Assembly: GCA_036172245.1 (NCBI GenBank)
Contig: JAYWIR010000018.1
Location: forward strand, 3,286,001 to 3,350,000
DNA: 64,000 nt
Direction: 5' to 3'
Source of the DNA: Raillietiella orientalis
Lineage: Eukaryota
Of this stretch, positions 1 to 64,000 are shown one piece after another (the stretch's first letter is position 1; every line of letters starts with the position of its first letter). The translations under genes were made by a program, and so were the position numbers. A model generated the notes under the pieces. That model saw only the letters and a list, made by a program, of their open reading frames with translations. It searched no databases and was not told the origin of the DNA.

Positions 1-1249
1 GGAAGAAAATCATGTGCACTAGATCAAGTCTGCTTGAAGATGTAGCAGTGATTTCTTCATTTGAATGAGATGTTGCGTAAAGGGAATTGACGCTTAGTAC
101 TTACAGTGCGAATCCAGAAATCATTTCGGAGAATTAAAAAGAAATAGGTGGAACAGTCGAAATTTCAAAGAAAACTCCGGAAATGCCGGTTTCAGGTGCG
201 CATTTGGAATGTCTTCTTTTTTCTCAGCCACATCGATTTTTGAAATAGTGACTATTAAACAAAGATTTCCCATGATGACGAATAAGAGAAATGCCACGGT
301 ATGTAACAAGGGACTCGAGTTTTTACGAAGGAAGACCAATGTAGAACTTAAGGAATGCATGGATTAGATGATTGGGTCAGATCAGTGAAAAGTGCTCTGA
401 TTAAGTATTCATTTCATTTGTATCCCTGCAACTGGCATGGTAGTAAAGACCTGAAATGCTCGAGAACAGTCCCATCAACATGAGGCACATTTCACCTACA
501 AAAACAAGCCATGATGCAAGAGATTCGTGGATAATGGAACGTGAGTGCTCTGCAAGATGAACTCGGAAGACAAGGATCCTACCAGAAAAGATTGGAAGAA
601 CATGCCATGCAATGTAGTAAGATGTGTGATAATGCAGGAAAGAATGTCAGAGATTCCACACATTCAATAAAATAGTGAAAGAATCAAATTAGGAAGTAAG
701 TTTGTCAGTACTCGGTTTTGTTTTGTTCACTCGTGGACATGTATAATAAACGATTTGCTGGCAGACGAAAGCCGATACTTATTGCCTTTGTGAAACGAAC
801 AGACAAACGTTAAATAGCTTTCTTCCCCACCAACTCCAAGATTCCATCATTGCAGAAGTGCACGAAACACATCATGTTGACGACCCCAAGTAATGTTTCT
901 TAAATCCAATTCAGTGAATTCAAATCTGGAACTTGATTTGCGAACAGAGAAAATGAAGTCCTTAGGAAAAGAAGCACACATCACGGCATCCTGCCTATGT
1001 TTTGAATCTCCCAGCAATCCTTCTGTGCACAGCTTTTCTGAGATGATCAATGTCGAAGGCATGCTGCAACTAATTGTTCCATCTTATGGAGAAATTCGTC
1101 AATACTATTCAAATGATTCCGGGACTGATGTAGAAATGGCCGACCAGACTGTGGATGATCTAATGACTTGCCTTGAGAAATTTGTTCATGAGGATTTTAA
1201 TCATGCATCAGCGGTTTTGACACATTGTACGAAATGATCTGTTACGGGC

Positions 1250-2900
1250 GTTCGTTCTTTAAATTGTAGCTGACGGACATCAGGTTTACTTAGCATATAG
1301 TATTGCGTAGTATACTAGTATATAGACACGGTTGTGCAGTCTTTTCGGACGAAGAATATTCCCTACACAGATGTCCGATAAGGAACCAACATGACATGCG
1401 AGACGAGATGCTTCCTACACTGCAGAATAAGGCAGGGATTCCTTCGATAATTGATCTGTTGGAGTGGCATCTCTGCATCCACTGAAAGTAAAGCAACTGA
1501 GGTTGCCTTCGGACGCAAGTGTTTTGAAATCACACTTGCAGGTTTCTTTTAGACGAGCACGAAAGCCAGAGCGGCAACATCGAAATAAACGAAAATGTAG
1601 AAATATTCTAGAATGAAGCTTACCCAAGCCCAGCTGCAATATGCTTCCAGTTTGTCTGCCGAGTAGGTTTTTTGTTTGTCTGGAAGCTTCAGATTTGAGC
1701 ACTTATACATCTGAGTTTATCTCTCAGAGGAGAATACATCTGTCATGTCATTTTCAGTACGGCGGAAGTATTCGACTGTGTAGCGAAAACACTGTTCCGA
1801 GTTGATTGTGGCATCACAAAACCGATCCTCTCGGCTCCGCTGGCAGACTGCTGTTTGGTGTGTGGGGCGGAACGATCTTCGAAATTAGGGGGATAACAGA
1901 GTAGATTTCATGAATTTTCTGGAAAGGTCATACATATCGAGTAGGCAATGTTAAGAAATTGATCATCTTGCCGCTGGCTTCGTTACCTTTGGCCGATCCA
2001 AAGCTTCCAGCTGAAACGACACGAAAGGTTTCCTTTGAAGTACACCAGACAAAACGTTCAAAAGATGCGCTCGGTTCCCGAACACGGCCAAAGTAGCTAG
2101 CAAACTACTAATTCCACTCAAAGACAAATTAATCTTCGGCTTTGTTCGTGTTTGAATTACTACTTTGGCTTAGTAAATGCTCTTTTGCGTTTACTGTGAC
2201 ATGCCAAGCACTTTTGGAGAAAGACTCATATTGGAAGTTTACTCATGGATGCGTAAAATGTATTGGTCCTGGATTCATCAGTAATCCCAAACACATAGCG
2301 ACCTTCCTGATCTTTATTAGCACTTTTGTGAAGCAAAGTGCTGTTTGGACAGAAAGTGGGACCTGTTGATCCGGAGATAAAATGGGCTCTAGTCCCTCTT
2401 TCGTACCAACCTCTATTTCTCCAGACTGTTAGCAGCAATACACGTAGTTCAAAATGAAACTCTTGAGCTCCATCATGCCTTCAGGATTTCCAGGTTTACA
2501 AATGCGTGCCCCATTCCCAAACAGCTGCTGTTTATTTTATTTTTTGAAGCGGCATTGCTTCAATAGTGACCCAGCATGTGTTAAGAAAAAAGCTTGCGCT
2601 CAGTCGTCGTTGCCTTTGTGCGTTTTTTTGAAAAAAAGGGTTTTTATTCATCGCATCTTGTAGTGCATAAGGCACCGTTCCATTGCAAATACAAACAAAT
2701 CTCTTTTTAAGTGATCGCCATTCAAGATTATTCTATTCTATGGCTATGGCTATCACTCCATTCTTCAAGCAACCAGGTTCAATGATCGGGATGGCACCAT
2801 CAAATCATAAAATTGATTCACTGGTGCCGTCCGAATCTTTGAAATCAAGGGGAAGGCATCATTTGCGAAAATAATTTTAAAAAAGATATGGAATCATGAA
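1250..2900 (-). mobile_element. Probable hAT transposase relic
   Basis: LNVLSGVLQRK (cf. LS..LQ.K), IVPP...YFRR, and a C-terminal LVP...KRL...LRNTI (cf. dimerisation domain ERSFS.L..K..LR.TM), all across frameshifts. Confidence 0.35.
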
Positions 2901-5900
2901 AATATTCACGTCATTGTTCCCACCGTGCTTTTCATGATAATATTGCCTTGGCTTTGCTCTGGGGCCGTATCCTATTCGAGGGCGGTGACGTGATTCCTGC
3001 TAGTGTAGGCCACCTTTTCCTAAAAGCGACATTGCCAAGTGCTGGGCAACACAGTTTGTCCTGTTACGGGAGTGGGAGATTGCTTGGAGACGGGGAGTGG
3101 CCACGGCGACGGGCTTAGCATGTAAATGCTGAAATCTGGGAGAATAGAGGAAACAAAGATTGTGCGGCACATTGACTGTGGCACATCTGCTTAGCTTTTC
3201 TTGCCTTGGAAACCAGGTTAGGGTTTCTAACCTCTAATATTAGAATTCCTTGCATATTGTTCAGGAAGAATTATTTCGTTCTTGATGGGTGATATCCAGT
3301 CGATCTTAATCTCAAAAGTTCAGTCTCTGATTGAAACATGAAAAATCCCGAGAACCGGTTCGGAAAGATTTTGATTTCACAAAGAGTCTTTTGCCTGTTT
3401 CAAGGAACTCTGTTCCAAGAAAGGTAAAGTTTAAAGGAACTCGTGGTTTAGTGAAACTGAATGACTATCATCATTTCTATATATGAATTTGTATATGTGA
3501 CCTTACAATTTATCTTACTAATTTGTCACAAAATGAATTTTCACGTCCAAATCGGAAAGCATCATTTCTAGAGTTGGCACTAAGCAAGGTCAGCTTAAAG
3601 TATCGTAGAAGATTCAAGAAATGGCTTACAATATGGAATCCTGGATTTGGATCACTACCGAAAGATAGAATAAGCATGAAAATGGCACGTAAAGCGAGTT
3701 CTAGAAATGCTCTTTACCGAAACTATGTAAGCCTCAAAATCGAATGAAAGACACGCATGCATTTTCTTGGGTCGTTTGCTTATTTGTTCGTCTTTGTTCT
3801 CTGGTCTCCCAGGACTGTGTGGTGGTCACACAAACCTAAATAATGCCTCAGGTCAAGATTTTTGCTTCCCATACTTTCTTGAGTCAAACATCATTCAATC
3901 CACAGGGTGCGGAAACTTTTGTTATAACGTGTCGGAAGACTTGGAGGCAGGAAAAACGGTTTAAGATGGAAACAGCTTTCTCTTCGGCTAATAAAACATT
4001 TTGCTTAATTAATTAATTTTGCCCGAATTAAAGTTAAATCGAAAGCGAAAACGAAAGTTTCGGAAATAGTCGAAGCGTTGTACCGATTCCTGTTTTCGTT
4101 TTTACTATTCAAAATATCAGAAGTTTTCGTATTCATGGAAAGGGAATGAATTATTTGGAAATTCTTTGATTATTTAGTGCCATTAGCCTGCATGCGTGGT
4201 GACATAATTAGACGGTGTTTATTGATTATAAAATAAGTGAGCGATTCATAGATGAATGCTGATCGAATTACGACTGGCGGGTGTTACAAATCACAATGAG
4301 GAAGTCTTTTACAAGACTCGGTCGTCCCCGGACGACTTCTTTAATTATGAATAACTAATTACAGAAAAATTGTGCATTCTATTGATACCACCATTCTTAA
4401 TTAAGATTATCATCATGCGTTTTTTGTGGAATCGGATCCACGTTTATCTTCCTTGTCACTCGTTAAACATCGTAAATCTGATTCGCAGTCTTCTACCGAG
4501 TTTTGTCCCATCCATTCGTTGCCTGGATCTGTCGGATTCCTCCAACACGTGGGCACTCCGAAGAGGAAGAAAAGGGAATGGAACTGTATTTTCTTATTCA
4601 TTAACGCTTTTTATTTGGCACTGGAACTACTAATTACCTTCGTTTGATTCCATTTTTTGATAGCACATTCTGTTATGCTGCAGGTGCCTCCCTCCTAATT
4701 GGCTGTTGTAAACGCAATGGGAATTTCGCTTATCATTAGCATAGAATACCTAATTCATGCTGATGATGAGTAAAATTTATCATAACCTTTTATTTATTAT
4801 TATATTTTAAATATGCTCTCCTATATGTAACATGTGTATTCTGAATGTGCATATTAAATGTAAAATGTGAACTTGCGACCATCTATTGCTTGCGACCAAC
4901 ATTTGTAAAATTAGAATTGAAGTTGGAATTAAAAAGTTTTCAGGTTGTGACTCGGATTTTCAATTCAGTCTCTCACTAATATGGATGTGAAGTAAATTTG
5001 TGTTTTTTTTCCTTTTTTTTTTTGTGATGCGTTTTGTTGAAAAATTAATAGCGCTTACCAAGGATTTCTAAAATGTCAGCGGGAGCACTTGCAGCATCCG
5101 ACACCATTCAGAAACTATTCTTAAAGAAATGGATCTCAAAATTAATGCGAATAGGCTGTTATGAACTCAATAAAAAAAAGGTTTGCAGTTTGATTTCCTG
5201 AAACGGAGTTCTCATGCCTGTTGGAGAAGCTCTTTCCTGTTGAAATCGAAAAATGCATCGGTGCATACTTGTTTATTCAAAGAATAAAGGCGAATGCTGG
5301 ATCCATTAATATGAAACATTCCATCAACTTGAAAAACTTTGAAAAGTACAAATTACTGAATGGAGACCTTTCAAATTTTTGAACTTTGTATTTCATCATA
5401 TTCTAGGCATTTTATCTCATCCGCACGTGGGCGGGGATTTCTGCAGAGTACCACATCGTATTGCATTTTTTTGGATGAAAATTATGCATTGCCCTGTTCT
5501 ACTAAACAGAACTCCAATATCCTTCATCTGTGGCAATTCTTCTCAAGGCGGATGATGGTGATCGCTTCAGAATTCATCAGAATTTTTTACTTGTTGAAAG
5601 CTGCGTTAAGATCAGTAATGAGGTACCATTCTCCTACAGCATCCTGACCGGATGAAGATTCTCCTTTTCTCTGAGCAGCATTTCGAACCAGGGTCTACAG
5701 GTTTGTACTGTCTTCGATCTGAAGAAAGCGGGAATTTAGGAATGTCTGACGGATTCGATCCGCCTGCCCGTTCAATTCAAGGGCAATGATGACACTTTTG
5801 TCGCTGATTCTTCCAACTGATCCTTTATCTTAGCAAAATAACTCTTCGGGCACCTAAGATTGAGATGAGTGGCGCAGGCAGTCGAGTAAGCCTTGCGGAC

Positions 5901-8174
5901 AGTCGTTGCGTCGTTGATCTCCCGCAAAACGAAGGTGGGAGGAAGAAAGTGTCCTTGCATTGGAATAACGCAGCTGAGACGATCCCCTCTCATCGTCCTG
6001 CGATTTGATGGAACAATCCGAATCTTCTAGACAAACGGTGGATCCAACTTTACGCTGACCGCGATCACGACATTACATTCATCTTTGTGGGGAAGTCTTC
6101 ATAGTTTTCTTTTCTTTTTTTGATAAGGTAAGGGCAGGGAAAATTCCCGTAAATGAAGATGCATGATGAATTTGCTGAGGAATCTGCGTGTTTCGTCTTC
6201 CCAGTGTAAGACTCGCCCGCGACTTTTCGAGGAGTGCTCATTCCAATCTGCGGGTCGTAGACCTAGTACCCGAATCACACTACAGGAACAAATACCCTCT
6301 TATCAGCTCCCGCAGCAAACCCAATTGGACCTGTACGGTCTGAAGGGTGAATCCCCTGATTGTGATGAAAGGCATGGCAGCGGCAGGCATGGAAGGCACG
6401 CGACGTGGTTTTCCGATGATTAATTGCTCGAAACGGATCTAGAGATTTCAGTGTCTTCTTTCGAGTGTTACGAGGGGGTCACGGGATGATGAGGTCCATG
6501 CAATGCACGCAAACCTCTGCTTCTAAATCTTCAGTGCGTCAAGGTTAGTGTTCCTGGCTCTTGTCTTCGTTTGAAACAGCCATGGCGATTGAGCCGGCGA
6601 ACGGCAGGAAGGATTCGAAAAGCAAGTTCGCTGTCAAAGTGATCACTGGTTGGGTGTGCACTTGGATTCGTACCTACGTACACGTGCACGCATGTACACA
6701 GATCACTTGCAATGAAGTCTTGTAATTCCCACTTTTGTTTGTTTGTTTAGCATATGCATACGTTTCGCTGCATTGTGGATCGCTCCATTGGTAGCTGATT
6801 CCGGTTCGAGTCTCGTGTGTCCAGGCGTTCTCTCCCAGCACCGGCGGTAGAGATGCAATTTGTACGAAAGTCTTTTGTCTTGGGTTGATGTGCACCGATT
6901 GCGAAGAGCGAGAGAACACAGGGGTGGGAAAACATGTCTTGATTCTTGCTGTCTTGATGGCAGATAATTTCCAAGGACAGCGGTCTCTACCTTTGCGGCT
7001 GCTGAGGACGGACTCCCTGTTGTGTGAAGCCAACTTGATTTCTTCTGCACATTACCTGTTTTCCCTGAGGGAGCCTAGGAGTATGAGTCCTTCATCTTAG
7101 TCGCTAATCTCTTCACAGATCTTTTCGCGTCCCAGTTAAGCGCGACGGCTCTCATCGCTCTCGTCCCGTTTTTGAGAGCCGCGGTTCTACTTTCCACAAG
7201 CAGCAAATGCTCCTGTTCCTCCCACAGATATAACTCCATTTGCTTCATTTCCTACAGCATTATATGCTGTTCGAAAATGCTCCGCAGCATCAGATTACAG
7301 AAACTGATCAGAGGGACTTTGGAAACGCCGTTTTCATAGTACCCGAATCTTCGGTACGCCGACTGATGTTCCTTATTCTGTTGGCTTTTTTTTCATCAGA
7401 ACGATGGGCACGAAAAGATCTTTAAAAAATTCTCTCTTCTTCCAATATTGCCCTTCAGAGGTGCTCCTGTTCTCGTGTAGGGATCAGGACTACAGCTTCA
7501 AGCAGACAGTGAGAATTTTCCCTTGTGGACAGCAGATATTCATTCCTCGTGGTTGTCATAGATGACGTGGAAAGGTTCTCGCAGTTCCACGTCAAATGCA
7601 TCGTCTAAAGTCGGGGCAAAACGGATTCTGTTTTCTTTCAATTCTTTTTATACATGTTTTACAGGAGCTTTGCTTCATTCTTTGCTAGGCCATCCACTTC
7701 AATAAGAGATTCTCTCGTTCTTGCGTCCATCCTGCAAACAAGGTGGAAATTCTTCAAAGAGGATTCGTAGGCATGAAAGCATGTTTTCTCATAGTATGAC
7801 TCTCTTTGTTAAGTCAAAAAGCGGTTCACTGTACCAATTGAGTTCACCCTCGTCTCACAAGCTGCAATTATCGGATTCCCATGTTTCGATCGTGCTCTGC
7901 GAAATCCCTTGATCTGGGAACCGTCTGGATCGCTTAAGCGTGATCGTTTTCTTCGATTCCATTGCTTAGAAGATTTGGCTTTGGAACGTTCGACATAAAT
8001 GGACGCAGTTCAAACTGAGAGCTGATTCCAGGGTGTCGAAACAGAATGTGGGGTAAAGAGTCCTACCACACCATTCTAAAGGATTGATCGACGAGATTAG
8101 TCTTAAGCATCGCCACGCGTGACTCTTTCTTTGAGATTCTGTTTATTTCACTATTTCTATAAGTGATCTTTTTT

Positions 8175-8209
8175 TTTTTTTCTGATCAGGAAGAAAGAAT
8201 CATTCATTA
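8175..8209. repeat. Perfect 35-bp direct repeat (target-site-duplication-like), left copy
   Basis: tttttttctgatcaggaagaaagaatcattcatta is identical to 8953-8987. Confidence 0.92.
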
Positions 8210-8952
8210 GTAAGCCCGCGTCGGAGGCCGTGTGGTTACGGTGGTCTCCGCGCGCGTGGCACCACCAAGCGTCGTGGGTCCCGAGTTCACCGCACAAGAT
8301 GACGTTGGTTGGCCTACATTCATCCGGTTGCAGCATTAGTAGCGGTTTAAACCGGATGCTCCCGATGAGGGCCGGGACAAATGGGAGTCGACCTCCGGGT
8401 CCTTCCAGGAATCAAGGAGTGAGAGCTCCCCTCCGGTTGTGAAGGAGCGGACCCTTCATTCTGGGGGGATCTTCCGCGTCGTACTGATGGAGTAGGTGTG
8501 TCGCCACCGCCTCTCCAGAGAGTGCAGAGAAGCGAGCCGATTTTATCGGGGAATTCGGAGCTTCTGAATGTCGGAAGCGTCCCTTCTGGGTTCTCTTCAG
8601 AGGAGTGAAAACAGGATGGGATCCCTTCCGGGTTCCCTTCAGAGAAGAAAAACTGGAGCGGACCCCTCCAAGGGTCTCTTCGGACAGAATAAGGAAGATT
8701 TCCCTTCGGGATTCCCCTTCGGAGACAACCAGGATGGAGGTGATCCCCATTTCCGGGGATCCCTCCCCAGGAGTGAGAGGGACGGACTCCGAGTCCCTCC
8801 TGGATTCATAGGGAGGACTAATCCCGGGGTACCCTCTATCTGGAAGACTACCCACCTTCGGGTGGTGTGGAACCGTGTCGAAGAACTGCGGAGGCAGAAA
8901 AGGATTTCCATCATCCATTTCCATCATGATTTCTGTAAATGACGTTTGTTTG
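8210..8952 (+). ncRNA. Insertion of an unidentified, highly structured GC-rich RNA-like sequence with a U-rich 3' end (putative retrocopy)
   Basis: Sharp GC rise relative to the flanks. More than a dozen adjacent stems, e.g. catccggtt/aaccggatg, ggagg-gatcccc/ggggatc-cctcc, gagggac/gtccctc, tggagtaggt/gcctctcca and ccacc-TTCG-ggtgg. Ends in tttgtttg plus T7. Bounded by a perfect 35-bp direct repeat. Identity and strand are inferred. Confidence 0.5.
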
Positions 8953-8987
8953 TTTTTTTCTGATCAGGAAGAAAGAATCATTCATTA
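8953..8987. repeat. Perfect 35-bp direct repeat, right copy
   Basis: Identical to 8175-8209. Confidence 0.92.
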
Positions 8988-11649
8988 ATGTGAAGAGAGC
9001 TATCAAAGAATACTTTGATGAATTTTCATTTGAGAAACCCGCCGAGAGGTTTTTCAATGAGCAACTCAGTAATCCATCATAGTTTTCGGCTTTTGGGATG
9101 AAGGTGATCAATTCCAAACGCGGTACGGTCATCTCTTCCTGGTTTATGGTGTTTCAGAGGCGTGCCGCCAATATACAGCACGCTTACAGCGTCAAATTGC
9201 TCTCTTTTTTTTTTTTTTTTTTGTCATATTCGCAAGCTGCGTCTTGCCGTATTGCTTGGGTAGGCGACGCTGCTGTCACTTCTACGTGAGTTGTAGTTGA
9301 CAGAGTAGGCAAAGGAACGTAGGTATCTGGAATATTATGGTTTTATGAATTGCACGAACGTCCCTATGAACCAAAAGACGATGTTGGATCAATTTTTGGA
9401 CAGCAAGTTGCCAGCGCAGCTGATTTCAAAGAAAGAAATCAATTTGCAATAAGGTGTACCAGCAAGGTATCGCAGCTTTGGGATGTTGATTGAAAATATT
9501 TCACAATATCCTTGTAGACTCATTCCCCACGCTCTTTCTTCCTTGGAGAGACAATAGGAGTGAAAAGCTCCAGTTCCAATTGATTTCTCCGTTTTTGTTG
9601 TTCATAGTCCTAATTGTGTCCATCTTAATGGAACTCTGTTCACGGGTTTCAAGCTAAGACAGCGCTAGGAAAGAGATGTCTACAGATGTCATCTTGTTAT
9701 GAAGTCGGCAAGGTCCCCCAAAATTTCTTACTCTAAACTAACGAGATCCCTCTATTAAATGAGATTGTGCTGTATATTTCGTGTCGTGGCACAGAAGGAA
9801 CCCTAATTGCTTTCTTCGTCACGCATTGGATCCGGAGCTTTAAAGCAGCTTTTGTGTTCTTGCTTTCCCTGCAAGAAAGAGCACACTAAACTTCATGATG
9901 AAAGTCTGCCACTAATTCTGATAGAACATACCGATCACGGAGCTTTCCAGAGCGGCGAAGAGGTGCAATCGAGGTGCAGTGGATCTGAGATTCATTTCGT
10001 TTCCTTTGCCAACTATTTGAAAGCGAGAGGCACATTTTAATTAATTTGGTTTGCTTTTTGTCCCTTTGGGTTGCCTTATTTTATCAGAATGCTTCAGACA
10101 AGTTATCGATGACTTTACTCAAGCTCAATGGATCCGGATGCTGGTTTCCTTTCTTGATTCTTCTGTGACTTCATTTTTTGTTTGATGCCGAGAGCCCTAT
10201 AGTAAAACCATCATGAATCACGTAGTCCATTGACTTTTGCCAGTGGAATACGCTACCTGCCTTGATATACCATTTATCAGGGACTGCGTGTGCTCCTTTT
10301 GCAAGTTTTCCTTTTCCTTTCGTAGTTTCTCATCTGTAGACGTTTGCGAAGGAAGGATGTTCTTAATTAGTTAGGAAAAAGATTAAAGTGCTAACTACTG
10401 GGTTGTAATGCTCTATTCTCTGATACAATTCATTTATGTACTCATGTGGACACTGTAACAGCCGTAGAAGGTGCAATTCCTGAAAATTTTCTGAAAGAAC
10501 AAACCAACTTAGTCTTTCGAGATTGGCTTCCGTTTTCTTTTGGTGGGAACTGATATCAAGAGGTAGTCATGCGGAGCTACTGAGAGATCAAAGCTATATT
10601 TTCGGAATGAAAGGGGTTGCTTCTGGATCATGATAAATCAGATCAGACCCCTTACTTGATTAAGCAATTGGCAGTCTGTTCCTGACTCTTTGTTTCTGTT
10701 TCTCTTAGACGAGGTCGTTCAACTGCTCCCACCTTCCGTTTACACATATATACAGTGAGTTGAGGATGTAACTTTTTCGTCAGCTCGCTGACTTCTCAAG
10801 AAACAAGGATTCAACATCGCAGAATGAATGTCGGGTCCTTTTCGGTCAAAAACTCTGATAATGAATTTTGTGCAGAGTGAAGTTGATCACTCTTCCTGCT
10901 GCACCTACTTAAGAAGAATTCCAAGGCGTATCCCTGTATTCTCTGGATTAAAACAGCATTTCTCGAAAGTATCAGATTTCTTCTTAATTATCCCATGAGT
11001 TTATATTATTTCCAGTCACCGTGATCTCAAGCACCAATGCGACCGAAGTATCCAAACATAAATTTAATCCTCTGCTTGAGACTAAGTGCTCATCTCTTCC
11101 ATCTCATACATCTTCTCCATTATAAACAGTTATTTCTTGGAAAGTTCTTTTTAAAAACATTCACTGCTCATAAGAAACCGCATGCAATGGTACTTTCGTT
11201 GTTCCTTCCTTCATTTGTTAAGAAAAAGCAGTGCAATTCTTTGCAATTTCTCAGTAAGGGTAGTTCGTTGTCCCTACCTTCTTCCTAATGTCCGATCCTT
11301 CTTATAAAAAGGTTACTTACGAATCGAAAACTTATCCCGGAGGGTTGCACTGGCAAAGAATGCACGGATTTCAGCCTCATTCACGGATTCACGGATTTTG
11401 GCTGACGCGAAGTTCAGGTTTATTACTGGTCATTAAGGTTAAGGTTAGGGGTAACGTTTACTTACTACACACATGAGTCTTCTGCTACACGTAATATTTC
11501 ACATACTATTGACTTGCATATTGGGAAAAAAGAAAAAGAAAAATGAACTACTCATCAGTCGGTCGTTCATTGTTTTTTTTTTTTAAAATAAAAGGAAAAA
11601 ATCAGAAAAAAAAAAAAAACCTTTAGTCGGTGGTGCCGCTCATCACGTG

Positions 11650-14600
11650 CCTCTCGATTTACTTGTGTAGACCGAGATGCTTGTGAAGACATGCTAATCT
11701 GAAGTATACAGGGACAGATTCTTAGTTGTCAATCATCGCAAGATCTTAATGGAGATCCAAGCCGAAGAGCGTAGGTGTATCGTTTGAAAGTGTTCGCTCA
11801 ACAGTAACTTTCCTTTGAGATGTTGCATTCATCCATGGGAGTGTTGGTCAGCAGTGCACGTGGTGATACATGGATGATGGTTTCGGTATGAGCAGACGAA
11901 AAGTCTGAACCAACGCACACGCCAGGGTGAAGAAAGGCAAAACTAACGGTTCGAATGAAGCTATCCGAAGACCACTGTCTTCTATGTACTGTTCATTGAG
12001 CAAAAGATCTTCTCTTCGGAGGATGTGCTGCCTCCTGATTCTAAAGCATGCGATGTCCTCAGGATGTTGAAAGAACTTGACTTTTCATCAGTTCAACTGG
12101 AACAATAGAAGTATTCAATCCTGCTAACTAAGCCGGCTTCTCGAATTTCAAAATATTATCTGGTGATGCAAGATAATGACGATATTTCGTGTCAGTCTAT
12201 CGGCAGGTGTTCCACTTTCAGATGTTTTCCTGCAAGAGGCGATTGTCACTTTTCGTATTTATCATCATCTTTCGGAGACATAGAAATTCATCTGCTGCTG
12301 ACTGTTCTGGTAGCGGAAGCCATCAAAGCAGTCGGCGGGCAATGTGTGCTGCTACAGATCAGCTCATCACACGCTCGCAGGTAATCGTCATTCTGCGCTG
12401 CGATGAGGTTTCAGGGGTTTCACTCTCCCGATCCAGACCATAGAACTTGATTCTCCTCCTAGAATTAGCATCTGTTCTCAAGGCCCGTAGCCCTCATAAA
12501 AGGAAAGTTGAAACACGGAAAAAAAAGTGAAAAAAAAAAAAAAAAAAAAAAAAACGTGCACATAACAGGACCAAAAAGTAATTTAAATTTATTATTGGCG
12601 GCATAATTCACAGAGTCAGATCATGCATGACGGAGAAATCGTTCAGTGAGCTCAGTCATTTCTGCCGTTAATGCTGGGCGTCAGAATTTTGTATGATGCG
12701 ATGGGATTTCAAATTTGATTTTCTAAAAGGGAGTGTCTGTCTTCGAGAACATCCAACGCGAGTTTCCAGAAGACTGACGTTTCAGAAGATGGTGTGATTG
12801 CAATAGAGACGTTCGTGAAACATTCGTGTTCTCAAAAACAGGCGCGTCTAATTTTCCAGTTAACTTTCCAGACTTTGAGAATTTTCCATTCCATTTTTGT
12901 GATCACAGTGCACTAATGTCGTGCCAAGACACAACCCACACGTTTCTCGGTCTAGGTTTTACCCTGACCGAAGACAAATACTACAACATACGTTCCCAGC
13001 TATTGTTTGTGTAATCGCCTGAGAGAATGATGCATTGAAAGCTTTCTACGTCAGATGGTTCCTTTACCAAAGGTCTATCACTTACAGCCAAGAACAGCCA
13101 AGATCAAACAAAGGAAATTGCAAGATAATGTCAAAGGCTGGAGCACGACATACGAGAAACCACCATTCGAAAAAAGGAAAAAAAAGTGCGTGGAACCTAT
13201 CAGCTGGTTTCGGCTCTGCTCCGATAACATTCACCCAAAGTAGGGGGGAGGAGGGAGGAATGGAGCTTTTCTTCCTCCTGAAAAACACAATCCGCTTCAT
13301 AATGCTGTTATCACAGGATATTCTGAAAATAAGTGCTTGTGGATCCAGGGTCATATGTTGTCATGATAGTCTTCCTGATGGGAATGATGCAGAGGTAATG
13401 AAAGAGTTGAGGACTCAACAGCAATGCACTCTACAGTTTTAATGGAAGGTAGAAATGATTGATTTTTTCTGTGTCCTGCTTCAATTTGCATCTAACACCT
13501 GCCTTGAGCATTGGGATTTCGTTCGAGACGCTGCTTGCTGGCCCCGAATTTCCATCTTTATCTCACCGGACTTTTGTTTCCACTGTTTCCGTTATGCAAA
13601 AGGGAAAGCTAAGCAGTCAAAAAAATGGAATACGCATAAAATGAAAACCCATATGTGTAGGATGCCTTATTCTAGTATGCCTCTTGGAACGAATGATTTC
13701 TCATTTAAGCGCCAGCAGCAGCGAGTATCGGCGCCCGCGGCGCTGGCAGCATCCCGGATGAGAATCCCAATTGCGAATACCTCCGTCTCGTGAGTTTCGC
13801 TCTATCTCTCTACTTTTGCAGGTAGCATGGAAATTTCGGAGGACTCACAGCAGTCACTTCTATGGATTTCCCGTTATCCCCATAGATCTGGGATCTTCCT
13901 TTAAAAAGGTAGCTACTCTCCCAGCATGTACGCCATTCTAGTGTTTGACAGCCATCGAAGCATTGCTCAGAGATGAGCCTTTATGGATTTGCATCCTCAA
14001 AGTAGCTTTCACTTTTCTTGTACAAAAGCAGGAAAAAATTCCGTCCAATAATCCGGAAATGTTTCGAGATAAGCAGGCTGTGTACCTTTCTAAACTGCAT
14101 CATCTTATTAAAATGACAATAGCTATTTATTCTGCGAGAAATAATATTCTGAAATATTATTACAGAATATTTATTTTTAGTTATGGAAAATGTTTATATT
14201 CTATTTATTTCCAAAAACGGAGCCGAGAACTGCATTTATACCGTTCTTAGTTTTTTGTTTAAAAGAAAGAACTGCCAGAATTCCGAATGATGAAAATGGC
14301 AATGATTTGCACGCCAAGAAGAATTTTCTTCGATACATAGAAGATGTGAACTCGCGACCGCCTTGTGTATTTGCTAGTTTTTTTTTTTTGTTGTTGTTGT
14401 TTCAGCTTTGGTTCAAAGCTGTCACATATGTGCAAAGTCACATATGCAACACACGTACAACCTCAAGTCAGGAAGGTGCCACTCAGAGGTTGATCCCATC
14501 GTGTGCAAAAGCAGTTTGGTGTTGACAGAAAAGGTCTGCCATACGTGTGTCACAGATGCAGATATGTCCGCGTTTTGATGATGGTTGCATAGCCATGTGG

Positions 14601-15560
14601 TGCCACTGAGACTCTGCGGATATCCTGAGGTCTTCTGATGCCACTTGAGAAATTTGGACTTCATCATTCGAGTGGCTCATTAAAGGTAATCGATTAGTAT
14701 CAGCTCAGAATCCTGTTGGTAGTAGAGATCATGTTCCATGATCTCTACCACTCACTTATCAACTTGGCAAAGTGTGGTTGAGAATGGTGATGTTGTCCTA
14801 CATCCATGCAGGTGATTCTCGATCTAAGATAGTAGTAGGTTTGGCTGTAGTAGGTTTGGCTTTCTGCTGGCGTGGTGAATTTCGCGAACAGATGTGCTGC
14901 ACAGTTCTCCACAGATAAGAGGGCTTTCTTTTGTTTGCATCTCTTCACAAGCAACTATTCTCTACAAAAAAAAAAATCACATTAAAGAAAAAATGACATG
15001 TTCTCTTCCATGAAGATTCTGGAACTGGCGCACATCTACTGCAGATATCCCGATGGAATGAACAAAAACTCTCAGATGCAAACTTCATTTAAGAAACGAA
15101 CGAGGGAAGCTGCATTTCGTGCAAAGTTCGTTGCTGCCATAACCAACGCAGTTGCTGCTGACAGTACGACAGATCTCTGAGCAATGCTTCGGAATCGCGC
15201 TGCTTGTTTGCAGCATCCGTGGCATTCCTGGAAACACGGAAGATCATTCAGCTTCGCTCATTTATATGTTGCCGGGCCGCACACAGATAAATGCTGCATG
15301 AACAATGGCACACAGGAAGCCCTGGTCAAATGATAAACAAGTTCATGACAGTCGGGATAATTAGCAGAGAGGGTGGCATGGGAAATCGAGGAAATTCTTC
15401 TCGTGCGCAATGAATATGGAAATCCCATGGTACTTCAGTAGTTTTCGCTGCTGTGAAATGGCAGTGATAAAACCAATGCTTAAAGGTTCCAACGTGTACT
15501 GTCGTATGCAGTACCAATGTGCTACTTTCCAGCTGTTTTGGATCCATGGTTCCGTTGTAA
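11650..15560 (-). mobile_element. Heavily decayed RTE-like LINE (APE then RT), interrupted
   Basis: VHVGTF (APE start) at ~15490, SPAWM (cf. K.TW.HP) at ~14810, and HPGVCVG (cf. QGCVL) at ~11920. Weak motif-level matches only. Confidence 0.35.
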
Positions 15561-16299
15561 CCTTATCATATCTAATCATCATGGAAGGGATATGCAAAGA
15601 CAATAGCAATAAGAAGAACTGGTTTACAGAGGTTAAATTGTCGTATTTAAGGTGTTTGAGGTGTCATTTCAAATCTTTTACTGGACGGCTTCTTTCCTTC
15701 TCAAGTCTGGAGTTTGTTTAACCTCCACAGAAATGAAGGCAAGGAATCAGCTTCGACTGCAATGGGATGCGTCTGGGGCTAGCAAATGCATGGAGATGCT
15801 AAAGTGGCACATGGTGACTCTTCAGCAACTAACTTTTATTGCATTTAACACTCTAGAATTTTGTGTCTGGAGTTTTCTTCTCAAAAAAACTCTCCTGTTT
15901 ATTTTTTCCTTTTAGAATTGGGAGGTGAATAGCTATGTGTTGTATGGAATCTTGCGTTGATTCCTATCTGGTCCAAATGAGGTGTAATTAAATATGATTT
16001 TAGCTTTACTTTCTGAAACCCAAAATCAATATTTTACGCGAGAGCTGTTGTGTTACTGATGGCAATACTACTCTTTCGAAAGAACTCGGATGTTGCCGTT
16101 GCCCATGTGACACATTGACCGCAATCTCCTGATTCATTCTTCAGCTGCCAATTGTATCGGATCTCAAGATCATTCCCCCATGCTCGATTCTAAGCTATCA
16201 AGCAAAGCCAATCAATTTCTCAATACCACACATCGTTGAAGTAGCTTTCTGCTATTAATCTTGGAGTGCCTCAGACGCGTTGCCAAAAATTGGCAGCTC

Positions 16300-18440
16300 A
16301 CTGTGAGTGGAAGGTGTTTTTTGATAGTCTGAAATGTTCCTCTAGAGAAATAAATGCTTTTCTGTGCAACATTGATTTCGTCGATAGCCATAAGGACACT
16401 GCTCGCTGATTCCAGATGCACTTCCGCGCAGTTGACCAGCTTGTGCTTCTGGATGATCATCAGCAATTATTCCAGAATTCCTTGTCTGGAATAATCGCGT
16501 TGTCAGTCCTTTGATTTCTACATTCTTTTCCCTTCTCACTCTTCCCAAGTAGATCTGTTCTGTCCCTGTATTTCTATTCCATGTTGCACTCATGGATGGG
16601 TTCCTTTTCTTGGGTCGTGCTTGACTGAATGCTGTGTCTGTGCTTCTTTTTTCACAGTGCTCCCTCCAAGTGGGTTTGTAATTGTTCTCCGGTGATGAAA
16701 TTGCACCTTTCGAACACGGCATTATTCTTGGTGCTTTGATTTACAAAAAAAGAAGAGTACAATAAGAGGATCGCCAAAAGCGATTTTGTACGGAAATCAA
16801 AATGAACTGGTGGAAGAGACTCCTTGCAGCGTCAGTGGTACGCTATTCGTTCCATTTGCGTTGCCATTCGGCGGCACTGTGGCCAACGAGCGACTGATCT
16901 TTTCTTTGGAGTTCTGCTGAGTTGAGCTGGTCCTTCATCGAGAGCACCACCAAGTCGACGAGCTCAGTTGGTGTCTCTGCTGTGATGCGTTTGATCACAC
17001 CATGAGCAGCTTCGTTTTGTTGGAGTAGAGCAAACGAACACGAACTTCTGAAGCACCTCACCGTTTCTAGGTTCCCAGCATCCCAGGATTCCGAATTCCA
17101 GTTTCCCTTTTGCAGATTTTCTGCATCGTGTCCCAAAAAAAAGAAGGAGGAAGCCGACTCTTCCTGCTGAACACGCCTACCTGTTTACAAGATGGAAGTA
17201 AGCGTCCCGAATAATCCCTGACTGTCCTTTTTCATGACCGTGCTGGTCATAGCGAAGTCAGGAAGTGACCAGTTGCGAGAATTCAACTTCCACCACTCGG
17301 CCGTGGATTCTCGGATTTGCTTCGCCCGTGGCTGTCCGTATAAAGAGTGCCGTATGCAGGGATTTATTATGTGCGGTAACGCATACAAATACTTCTGACT
17401 GCATGAGCGCCAGAGAAGCAGAAGCACAAATTCCCCATTCCCCTTCGTTCTGTTGCTTGGACCCTCTTCCCTTTGCTTCCCTGCTTGAGGATTATGGATA
17501 AGATTTTCTCACAGAAAATCCAATGGTGGCGAGTTTGAAATCAGTTATCAGCAAAAGATCAATTAGAATGGGGTCAGAGTCTGTGTAAGTGAAGGAAAAA
17601 TGGTTGGTGGATGGACATTATGGTAAATCTAGAGGGAAGTTAGGGGTTGTGAAGATGTGTTCTCGGATGAAGAACATAGCTGTCTCAAGAATCACTGTTG
17701 GGACAGAGGGGATAAAGTAGCCTTTCCCACTCTGTTCGTATGTATTATGGAGTCTGACACATGATGTTGCACAGAAAGATCCTTGAGCAAGGAGACGTGG
17801 TATCTGACTTATGGCTCCGATAATTCTCAGATTTTTGAGAATTCAGCACTCTCAATTCATTAAAGAAAAACTCCTCAATCTCGGTCTATTTATTTCCTTT
17901 ATGCCTTCTTGACTGACCGAAGAAAAAATAATTTGGCATTTCTGCTTTATCATTTACCTCATCGGTACCTCAGTGAGGAGCAGCACGAACGGCATCTGAC
18001 TCCAGACTACCAGAATTCTGATTCTTGTCGGTGATGCTGGACCCTTGAAACTCCAACTCAATCAATTGATTGAGTTCAATTTCAACCACGAGCATGGAGT
18101 CTGCAGAAATTTCCTATGGATCGTGCTAGTGAGAAATTCTTTTTATCCAGCTCAAAAGCCGGTGATACAGCGAATATTAATTATATGATTGATAATTTTC
18201 CACCATCGTGCCGAGATTCATGCTAAAACTGATATTTCTTCAGGTTTTGAACCTCTTTGATCAGTCCCCAAAAATAATTTGAGTAATTTCTGAATCGTGG
18301 CGGCATCCTCCTTGACGATTGTTTATGTTTGACATCATGAAATGGGATTATCAAGCTGCGAGCATTGCAAATGATGCAATAGATATGCATATCTATTGCA
18401 TCGTTTCTCTTGAAAGGCTGGTGACAGCTTATTAACAAAT
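16300..18440 (-). mobile_element. Decayed Jockey/I-like LINE (APE, RT, RNase H-like remnants)
   Basis: CNARSL (APE), AQGS, PTIF..YTD...FADN (RT) and NEAA...WQRKW, in the expected order. Confidence 0.45.
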
Positions 18441-19599
18441 CATCTGTTAATAATAGGCTGCCGTTTCAAGTTTAGAGAGACCCCGTTCAAATGATGTCAT
18501 TATTCCTATTTGTCAGGACAGGGGTGCAATTCTGAATCCATTCATCATTCGCAGAACCGGAAGCAGATGATTTACTGTTATCCTCTGGGGAATGAGGAGC
18601 GTAACCCAGTTGGACTATTGGCAGGATCTTCCTTGGAGGATCTATTGGTTGTCAGTGGGAGGTAGATGATCATTACTGATCGGGACTCCTAGTTTGTCAT
18701 TAAGAACGGAACAATAAACAGTTTGTTGCTCAACTCTCATCCTCTTCAGTTTCCATGTTTCTAATCGAAATGTAACCATGGGGAGTTCATTGGATCAAGG
18801 AGGGGGCTCTGTTTTGGAACTACTGGTTGCCAAAGAAAGCTGAGCTAATGATCCAGTCCACATTCTCCTGAGATCAGCATCTTTACTCGTTCATGATTGG
18901 TGTTTCCAGTTTTCAATGATGTCGCCGACCGAGTGCTTCTTTGGGTGCATCTTCGTGCTTTTCCAGTTTCTTCCCAGAGCCGTTCAAATGGAAGCTGCGC
19001 TTCAGCGCAATCCTTGCTTAACCAAGCAAGGAAGGGCATCATTTCAGCATTCCTCACAGAAGTTGTGCTTTTGCGGCATCGTCTTCCCTTCAAAGCAGGG
19101 AATGAAAGTGGTCCGGAGTGTTTCGAGGACTTCACGAAAAAACGCACAAAAAATCTCTCCATCGTGGCTGCAATTCATGAACTCTGGCCAGACTTTGCAT
19201 CTTCGGAGAGGAAAGAGGAGGTTCGACGTCAAAAGCAAAGACCTTTCTTTGGATAGAATGGAGTTCTACCCGAGAATAACAGCAAACAAAGCAGGCGGGA
19301 CGGTGCTTCACTATGGATTCCATCGACGGAGGCGAAACAGACGCAGTGTCCATGTCTGAAGTGAAGCTGATGTGTAGATCACAAGATTACCGAAGAAGCA
19401 GGTGTCCCAACCACTGGACCACATGAAACCTGTTACCGGAGAGAAATTAGGGTGAGAATTCTTCTGAGACAGATCATTCTCTCTGGAAAAAGGATGCATT
19501 CCGAGTTCACTGGAACTTCATTAGACCACCGTGGCTATGCTTGCCCTTCGAGGAACTGAGCCCGCGTTCCATGAGCCCCATGTGACGAGTTAAATGCTG

Positions 19600-21760
19600 T
19601 TACAGGAGTCAAAGTGATTTTTGAGCACTTGGATCTGTAACAGAGGGATGGAGCAAACGCGGGCTGCTCTCCAGGAAGCGCCCTTTCGGAGGCACTTGTC
19701 TTCGAGTTTCTGAACAGCACTCACTGTCAAAGTACTGGCGACTTCTCAGAATCGAAGCCCTTCCAAATTAAACTGCATTCCCTTTTGGTGTTTTGGAGCA
19801 AAGCAGCTGGAAAATCCCCTCCACAGATTTGCAGAAGTGATGCACACGACCCACACTAATGGCAATCGTGAGCATCGGTTGTGTCCCAGTAGACAGTCTT
19901 CGACACTCCTACAGCTTCCTCCGTGGAAAAGGGTGCAGCCGACTCCTTCTTTTTGAGAAATGTCAGCATTCGTCAACGGAGAGCGTCTGGTTCTGGGATT
20001 TTCACACGGTAAGAACCTGTCATGAAAAGATCGATGTGTATGTTTTGCCGGCGATGACTTTGTGCTACGTGGGGTATTGTTCCACGCACAACCTAAATCG
20101 ACGCGTTCGAAGTTTTGCTTATCTCTAAGAGGCATTGACTGTTCGGTTTATCTCATCTAAGAAGTGACAGGAAAAATGGGAGCTCGTGACTTCAAACCAA
20201 ACCAACCTTGGGAGACGAATCAAAGTCTTCCAGGATCGGATGCTCCGGAACGCGACGAGTGCTGACATTTCTCAAAAAGGAGTCGGCTGCACCCTTTTCC
20301 ATGGAGCATGCTCTTGTAAAAGTGTGGAATAATCAAACTCGATGTTACCTCCCTGTAGGAGAACTCTGCAGGAGCATTGCTCGGTAAAGCACGATAAAGA
20401 AAGGAGATTAAACACAGGGGAACCACCTCTCATTTTCCCCATCAGAGGAGTTCTGGTTTCTTCAATAAGAGCATTAGTGGTGGAATACCCGAAGGAAGAA
20501 AAGGCACTCAAAGAACTCAAGATTCCATCAAAAAGAATGAAAAACTGAAACACATGGAGTAAATCAGCATTTAGTATAACCTGGATGGAGACATTCCTAG
20601 TCACCAATCGGTATGAACTGTCAGCGAGCCTTTGCTATCAGTGACGAGAGAGAGAAATGGTAGGAAATCCCGGTGAACATGTTCCAGAACTGAATAAAAT
20701 CCACCTACAGGACGATTTTCCTAGGAAAACACAAAAGTGAGACAATCCAATGCAAGAAGAGTGCCGCAACTCCTCCCTGTTTCTTACGCTGCTCCCTGTT
20801 GAGAAAACTCTTGTTTCAAATGGAGGAGCAGCTCCTTCAGGGTCTCTCAGATCTCCAAGTTGCCTCGTGCTCACGAGATGCAGAAGCGCACGTGGATCAG
20901 GGACTGAGGGGAGAGAGGTTTCCGGATATGCCATCAGGGAGAAACGGAATGAGGCGCGAGAAAACGCCTAGATCTGTCTGTGTTCGGACGGAGCGTGAAA
21001 TCCGCGAGGAGCCAATGCAGCACATTACCGGAATCCGATTGGCCCCTGAGGGATAACCGGTCAGGTCCTCAATTTTTTTCATGCAGCTTCTTTTTTCGAG
21101 GAAAAGGCAATTCTCCACCATCAGATTGCATTCGACCATTTTCATCTGTTTCCTATGGAGACTGATGGGAGTTCGAGTAGACGGGAAAGCAAACATCTTT
21201 CCGCCAAAAGTTTTACTTGTGGGTCCATAGACGAGACGGAGGAGGAAATCATTCTCCAGCAGTTGCAGTTAAGCGTAGTGATGGAAACGGTCCTGTTTGA
21301 TCTGCATGATGCATTCGAGGACCTTAATCAATAGCTGCAGCGAACAAAGGGGACCTCGAACCCTTAATGCCGCTGAATGATAAAGATGGATGGAAGCAAG
21401 GGAAGCTGGAAGGTCATTCGTTCCGCCGTTTCCATCATCTAAATGAAAGGAGGGATGCCGGGAGCGCCATCATCGCTTGAGATGATCTTCTTCATCACCG
21501 TTGACTGCTGTAGGTGCTGGGGACGGGATTGTGCTGAGAGGGGTGGACACTGATTCTGGATGGAGCAGGCGCAGAATTTCACTTCGAGAGGGAGCTGCTC
21601 CTGATATTTTGGTAGCATAGGGAGACTCGAGAGGCCGATAAAATGCACCCGTTGCTCCGCCTTGAGTCAGTGGGGCTGTCGAGGTGAAATGCTGTCGAGC
21701 TGCCCTCATTCGAAGTATCCAGGAAGAGGAGAAGCCACATACTGCGTGCGACTGCGCTGC
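19600..21760. mobile_element. Rearranged RLE-type non-LTR relic containing an inverted duplication
   Basis: DGAPGIP (cf. APGPDG) on minus at ~21460, and SQKGVGCTLF (cf. R2-type QG.G..F) present in both orientations. Confidence 0.35.
19921..20304. repeat. ~52-bp inverted repeat (19921-19974 / 20254-20304) with ~280-bp spacer
   Basis: ccgtggaaaagggtgcagccgactccttctttttgagaaatgtcagcattcgtc versus gacgagtgctgacatttctcaaaaaggagtcggctgcacccttttccatgg (2 mismatches, 3-nt indel). Confidence 0.9.
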
Positions 21761-22869
21761 GCATCATCCCACTCCCTATATTCCAGTGACGACCTATGGC
21801 TATCAGATTAAAAATCGGCCCGACTAAACTTTCTAATCACAAGAAGAGTGACTAGACAAAAATCAAACATGCTGCAGATGTATGGCACGGTGCGAAATTG
21901 TCGTACACCCTGATCCATGGCCAGCGGCATTCTGGTCCATTCATGCAGTGGACGATGCGACTGTCAACCGCCCGATCTCCTGCCCCTAAGACGGGATCAA
22001 GCCATCATTATGCACGTCAGATGTCCCTCCCAGAACATCTTGCAGGCACTCAGGCTAGCATGGGAGAGTAAGGAGAGTGAACATCGCAATATTGCTCTTC
22101 GCATCTCTTCCAAGGGGATGCCAATACGTAGTCCTCGCGAGATCACTCAGAACGTCAGTCCCAGCTCACAGTCACAATTTCAACGTCTGGATATTTGTGC
22201 TCTCGATTGTAGTCTAATCAACTCACACATCAGGATATGCACACATCAGATACAGTAGCAGCATTCTCTGGACGCATGTCCTGGTCGACCCGAAAATCAG
22301 CTGGAAATTCGAAAGGGAGATCCGCTCAACACACACAGAGGATCCTCGCAACGTGACCTTAGCGTCGAGTGATTCTGGTGCGTCGGCCTCGAGGCCTGAC
22401 GCAGAGCCTTCGCGCTCTGCCTCAGAGGGCTCTTCGGGGCTCAGAGGCATGACGCTCATCTCAACATTCGAGACAGAGAGCCGGAGTTGCATCCCAGAAA
22501 TCGGACATCAAACTTGTGGAACTAGGTTTGAGCCTCGCAGCGATTCCTTGAATGAGACATTCCTTTTAATTTTGCTGGTTGCTGGTTCGGCTGTGTAAAT
22601 GTAGAAGTGAGGTTGAACTTCGATGACAAGAGACCGGCTGGTGTAGAATTAGAAAGGGAAACCACAGATAAAAGAGTGAAGGTTTTTGAATCACAGGTGA
22701 AAGGGTGGAGTCTAAGCACTTTTTCCTCACGTATTTCCAAACATTCTTAAAATCATTACTGATTTATGCGGACTGGCATGGCGGAATGAGATCACATTCT
22801 GAGATGTATTTGGATCAATAGGAATTATATACATAAACCAATAAGTAGGAAGGTCAATTCCTACCGAAT

Positions 22870-24030
22870 CTATGCTTGAAGGGCTTCAGTCCAAAGTGCA
22901 ATCCTGCCTACGTATGGAGGACTTGGGAAGAGCGAAGGAGAGAAAACAATGAAAAAAAGAAGGTTAGAGGAAGGGAAGAAGGATTGTCGTACCCCTTCCC
23001 ACCTTTTTGGAGCTGGAGCACACGATAAGAGCGATTCCTTTCCTGGCTTTCCATGAGGCAGGTGTGCCCGTTTCCGTGCCCCTCGCACCCAGAAAGCTTT
23101 ACTGACTTCAGGGTTGCTTGAAGATGCTGACGTGACGCCTCCGAGGGCATCGCTGGATGTGACATGGACGCAGCTACTTCGGGAGGAAGAATCTTCTCCG
23201 TGAACCTCTTCTCTTGTTAAGGAAGAGCGAAAGAGCTCGTTCTGGACGAATTCTCCCGAAGCAACTGACTCTACAGCCCAGCAGAAGGCAGGAGAATTCC
23301 TCCGATGGGCACTATGAGTCGCGGCTCGATAAGATGAAAGCCTTTCGTTGATCGTTGTCATACTGCCACGTAGGCTCTTTCTGCACAGGGATGTCCCAGT
23401 GCGCAGAGAGAGCGCCGTCTCGTTTACCACCTGACGACAGTCAATGAACAGTGGGGGAAGAATAGCCGTATCTGTTACTTCGCTTGAGAATTTCAAATCT
23501 CCGTATTGGTTAACTAACTTGGCTGGCCTTTGGGACTCACTCAGGAGTCTTCGCTCAGCACTTTTGTGCTGAGGAAGCAAGTGGTCTCCCACCCTTTGGT
23601 AGGCAGCCCCCTGGAATCGCCGGAGAGTACCAGAGGAACATCCGAAGGAAAGATTGGGAAAGAGGACAAAAGAAAGAGATGCAATTTAAGTCTCTCTTAA
23701 AGAGCACCAATTGACCTTGAGAACATCCACAAGCTATCATTCGTAGGTCCGCAATCGCGAATAAAGTGAAACTCAGTGAAGATAGGTCGAAGTGCCTTCT
23801 TTTCGTCTTTGGGTTTGACAGGGATTCCATCACTTTTTGAAGCGAGAACATTCGAAAAGATGATGCATTCCAGCTTCCCGAATCATTCTTTTTGGTTCCC
23901 ACATTCCCTTATACTTCCCCACACATGCCTCAAATAATCCTCTTCTTTGATAAGCCGCATCACGAGTTTTACAGATCGGTCTGGAGCGGAGAGAGGCGAA
24001 TCCGCCTAAGCAACAGCGGACCATCGCCGC
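22870..24030 (-). mobile_element. Degenerate L1/Tx1-like ORF2 (post-RT region)
   Basis: SQGQLVLFKRDL (cf. LS..GR..L.KS), FLRMFLWY...LPKGG (cf. FLW...P...GGLG) and NSPAFCWAV. Confidence 0.5.
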
Positions 24031-25439
24031 AGCATATTGGAGATGGAGAACGCAGTCAGGTGATCGAGCACTCTAAGAGCAAGAGATAGGTGCAGGGCTG
24101 TAAAGCGAAGGCAAGCAGAAGATCATCCCGAAGCAGAAGAACAAAATGGTCTCCTGGAAGAGGTCCATGTGAACAGAAAGCAGGAGAGTCTCGTGCCATT
24201 CCTGGAAAGTGCATGTCGTGACCGCAGCAGCGTCAAATCCCTAGTTTTTCGTTACTAAAGCTGCCTCGTAGACGAAGGAGATGTCAGCCTACATGCGACG
24301 AGGGCCTCCCAAGGAGCGCCTCCTCTTCAAAGAAAGAGAGAGAAACGCAATACCTTCTCCCAGCAGCTATCGGTACCAGCAGATTAGGACGAGGCATGAT
24401 GATTCGCAAAGCATCGACAGAGATGATTTGCGCTCATGGTGATAAAAAAGCTCATTTTCAAGGAGCATCTCTGAAAAAAGGTCCACTGGTCTCCCTCTCT
24501 CGAAACGCGACGCTCGTTTGGATGCGACAGTCTTCCCTACATCTTATAATTCCAGAGGGAGAGAGATATCATCGGCCCTCGTGTTCCTTACCTAGGAAGA
24601 CTCCTTTTCTAAAAGAGTTGGAGATTGAATCTTCTCAGCCTCCTCTCTCTACATGATCCTGGAACATTAATCTCCCTTTATTAACTAATGATGGAGTTTC
24701 GAGTAGCCCTGGAACTTTTGCTTCTCGATGGTCCAAGTTCCCGGAGAGGCATCGAAATCCTTCTCTTCCCATCCGTGCAGGCTCTCGTCGCAACGCTTCG
24801 GTGGGTCTCTTTCTCCTGATTCCCGGATACATTACATGAAATTCTGCTTCGGACTGGAAGCGTTGCCAATCACTCTTACTGGCGAGCAGAATACCCAGAC
24901 GCATATGCATCACGCCTCTCTAAACGTCAAGCTAAAGGTCATGGGCGCACTCGTCGTTCGCTATGCGCTCACGCATCCCTGGCTGTCGCTCGTATGTTCC
25001 GTCAGCAGGGGACGCTGAGAGATATTGAGAGTCTAGCTGCTTCCACTGTTCCGTCCAACGATCTTAGTCGAAGGCATCCGTCAGCCCCACGCCAGCATCA
25101 ACCATTATGGAGCATGCTGTGTGATCGACTCAACAACTCCTAGATCTCACCGATGCAGCTGTTAGAATCGTTGGTCCGAATGCGGATGCAGCTGATAGAA
25201 TCGAATGCGATGGTCCGTCGAGGTGAGAGATTCGTCGGATGGTTCGATGTCAAAATCCAAACTCTCGGTTGCCGCCGGGCGTTGTCGTCTTTAGGCCATC
25301 TCTAGTAATCTCTAAGGCGTTTCTCTAGTAACCTTGCCTGAGTTTGAAGATTGGTGGTCACTTTTGGTCTTCCGGCAGTATGATTATTTAGGTCCGTACC
25401 TAGTCGTTAGGAAGGAGTCCTAGTCCTAGTCCTGATTAT

Positions 25440-25990
25440 GCATTCAGTACTCTCATTGAGTACGCCGAAGAGGAGGACCATTTTGTCGCCATCCAGTCCA
25501 CCAGCTACCCAGCTCTCGCATTCAGTACGTGATTTCACTGCATCGGGAGTTGGATTGAATCATCAGCTTGCTTGTCTGCCTCATGCTGTCTGGGAACGTG
25601 CAACCCTCGAAGAGAATCGTCGTTGTGGAGATACCGGTGATCCAACAAAGACCGCCCGAACTCAAGTTTGGGTTCCCAAAGGTGAAAGGAAAAGTACGTG
25701 GTTCGACTAGCATGAAACTCCACGAAATCAGATTGTCCTACTGTCCTGCTGTTATATTTGGACCCTTCTTTCTGTGTTCTCTTGTCGGAAGCATCAGTCT
25801 TTCTTCCTATCTTTTCTCTCCTTCCGCACTGGCTCCATCCAGTTTCCAAGACTGCCTGCAGGCAAGCCGTCGTCGGGAGGAAGTCTTCTCCTCCCGGATG
25901 AGAAAGGGGCTGGCTGCTCGTTTTTGCTATGTCTGCAGCACCCTTCCAATCAGCTTCCGTTCCTCAGAGTGGTTTGAACGAATTCGCAAA
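25440..25990 (-). mobile_element. RLE-type non-LTR endonuclease fragment
   Basis: RRLACRQ...LVEPRTF...NPNL...CTFPD in RLE motif order. Shares a 37-bp identical block with 51363-51399. Confidence 0.45.
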
Positions 25991-26322
25991 TAGTGAGCCA
26001 AGGGTACATCGAATGAATGCAGCCGAAGGATGCCGGACGGGGCACCCTCGTGCCTGACCTGATCTCGTTCTGAGAAAACAGAATTTTAATTCGGCTTTGT
26101 GAGGGATCAAGTGAATGTGGTCGAATGACGAAAAACCCAGAATGTAGCAAGAGGTCGAAAGTTAGAGCCATGTGAGTGTATCTCCCAACAAAACCCTCAT
26201 CTGAACAAGGAACACCCTTTCTCTAGTGCATCAATTGCCTGTCGCCAATGGTGGTCACACGAGAGAGGTCGAGGAAAATCGGAAGATTTGCAGAAAATCT
26301 CCTTTGAGCTATTAAGCGATCC

Positions 26323-26387
26323 CTTTGTGTGATTTCAAATTCTTTAAACGAATCCCACATACCAAAATGGATCCAACTTTGTCGCTT
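26323..26387. repeat. Left copy of the ~60-bp degenerate direct repeat flanking the Hsp70 retrocopy (partner 28360-28429)
   Basis: ctttgtgtgatttcaaattctttaaacgaatcccacataccaaaatggatccaactttgtcgctt versus ctttgcctgatttcaaattttttaaacgaatcacacttaccaggatgcatccaacttccagtagtcgctt. Confidence 0.8.
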
Positions 26388-26406
26388 TTTTTAAACCTAT
26401 GGATAT

Positions 26407-26412
26407 TTTATT
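26407..26412 (-). terminator. Polyadenylation signal of the Hsp70 retrocopy, with residual A7 tract at 26386-26392
   Basis: TTTATT on + equals AATAAA on minus, about 30 nt after the CDS end and about 15 nt before the T7 run. Confidence 0.6.
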
Positions 26413-26441
26413 GGAAAATAAATTAATCTAATCCTTCTGTG

Positions 26442-28254
26442 ATTAATTCATCTGAGCTTCGTGGACTACCTGTAGCCAGTTTGGTACAGTTCAGTAATTA
26501 TTGGGAAGCACACAGCCTCTACTTACTCTTGCTCATGCACAAATCCGTGTTTTTCAGCCAGTTGATTGGTATCCAACCATTTGACAGTTTCGTTGTGTCT
26601 GTCAGAAACAGTTCCCTCATCAGATTCTGAGATTTTACCTTGAGTTTACTCATCTCCCATGGAAGCTTTATGTCAAAACAGTAGGGCTTCCATGAATTCT
26701 TGATAGAATTACGCTCTCTGTTCATCTTCCGCCTATACTTTTCAGCTTCTTGCACCTTACGTACATTCTATTTCATCCTTAGATAAACGAGCATTGTTAT
26801 TCGCAATTTGACCTTTCCAGTTGACTTGTTCACACCTGAAACTCAAGATTCCATTTTCATCGATATCAAATGTGATTTCAATGTGAGGTGCACCACGTGA
26901 AGGGATACCAGTGATTTCAAATTTTTTTCAGCAAATTATTGTCTTTTGCCATGGCACGCTCTCCTTCAAATACTTGGATGATCACACCAGTCTGATTATC
27001 ACTGTATGTGATGAACGTTTTAGTCCGCTCTGTAAGTATGGTGGTATTTCTCTTTATCAGAGCTGTCAATGCAGCTCCAGCCGTCTCAGTATTAAAGGAT
27101 AATGGTGTAACATCCAAGAGTAGTCAATCTTGGACAGCTTTTGATTTATCACCATGTAAAATTGCAGCTTACACTGCGGCCCCGTATGCTACGATTTCAT
27201 CAGGATTAATTGACTTGTTCAACTCTTGTCCACTAAAAAAGCCTTATAGCATTTTCTGAATCTTTGGGATGAGAGTAGAATCACCTACAAAAACTGTCAT
27301 GTATTTGTGATTTATCCATTTTTGCATCACGAAGGGACATTCGACGGGTTCCAAAGTACTGTGGAACAGATCCAAGTTCAGCTCTTCAAAGAGAGCTTCA
27401 GTCAATGATGTGTGGAACTCATCATCCTCATGTAAAGTACCAGTTTCAAGTAAAACTTGTGCTGAGGATGAGAGTGTTAACTTTGTTCGCAAGCAGTGTG
27501 GAGACCGTGGAGACGACGTATTGCTCGTTTGTCGTCACTCGGATCCTTCTTCTGCTTTAGCTTAAATTCTTGGGCAAAATTCGATTATCAAAATCTTCAT
27601 TCCCTAGACGAGTGTCATCAGCAGTGGATTTTATTTTAAAAACTCCTTTTACAGCTGGAACTGACACATCGAAGATTCCAAATCCTAAGTGAAAAATGAA
27701 TACACTGCGTTCACCACTCGTGTTCTTATCCAAGCCATTTGTAATGATAGCAGCAATGGGTTTATTGATAATTAGCAAGGCATTTATCCCTGAAATCTTT
27801 CTTACATCCTTTGTTACCTGCCTTTGAGGAATCACTGAAGTGTGCTGCCAGCATTTGCCGCAGTTTTGTCAAGGTTTGCTTCTGCAATCTCCTTCATCTT
27901 TACAAGTACTATTGAGGATATTTCTGAAGGATTTCTCCTTTGCATTCCACATTAATTTCTGGATTTTGTCCTTCACTTATCACTTGAAATGCCTCAATTT
28001 TATGCCTGCTGCACTGTTTACTCATTAATTCACGCCCATTCAACCATTTTGCATCAAAACCTGTACTTGTTGGTTCATCAACACTCAATTTTTCGCCGCA
28101 TCATTAATTAATCTTTCAGTATCTGAGAAAGCTACATAACACACAATCGATTTTCCTGTCCATTGGCGAAGATTTCCGTTTTGCTCTGTTGGAAAATGTT
28201 CACACAAGAGTTCCTTGTCCCCAAATCAACTCCAATTGCTGAAGTCTTCGATAT
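26442..28254 (-). pseudogene. Hsp70: Processed cytosolic Hsp70/Hsc70 pseudogene (frameshifts, stops, start ATG mutated to ATA)
   Basis: Collinear fragments SKTSAIGVDLGTRNSCV...[19 protein letters not shown]...[55 protein letters not shown]...LIKRNTTI...[33 protein letters not shown] and EAVCFPIITELY. No introns over about 1.8 kb. AATAAA and an A-run lie downstream. Confidence 0.93.
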
Positions 28255-28359
28255 TTTAATGCCAACTAATGCAACCAAACTGCTTGAGAAATGGGATAAC
28301 TGAAATTTATCCCATTTCTCAAGCAGTACACTCATGCACACGGTACATCTGAACAATCT

Positions 28360-28429
28360 CTTTGCCTGATTTCAAATTTTTTAAACGAATCACACTTACC
28401 AGGATGCATCCAACTTCCAGTAGTCGCTT
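28360..28429. repeat. Right copy of the direct repeat flanking the Hsp70 retrocopy
   Basis: Aligns to 26323-26387 with scattered substitutions and one small indel. Confidence 0.8.
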
Positions 28430-29509
28430 CTGGATCTGCCTGGTCACGTCTACCCGATCAACAACCACTGTTTCTTTTGCAGTCTGCATGAATGGGTATT
28501 CATGTCTTTAGTACCAGAAATGGTTGTCCAAGTGCCCGAGTGCTCGTCGCAGGTGCAAGCAACACGCTCTCGCCCTTTAGAAGGATGTTAGTACCTTCTC
28601 GTTTGGCAGGAAGACCTTCGTCATGTGATGTGATCTGACCTGAAAGACTCCAAAGTTCTAAATTTCAGACACGCTAGCAACACTCTTTCCAGGTGCATCA
28701 GCTCGTGGTGAAATTGTGTTCTTTGTGGTGGTCACACGCGCAGTGTATGCTGGCGATGACACCCCTGCCAACCCTACTCAGGCACAAGAAAAAAGCCCTC
28801 CTCCCCTGAGCGAAGTTACAAAACGCTCCATCCATTTTCTGGAACTAATCTGCGTTGCTGTTCCATGTTAACCGGGAGTTTGGATCCAGTAACTGGACCT
28901 GGAAATCAGAGGAAGAGAGTGGGAGGAAGGAGAGCTGCACGTTCGGGTGCCACAACGTGGTGACGCATATGTTCCCCTTTTGCAGGATTAGCCGAACCGG
29001 GTTGGCAAAGTACCCAGACTGACTACCCATCAAGCCTCGTTTGAGTCCTTCCAGAGCTTCTCGTGGCTTCAGTGGTCAAGCGGGGGGGACGGTGACCTGG
29101 ACGCTTCTTGCCCGCTCATCCCTTTGTGTCCCAGGGCGATCATGGAGGAGAGAGACAAAGGAAGGGCTCTGCTCTTTCGCAATCCTTCCAGTCTTTTAGA
29201 GGAGCCAGCTTTCTCTTGATGCCAACCTTTGGCATCAGTCTGCGTCACTCGGCGCCCTCTGCCGCAGGCGGGTTCTCGCAGCGACAAGCCGAGTCACCGA
29301 TGACAGGCGGGAGGCTTTTCCTGCATCCTGCGGCTATCTCATCCTCAGAAGTATCTTTCCTTCCCCTCCCTTTCATCTGCATTCTCAGCTCCTCCTCTCC
29401 TCAGCTTCGAACCAAAGTCTGGCTTCTCCTACGATTTCTCTGAGGGAGAGAAAAGAGTGACGAGAAACGCCTGCCGGGCTGCCCGGAATCCATCGACGGA
29501 GCAGGCAGT

Positions 29510-29678
29510 CAGCGTTCCTCCGGGAGCTCCATCTCAGCCGGTCTTAGCACCGGGTCACGACAAGTCTTCAAACGTGGTAGAACCAAGTGTTCTACCACGA
29601 CAGAAACTATCTAAAGACTTTATTAGGTGATTGTGTAAAAAATTATAATAATAAATACCCGGCATATCCGGGTGACAA
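29510..29678 (+). mobile_element. Tx1-like LINE array unit 0: 3' UTR only
   Basis: Homologous to 35230-35388: ccggt-N6-accgg, gtagaaccaagtgttctaccacg, and AATAAA plus acccggcatatccgggtgacaa. Confidence 0.6.
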
Positions 29679-29679
29679 T

Positions 29680-31810
29680 TTTCAGCCGCGTTGCGCGTGA
29701 GGGAGGGAAAGGCGACACAGATTGAAAAATCAACAAAGGAAATATCTCTTCCTCAGAGGGATCCGATTCATACAGGGGCGAAATACAGGGGTGAGGAGAG
29801 AGGAGGGGTTGCAAATCATCGCCCAGCAGCTACGGTCTCTTACTACGAGGTCTCTTACACGTTATTTCTAACGAATCAGCTGGGGAAGGCGCACGGACTA
29901 TCGTTAGACCAGTCCAGGTATGGCTGGGGTAGAGCTTAGGGAGATTTTCCGATTGGTAATAAAGGACGAGGAGACGAGGAAAGAGAGATGCGCGCTCCGC
30001 GAAGGCGAACCGAAGAACTGATAGTTTCCGGGAGAGGTTTACACCTAGCCACGTATATTTAGGTGCAAATCTGCGTTCTGAAAAGACATATACAAAAACT
30101 TCATCAGCCTCAGCGGATGGTAATTATCGAAAACGTGCCAGATGACCGGAATGGATGCACGTCACTCCGGGAAGTAGTGGAGTTGGATCCGACGCTACTG
30201 AAGCGGAGAAGACAAGAGAGAAGGAGGGGAAAGAGGACCTTCAGTAAGGGAATGAACCAAGTAGAGCTGCGAAAGCTTTCTTATGGAGAAGAAAGCTGCT
30301 CCTGAATATTCGATGAACTGCCCCTTGCAGATGATCCGGTTCCGCCGCTCTCCTGTAGGAGAGCGGGGTGACTGAAGAGATGCTCCTTCTTCCTTGGAAG
30401 ATCATGGAAGAAGAAGAAGACTAGAGGGAAAAGGGTCCGGATTCTGGAAGCAAAGGGCTCTGTGGACGAAGAACAAACTGCAAAGACGCACGCTAGCTGG
30501 GCGCACTGTCGTTTCCCTCATCTCAGATGTGGTGAGCAAGTGATAAATCAACACGTGCAAGAACGTCGAGGCTTACTCTGATGCAAACCCGCTGGGACCG
30601 GACCCTCGTGAGGGAGCGGATAGGGAGGAGTGGAGGACAAATGGACAAATGAGTAAGTGCACAGGGAAAAAGACTGCTTCTCGTTGTTGATGGATCCCAT
30701 GGGTCCGCGCTGAGAAAGGTTTTCCTCCTGGTTGCTCTGGGAATTTTATTCACAGGTAGACAAACACGCAGGGCAGCAGTACCCGAGTTACTGATGAAAT
30801 GTTTACTCAGGAACTGCCCATTGTACGGTTGGTGCGGCAGAGGGGGAGGCCAAAAGGTGTTAGAGTGGAATATTTCTAGTAATAATAGCAGAAAACTCAT
30901 ACACTAATAATAGGAAGATGGGAAAGAAGGGCCACCAAGGACTTTTGGTCCCTTCATCTCTTGCATGATATGCTCCTTCAGTCCTAGGGTAACTGACCAT
31001 ATCCATGTACTCCTTCACTCCTCGGAGAGAGAGGTGTAAGCTACTTCTCCTTCCTCCGAGACACGAACATGGTCTGGTAGAAGGCATACCAAACTACCTC
31101 AATGCCACGGATGCTGCACGAGATGATGATTGCAGCTTCGGTCTACGAAGGTTTATCTCAGTATGGGAAATAGGACACGAGATCCTCTTCAGTGGTGTCG
31201 TTCCTATCGGGGAGGGCTGTAGCCTTGCCTGGAAGTAGTAGAGGGAGCGCATCGCCGAACTGTGCCAGGTGTGGAGAGGAGACTTCTCCCTCCCCCTCAT
31301 AGTGCAGTGCGTTGCCCTCCAGAACTTGTGGGAACGTTTCTCTGAGTCCCTTCCTCACCCCGTGGACGATCCCAGAGACTCTTTGAGGCCTCTCTTCGTG
31401 CGGGACGCCATGACGCCCGTAGCCGCAATCGCAGCTGTGCTGCGTGCGCGGTGCCGTCTCGGCGAAGTGCGACGCCGAGAGGGGCCGGAGAGAAAGGGGG
31501 GCTATCCTGCATGCCATTCACTTCCTGCAGATAGCTTTGAGGTGGTCCCACCTGGAAAGGGAGAAGGAGGAGCTCGCCAGCATCCTTTAATGGATGCAGA
31601 GGCCTCACCCACCACGAAATAATTTTTGTTCTTTTTTTTTGTTTTTTTGTTGTTTGTCATAGTTTGTTTTCATTTTCTGTTTTTGTTTCATCCCCCTTCC
31701 CCTTCGCTTCTCCGGCCCGCTCTACTTGTAGTGTAAGAATTGGAATTGATGAGCCATCGGCTCCATCGATTTCTGTAAGAGAATAAAAGTCCCGGCGCAC
31801 CCGGGTGTGA
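29680..31810 (+). mobile_element. Tx1-like LINE array unit 1 (degenerate ORF2 C-terminus plus 3' UTR; 5' part uncertain)
   Basis: Zinc-knuckle remnant SPNCARCGEE...LIVQCVALQNLWERF, then LFVRDAMTPVAA and FLQIALRWSHLEREKEELASIL*WMQR. Followed by a T-rich UTR and AATAAA plus cccggcgcacccgggtg. Confidence 0.65.
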
Positions 31811-31811
31811 A

Positions 31812-33485
31812 ATCACAGCGCCTTTCTTCAGTCCGTCTTCGGTGGAGAAGCGCTGCAGCAGGCTGGTGGCAGTGTCTTGGCGTTGACTGAGTTCCGAAAC
31901 GAGTCTCCGCCACAAGTCCTGCAAGTCACTGCAGCCTAACAGGAGGTGCGGAAACGATTCCATCCTCTCTCCCACCTAAGACAGTAGGGGGAGACAACTC
32001 CCCTGGAAACCAGGTGTCTGCGCTGATTGCACGGAACTCCAGTACAGGAACAGTAGAACATCCTGTTTTCAAATTAGCGGAAACACGATGGTGCCCGCAC
32101 AGAGGGAAGGGACCACTACTTCTTCGAGGGGCACACCAAGAAGCCCCTAGTCAGCCTGAAGGACTTTTGCGCTCCGAGTCGCGACGAAGGCCTCGACCAT
32201 CTTGCTGAAACGCCTAAAGCGGCAGCTCCAGTGGAGGACGCTTGCCCTAATGGCGGAGTTTTCGAACACCAACTGGTGCGAGCCCGCAAGATACTTGGTC
32301 AAGCGAGCCACCGGCTACGAGAGACTGTCTTCGTTCTTGGCACGGCGACGCAGACGCAACGTGTCCAGCTGAGGACTGGAGCTTCGGCGAGTGCCAAGTT
32401 GACCGGGATCAGCAACTGGATCTTCCGACCCGCGAACAGTAGTGCCTGGATGCAGGAAACCCTTGGCACATGGGCCAAGAACAACGAAGCGAGCCCGGAG
32501 ATGCTGCAGTGACTGCTGCATCCCTTCTACAACAAACACCCATTGCAGGACGTCATCGTGCAGCCCAATAAGTGTGCGTGAGCACAAAGAACCTCTCTAG
32601 TCGCAGTACTGCCCTCCCTCAGCGAGCACTTGGGCAGTAACCAGCCGGCAGAATGGGAGGTCAGTTGTTAAATAGGTCTTTGAAAGAAGGAATTAGGTGG
32701 TTGGGCTACCGGTCAGCTCAAGGATGCTGAGACCCCCAGTGCCCCAGTGAAAAAACTATTGCTCTAGGTTGAGCTGCTGAGAACAGGAAGACTTCGAGTG
32801 GCCCCCAGCGCTGAAGAACAACCGCCTCCCCCCTGGAGTGGCAGGAGGCTGCACTTTTGCTGTGGCACTGGGCTACACTGTGCAACGCCCATTGGTCTCA
32901 CTGGATCTGGGGGGCTGTGGACCCAACTGTTGCAGGTGCAGGGAACGGTAATCCGTTTCGCAGCTGCTTGTAAACTGTGTTGTACTCCGGCTCCTGTGGT
33001 TGCGTTACGCAACGACCCTTGTGGCATCAAAGGACAATCCCATAGGCATATTGAAGTTCCTCTTGGTGCGCGATGCCGTTTCACCTGCCACATCCCTAGC
33101 AGTTCTTTTCTGCCTAAGTGGGACTGTGACGGCCTGGAGCTACACGAGAGGACGGTGCGATAGGGACGCCATCTGCTTCTCTCTGAGGTTCATGAGGACG
33201 GCAGCTAAATGGCCCTACCTGGGCCATACTCAGAGGGAACTTGCCGGCATCCTGGAAAGGATGCAGAGGACGCCCTCTAGCTCCTGGTGATCCTTTTCCC
33301 AATTTTTGTATATACTTTTTTATGTGTGTGTTTTCTACCCCCCCTCCGCTGCCGTGGCGAATCTCTTCGGCCTGCGTGCCGGTTACTCGGCAGGTTCCGA
33401 GCATTTTCGGACAAGTAGGGCCGATGACCCTACACATTCATGTTTATTTTTTATAATAAACGTCCCGGCATGACCGGGTGATAAA
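31812..33485 (+). mobile_element. Tx1-like LINE array unit 2 (5'-truncated)
   Basis: PNCCRCRER*SVSQLLVNCVVLRLLWLRY, LLVRDAVSPATSL and FMRTAAKWPYLGHTQRELAGILERMQR, then AATAAA plus cccggcatgaccgggtg. Confidence 0.7.
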
Positions 33486-35388
33486 ACCAAGAAGCTCACT
33501 CCACCGAAGGAGTCCCTTTGCCCGGAAATAAGTGACAGCGTTCACCAGTTCGTCGTTTTCCAGCATTCAGGAGTTCCAGGAGTTTTTCGACTCCTGCAAT
33601 GTTGCAGAACTCCCACCCTGCCGGTTGGTTAATGTCATTGTTCGCCCTGAGAGCGGACAGCGCTGCAGTAAGAATGAGACTGCCGACCGGGATGATGGCG
33701 ACCAATCCAGCAAGAGATCTCCCAGCAGTTTGCGTAGGAGATCCTACTGCCGTCGCATTTCCTCTGGGCGCACATCCAATGTTGCAGTAGAGTGCTCTAG
33801 AGCTTTCTGTCGCTAGGCATTCCAGCTGATGGCGAGGCAGGAGATCCACGGATGGGCTAGCAGCAACGAGGACAGATGCCTCAGGGGGTAGCCGAATCCA
33901 GTCCTTCGGCGTAGATTGCATGGCAGCAGCGAAAGAAGTCCGGTACTGCCCACGCATCGCTGGAGATATGGCGTGCCGATGCACACCAATTGGAAGAGCA
34001 CAATTTCCCACACAGGCTGAGAAGTCGGAATTGAACTTGTAGTCCGATTTTCTCGATGGTCAAGATGCCCAAGCCAGCGTCCTGGCGTAACATCACCAAG
34101 TCTTTCATGCGAATCCGGGATCTTGCAGCGCCCCACAACTCTTTGCTAAAGAGGCTCTGCACCCAGATCTTCACCGAATAAGAGACGGGCAAACAAGAAA
34201 TAAGGGGCGGAGGAGAGGGGCAACAAAAGTGCTCTAAATAGAGGTCCGTTCCGGCAAAAGGAACTTGTCTACAGGCGCTTTCTGGCTTCAAGAGTCAGTT
34301 TTGTCATGAGGAAGGTCAACGGCTCGAGAGAAGCGGTAACATGATGAGTGTGCTTGCCTCCGAAGAGGAACGTACTCTCGACAGCCCCTGCGGGAGATCC
34401 AACCCACGCAAATTGCTGTGGGCTTCACTCACCTTCCTTGCCCAGTGCTGCCCTCTCTCAAGAGCACTGGAGACAGCAACGATCCGGCAACATGGGAAGT
34501 GTCCTGCCTAATTGGAAGCAGGAAAAAACTCTTAAAAGAGTGGACAATTCGGCAGCTAGCGGACGCTACGACCCAGAGTATCCCTCCTAAAGGACTTTTA
34601 CGCTGGGGTAAGCTACTCGCAATACCTCCAGAGGAGGTATAGTGGTCCTCAGGTGTTGGAACAGTGTCACTCTCCCCCTGAAATGGTAAGAGACCGCGTT
34701 GCTGCTGCATTGGGGAATCCTATGCTGAGCGCGTCTCTCTCACTAGACACTTGGGAGTGTGGATGCCCATTATGCAGAGTACGGCGAAAAAGAAACGTTC
34801 TTGTACTTATTAATACATTGTGTCACCCTCCGTCACTTTGACTATCGATTCTCATTGGTCCTCAAAATCCCAGGATTCGACCCTAAAAACATTTTCTTGC
34901 GCCTCTTCATGCGTGACGCCCTATCCCCCGCCGCGTCCCTAGAAGTTCTCTGCTTTGTACGCGGAATCATGGCAGGCTGGAATGCAAGAATAAGAGGCCA
35001 AAATTCCATTCACGAGATATTCACTGGAATCTTCTTGAAGACCGCTTCCCGATGGCTTCAACTTCAAGCAAACGAAACAGAAGCTGTCAGCATCCTAGAC
35101 AGGATGCAGAGGACGTCTCCAGGTAAGCAGTGGTCCCTTCCTCGCCATCCCTTCCCCAAGAAACATTACCTTCCCACTGCCTTTTATTTTTTGTTTATTT
35201 CTGTTGGTTTTTCCTTCTTTTTTGCCATTGGAGCGGACCTCACCGGTCTGCGTACCGGTTTCTGGCAAGTCCTCCGCGCGTTGTAGAACCAAGTGTTCTA
35301 CCACGGCATCAAAAACAGTGACGATTTTATTATGAAAGTTTTAAAAATAATTTTTATTAATAAATACCCCTGCAAATCCGGATGACAA
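33486..35388 (+). mobile_element. Tx1-like LINE array unit 3 (5'-truncated)
   Basis: CPLC / GEKETFLYLLIHCVTLRHF (CCHC knuckle across a frameshift), LFMRDALSPAASL and FLKTASRWLQLQANETEAVSILDRMQR. UTR hairpins, then AATAAA plus cccctgcaaatccggatgacaa. Confidence 0.7.
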
Positions 35389-35389
35389 A

Positions 35390-37000
35390 CGTCGGCTGAA
35401 GCCGAGCATTCCCGGCCCTGGTCGTAGAGCAGGCAAGCCACTCCAGACTGCCAAACAGGCTCTCCGCCCCCACCTTGTATTTCCTAAGGCGCTGGACGTA
35501 GTGCGTCTGGGGAAAGTATGGATCTGCAGAAAATCTCTGCTGCTGGCCATCCCTCCTCCAAAGCCTCCAGATGCAGGGGAATCGGCAGTAAAAAAACCCT
35601 TGTACCAGCGTCTAAGGTCTCCCCCCTCTTCGAGTTCCCTTACGGCGAACACGAGGAGGTACCAGCGGAGATGTTCCGCCGCCTCCGGAAAGCTAAGCCA
35701 GTCGGCTAGTGTTCTCCAAACCTCGTTTGCAGACACATCCCGTTCGACCGCTGTTTTTTTCACAGTGATGAACTGCGTGGCATTTTTAGACTTCCGGAAT
35801 CATGTCAAGCCCTCCTAAGTGTCAGTCAAATTCTTCCGCCGTGCACTGAATTTGGAGTTGTCGGGGTTCATCGATTCCCTCCCAGAAGGTAGAAACCATC
35901 TGCGTCCGGGAAACTAATGAGCTTTACCGTGGAGGAATAGAATCTAGTCCCGTACGGGTAATCCAATGCCCGAGGGACTGACACGCTGAGGGACCGAGAA
36001 GGAAGTGAAATCAGTGGTTTTGATTTACATCAAACCTCCAATTTCACCTTCCTTCCAGATGTAAATCAAACCTCTGCTTCTTACACGTCTTCTCGATTCT
36101 GATCTCGAGGTATGTCTGTGACTCGCAGACGATCAGCCCGAAGGAAGGGGTAGATTTGTGAAGGTTACCACGGCCAACCATCACGAAATCCCACATTCCC
36201 CTTCTTTCCTCTTGAGTCCTACACCAACGGTCTCGTAACGACGAGAAAGAGCCATCGGAACGAGAAAACGAGGAGAAAAGAAGGGTGTCGAATGGGAGAG
36301 GAAGAGGAACAGTTCGTTCAGGGATGCCCTCAGGAATGCTCTTGCTAGGAGGAACCAACACGAGCAATGCCTTTCCCAAAAGATGTTCCTCTTTTCCCAC
36401 TGGACATCTTTAGCTCTGCATTGCGATGGCGGCAAATAGGAATTACGCCTTCGCGAGTAGGGAATGGTGCCTCTGGGTTTCTGAAGCCGACACGATGACA
36501 GCTGCTTTCGAGATATCTGTATCAGTGGCCACTCGACTCGTCTCTGCTCAATTGCATTTTTACTGGAGGATCACGGGTAGATATTGTGCTGTCCACTGAG
36601 CAGGAACTCTTAGAGGCACTCTTAGGAATACAAATCCTCCTGAAGATCCTGTCATTCACCACTTGAGCAAACCACTTTCTCGACGACATCCTGGAGAACC
36701 CGAGTTTGCTTCCTAAAGCGCATATCCTGGTCATTGGCGATGTCACGAGACTCCTTCTGCATCGGATTACTAAGCCTTCTCACAGAAGTCCAAGAAGGAA
36801 AGTCTCTTTACTTTTGCGGACCTTGGGCAGGTCTTTGGCTGCAGGAACCGCAAGGATAGTTCCAGAAAAATCTTCCTGACCCGCAAAACTGCGCGAGCCG
36901 CGTGGTTCTTCAATCCGGCAGTCTGCTTGCTCCATGCTGTACAAGAACTCGCCTCTTCCTCTTCGCGCAGATGCAGCCTGAAGAGGGTCCAGTTCAAAAT
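35390..37000 (+). mobile_element. Degenerate LINE 5' portion (ORF1-like plus AP endonuclease remnant), cut by the MULE
   Basis: APE-like remnants PLDIFS, Y.PP and HILVIGDV (cf. IVxGDFN) at about 36400-36750. Confidence 0.4.
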
Positions 37001-40000
37001 CGCGATCGCTGGAATCCCGGCCGATCAAAATCTCATAAAAAATAAGCATAGTTGCTTATCTACATAGATTAAGCAACAAATTCATTTTAATGTACATAGT
37101 TATGCAACTTTATTAGCATACATAAACACACATTTATATTATTGGGACAGATTTGTTTGGTAAGATTCGCTGGCATACATTTTATTAGTAAAATTAATAA
37201 GTTGTTGATTATATTGTCGGCATATATATTCGAGACTATAAAAAAATGTACATTATATATTCACACATGTATTTATATGTATTAAATAAATATGTAAATG
37301 TCGAGTTTTTACAAATAAAAAAATTTTGACGAAAATGTTGGAAAAAAAGTAAAAATGCAAACAAATTAGATAAACAAAAAAAAGAAAATTTGACATATGA
37401 AAGAAAAAGATTTCCAATTTCCGATTTTATTTCTACCATTGTAGCTGTTAACTTTGAAAATAAAACAGGGATAGAGTATAGGCGTTGGCACGTAGGTAGT
37501 CTATAAGAGCTAGCCGACTTTCACGATCATTTGCTATCTTTTGGAGTCTTTCTTCCCGATGAATAGCTCCTTTTTTTCCTTTTAGGGCATGGCTGTCCTC
37601 GGAGAATGCGTGCGGCTCATTTTCTGTGTGACGTTCTCTTTTTGGAATCCTTCTATTATCCGGTATGCTCCGAAATGAGCATCCCCTATTAAATTGTCTC
37701 AGCTCCTGTGCCATGCTTCCACATTATTTTGGGCACGCGCAAGTCCATTCCTCATGAGCTCATATTCGGACCACAAACTCGGAGGAAACGGCCGTGGTGA
37801 TTGAACAGCAACACCGTTGCGTGTCTTTCTTACCCTCCCGTACACGTAATTGTTCCCGAACCAGTGGGTAACTTTGCTGCCTTCTTCCTGGGGCCTCATC
37901 CCGGAAGTTCCAAGGCTTTCATGAGCCCGCAGAAATGCCGCTTTTCAAAACTGATGGTTTCGTCTTCGCGGCATTGCGTGGCCAATCCATCCACCTGGAT
38001 TTTCCTCCCAATGCGCTGGGCTAAACGAAGGAGGCGAACTTTGCTGGTGGCACCTTGGCATCCACTTCCCGATGCCTGGACAGCGCCGAATTCCAAGTCC
38101 TTCGGTACGGTTGGAGAAATCAACCGAAATCCCATTTGCTTATGCAAACTCCACCAAATCTTCAGGCGAGCGTTTGTAAAGTACTTCGCTTTTCTTAGTC
38201 CCAAAGCATAAACGAGGGGACACACTTTAAAATTTTCGGATCCAACGGCAGTGAGAATAGTATACAATTGAAGAAGCACTGTGGAGACAGTTTTGAAATG
38301 CCTTCCATCACCCACATCGAATCATGAGAGGTTCGATTCTGAGAAAAATATTGGAAGTCGGGACCACCTTCTTGCACAGTCAAATCCCTAAGCAATAGTT
38401 TGCTCCTTCGTGACACTGCCAGGGGCTCTCTATATCGCCAAGTGCCTTTGGCTCAAGGGATCTTTGGGCTTTTTCGACTCCTGGTTTTTGACGAAGGGAG
38501 TTTTTTGAAGGCAGGCATGGTGCTGTGTACGACTTGTGATCAGATGATCACAAGTCGTACATTTCTGAATAATTTGGCAGGGGGAGATCTCTTGTATTTT
38601 TCTCGTCAGTGTTCTCAGTTCTTCCATCATGGACTCGCATTTGCAGAGTGGTCGCGTTCTCCGAATCTTAACAGCACATGCTGTCCATTTGACAGGCTGG
38701 TTCTTGCTCCACCGTGGTCATGAAAGGACTTCCTGTTTCCTCAGCGCCATTAACACTCTGCAACATTAATAGCATCACTTACACTTTTTTCTTTCACCAT
38801 TAAGCGTACACTTAATTTATTACAGCATTCTTGTGAGGGAACCTGTACTGCAAATACCTTAGATTGCGTTATAAGCACTTCTGAGGTGGGACGCGGAGGA
38901 ATCGCGCTAGTCGGCCGTGGTAGTTTACGTCCTGCAAAGAGTGTTGATTTTTTCACAGCTTCCAGACAAAAGGATTGACTATTTTCTGTTGACACAGAAG
39001 CGAGAGTTTGTCCATCTCGTGCGCACGGGGAAAGCCCGTAATTTCTCAAACAACTCGGCTTCAAATTGGTATTTATTTCGAGTTAAAGGTGGTTTGAGGA
39101 TGCAGCTTTTGTCTGAGTAACAGTGCACAGACACCAGGGAATTTATATGCAAGGGGATCCGATCCTCGGACTCCCTGAGTAGTTCTTCGAAAAAACAGGA
39201 AAATTCTCAATGCAATAGCAAGCAAAGAATGATCGTTATAAGCAACCAAAGCATCCACCAATTCGACCCATGTGGCCTTTGTTTTCGGGATTATGGGATT
39301 TCATATGCATCGCGAGGCTTCCGACTGGAGTTTGTGATAATGAAAGTCAGCCAACTCTTATGGACTACCACCGTGCAATTCCCATAATCTATCCCTGTTT
39401 TCTTATTAGGGTTAGCAGCTACAAAAATACAAGTAAAGAGGACAATGAAAATAAAACAGGGTTCCCAAAGTCCCAAGGGGGCTTTTCCCACCTTGCGTCC
39501 TTCCTTCACACTTCCTTTTTTGTTTTTTTTATATTTTGCACTTTTTTTAACTGTCAGGGTTATCCCCTGTTTTTGAAAGTTCGATGTTCATGTATTCATT
39601 AAATATATGTTTCTCACATGCATACATCTATATCTATTTATATTTATTCATATATGTATTTACTATATATTTATTTACACACACAAGTATATAATATGCA
39701 TACTGATATATATTTTAGTATTTATATTATCTATCAATATTGATGTATTTTATAACAATGTATATTTACTTTTTATAATCTTCAATATATATAAACAACA
39801 CAATCGACAACTTGTTAATTTTATTAATAAAGTGTATGCCATTGAACTTTAATAAATATATCTGTTGAATAATATTACTGTGATGTGCATATTAATAAAT
39901 ACGAATAATTATTCATATCAAATAATTATTCATATTGGTCTATGCAAGCGCATGTTTCTATTTTTTATGATCTTTCGGGATTTTGATCGACAGAGGCTTG

Positions 40001-40018
40001 AAGCATTCCAGAGGCGCG
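37001..40018 (-). mobile_element. Mutator-like (MULE) DNA transposon with long AT-rich degenerate TIRs
   Basis: Inverted homology: tggcatacattttattagtaaaattaataagttgttgatt...tatatattcgagactataaaaa (37171-37245) matches the reverse complement of 39770-39841. Outer ctggaat...gatcaaaatc..cataaaaaata matches the reverse complement of 39958-40011. A MULE transposase remnant lies inside. No TSD seen. Confidence 0.8.
37450..38830 (-). pseudogene. Degenerate MULE transposase (FLYWCH-like N-terminus plus MULE DDE domain)
   Basis: Fragments MGDGRHFKTVSTVLLQLYTILTAVGSENFKVCPLVYAL (cf. DGTFK..P..FYQLYTIH...PLVYAL), DLEFGAVQA, WFGNNYVYGR...FPPSLWS...ARAQNNVEAWHR, C-terminal LIDYLRANAYTL, and N-terminal LMVKEK...HDH. 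Multiple frameshifts. Confidence 0.85.
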
Positions 40019-40019
40019 C

Positions 40020-43000
40020 AGAACGGTTTCCGCGACTTTGCAGTTCTGTCTCCGCAGGTCTTCTCTAGAAGACGCAGTAGCGTTAAAGAAGGTGGTTCCT
40101 AGTATGTTGAAAAGATCACAGTAGACTTACTAAATTTTCTTGAAGGGGTTCCGGAAAATTCTGTGCACCTCTGCGGGTCCCGAAAGGTTTCCGAAAAGGT
40201 TCACCTCTTCGGAGAGCAGTGGCGATGCGCGAGGATCAAATGGACCTTTCCACGTGCTTCTCACGAAGCTTTTGGTGCACGTATCCATCTGAAGAGCTCT
40301 TCTCCCTCCTCTGAAGTTGCCTTTTCTTCTGGAATGCTTCTAAAACTATCCCGGAAGCCCATGGCAGACGCAGCCATGGTTCCCTCGGATGAGGAGCTCG
40401 AGGCATTCCTCATCGGTTCGAAGGCGAATTGGAAGCTTTTCACGGATGGCTGCCTTCTCCTCCGCCTCTCTTCTCCCCATCCCTGGCGAATCCGTAGGAA
40501 GATCTGTACTCATCCTGAAAGGGAATTCTGCTGGAAATGTTCACTGGAACGTCTCTCTTGCCTCATTCCGAGCTCTACGCGAGGAAGGATAGGAGATGAT
40601 GCCATTCCGGATGCCCGACCACTCGAAGATTCTCGTCCTAGAACGAAGCTCTGGTTTCCCCCACTGGAGGAGCACTATCCTTCTTTGCTTCCTTGTTCTG
40701 CCCCCGATAAAAAAGAGACTTCTAAGCGAGAAGAAGTCTTTCTTGAAATGCGAAAGCAGAAGGAGTTATGGCTCGAAGACTCCATCGGACTTCATCGCTG
40801 CCCGTCTCTGGCTGAGGCGCGCGACGGAAGACACACGTGGTATCCGGACATGTGCCTGGACACAACAGAGTCCCGCGCACGACGCGCAGTTCCCGTTCAG
40901 GCGGCTGAATTTTTCCCTTTCTTGCGAGGGGACCGGGACCGCTCGCGAGAAGCTGCTCAGAGGAACTCTCTGATGACGCTTCGAAGAATTGAGGGGAAAT
41001 GCCGACGCAGATCCATCAATGAGAGTTCGCGATCCGATTATCGTTCCAGATCCTGAAGCTTACGAGAGCCTTAACGAGCGCGCGGCGTTCCCGAGAAAAG
41101 CCTCTTTCTTCCTGTTACGGTGCAGGATGGGAGCTATCCCTTTAAAAAGAGAAGGGGTGGGGAAGGAAACGGAAGGAAGCGCTCGCGCGCAAGAGCGAAT
41201 AGAGGGGAGGGGGGAAATTTTCTGCATCCCATTCTATCCTCACGACCCCTGATCTCTCCACCTCAGCTTCCTTCCGATAGCCAGTTTGGAAAAGGAGAGC
41301 TACTTTCCAAATAGACACCTCTGCATCACTGAGATCTTTCTGGTGCCCGGACCGCGAATGAAGCTGCACCTCAGGCTCTCTGCTTCCCTGCTCCTCCAAC
41401 CTTTCCCCTCCGTAATCGACTGGTACCAGAAGGGTCATCATCCCCATGTCCATTCCAGATCTTCTCAGAAGGCGCCCCTAGGATGGCGAGTCCCATACCG
41501 ACCTCCTCAGCCTGATGCTAGCAGAAGGATGCATGCATGGCGAAGGTCAGCGGCGAGCTCCCGTGTTCCCTGGATGTTCTCTCTCATGATCTCGTGGGAA
41601 CAGAGCAGGACTCGGCCGCCATACGCCATTGCGATCCGAGGATTCTGCTACATCTTAAGACATCCTTTCTCTTCCTTTTCCTCCTAGCTGCCTCCGGCCA
41701 AAGGAGGGGAAAAACAGGAAGCTCTTTTTGACTTATTCCAGACGTGGGAAGACCATGGTCCAGAGGATCAAGATGGACGGTTGAGCGCTGGTAGAGGAAG
41801 AGATGGCGGGACAAGTATGGCATCGAGAGGAGAGGCGTAGGGGAATGCCACTCCTCCGATAGGAGCACTTCAGGTCTCTATCGGATCGATGCGAGCACGG
41901 TTTGAAGAACGCGACCCTGAAGGCAGGACCTAGAACTCCATGTCTTCATGGCCACCCTCCTGCGTCGCTCTCTTTTCCCGGTTTTGGCCTTCAGCGACTA
42001 CCTTCCGTCTCTCTAAGCCATACATGCTCTATGGCACCGATACGCTCCAGGCCATTCTCGCCCGCAGAACGAGAGAGTGCTGCAGTCTCCTGAGGTCACC
42101 AGCTTATTCCGCTATCCCCACCGTAGCCCAAGGTCTCGAAGGAATCTCCCTCGACAGGAGCTTCCTTCCTAGATTTCGCTGGGCTTTGCCGTCGTCCCCT
42201 GAAGTTTTGGAGCTCTTCCTCGAGATGGGAGAAGTGGAGGCTGGCAGAAAGGAAGGAAGAGAAGCGCAGGCCGCCCATCCTGAAACTCGCTCCGATGGTC
42301 CGAGGAGGGAGGAATCGATGCGCTTCTCGTACTCCTCGGCCTTGAATTCACCTCGACGACCAAGACCAACGGTATCTTCGTCAAGGAATGAAATCCTCTG
42401 CCTCCCTTCGCTTCTTCGAATTCCCTCAGGAACCCTCGGCAATGCTCCACGAAGCCATAACTCCTGAGGGTTTTTTCGAGAACCGTCCGGGTTTCGCCGA
42501 GTGTCTTCCTTCCTCTTTCTGGAAGAGTCTGAATTCCCCCAGACTCTCATTCCTCGATCCTGTTCCCTCCTCTCCTTTCCCTGTTTTCAGCCCTCTTTTT
42601 CCCTTGGTCGGCAGCATTGAGTTCCCGGATCGCCTCAGGTCTGAACGGAGAGTTCCTCGTGGCGCCATCCCTTCCCTCTATTGACTCTCAGTGCGCGGGG
42701 GATCAATCGAGAACTACGGGAGGGAGGGGTCCTCTTCTGCTTCTGCTCTGGGAATGGGTCCACGCGGGACTTCGCCTCCCTGGGAATCGCGGCCTCCATA
42801 CCTGCACCGTGCCAGCTTCTTCTGAGATCCGGCAACATCTGAAGTCGAATCTTTCCGTTTTACTGGCAACTGACCTTCTGTTTCGATGGTGGGAGATGCT
42901 CGATACTCGCACCTACTTGGTGCTCTCTGGGAGTGCGAAGAGCCTGCTGCTCTCCAGCACAGTAGCTCCAGCCGAGGGAAAGCCTCGCTTCAGGCGCAAA

Positions 43001-43150
43001 GATTGCGACCTGCACGCGTGCGGGCCTATGAGGTCACTCAGATTCCCCTGGACCTTGTACATCTCGTCCGGGAGCTCCATGCGGCTACTCAGAGGGAACG
43101 GAAAGGAGGGGCCTTCTAGGAGTCGCGCGGTGAGGGGGGAGGGGAGGTAA
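40020..43150 (+). mobile_element. Cluster of degenerate L1/Tx1-like ORF2 C-terminal fragments
   Basis: PWRIRRKICTHPEREFCWKCSLERL, FPRKASFFLLRCRMGAIPL followed by CIPF..SLHL, LFSRFW, and CTVPASSEIRQHL. Region 42095-42290 is homologous to the reverse complement of 56070-56250. Confidence 0.45.
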
Positions 43151-43650
43151 GGATTCGTGGGATGACCTGAGGGCTCCTCGCTTCCTTCCTTCAAGTGGCG
43201 TTTGGATTTATTTTTCTGCGCATTCCAAGAAGATGCAGATAGGCATGGGTGCTTACCCTGCCTACTCGCAACACCGGCAGCCCACGTTTTCACCCACTCC
43301 CTTCTTGCATGTCCTCTGGACAGCTGGCAGTCCCTGCTCTTCTCTGGAAAAGGCGGATCGACGGCTCTCTTCGGTCGCAAAAGGAACGAGGAAGAAGAAC
43401 AGGCGGGATGTGATCCAGCGCCTCTCTCTGCCTGCTTTTTTTCGATCCTTCTGGTCACTTCCCGGAGCTCGTGGGAGGCTCGACTGGAAGATGTCAGCCT
43501 TCACCTCCTTGCCCAGATCCGGCCAAAGACTCCCTGTTCCCCCAGTCCAGGTTGTTGCGTGAGGGACCCAAAAGCGTCTCCTTGAGCTGTCATACAGGGC
43601 ACGCGAAGAGGAAGCAGGAGCGGGAGGCGCCGATCTGCAAGCTTTCCATC

Positions 43651-43666
43651 CGCGCGCGCGCGCGCG
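43651..43666. repeat. Perfect (CG)8 tract
   Basis: cgcgcgcgcgcgcgcg, continuing as alternating purine/pyrimidine cacgca. Confidence 0.95.
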
Positions 43667-44699
43667 CACGCAATGCGGGGGCAGAGAGCTGCGATCTGAA
43701 GAATGGGCGGAATCGATCAGGAAAGGCTACTCCAGACCAGATCACGCGAGAGTAGCAGCTCACCCCTCAGGGATTTTCCCCATCGGCAAGAGGACGATGG
43801 GAGGGAAGGAGGAGGAACGGGAGGAAAAAGGGAGGAGCGAGACGGGAGGCGGAGAAGGAGCGTCAAAAGGAGAACTGAAAGAAGAGGAATCGGAGTCTTT
43901 GATGATGATGACGATGGAAAGGACAAAAAAAAAAGAAAGGATAAGACGATGTTAGTGGTGTTGCGGATGCAACATCCGATGCGACCCCACGCCTGAAGAT
44001 CCCTGTCCCTCGCTTTCCATCCTGCGTACCCTGGGCAAAGTCAGCGTTCATCTTCCTCTTCGGTTTTTTCTCAGGGAGTGCAATACTTACAAAAGCTGGG
44101 GGGTGCACTGATTCTATTCTTCTTCCTTTCGTCCTTGCGAACCGTATCCCAAGGAGCTCCTGACTTTCAGGTGTGGGCTCCGCTGGTTCCCATTTCTTGC
44201 ACATTCACGTCCATTAGCATTTGCGTCCGCTAGCAGAAAGTGAGCAGGGGTCATCGTTCCGGATCCTGGAGCTTACGAGAGCGCGCCGACGAGCGCCCGG
44301 CGTCCCAGGAAGAGCTTCGGTCTTTCTCGCTCGCAGGGAAGAGCAGGACCCCCTTGTAGCTTACTCATTTCCTTTGGCCTCATTCTTTCGGAACAGAAGA
44401 ACCGACATCGAACTCGACCTTCAGGACACTATTCCTTGTTCCGGTTGCTCTTCTTCAGCGTCTCTTCTTTGCAGTTTTCTTCTTTCCGGTATGGTAGCAG
44501 ATTGCACCTGCATTTTCATTTACTGCCCTCAGGTTTCCATGACAACCCACAGTGGCGGTTGATATTCTGTCATGGTGATGTTCGGAAGAGCCGGCTCTAC
44601 AAGGAGACGGAGCGCATGAGGGGAAACTGAGCTCCTTAATTTGGGGAATAGGCAGAGAGAGTTGCTGCTGCTGTCCCCGGTGCCGTTTTCATGAGGCAG

Positions 44700-45800
44700 A
44701 CTCCGCCATCTTCTCTGCCTTGGCTTGCTGATATGAGAAGTCTTTGCGTAAATTTGTTTACTTTGGTGAAGTAAGTTTTTTTTTTTTTTTTACACCAGAC
44801 AGGAAGCACAGTTTGTGGATGGACAGTTTGATTTTGGTACATTTTGGCTCATCTTCTTTTCAGCGATGTGGATGGGATGCTTTGAAAACAATGCATGGTT
44901 GTATCTAGCAATGCACTCTCAGAAGAAATAGGATGTTTTCGTCATTCTTGGAATCTTTCGTGCCTGTTCCTGATACGGAGGCAGACAGAAAATCTTCCCG
45001 ATCGTTGGGACAGTATCGCGGATCTTGGAGTCATAGCAGACTCGATCATCACCGTCCATTTCAAATGTTTTGCTACCTCTCAGAGCTGCCACCGATCCGT
45101 GCTCCCGGATCGGGTGTTTTTTTCCTTGCAATGGAAACAGGTCAAGAAGACCGTCATACTCGAGCTTGACCATTTCTCAAGTAGTACTCTCTTTTGCTCA
45201 TTATGAAGAGTCCCGCTAGTTTTCACCTATCAGGCACGTTTTCCAGACTAAGATGCGTCTTTCCTTTTTGCACACGGATGAGTATTCTTTGTGTTTCCTT
45301 TGCAGAAACATCCGGTGCCTTGTAGAGTAAGGGGACTGGACTCCACAACACATGCAATTCACTTTCGTCACTTTCCATCTAAAACCATCCTCGAAAATTC
45401 TGATGGAGCGTCTGAATCAGATATTTCTTCCTCGCGAAGAGGAAGCTTTATCTGGTCAGCTGACCTCTGAGTCTCGAAGCCGAGGTCTTCCTGTCGACAG
45501 CGAGGGTTTTCGCGGTTGATACTAGCCTGTTGGCTGAAGTTTCGGCGCAGCGCCGTTCTTCTAGAGATCTATTTTGTTGTTGTCTTCTGACGATTCGACT
45601 ATTTGGGATTGCGCTCGATCGTTTGGAGATACTCGACTCGATGGGTCCAATAAGTGTCCGTGTTGTGTCAGATGTTGAACAGCATCATCATCTGGTTCGC
45701 GTGTGGTCTAGGAATTCCCAGATCTTGAAAAACATCGTTCTGTCCAGCATTCCGAAGAAACGAAGAGCATCTCTCGACTCATCGATTTTTGATTTTCGAA
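44700..45800 (-). mobile_element. RLE-type RT fragment (paralogue of 49400-49730)
   Basis: Shared nucleotides ctagagatct.ttttgttgttgtcttctg...gctcgatc and catctggttcg.gtgtggtctaggaatt. Confidence 0.45.
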
Positions 45801-46199
45801 AGTGGAAGGCAAATGATGAATGGAAGAATACGAAGGTTATAAGTTTTTTTTTTTCACTGAGCCTTTTTGAGGGCTATTAGTGTGCAGCATGTGTGAATTA
45901 CGGTGGTGACTCGGTTCTTTCTTCTGATCAGGGTAGGGTCAAGTCGTCTTTGTGACCTGATTTCACCCTGAATCTAATCCGAAATAGGATCTTGTGTTCT
46001 TCTTCTCGTCCTCTTCATTGGTCTTTTTGCTCAGTTTTCCTATAGCCATTAAGATCAAGTGCCATGGGCAGTCTAAGAAGCAGCATTCTCAAATTGCAGA
46101 GATCGCTCGTCCAGTGACAAGACTGGTGATGGCGTTCACATACCACTTAAATCCAACGACTTCGCAGTCATTGCTAGCGAGAAACACCAGAAGAATGGG

Positions 46200-46800
46200 G
46201 AGGAAACTGTGATCGGAAGCTTCTGTTTTTATCGCAGCTTCTTTTTAATGCTCAGGGAGGTTAAATTCGTTTTCAGCCAATTTTCAGGTTATGAAAACTG
46301 TGGGGATCTTTCTACGCAGACGATAAGCCGTTTCCCAGAAATCATTTCGGAGATGGTACCGGTTGCAGGGCTGTATCGAAACTCTGAGGGGACCCTAGTC
46401 CAGGACCGTGTGACATCGACCAATAGATTCTTGGCGATTCCCCAGACAGAAAACAACTACATTCCGACGTATAGACAGATGGAGTACCGCTCTCCATCAC
46501 TGGGAAGAGACCTAATTTTGCAGCCAGAAGAACATCATTCACGCGGCTCTTAGACTTCGGGAAACTTCCTAGAGAAGCTGTGTTCTCGCTGCATCTCTAG
46601 GAAGTTTTCCGACTTTCTTGACGGCATCAAGAAGCGAGAAGATCATTTTACGGAATTACTGCAGCAGAAACTGGAACCAAATAGCTGTCGTGCCTTTTCA
46701 AAGCACCGAGGACCATTTTTTCGATATCCGTGATAGCATCATTTCAGGATCTTGGAAGGCTAACGCAAGCCGAAGCCTGCTGAGAGCATCTGGACGGGAG
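46200..46800 (+). mobile_element. L1/Tx1-like ORF2 C-terminal fragment
   Basis: FYRSFFLMLR...HHSRGS*TSGNFLEKLCSRC...EDHF, a zf-RVT-like order of motifs. Confidence 0.35.
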
Positions 46801-47699
46801 AAAACCAACGAGGAAAGCTCATCCAAGAAGGAGGAATGGATGGTCCCCTTTATGAGTATGCAAACAGCAATAAATGAAGTCCGATGAAAACAGGGAAATA
46901 AACAGACAGATTCAAAACCATCCAAATGCGAAATATGAATGGACAGGAATTCTTGCACGAAAATCGTTCTAACAAAATAAAGGCGAATTTTTTTCCTTGA
47001 AAATAGGGTACGACGAATAGGGTCTATGAATTCGTGATGATCAATTGATCCGCTAACGAAAACATTTCTTTTGAAGCTGTGAAACGTCCGACAGAGGCAG
47101 CTGCCGCTTAACTCAGACTTTCGAAACCTTCGGAACCGGGAATTGAAATCAAAACAATTTGATTCTGAAGGGTAGGAGGAGGGGAGGATTTGAAATTAAT
47201 TTCGGATTCAATAAAGGGAAATGCATCCTTGTCGTAATTAGGAAGAGAGTGCCGATCACAAGGAGAACAGATAAAGGCATGGTAAACAGTAACTGGAGTA
47301 AAGCATATACCCAAAGAAAATGTTTCTCACATCGCCGAACGGAAGAACCGAATGCTGGAGACAAAGCATCCGTGCTGTGATACGGAATTCCAGACGTACA
47401 CAGAGGTTGGATCCTCCTGGTTGAGTGAGAGCTTCTAGGACTTTCCTTGAGCAAAGCCGTTCCTTGTGTATAGTGAAAAAGGAGGAGAATGTAGGAAAGT
47501 GTAGGAAGCGAATGCAGAAATAATGTCGCTGACTGAACGTCCAGATGGTAGCAGGCGATAGAGGCCTGGAGTTGGATCCTCTCCGTAGGTCAACGTTCGT
47601 CTCCACTCGTTCTCTGAACCGGCACTTCGGAGTCTGATCTTCATAGGCACCGTGCATCACTGGACGAAAAACAGTGAGATGCCCAACGTACCAATGGAA

Positions 47700-48200
47700 A
47701 TTGTCCACACCATGGTGTTCACGTAATCTGCATGAAGTACATTGTCAATGTATACTGCAATGCATACTTCCTAATGAAGCAAAACTTGCACAAAGCACGA
47801 TTACGTCAGACAAAAGAAACAGAGCACATCGTCCTGGAGACACGTCGTTGTCACAAGAGGCTGAAGCGGAATCTGGCAAGAAAGGAATACTTCATTCGCT
47901 TCTTCAGACGTTCCCAGAGAGGGGAAGCTGAGGAACAGAAGTGGATGCACTACGATTTTGGAGAAATCTACACCCCAAGGCTTCGCTTACAGCCTAGAGC
48001 GGAGTTCACATCCTGTCGTGAAAGCGAGCTTAGGACACTGGGAAAGATCTGTGGGATGCCGTCGCTGAGAGAAATGCGCAATGTGAATCCATGCGACAGT
48101 GGACGCTCCATTAGAAGGTGATCCAGGGTAGATGCTAGCGCGACGCTCATCCATGGTGGACAAACGGACTGAAGAAAAAGCTCTGAAAAAGGGCTGGCCA
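47700..48200 (+). mobile_element. RTE-like RT C-terminal fragment
   Basis: IYTPRLRL...ELRTLGKICGMPSLREMRN resembles RTE Y..I.P.L.YG.E...LR.I.G...D..RN. Confidence 0.4.
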
Positions 48201-48299
48201 TGTCTTGATGCCGTCGATTTTCGCATAAAAAGCATATCTCTCTTTAACTGCTGGAAGATCTTTACTCCTGTTAGCTGAAAGGTTTTCCTACTCCAGGAA

Positions 48300-51200
48300 G
48301 AATCAAGATCCGTGGTCGGTAAGAAGACTTTCAGCCAAGAGTGTCCTCCAGCTGGACAAGGAAAGTCCTTATCTCATTCTTCAATGCGTCTATCGAGAAA
48401 AACCTCTCGGTTCGACGGATTCTGTCACCATCCTTCCAGTCATCTCGACCACTTGTTCTTCGAGGAGCACTTGGTCCTTATTTCCTGTCTGTTTCCTGAA
48501 ATTCCACTTCCTTCGAATTGGGATTCTTTTCTGATCTTCTACCAAAGGATGGATTTTGCCTTCAGATTCCTCGATCTTCATAAGCAACGCGTGCCAAGGC
48601 AACGAAGACTGTCTAGAGATGAGATGACTAATGCATGCTGGGAATGCGAAAAGCGAAAGGAACGAAACGGCAACCCAAATCCTTCTATTTTCTCCCTGGT
48701 CTATCAGTTCCTCTACCTTGACGAACACGTGAGTTTGCAAGTGGGAGGGCGAGGCAAATTGAAATCGATCCTACTTCAGGATGGAGTGTGAGCTGCATCC
48801 GTTCGGAAAGGAACCACGGTGAACGTATGGAGGGGACACGGTAAGATCACTCCTCCAATGCGGAGATAGTCTGGAAACTTTGTGTTTTCCTTCGAGACTT
48901 TGTCACCTACGAGCTGCAGCAGCCGGAACCTCAAGAGCTCGGTCCTCTCTCTCCATATCCCTCCTACCTCTTTCTCATCCCTTAGCTTCCGGAAGGGTTT
49001 AGCAGTCGAGATTTCTTGCAAGAACACACCCTTTCCAGGCACTTCCATTTTCTGTGGCAGTTCGAACAGGGTCATTTTCTTTCATTTTCAAATTTGCAAA
49101 GGAATGCAAAAGTGCTTGGGAACGGTACTGAGATCCTTAAGACGAAGTGACCATGAGATGCAGGATGTTTTCTTCACAGATGAAGAGGTCTCCCATAGTT
49201 AAAGGAGGGGAAGAGTGACTTTCACCATCGGCACTTTAGAGTGACCTGTTCTGAAGAACATTGTCTAGGGAACTGAGTCTTTTCAGGTTCCGGATTCGTA
49301 AGCCAGAAGGCTTGGCAGAACTCCGCTTCATTGGAAGATGTATCTTTCACTTGGAGTGAGGAGAGGAGGTGACATATCCCCAAATCAGACTAGGAAAGGG
49401 GAGATTCGTAGTTTTCCCTATTCAAAACCGTGTGCCAGAGAGTGAGGTTCCGTTGACTGCGGTCAACCTTTGACCTCCGTCGCTTGGCACAGAATGTTTT
49501 CATAATTGAGCTTTGCCTGTTTGCTGGGGTTTTGGCGTCGCACCTTTCTAGAGATCTTTTTTGTTGTTGTCTTCTGGGGACTCGACTATCTGGAATTTGC
49601 TCGATCTTTGGGGGATGACCTAGCTGATGCATCCAGCTGGTGCCTGTGCTGTGTCGGATGTTAAAAAGCACCATCATACTCGAGCATGATCATCTGGTTC
49701 GTGTGTGGTCTAGGAATTTTCAGCTCTTGTAGAGAGCCGCCGTTCTCCTCTGGCCTATGCAGCAACATCCAGTGCTCCTGGCAAGGAGCCTGCTTTTCTG
49801 AATGAGTCTTCTGACAATTCGATCTTCGGAATCAGTTATTTCTTCCTTTTGTTTGAACAGTGCCTTGGTGCTCAACTGACAGCATGCAGCTTTGCTCGTC
49901 GTGGACTGGGGTTTACTGAACAAGAGTGCGGACAGTGCTGGACTCAGGGAAGCGTCTTCTCGAACTGAGCAATATGCAGGGAACTGGAGGCGCTCCGGAA
50001 CCTGTTCTGAACTGAGATGCTCTCCGGAGCAGTTGGAAACGCCTCTCGACTGCATTGCTTTTCTTTGAAAACACCCCGAGGGATCTGTTCCTGCTCTTCA
50101 AGCATGAAGAGCTCTTGCCTGTGTTCTGATCTCAATCTTTTATTGCATCCAGAAGGATCTTGGTTTTCTGCTGCGTTCAGGATATGCTTCAGAAAGACGG
50201 AAAGCCATACGCCTCGGCTCCTCGGTGATCAAGCACATGACGAAGTGGCCCCACCTAAAACAAAGAATGAGGGAGAACGCTGCCAGCAGCGAACGCAGGT
50301 TGTAGAAGATGTGACGGGTGTACTTGGTGACTCCTTTCTTTTCCTTTCTTAGTTATTTATTTCATTTATTATATTTTCCCTTTAACCTTCCGGACGAGAT
50401 GAGTGGGTGCTTCATCTCTTCCCAAACTATAACTGTCCCTTAGAATTGATCTTATATTTCGCATGTTTATTTTTCTTGGAAAACACAAGCTCTCGTGTGA
50501 CCTCGTAACAGCTAGACAGAATTCCCATTTTCTATGAGTTTCCTTTTTGATACATTCCGCCAAGGTGTCATGTCTCCTGCCATAGAGACGAAAGTGCCGC
50601 ACACAATGCTTTCGGATGTATGGCAGTCCGCTCAGGGTGACAGTGGCAAACACGAAACAGTCAACAAGAGGAAATCAAATCGGTGTCTAATGAGATGAGG
50701 ATTCCATGACACGCAAAGCCTATGTGTTCTACGCGTTTGCAAAACTCTCAGATGGAGGAAAAGTTTTTATACGGAAGTTCTGAAATGTTTTTCCCATACC
50801 TAAGATCTTTCAACCTCATTCAAAGAGAAAGATGTAAAGATTAGACTGCATTTGCATCCTTCGCCAGCAAATGCAACACGAGTGTCAAGTCCGAAGAGCC
50901 CTAGAAACACCATCGTTATTGCTCTTGTTGCTGTTTCATCACATAAAAGCAATGTTTGAAGTTTAAAAGTCTGTTTGTTGCCTTTTCCATCCAAACCCGA
51001 GCAGTTCCGGAAAGGTTACGTGGGAAAAAAAACGGCAACGCTTTGGAAGTGTTTTTCCTGAGAGGAGAATTAAAGAGAAGACAAGGAGTTGGAAGAGTTT
51101 GTTGGCATTAGTTGTCTATCGAGAGAACGTAAGCATTGCATAGGAAGAAAATGGCGGGATCTTTGCATTTTTAATTACCTTCCTCCTTTTGCTCTTCGAG

Positions 51201-51810
51201 GAGTTGTGGCGTCATTTCCAAAAACTCTTCGTTCACATTCGCAGCAGTTGGAGCCAGTTTTGCTGGGGCGTCGATCTTCTGGAGAGGTTCCCCCTTTCAG
51301 CTCGTGTATCCAATACATATCGCGGCAAGATTCGCTGTTAGGGGAAACCTCGAGGTGGCCCGTTTTGTCGCCATCCAGTCCACCAGCTACCCAGCTCTCT
51401 CATCACCTCTTCATTTGGGCAACCCCACGAATCGAGAGAATCAACTAGTAGTCACCTGAAAATCCTCCGTCGACAGAGAAGCATTTCGTATTTGGTGAGC
51501 TCGCTTTCCCAAGCACTTCGTGGGTGCTCTCGAAAGAGCAGGCAGCGTTCAAAATGACCATTCTTCTCTTGAACGGAACCAAGTCCGGACGGAGGCGCGA
51601 GGAGGTCCCTCCAGTGATGAACCGATGACAGGAAACCATTTTGCATCTCGCTTCCATCGCCATCCTCAACCGGTGATGCAATGCGTCTGGCCACGAGCAG
51701 CGATTGAGCTCAGGAGGCACCCTCTTCACCCAAACTTTGCATCTTTTGCAGCTATAATTCCGTTTGCGGTGTGCAGTTCCCCATGAACGGGAGGACATTG
51801 AGCCAAGCAG
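48300..51810 (-). mobile_element. Fragments of RLE-type (R2/NeSL/Utopia-like) non-LTR retrotransposons
   Basis: LRPDLV...ILNAACSFE (PD-D/ExK nuclease), LPYIRKHCVRHFRLYGRRHDTLA (CCHC plus RHD) and RT-region remnants. Region 49548-49725 is homologous to 45560-45720. Confidence 0.6.
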
Positions 51811-52629
51811 CATGGATAGATGTGTAATCTAGAAATCGGATTCTGAGAAATCCTACCATGAAAGATTAGATTGTTCGACAGTGGAAAGAAGAAAATGAAA
51901 TGCCTGAAACAGGAAGATCAGGATCCTCGAAGAAAAGGAACAAATGTTGCACACGAGATTCATCCTTAGGGTTCAAACACATATAAGAGTGGAAAGTCTT
52001 TGATGCTGAATTATTTTTTCAAGAAGTTTCCTTTAAGCAGTATATTGCAGGGAAAGGACAAGAATGTGTCAGTTGGGTCCTTCTGCATCCCAAAAATGGA
52101 TTGCCCAGGTGTATGAGAGAAGTCCTTCCTTAGCTTCAGATCATCTCACCCACCTGCAAACGATACGTCAGCTTCCACGAACTTACTGTGGGCAAATCCC
52201 TTCTAGGAATCGATAAAGAACGATTGCCTGTGCCATGTCCACTTCCTATCATCCATTTCATTGGAGAGTGAAAATGCAAAAGGAAGGGGACAAAATCTTC
52301 CCTACAGCTCAGACAGTCAAACGGAGCTCTTTCACATCAAGAACGTTCCATGTTACCCCGGTTTGATGCTCAGGGTTCGACTCCCATGCAACTGCTACTA
52401 TTGCTGCATGGAGAAGTCCTTGTCAAAATTTTCCTCCTGAGGAGGGCAATGGAAAAGCCCTCTCGATGATTTGGAAGCTAATTGATTGGACAGCAGGTGT
52501 TTCAGAATTTGAAATCGAAGATCGTTGCCAATCGGAAGCAATTCCCCTTAAAAGTCAAAATTTTCCCCCTACCCGGAGGCAGCATACTTGTATATTCGTT
52601 CTTAGGCGAACTGAAGAGAGGGAGGACTC

Positions 52630-55600
52630 ACTGTTGCACTACTAAGGAAAGGAATCTTCGTTTCTCTCCAAGTGTAAGAAGGTTTTTCGTGGAAGTCTGG
52701 ACTAAAATGTTAAATCCGCACCAAGTAAACCAATCCTCTCTTACTCTGTAATCTTCAGTGCGGTCGCTCCAGAGACAAGAAACAGTTATTTCCTGAAATG
52801 AAGTACCTGCAGGTTTCCCGGAGTTCCCTTCAGCATCAGAAACTTTACTATGCCTCCTCTGGGAGACCTTCAAGGAGTGCGCGCTTTGTTGAGTTGTGGA
52901 AATACTCCCACACGTGCTTTCGATATAGACAGGATGACCTAACCTGCACATCAGACGCTCTTCGATTCCCCTAAGGAGTTCTAAGCGTCTGCCTCCTATT
53001 TGAAGCTCCTCCTCCACATGCGAGCAGCGGCGATTGCCAAAATGGAGAAAAGGGATCATCGTCATCGAACCATGTGCTATCACCGTCTTCCTCATGCGGA
53101 GTGAGATAGAACTTGAATGAGGGATGCTAGGGAGGATTGAGAGCAGAGTAAGCCCAATAGCGCCCCGTTTTCCCGCTCTTCTGCCCACGTCTGACGCATA
53201 CCCGCGGAAATAGTGATTATCATCGTGAGGCCGGCCCATCTAACGCCCTTCTTTATTCATCGACCTTCCCTCCTCATCCTTTCCTCCTTCTCTAGTAGTG
53301 CATGCAGTGAGGTTTAGATCCTTTTGTTTCGGACCAGAATATGTCAGACTGTCTTTTCGTGTTCTTTCTTGATGAGGAGGATGAGAGGGAGGGTGAGCAG
53401 CTTCTCCACCGCTTCCGCTGTACGTGTTCCTGCTCATGTTGCGTCCTTCCATGTCTTCGGCCAGAGGTTCTGGTCGCCCTCAGACTGGGACTCGTCATCG
53501 AAGCTCGATGCCGTGTCTTCTACGTTGTACGAGCCAATTTCCAAGTACAAGGAACGAAAGGAACGCGAGCACGAGATCGCTGTGGGGCTCTGAACCTGGC
53601 TTCTTAGGTTCCATATGGACTGCTGGGCCGTCTTTTTGGCAGCTATTGTTGTTTCCTGTTATTTATTCACTTCAAATGAACGATCTGAACTTTAAACGAA
53701 CCACACCCGGGGGAAGAAGATGTCTCTTCGGAGTTCTTTCCACAGTTGCAGGTCATCTCTGAGACGAGACGCCAAAGGTGCCCGTGGATCTCGAGGAAGG
53801 AGACGATGGCACTAGATGGATCAGAAAAAAAGATCGTTAGAAATCGAAAAAAAGAAAAAAATTCATCTTTTTTCCAGCTGAGCCTCTTGAGCTTCCCGGA
53901 CGCATGGAGGCAGAACAAGAACACCCATCCCCCTCCGAGAGAAAAGTCGCCATCACTGGCTGGCATGCGCACGATGTCCCGGAGAGCCGTGAATTCAACG
54001 ACGAACGAAGATGAAGTGCAGCGCCAGATGTTCGGGGAGAACTTTCGGAACTCCCGTGCATGCTGACCACACCTGCAAGCCTCTTCCTAGATGAAGCTTA
54101 CATTCCTACAGGAGCGTGACCATGGACCTCCTACGCTTCCGGATCCACACGTGCGAATTGATTGGGCGATCTGCCGAGCCGCGGAAGAACACGTGTAGTA
54201 GGCTCACGATCAGTCGAGGCCAAAAGTCTTTTTGTTCCCTTTCTTTCCATCCGCCGGCACGCAAGGTGCCTCTGCTCGCGTTCCTATCCCACAGAGGAGT
54301 TCTGGTCCCTATGATTTTCCCGCAGGACATGAGTCCGCTCAGTCGGAGCATCCCTGGATGAGACCTCCGGGAAACACATGCTTGAGCAACCGAGAAAAGA
54401 TCCGTTACCTTTCCGACTTGCAGCAACCACAAGCACGTAAACTCCTCAGCATGCTTGCAGCTCCTCAGTGCCGACGGTTCCCTCCTCCTGTGTGTAAGAG
54501 GGCGTGCTTCTTTCTCGGCCCTGAGTCTTCGTGACAACTAGGAGACTTCCAATTGTTCCTCTGTGGTTTCCGGAAACCGTTCGGACCGAAGACTGAGGGC
54601 TTCCCAAACCCTTCTTGCTCTGCCTCAGCTTTCCTCCTCCAAGTTTTCTCCCCTCACGCACAACCCACCCGCGTCCAAATCCACTGAGACACCTCGCAGC
54701 GAACTCGTCTGTTGGCGTCGAATGCCCGCGACATTGCCATGTCGGGAGCGCGTGCAAGGTCACCACCCAAGTTCTCGCATGACCTCTCGCGCTTTCGGAC
54801 GTGCTCTTGCACTGAGCTCCGTGGCGCCCACGAGGACGCTCTCTCCGATTCGCGCCTGCACCGTTCACGCGCATGCGTTCACCCTTGCTCGGGAGAACGG
54901 GCTGGCTGGTAATGAACTCCTCTCCCGTTTCACACCGTGTGGAGGCGACATCGCCATCCGCTATTCTAGGCGCAGAAGGGTGGTGACCCGTCCTCTTCTG
55001 CTCCACTCAAAATGGAAGCGCCACCGGGCGTGGCTTCCGCGGCTGACGGTTCGGGAGAACGCTCGTGGGTGCAGAAGCCCTTCGAGAGGTCGGCCACGAC
55101 GAAAAAAGGCGCTGTCGTCTCCACGATCACCTCCGCAAATCAGGGCCAACTCGCGGCTGGCTTCGCGCCTTACCCGGTGGCTGAAGGAGGACTGTCCACG
55201 ACCGCGCACAAAGGGGCTACGAGGAAGCTCTACCTTCTTGCTCTCCCGCTGTGGGAGATGAGCAGGTTCTGCAGAAGGCTGAGTTTACGAGGGTGTGCTG
55301 CTGAGGATTTGTGGAGAAGGCGGCGAATTCGGCTCTCATGCTTTCCCGCAGGCGAACCAGCCGTGCCGACGGGTTCTCGGCGGCTCAGAGAAGTGAGAAG
55401 CATGCGTTTCCCAAGTGGTGAGCCACTTGCGGCAGGTCTTGTTTCTCAGCAACGGAGACATTCGAAAGGAAGGAACTCGCGTTGAGCTCGCGACATCCCA
55501 TCCCCCTTGCAAGGCGTCATAAGCATCCAGGAGCTTTTTTACGCCCTGAGGAGCAGCTCGGAAGCACAGCAGCGACACTTATTTGCTCACTTCTTCTCGC

Positions 55601-57000
55601 GGTACCGATGAAGGGAGTGCTCGTGGTGAACCACAGATCCGTGGCTTCTCACGGAGTCGATCATACCGCTGCTTCCCCGTATAAGCTCGCCCTCTGGGGC
55701 GCTCCCAAGCGGAGGTGCGTCCTGCTTGAAAATTGCATGAAAATTAGAGAGACCAAAAGTTCTCATTCTGCTTTCCGGCATTCCGAAGGCGCGTCTACTC
55801 CCTTCTAGAGGCTTAGCCTTCCCCTTGGATAGTTGCAAAAAGCGACGTTTAGATCAGCCGGCTGCCATTTAAGCGGTCGCTCACAGAGTGGCGAGACTTG
55901 CCCAGGAGCACAAGCCGCTCTCGACAGAGACCAGGTTGGAGCCCCGGAGGAATTAGTATTCATCACATCGTGTACCTTGCTGGACCGTTGACCTTGGTCT
56001 CCAAGGTGATTCGAGTCCGAGGAAAGCGAGGGGCGTGTCGATTTCACCTCAGACTGTTGGGGCGTGTTGCAGAATGAGCGGTCTGCCCCTTCTCTTCCTT
56101 CCTCTCTGCCAGCTTCTACTCTCTCCTCCCGGAAAAGAGCTCTCGAACTTCAAGGACGCCTCGCAAAACCGATGGAGAGAACTTCTGTCGGAAGAGACTT
56201 CCTCTATCCTCTTCGGCTATGGTGGCAGCAGCAGAATAAGCTGGTGGCCTCTGGCGACCGCAGCGCTCTCTCCTCGTTCTCCTAGTGAGGGTGACCGGGA
56301 GTGTCTCGGTGGCGCCGCTTTGCCACAGAGCATGGATCGAAAAGATAGAGGGGAACCTCTCTGGTGGCTCCTCCCCCTCCGCTGCCCTTCCTGAGCCATT
56401 TCCGGTGCGGGTAGCAAAGGGAGACCTGCGCCGCTGCTTCCGCCCCCTCTGTTCCTCGAAAGCTGCCCCTGAGAGCGCTTCTCAAGGAACGAAGCGTCTT
56501 CTCAGTCGGACCGTGAGGCCTACCAGGAGGACGCTGGCAGGTTACTTGCGGTGGCGGCAGTCGGCGGAGGAACAGGGAAACGGATGGGACGCTGTCGTCA
56601 GGTCGATCCAGGGACTATAGCCGCTTATACATGGACCCGGTCCTTTTGCTTTCCTTCCCTCTTTGCTGCCTTTTCGTCGCTTATAATCCTTCCCTTCCCC
56701 TTCATCACCTTCATGTTCGCCAGCAAGGATCGGGGAGAGGAAAAGTAAGGGTGAGGGGTAATAGCATAAGAGACTTCCATCTTCCCTCGCTCCGAAACAG
56801 ACATCAGAAGTCCAGGGAAGAAAGGAGGAAAGGTAGGAACGGCGACCGAATGAATCAGGGCACCCGATGCCACAGGACGGACACGTTTTGTCCTATGGGA
56901 AAGCCAGAGGTTCATTAGCGAATGGCTGCTCACTTTCCGAGATACCCCTGTTTTTCCAACATCTCCCTCATTCTCAGAGAAGTTTCATTCCTTCCAGAAG
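52630..57000. mobile_element. Mixed-orientation L1/Tx1-like ORF2 relics
   Basis: Knuckle-like STCGS..QSAHSL (minus, ~52900) and FLLSRCG...RICGEGGEFGSHAF (plus, ~55230-55350). Region 56070-56250 is an inverted homologue of 42095-42290. Confidence 0.4.
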
Positions 57001-58654
57001 GCCAATGGGATATTCCAACCAACATTTTTGGTCTCCAGAAGTACGAGGGAAGGGACGGACGGTTCCTCCGGAAGGTCTGCTACTGGAGAGCGTTCTAACT
57101 CAAGCCACGAAGGGGAAGTTGTACGCTGAGCAGCGTCCCGGATTAAAGAAGAGAGGTAAAGTGAAGGGAAGAGTGAGGGTGCTAGTGAATAGGGATGGGG
57201 GCCGAAAGAAGTAAAGAAAGGAGGAAGGGATTCCAGCGGAAGGAGAGGTAGAGGTAGAAGGGAAGATGGACCGGGAAGAGTCAGACGCTCCTGTCGTACT
57301 GGCTGGCTCTTCCTTTGTCACACCTTCGAATGTGAGGACTCGAGAATCAAGGGAAGGAAAGTGAGTAGGGAAGAGACAAGAAGGAGCGGGGGGAAGGGAA
57401 AAGGAGCAGAAATCGAAAGCGAGTGGCCCTGTCTGCATTTGTATTCCACGGTGCCCCACCCCAGCTCCCTTCCTTTCTCTAGGAGCAGGTAGGACAACTA
57501 GAGGGGGGATTAAGGTTCTGGGACTACTGCTCCGCCTTTCTTGCGATGGTTTCGGAGACCTTCACCCGCCCATGGCAGCAACCTCCTCAGGAATCTGCCT
57601 TCCCGCCCGTCGCGGCGCCATCGCAGCTTGCCACGCCTCCTCCTCCTTCGCCGCATCCCTTTCTTCTCCTTTAATGCTGCACGTGTCTTGCCCTCCTTAC
57701 AGTCCTTCCGTTTCCCTTTCTCCGTCACGAAGGAAGGCGCTGATTGCAAAGGAAGGGCGGAAAAAAAGGTTTCTTGCGCTCCTCTTTTTCATCGTCAGGC
57801 ACTGTACGCTGCCGCTTGCCATGAACTCACGAAGGGACATCAAAGGACGTATGGCAAGAGGGTCCCATCACCGGGCACCTATCTCCCGCTCCTGCAATCT
57901 GAGATCCAGTTGCCTCTCCCAAAGACTCAGGAGACACTTTCGTCGAAAGGGATAGAGCAGATGCCTCGAGGAGATTGCTGCGCGGATCTGTGGGAACGGC
58001 AGACTTCTTCAAAGAAAGAGGTCGCGGAGCCACTAGGGGAGAACCAGATGCCTTCCTGGTTCGAAGTGGGGGGGGGACCGCAGAGAGAGAGAAAATGGGC
58101 AAACGGATGGCCGAGAAAAAAAAGTGGAGGGAGGCAGGACCGAAGGGTCAGCGGACTGTACTCACTTCGTTCCTGAGGGAGGGGCTACTGGAAAGCCGCC
58201 GTCCGAGGATGGATGGCGTCAGCATCAGCAGCGTTTCGGCACATTCGTTCTCGTTCCTCCTTCTTCTCTTCCTCGTTTCCATTGGGAGACATCTCCTATC
58301 TACGAGGAGGATGGATCAGGGCAATTCTTCCGGTCGGGAGAGGGGAGGAAAGGGAAGCAACCAAGCCATCACCAGCACCAGCACCTTTTGCAGCAGCATC
58401 ACCACCACGTGGTGCCGCTATGCGCTCTCCTATTCGACTCCACGCATCGCAGATTCCTCTCTCTGATCCCCCTCCTCAACTCTCTCGTATTCCCACGTAC
58501 CAGAATAGAAAGGAGGGGATGGAAGCGTAAGCGAGCGGACAATAGTCCTTTGGTTTCCTTCTAGTGGTGGTGGGAGGTGGCAGCACCGTGGTGTTTTGTA
58601 GGGAGGTCGAATGTTTCCGAAGGGAGCAAGACGGAAGGGTCCGTCGTGTGCCTC

Positions 58655-59950
58655 TCACAGGTCGGTTTCCAGGAACCGCAAACACCTCTGCGAGTCGGCG
58701 TCGGGGATTGCCGCCGCCGCCTCCAGCAGCTCTAGCTGCGGCTGCGCAGTCGGCGACGCCTGCGGGATCTTTCGGGAGGAGCCAGCGGTCTGCGTCCTGC
58801 TCGCGACCGACCTCGTGTAGGCCGTCCCCGTCCTCTGGCTCCTGGTGGTCTTCCCATCGTCCGTGGAGGTCTTCACCCATCTGGAGAACAGGTGCTGAAG
58901 GCGCAGCATCTTCTTGAATTCCTTCCGAAAGTTGTCGTTGAGCCAGCCGTATAGGACCGGGTTGAGACATGCAGAGGACATGCCCAGTAGGTGGCACAAT
59001 GCAAAGATGAGGTTTCTCTTTTCCACATGCCTGTTGAAGTAGGGGGCGTAACAGCAGTCCAGGAGGAGATTGAACAGGTTGAGGGGCATCCAACACACTC
59101 CGAAGATGACGGAGATGAGGATCAGCAGCACATTGATCCGCCTGACCCTCTCGTCCTCCTTTCTCTTCCGCCTCAGGGAATTGGTTCTCACGTGGTTCGA
59201 CAGTCTCTTCTGCAGTTTACAGCAAATCCTGACGTAACTGATGCTTACAATGAGCACGGGGATCACATACTGGAAGATCATCGAGAACAGGGAGTAGTAC
59301 GCTCTCCCACCGGGAATGGACCACTTCTCCACGCAAAAGATCAGCTGCAGATGCCCGTGGCCCCTGATGTGGACTGTCTCCTGGACTGTAACCCTGTTCA
59401 GCCCCAGGGGCAGGGAGAGAAGGATGGCGATAATCCAAGTGGCAGTTATAGTAGTCCACGACCCCGAAGAGTGGATGGACATCTTGGCGTTCGCCACAAT
59501 GGCGTGGTATCGGTCCACAGCAATGGCAGTGATATTCATGGTGGAGAGGAAGATACTCATGGCCTCCATGGATCCGATAAATTTGCACATGAAATCTCCA
59601 AAGTTCCAGAACTTCCTGACGATCTCGATGAAGGTGAATGGCATGGTGAAGGTGCACAGGAGAATGTCCGAGATGGCGAGGTTCAGGATGAAGTAGTTGC
59701 GGGCCGTGCGCATCCCAGGATTCTGAATGAGGGCACCAATCACCATCAAGTTTCCCATTGTCCCGAAGAGAATAAGCAACGTGTACAGGGTCACCAGGAC
59801 GGAGAAGGCCTCGTCGGACACGCGTTGGTCGCTGATTGCTTTGGCCAGCATGGACGACTCGTGGCCGTCTACAGCAGCGGCGCCGCCCAGGCGCCCAGGC
59901 GATGAGGACGATGGAGAGATGGCGCTGCTGCGGTTCGCGCCGAACTCCAT
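58655..59950 (-). CDS. NPFR: Neuropeptide F (NPY-family) receptor, class A GPCR, coding region uninterrupted, 431 aa from first in-frame ATG
   Basis: Seven hydrophobic segments. Motifs GN (TM1), MRTARNYFILNLAISDILLCTFTMPFT (TM2, closely matches insect NPFR), DRY, CWMPLN (TM6) and CHLLGMSSACLNPVLYGWLNDNFRKEF (TM7/helix 8). The ORF-track start at 60046 is GTG. The first ATG is at 59950 in gccATGg context, followed by an NRS sequon. An in-frame TAG lies at 60055-60053. Confidence 0.93.
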   Translation of the reverse strand: MEFGANRSSAISPSSSSPGRLGGAAAVDGHESSMLAKAISDQRVSDEAFSVLVTLYTLLILFGTMGNLMVIGALIQNPGMRTARNYFILNLAISDILLCTFTMPFTFIEIVRKFWNFGDFMCKFIGSMEAMSIFLSTMNITAIAVDRYHAIVANAKMSIHSSGSWTTITATWIIAILLSLPLGLNRVTVQETVHIRGHGHLQLIFCVEKWSIPGGRAYYSLFSMIFQYVIPVLIVSISYVRICCKLQKRLSNHVRTNSLRRKRKEDERVRRINVLLILISVIFGVCWMPLNLFNLLLDCCYAPYFNRHVEKRNLIFALCHLLGMSSACLNPVLYGWLNDNFRKEFKKMLRLQHLFSRWVKTSTDDGKTTRSQRTGTAYTRSVASRTQTAGSSRKIPQASPTAQPQLELLEAAAAIPDADSQRCLRFLETDL

Positions 59951-60018
59951 GGCGACCAAACGCTGCTGCTGTGGGTGCTCCGTGGCGCCGGCACCGGAGG
60001 CAGCAGCGGCGCCTCCGT

Positions 60019-60048
60019 TCACGACGATGCCCGCGTTTGCTCGCACAT
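60019..60048 (-). promoter_or_regulatory. Short upstream ORF (MCEQTRASS*) in the putative NPFR 5' leader, just after a candidate splice acceptor
   Basis: ATG TGC GAG CAA ACG CGG GCA TCG TCG TGA on the minus strand, preceded by cttgtcccgatcccgccctag (pyrimidine-rich, ending in AG). Confidence 0.35.
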
Positions 60049-60599
60049 GCCGCTAGGGCGGGATCGGGACAAGTAGTGCGGCTCCAAGCGAGGGAGCGAC
60101 CGCGCTTCCCAGTCCGCGCCTCCCCAGTTGGCATGCGCACGTGGGGGACGTTCTCTCTCATATTTCGCTCGTCCAGGGAAGTCTCGCTACCACTGTCCCT
60201 GCTTCTGGGAACCTCTCGACGGCGAGTCGGCAGAAAGAGACCGGAGTGCGTCTGTGCTGAGCGCCTCGTCCCTTTCTCAGGCTTCAAGCAGGCGCACGAA
60301 CTGGAGGAACTGCTTTCCCTTCGAAAATGTCTTTTTCTCTCTTCTTCTCTGAGCTTTCTATGACTGCCTTCTGCTTCGAGTTCTTCTCACTTGGCTTTCA
60401 AAAGATGCGACCTAAGAAATAAGACATAGGAGAAGAAGGAAAAGCAGAGCAATAAAAGAGCAGCTCGTTTCTTGGTGAGAAATCCTGTGCAACATCTCCA
60501 AGGAGACAGTCCGAGGTAAAAACCTTTTCTCACCTTGATAACTCGTTCCTTTCTTTTTTTTTTTTCTTTTTCTCTTCATCTACTTGGCTTCTCGGAATC

Positions 60600-63500
60600 C
60601 ACAGTCGTATTGCTGGGTAAGAGCAGTTTCCGAGAAGTGAAGCCGTGTTCTTCCAGAGAGTCTTGCAGGTGGACGCCTGCGATTACCTGCCAATCCTGCG
60701 ATGGATTCTTCAGTCTTCTCCATCGCAGTGCTGCAGCACTTGCGTTTCGCGGGCACTAGACAGCAGGTAAGAGTTTCTAGGAGATTCTTCTGTCTCTTGT
60801 GGGCGAATACGGCCTCTGTGAGACATTCATTTTCCTGCTGTAGCTGGGTATTCTGCCTGTTCTAACCAGAAGGCAGGTGCGTGCTTGCGTGCTCACCAGC
60901 TACGCTTCCTTTTCCGCAAAAGCAGCTTCCGGCAAGCTGACTGTTTTGGAGTCCTCAGGGCAAGAACCGTTCTGAAAAGATGCGGATCCTCCTTCATTGA
61001 CCTGAACGCGAGGAGAGGAGCTGGTACTCTCACGCGTGCGCAGAGAACGTTCTTCTCCAAAAGCGCAGATTCCTGAGACACGTCCTCCCCCCGGAATATG
61101 CCGGAGGGTTCTCAAGGAAGAATTCAGCTCCTGAGCCTGCAGAAGACTGGGAACTGCACGAAACCCTTTCAAATATCTGGTCTCCTTGCACCGGTGTCCG
61201 GTCACAAAACATGCTCAGCAAGACGCACCGGTTTCCAGGAAGAACGGTTCAGGAATCCACGTGGTCATTGGAGCGAATCAAACGGCTCCTGTGCCTTCCT
61301 AGTTAGCATGCACGTAGAAGCTGGAGGTCGTAGACGGGAAGGAGAATAGTGAGGTAGGAAAAAATCGAGGGAGAGGAGAGGACTTAGTGCCTCCATCCTG
61401 TGTGACCTGGGACGCTGTAGAAACCCACAGCCTGGGATGGCGTCATGGACGCTCCCAACAGCGCAGGCTGCTCCCTCATCCTCCCTCCCTATCTTTTCCC
61501 TCTGCTGCATCGGCTGATTGAATCTTGCAGTGAAGCGTTCTGACTCCCTCTAGGAAGAGCAACTCCCTCTGGATAAGTCGGTTCATGTCGATGGCGCCCG
61601 TGACAGTTTCATGGCCGACGACGGAGAGCTTGGATGCATCCAGTTCTGCATCCCCGCCGGCACGCGAAGAGACCGGAGGACTCTCAAGAACGCTGAGTAA
61701 GCACACCTGGGGGTTCTCTGGTCCACTCTTCCCCCGTAAGCCTCTTGTCCTCGATTTTTTCCGCGTTCACGAATGCCCTTCAGAGGAACATTGGGTCAAG
61801 GAGAAGCAGGGGAGGTGTACACTTGACCGGAAAGATGTCTAAAGGAGATTTTCTGGAGCAACCATTCAGAGAGCTTTTCTCGAGATTTTATTGGTTTCCT
61901 CCTCCGTTCCTAGTCAGATCTTCTCTTAGGGAAAAGCGACGTCACCCTTCCCGAGGCAGTGCACGGTGCGAGAGATCCAAAATCGCTACGTCGCCAAACT
62001 GCTGCTGAGGAACCAACTGCTGTCTCCAACCCCACCCCACCCCGTTGCACTTGCATCCTCTCACGAGAGCTCGCGGCATCCTTCTTGCGCTCTCCCTGGA
62101 GAGTCAAGAGCGCTTGCCATACGGCGGCGATCTTTCTCTGCTAACAGTTTCCCCCCTGACCTTTCTCCCGCGTGATTTAATACTGACCCTTCATGTGTCC
62201 GTGGCCCAGGAGATGCGTGATTCCATACTGAAACAAGGGTAATTTCCTACTTCATGATTAAATCTCGAATTTCCTTCGGCATCGAAACCGAAATGATAAT
62301 TCAAGGATTGAAGAAAAATTATCTGAGAGGTGCTCAGGAATCGGAGGACGGAATAGACCGGACCTTTCGGGGCTAGGCATTGTCACAAACCTGAAGACGC
62401 CGGAAGAGGGGAATGTATTTTCCGCAGCATCCCATATCGGTAAGTGAACGCTCCGTGTTGCAAAAGAGCAGCTGTCCTCATCCCACGCAGCAGCACTACA
62501 GTCCGCCGAGCGTCCACTCCAGAGAGCAGGAAAGATTTCATGGTAGTAAGAGATACGTCCTTTTTCGGATGGCTTCTGGGAATTCGTGAACGAACTGGGG
62601 TGATCACCGGTGACATGGGTCATCTCATCTGATCAGGAATGAGATCAGATGACCATTCCCATTAGACTCAGGTCTCCTCAATAGGAATACCTGGACAGTT
62701 GCTCACACCCCATCCACGTCCAATAGACGATACTCTCCCAGCACCTGGGTGGAACTCGCATACAAGAGGTGTTGTCCTTCCCTGACGGGAGGGAAGGGAT
62801 GCGAGGCAAGAAGAGCAATTCTCCCATCTACTTCTACACTCGGATGCGGTTTGCTTGGAATGGAATGCGTGGTCGGGAGTCCTTGCCAGTGCTAGGGACA
62901 CCCCTGCTGGACCTCATGGGTTGTATTCCCGCCTGAGATGGACTTCTGTCAAAGGCTATAATCTCGATCCTATGGCACATCCCTAGCATCGATGCGGCTT
63001 TCCTTCCCCTCAATGTTTATAATTTTGTTCATTCATTGTCCCCTTTCCTTTGTGCTCCAGATCTTCGTTACCAGGTCCAGTGCACGATGCGGAGGGACAT
63101 CCACGTTAGATTGCAACATGTGGGTTGCAGACTAAGCATGTTCACTATCAGATGATCGCCCCATCTGGTGTCGCATGGTACTTTATTTAAAACAAATAAA
63201 GAAAATTTTGTAAGTAGGGACTCGTCATGAGCCTTTCGGAAACCAAAAGGACTTTCCCTTAGAGAGCTAGAAAGCAATGAAGGGGCTTTTATTTTTCATC
63301 TGATCACACTGATGAATCAGGTTCTCCACCTCGAGGTCGGTTCATCTCTTTTCCTATTTTATTAACTGGTACTTCTCTTACCCCATACTCTTCCCCTCAC
63401 TCTATTCATATCCCCAGAGAGCTTCAAACCCTTCGTTTTGAATAGATACAAGCCGGACCTTTCCATGAGAAGTTTCCTTTGATCTGTTGTTTGCTCGAAA

Positions 63501-63960
63501 AAAGTGTCCCGGAACTCTGGATGGAGAGGATCTCAAGAGCCCAAAGCAACACTGCCATGTCATCGTATGCGCCTAGTGTTGGCTCAGCACCTCGGAATAA
63601 CCCCTCCGGGTCGAGCACGGCTTGCAGAGGGAGGAGAACCGCATCACGGGGTGCAGCGAGGAGAAGGAACGCATCTTTCCCGTTCCTGGGAAGCTCGTTG
63701 TCCCGTCCTGGTCAAGAGTTCATCTCACCGCATGCAACAGTTGCACTGCCGAGTTCTAAAAACTTTATCTACTGCTACTTTCCTGTTGAAGGCCCCATCA
63801 ATTCTACTCACACGCAGCTCCTTAACGGCAGATGAAAGGAACTTCACTCTCTATTGGCACGAATGACTCCCGTGCAGGAATGGCAATAATGAAGTCGCTT
63901 CCAGATAAATGGAAGTGTGCCCAACTCGCAGAAACAATATTTGCTTAACCTTCGAACGGT
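60600..63960 (-). mobile_element. L1/Tx1-like RT/APE relics upstream of NPFR
   Basis: KETRYLKGFRAVPSLL (cf. K.D...K..RPISLL) at ~61180 and PTLGAYDDMAVL (cf. AYADD) at ~63570. Confidence 0.4.
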
Positions 63961-64000
63961 GTACTCAGATAAAGGGTTCTCTGGAGACGAGGGAAGAGCA

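What the first reader, a model, noticed from the sequence alone, without database searches (positions are those of the whole stretch)
8175..8987. Young insertion of an unidentified ~740-nt, densely structured RNA between perfect 35-bp direct repeats
Seen: a GC-rich 743-bp block in AT-rich DNA is flanked by two identical 35-mers. It consists almost wholly of adjacent hairpins with G-U-compatible stems, two cUUCGg tetraloops (~8703, ~8856), possible long-range pairings (cttccag ~8402 with ctggaag ~8840; cctccg ~8392 with cggagg ~8889) and a 3' tttgtttg-T7 tail. Its ORFs resemble nothing I recognise. Known: cUUCGg loops and G-U pairs are typical of functional RNAs, and oligo-U ends mark Pol III transcripts. 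Inference: this is a recent retro-copy of a large structured RNA. Candidates are a novel Pol III ncRNA, a divergent 7SK/MRP/telomerase RNA, a retrozyme or viroid-like RNA, or an rDNA spacer (the insert begins right after TCATTA, which is also how 18S rRNA ends before ITS1). I could not find canonical RNase P/MRP or hammerhead cores by eye.
Basis: partly seen in the sequence, partly recalled or inferred. Interest (0 to 1): 0.78.

Follow-up and report, generated by a model that had tools for sequence, protein, structure and literature searches.

The report
Hairpin-rich SINE copy, probably self-primed
This stretch is one worn copy of a common non-coding jumping-gene family (a tRNA-headed SINE) in an animal genome, not a new RNA gene; the unusual part is that the ends of most copies suggest the RNA primed its own reverse transcription from a terminal hairpin.

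Summary
The perfect 35-mers and the folding are real, but the block is a copy of a dispersed tRNA-headed SINE family (at least 104 exact tail-motif hits in the host genome). The element is 8214-8916: tRNA-like head (first B box deleted), a body of ~42-nt hairpin units, then 44 of the family's ~60-nt tail minus its last hairpin and poly(A). It is not shown to be young (6.0% from consensus, best sibling 91%). The 'oligo-U tail' is duplicated target DNA: the repeat runs 57/59 nt at 88-90%. Host ITS1/ITS2, Rfam families and hammerhead cores do not match; stems decay strand-symmetrically across 51 copies. The scan had already noted this family on other DNA of this genome as SINE-like with a hairpin array. 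New here: 52 of 60 motif-picked copies stop at the base of the terminal hairpin without poly(A) and almost always without TSD, 2 of 60 are full-tailed, and 9 copies carry the hairpin's 3' arm inverted at that point, the product expected if the U-ended RNA snaps back and primes its own cDNA (inferred, about 55%).

The parts
8153..8209 (+). Left copy of the target duplication (57 nt; its last 35 nt, 8175-8209, are the perfect repeat). Host sequence, single-copy site.
   Evidence: flank 8953-9400 has only itself and the left 35-mer as matches in the genome
8210..8213 (+). 4-nt non-family filler at the 5' junction
   Evidence: family consensus starts at 8214
8214..8292 (+). tRNA-like head: A-box-like motif at 8226-8238; the ~39-nt segment holding the family's first B box is deleted (deletion shared with L004 and L008); a second degenerate B-like box at 8277-8289 remains
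   Evidence: alignment; consensus head 62-65% to host tRNA-Thr/Ser/Gly, score reached by 1 of 200 shuffles; this copy's head not significant, 22 of 200. A/B-box labels are from recalled consensus.
8293..8899 (+). Non-coding body: degenerate array of ~41-42-nt units, each a purine-rich linker plus a short GC hairpin, several capped by cUUCGg; subfamilies differ by gain or loss of whole units
   Evidence: autocorrelation peaks at 41/42/81/83 nt, units displayed, subfamily alignment; TRF does not call the array
8900..8916 (+). First part of the conserved family tail (small hairpin A). The copy stops here, at the base of the terminal hairpin B; hairpin B, its T-run and the poly(A) of full-length copies are absent
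8917..8928 (+). 12-nt junction filler: imperfect tandem repeat of the element's last 13 nt, with microhomology to the start of the target duplication
   Evidence: sequence; similar direct or inverted tail repeats at junctions of L002, L005, L014, L175, L003, L224, L237, L241
8929..8987 (+). Right copy of the target duplication (59 nt): 24 nt with 6-7 differences, then the perfect 35-mer (8953-8987).

Best explanation
A decayed, 3'-truncated copy of a tRNA-headed SINE family. SHOWN: dispersed copies with one 5' start, a tRNA-like head, a ~42-nt hairpin-unit body, and a ~60-nt tail (hairpin A, hairpin B, T-run) kept across subfamilies of ~780 and ~1040 nt; full-tailed copies carry poly(A) and 9-14-nt A-rich TSDs. 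INFERRED: source copies are transcribed by Pol III from the head, end at the T-run after hairpin B, and borrow the RT of a LINE. Two routes follow. Route A (minority): the RNA is polyadenylated and inserted by ordinary target-primed reverse transcription. Route B (majority, including this copy): the U-ended 3' arm of hairpin B is already paired, the RT extends it and copies the RNA from the base of the hairpin to the 5' end; the RNA primer is usually lost, and the free cDNA is joined into a DNA break by end-joining, leaving no poly(A), usually no TSD, and short fillers. When second-strand synthesis runs on into the RNA primer, hairpin B's 3' arm is fixed in inverted orientation. SINE identity about 0.9; route B for the family about 0.55; for this copy, which has a long duplication and junction microhomology, route B with a staggered break and target-primed internal initiation with slippage are about equally likely. 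The folding is inherited from the palindromic units of the family, not maintained at this locus.
For: Copy number: 72 + 32 exact tail-motif hits, reversed-pattern controls 0. Head; no TTTT on the + strand of the 781-nt reference against 4 on the - strand. Route A: poly(A) in 12 of 14 and TSD score >=9 in 8 of 14 full-tailed copies, null 1 of 28. Route B: of 60 copies picked only by a motif upstream of hairpin B, 52 stop at its base, 3 inverted, 3 partial, 2 full; TSD in 2 of 48 base-stop rows, null 0 of 96 (6 of the 48 rows are duplicates or mis-anchored, and L096 with a 54-nt TSD was missed by that scan). Nine distinct inverted copies (L004, L080, L090, L153, L156, L157, L180, L183, L250) join at consensus 739-741 through 2-5 A (the complement of a short U tail, not of poly(A)), stop in or near the loop, and include both loop types, so they are recurrent events. 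The two common polymorphisms in hairpin B keep + strand pairing (C-G 18 / U-G 10; U-A 8 / U-G 10). Neutral decay of stems: private C>T 174 vs G>A 178 in 170 pairs over 51 copies.
Against: No RNA or Pol III data. The tRNA similarity is modest, fits three tRNAs about equally, and the Rfam tRNA model did not hit an intact head. No partner LINE shares the tail (30 RT loci and 6 3' ends; 20 ends of a second family). TSDs of 8 nt or less cannot be told from chance, so a LINE that makes short TSDs could give base-stop copies. A fold-back of plus-strand DNA would leave the same inverted junction. This copy has a long duplication, which free-cDNA capture does not predict, and its 35 perfect nt hint at a younger age than 5-6% (about 3.7 differences expected). 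This copy keeps more pairs than most (16 kept, 12 broken, rank 2 of 51). Full-tailed copies were mostly found with a hairpin query, so the route ratio holds for the short subfamily only.
Confidence: 0.86

Rival explanations
1. Same SINE, but base-stop copies arise by target-primed reverse transcription that starts inside the RNA (the 'tailless' or template-choice route), or on an RNA cleaved at the base of hairpin B, by a LINE that leaves short or no TSDs; inverted arms are a rare side product.
For: This copy and L096 have long duplications (57/59 and 54 nt) that begin with microhomology to the RNA end; tail repeats at junctions resemble RT slippage; both LINE families examined lack poly(A) and end in a hairpin followed by CC, as base-stop copies often do. 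PMC4476161 (passages) describes non-random 3' truncation of snRNA copies by this route.
Against: In PMC4476161 70-100% of such copies have TSDs; here 2 of 48 rows do. It does not explain a junction of the U tail with position 739-741 in 9 independent copies.
Confidence: 0.35
2. A recent retro-copy of a functional cellular structured RNA (novel Pol III ncRNA, divergent 7SK, MRP or telomerase RNA), or a SINE copy exapted as a structured RNA at this locus.
For: z -4.8 on +; four cUUCGg on + and none on -; this copy keeps pairing better than 49 of 50 others and lost - strand folding; 35 perfect nt of repeat.
Against: At least 104 copies in a star-like cloud 3-8% from one consensus; symmetric stem decay; one compensatory change in this copy; no Rfam hit at gathering score; this copy lacks the first B box and the terminator. 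Rank 2 of 51 is expected after the copy was picked for looking folded.
Confidence: 0.06
3. A displaced rDNA spacer, or a retrozyme or viroid-like RNA.
For: TCATTA before the insert; GC-rich hairpins.
Against: Host ITS1 and ITS2 do not match; no hammerhead core on + and no ribozyme family in Rfam at E<=10; no LTR-like repeats shared between copies.
Confidence: 0.02

Closest known systems
tRNA-derived SINEs, head / body of unknown origin / tail (SINEBase, PMC3531059; Definitions section read, other passages seen)
   Same: Interspersed, non-coding, tRNA-like head, at least 100 copies, subfamilies differing by internal indels, A tail and TSD in full-length copies.
   Different: Longer than the 75-662 nt range given there (about 780 and 1040 nt); body is a ~42-nt hairpin-unit array; most copies lack the tail's last hairpin, poly(A) and TSD; partner LINE not found.
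Self-primed retrocopies: human U3 pseudogenes (Bernstein 1983, seen as a passage and reference in PMC1687206), BC1 RNA self-priming (Shen 1997, title and one passage in PMC11482611; paper not held), Alu self-priming from a 3' U tract (passages in PMC10760644, PMC11485995, PMC3820591)
   Same: A Pol III-type or small RNA whose own 3' end primes reverse transcription and gives copies cut at a fixed point.
   Different: Here the evidence is a genomic footprint only, the primer is a dedicated terminal hairpin, and inverted primer remnants survive in some copies; nothing was tested biochemically.
Tailless retropseudogenes and 3'-truncated snRNA pseudogenes mobilised by L1 (PMC4476161, passages)
   Same: 5'-intact, 3'-truncated at a preferred site, junction microhomology, no poly(A).
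   Different: Those mostly carry TSDs and an L1 nick consensus and derive from cellular RNAs; these mostly lack detectable TSDs.

Membership tests
tRNA-derived SINE (SINEBase) | Short (<1 kb) interspersed, non-tandem repeat | tested here: met
   703 nt here, ~780 nt full length, on many contigs; the long subfamily (~1040 nt) slightly exceeds 1 kb
tRNA-derived SINE (SINEBase) | At least 100 copies | tested here: met
   72 + 32 exact hits of two non-overlapping tail-motif variants, controls 0; a lower bound
tRNA-derived SINE (SINEBase) | At least 60% identity to a tRNA over at least 60 nt | tested here: met
   Consensus head 49/76 (64%) to host tRNA-Thr(AGT), 62-65% to Ser and Gly, against 26 distinct host tRNAs; 1 of 200 shuffles reach the score. 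Marginal; the window copy alone is not significant (22 of 200); Rfam tRNA model no hit
tRNA-derived SINE (SINEBase) | Non-autonomous, no coding capacity | tested here: met
   0 of 2 longest ORFs hit Pfam; frequent indels across copies
tRNA-derived SINE (SINEBase) | Retroposition hallmarks (A tail, TSD) | tested here: met
   Family level: poly(A) 12 of 14, TSD 8 of 14 full-tailed copies. This copy: duplication present, poly(A) absent
tRNA-derived SINE (SINEBase) | [quoted passage not shown] | not testable with these tools
   Indirect only: A/B-like boxes, no internal TTTT on +, T-run after hairpin B
tRNA-derived SINE (SINEBase) | Depends on a partner LINE (shared 3' end or poly(A) recognition) | tested here: inconclusive
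   No shared tail with two LINE families; RT search scored 150 of 3358 candidates, so other clades were not seen
SINE superfamilies with conserved central domains (CORE, V, Deu/Nin, Meta, Inv) | Shared central domain | not tested
   No domain sequences were fetched; supplements of PMC3531059 not opened
Self-primed retroposon (U3 or BC1 type) | Copies end where the RNA's own 3' end would prime | tested here: met
   52 of 60 stop at the base of hairpin B; 9 copies keep the inverted primer arm
Self-primed retroposon (U3 or BC1 type) | RNA yields cDNA without added primer | not testable with these tools
   needs an in vitro RT assay
rDNA internal transcribed spacer | Homology to host ITS1 or ITS2 | tested here: not met
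   (L221, L218); ETS and IGS not examined
Retrozyme / hammerhead RNA | Hammerhead core within LTR-like repeats | tested here: not met
   no CUGANGA on +, one on -; no ribozyme family in Rfam at E<=10; repeats are locus-specific
7SK, RNase MRP/P, telomerase RNA | Match to family covariance model; few-copy gene | tested here: not met
   at least 104 copies; no CCTAA template on either strand (the TTAGG telomere motif is recalled and assumed)

The most novel reading that the evidence does not exclude
A SINE family whose main route into the genome is not target-primed: its U-ended terminal hairpin acts as a built-in primer, a LINE RT makes free cDNA, and break repair inserts it, with inverted primer arms preserved as direct fossils of the RNA-DNA hybrid. 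The same family is in turn a preferred landing site of a Tx1-like LINE.
Probability: 0.5. Interest if true: 0.62.

Novelty: new variant of a known kind. Interest (0 to 1): 0.34.

Why it matters
As a candidate new RNA gene it does not hold. As a family it offers a clean, countable footprint for an old question: whether SINE RNAs can integrate after priming their own reverse transcription. The passages I saw report self-priming for U3, BC1 and Alu as a proposal or as cDNA synthesis; a family with 52 of 60 copies cut at the primer hairpin and recurrent inverted primer remnants gives a defined substrate (hairpin B with a 2-4 U end) for a direct assay. Three paper searches on self-priming and one on BC1 listed nothing that, by title or abstract start, describes this footprint in an invertebrate SINE; the library lacks most subscription papers and repeat databases were not searchable.

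Tried and rejected
Twin priming or internal inversion in L077, L078, L082: rejected; they are tail-to-tail pairs of two different copies, arms 74-84% alike. Hammerhead or HDV-like reading of the body and tail: looked for by eye and by motif, not supported. First LINE family as partner by shared tail: no match. Helitron-type ends: considered because of CTAG and a hairpin, dropped since full-length copies have poly(A) and TSDs. Selection on body stems: not found. Micro-exon reading of the 35-mer (acceptor, 20 nt, GTAAG donor): noted, not testable; no gene model was built. Expression: no RNA holder listed, so no reads were laid. Metagenome scan with a tail motif: 0 matches. Earlier-findings look-up by sequence: nothing. 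Shen 1997 (PMC146617) not held. PMC6007223: abstract and outline only, not used. Searches: listings only, apart from PMC4494074 (passages). No supplements were opened; SINEBase domain alignments there could bear on the body's origin.

Full report
1. Observation. The window holds two identical 35-mers at 8175-8209 and 8953-8987. The repeat extends leftwards: 8153-8209 aligns with 8929-8987 at 52-53 of 59 columns, all differences in the first 24 nt. The tttgtttg-T7 stretch is therefore the second copy of the host T-tract. The 743-nt block folds better than shuffles on + (z -4.8, 0 of 20) and weakly on - (z -2.0). With local folding the copy gives -4.2/-1.8, the family reference -4.1/-3.7, and 12 GC-rich control stretches on both strands gave 23 values above -2.1 and one at -5.6. 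Rfam gave 10 matches at E<=10, none at gathering score. Four cUUCGg motifs lie on +, none on -.

2. It is a dispersed repeat. The host genome (210 Mb, 491 contigs; an animal, by a rhodopsin-type GPCR gene in the window; the taxon was not determined) gave 2998 first-look candidates, 40 scored, 39 further long matches at 77-89%. Two exact tail motifs hit 72 and 32 places, reversed controls 0. Thirty copies give a 740-nt consensus that maps to 8214-8916. The copy is 6.0% from it (others 3.0-7.8%), ranks 46 of 51 for private changes, and its best partner is 89.9% or 91.1% among 29 more copies. No near-identical sibling was seen, but searches score only the best candidates. The perfect 35 nt argue mildly for a younger age than 5-6%; the age is open, and 'young' is not shown. 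The target site is single-copy.

3. Anatomy. Head: A- and B-box-like motifs (labels recalled); 62-65% identity to host tRNA-Thr, Ser and Gly among 26 distinct tRNAs, score reached by 1 of 200 shuffles; the Rfam tRNA model did not hit an intact head. This copy, like L004 and L008, lacks ~39 nt with the first B box. Body: ~41-42-nt periodicity, each unit a purine linker plus a GC hairpin; TRF does not call it. The lead for this array came from earlier scan notes and I re-tested it. Longer (~1040 nt) and older subfamilies (65-80% alike) differ by whole units. Tail: ~60 nt kept across subfamilies, folding into small hairpin A and hairpin B, then a T-run and an A-run. The + strand of the 781-nt reference has no TTTT, the - strand four, as expected for a Pol III template.

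4. The structure is inherited, not locally maintained. On 170 consensus pairs over 51 copies, private C>T (kept as G-U) and G>A (broken) changes are 174 and 178; alleles shared by five or more copies keep 25 pairs and break 31. This copy keeps 16 and breaks 12, rank 2 of 51, which runs against my reading but is expected for a copy chosen because it looked folded. The 8856 loop and both long-range pairings depend on changes found in 0-3 of 50 other copies. In hairpin B the two common polymorphisms keep + strand pairing, while a third (C opposite A in 5 of 29) does not.

5. Alternatives. Host ITS1 (L221) and ITS2 (L218) do not match; ETS/IGS were not examined. No hammerhead core on + and no telomerase-type template motif.

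6. How copies were inserted. Full-tailed copies show poly(A) in 12 of 14 and TSDs in 8 of 14 (null 1 of 28), mostly starting with A's: ordinary target priming by an L1-type enzyme (inference). They are the minority. Of 60 copies picked by motifs upstream of hairpin B (30 of 72 and 30 of 32 hits fetched), 52 stop at its base, 3 carry its 3' arm inverted, 3 stop near its loop, 2 are full (first set). Base-stop rows have a TSD in 2 of 48 (null 0 of 96; 6 rows are duplicates or mis-anchored; L096, with a 54-nt TSD, was missed). Nine distinct copies have the inverted arm joined at consensus 739-741 through 2-5 A and ending in or near the loop, with both loop types. That junction links the RNA's U tail to the first base below the hairpin, which is the product of snap-back priming; L1-type twin priming predicts other junctions. 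Junction fillers that repeat or invert the element's last bases (this copy, L002, L003, L005, L175, L224, L237, L241) fit end-joining of a free end. All mechanism steps are inferred. Precedents seen as passages: U3 pseudogenes from self-primed reverse transcription (PMC1687206), Alu self-priming from a 3' U tract (PMC10760644, PMC11485995, PMC3820591), BC1 (title and a passage in PMC11482611). The rival is target-primed internal initiation, which gives TSDs in 70-100% of truncated human snRNA copies (PMC4476161). For this copy, with a long duplication and microhomology, the two routes cannot be separated. TSDs of 8 nt or less are undetectable here.

7. Partner LINE. The top 30 RT loci (150 of 3358 candidates scored) are one family with endonuclease and RT domains; I call it L1/Tx1-like from recalled features, untested. 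Neither it nor a second family shares the tail. The second family's 3' end is followed by this SINE's body in 5 of 20 loci (4 of 19 without the query locus), with the SINE's 5' part upstream in four, so it inserts into the SINE near consensus 659 or 592; target preference for other repeats is known in Tx1 (PMC4494074, passages).

8. Comparison and verdict. By the SINEBase definitions (PMC3531059) length, dispersion, copy number and, marginally, tRNA similarity are met; Pol III transcription and the partner are untested or open. It is longer than the 75-662 nt listed there. Earlier scan notes reached a SINE-like reading on other copies in this genome; they are not independent evidence. The summaries I saw did not mention the terminal hairpin, the two end classes or the inverted arms. 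Verdict: an ordinary decayed SINE copy, in a family that is a new variant of a known kind because of its hairpin-unit body and its likely self-primed route. Interest 0.34.

Noticed in passing
L133, L140, L142, L143, L147 (and L035/L061 for the other LINE family, antisense): A Tx1-like LINE without poly(A) sits inside older copies of this SINE, same orientation, near consensus 659 or 592, in 5 of 20 loci; four more ends (L144, L146, L149, L151) enter one other shared repeat. Suggests target preference for repeats.
   Followed up: partly
L096: Second base-stop copy with a very long target duplication (54 nt, 2 mismatches) that starts with microhomology to the RNA end.
   Followed up: partly
L077, L078, L082: Tail-to-tail pairs: a 3'-truncated copy abutting a near full-length copy in the opposite orientation, arms 74-84% alike; could be priming of one RNA on another.
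   Followed up: partly
L031-L060; contigs C71, C53, C114, C33: One L1/Tx1-like family dominates the RT hits, many with open frames over 1000 aa and spaced about 5.7 kb apart as in tandem arrays; 3' ends form a hairpin with no poly(A).
   Followed up: no
window 8169-8214: The left repeat plus filler reads as T-tract, CAG, 20 nt, GTAAG, a chance or real acceptor / micro-exon / donor arrangement.
   Followed up: no
window 32144-33485: Copy of the second Tx1-like LINE family, 74.8% to L133.
   Followed up: no
window 58655-60052 (-): Uninterrupted 465-aa rhodopsin-type GPCR frame (PF00001, E 1.9e-54), neuropeptide-receptor-like by recall.
   Followed up: no
window 30001-30720 (-): Control stretch with folding z -5.6 on the - strand and -0.25 on + (8 shuffles); not examined.
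   Followed up: no
window 42035-42373 / 55984-56311 and 45525-45727 / 49515-49729: Other dispersed repeat pairs at about 70% identity.
   Followed up: no
L219, L220: Dispersed degenerate 5.8S rRNA copies; L220 has a fragment of this SINE nearby.
   Followed up: no
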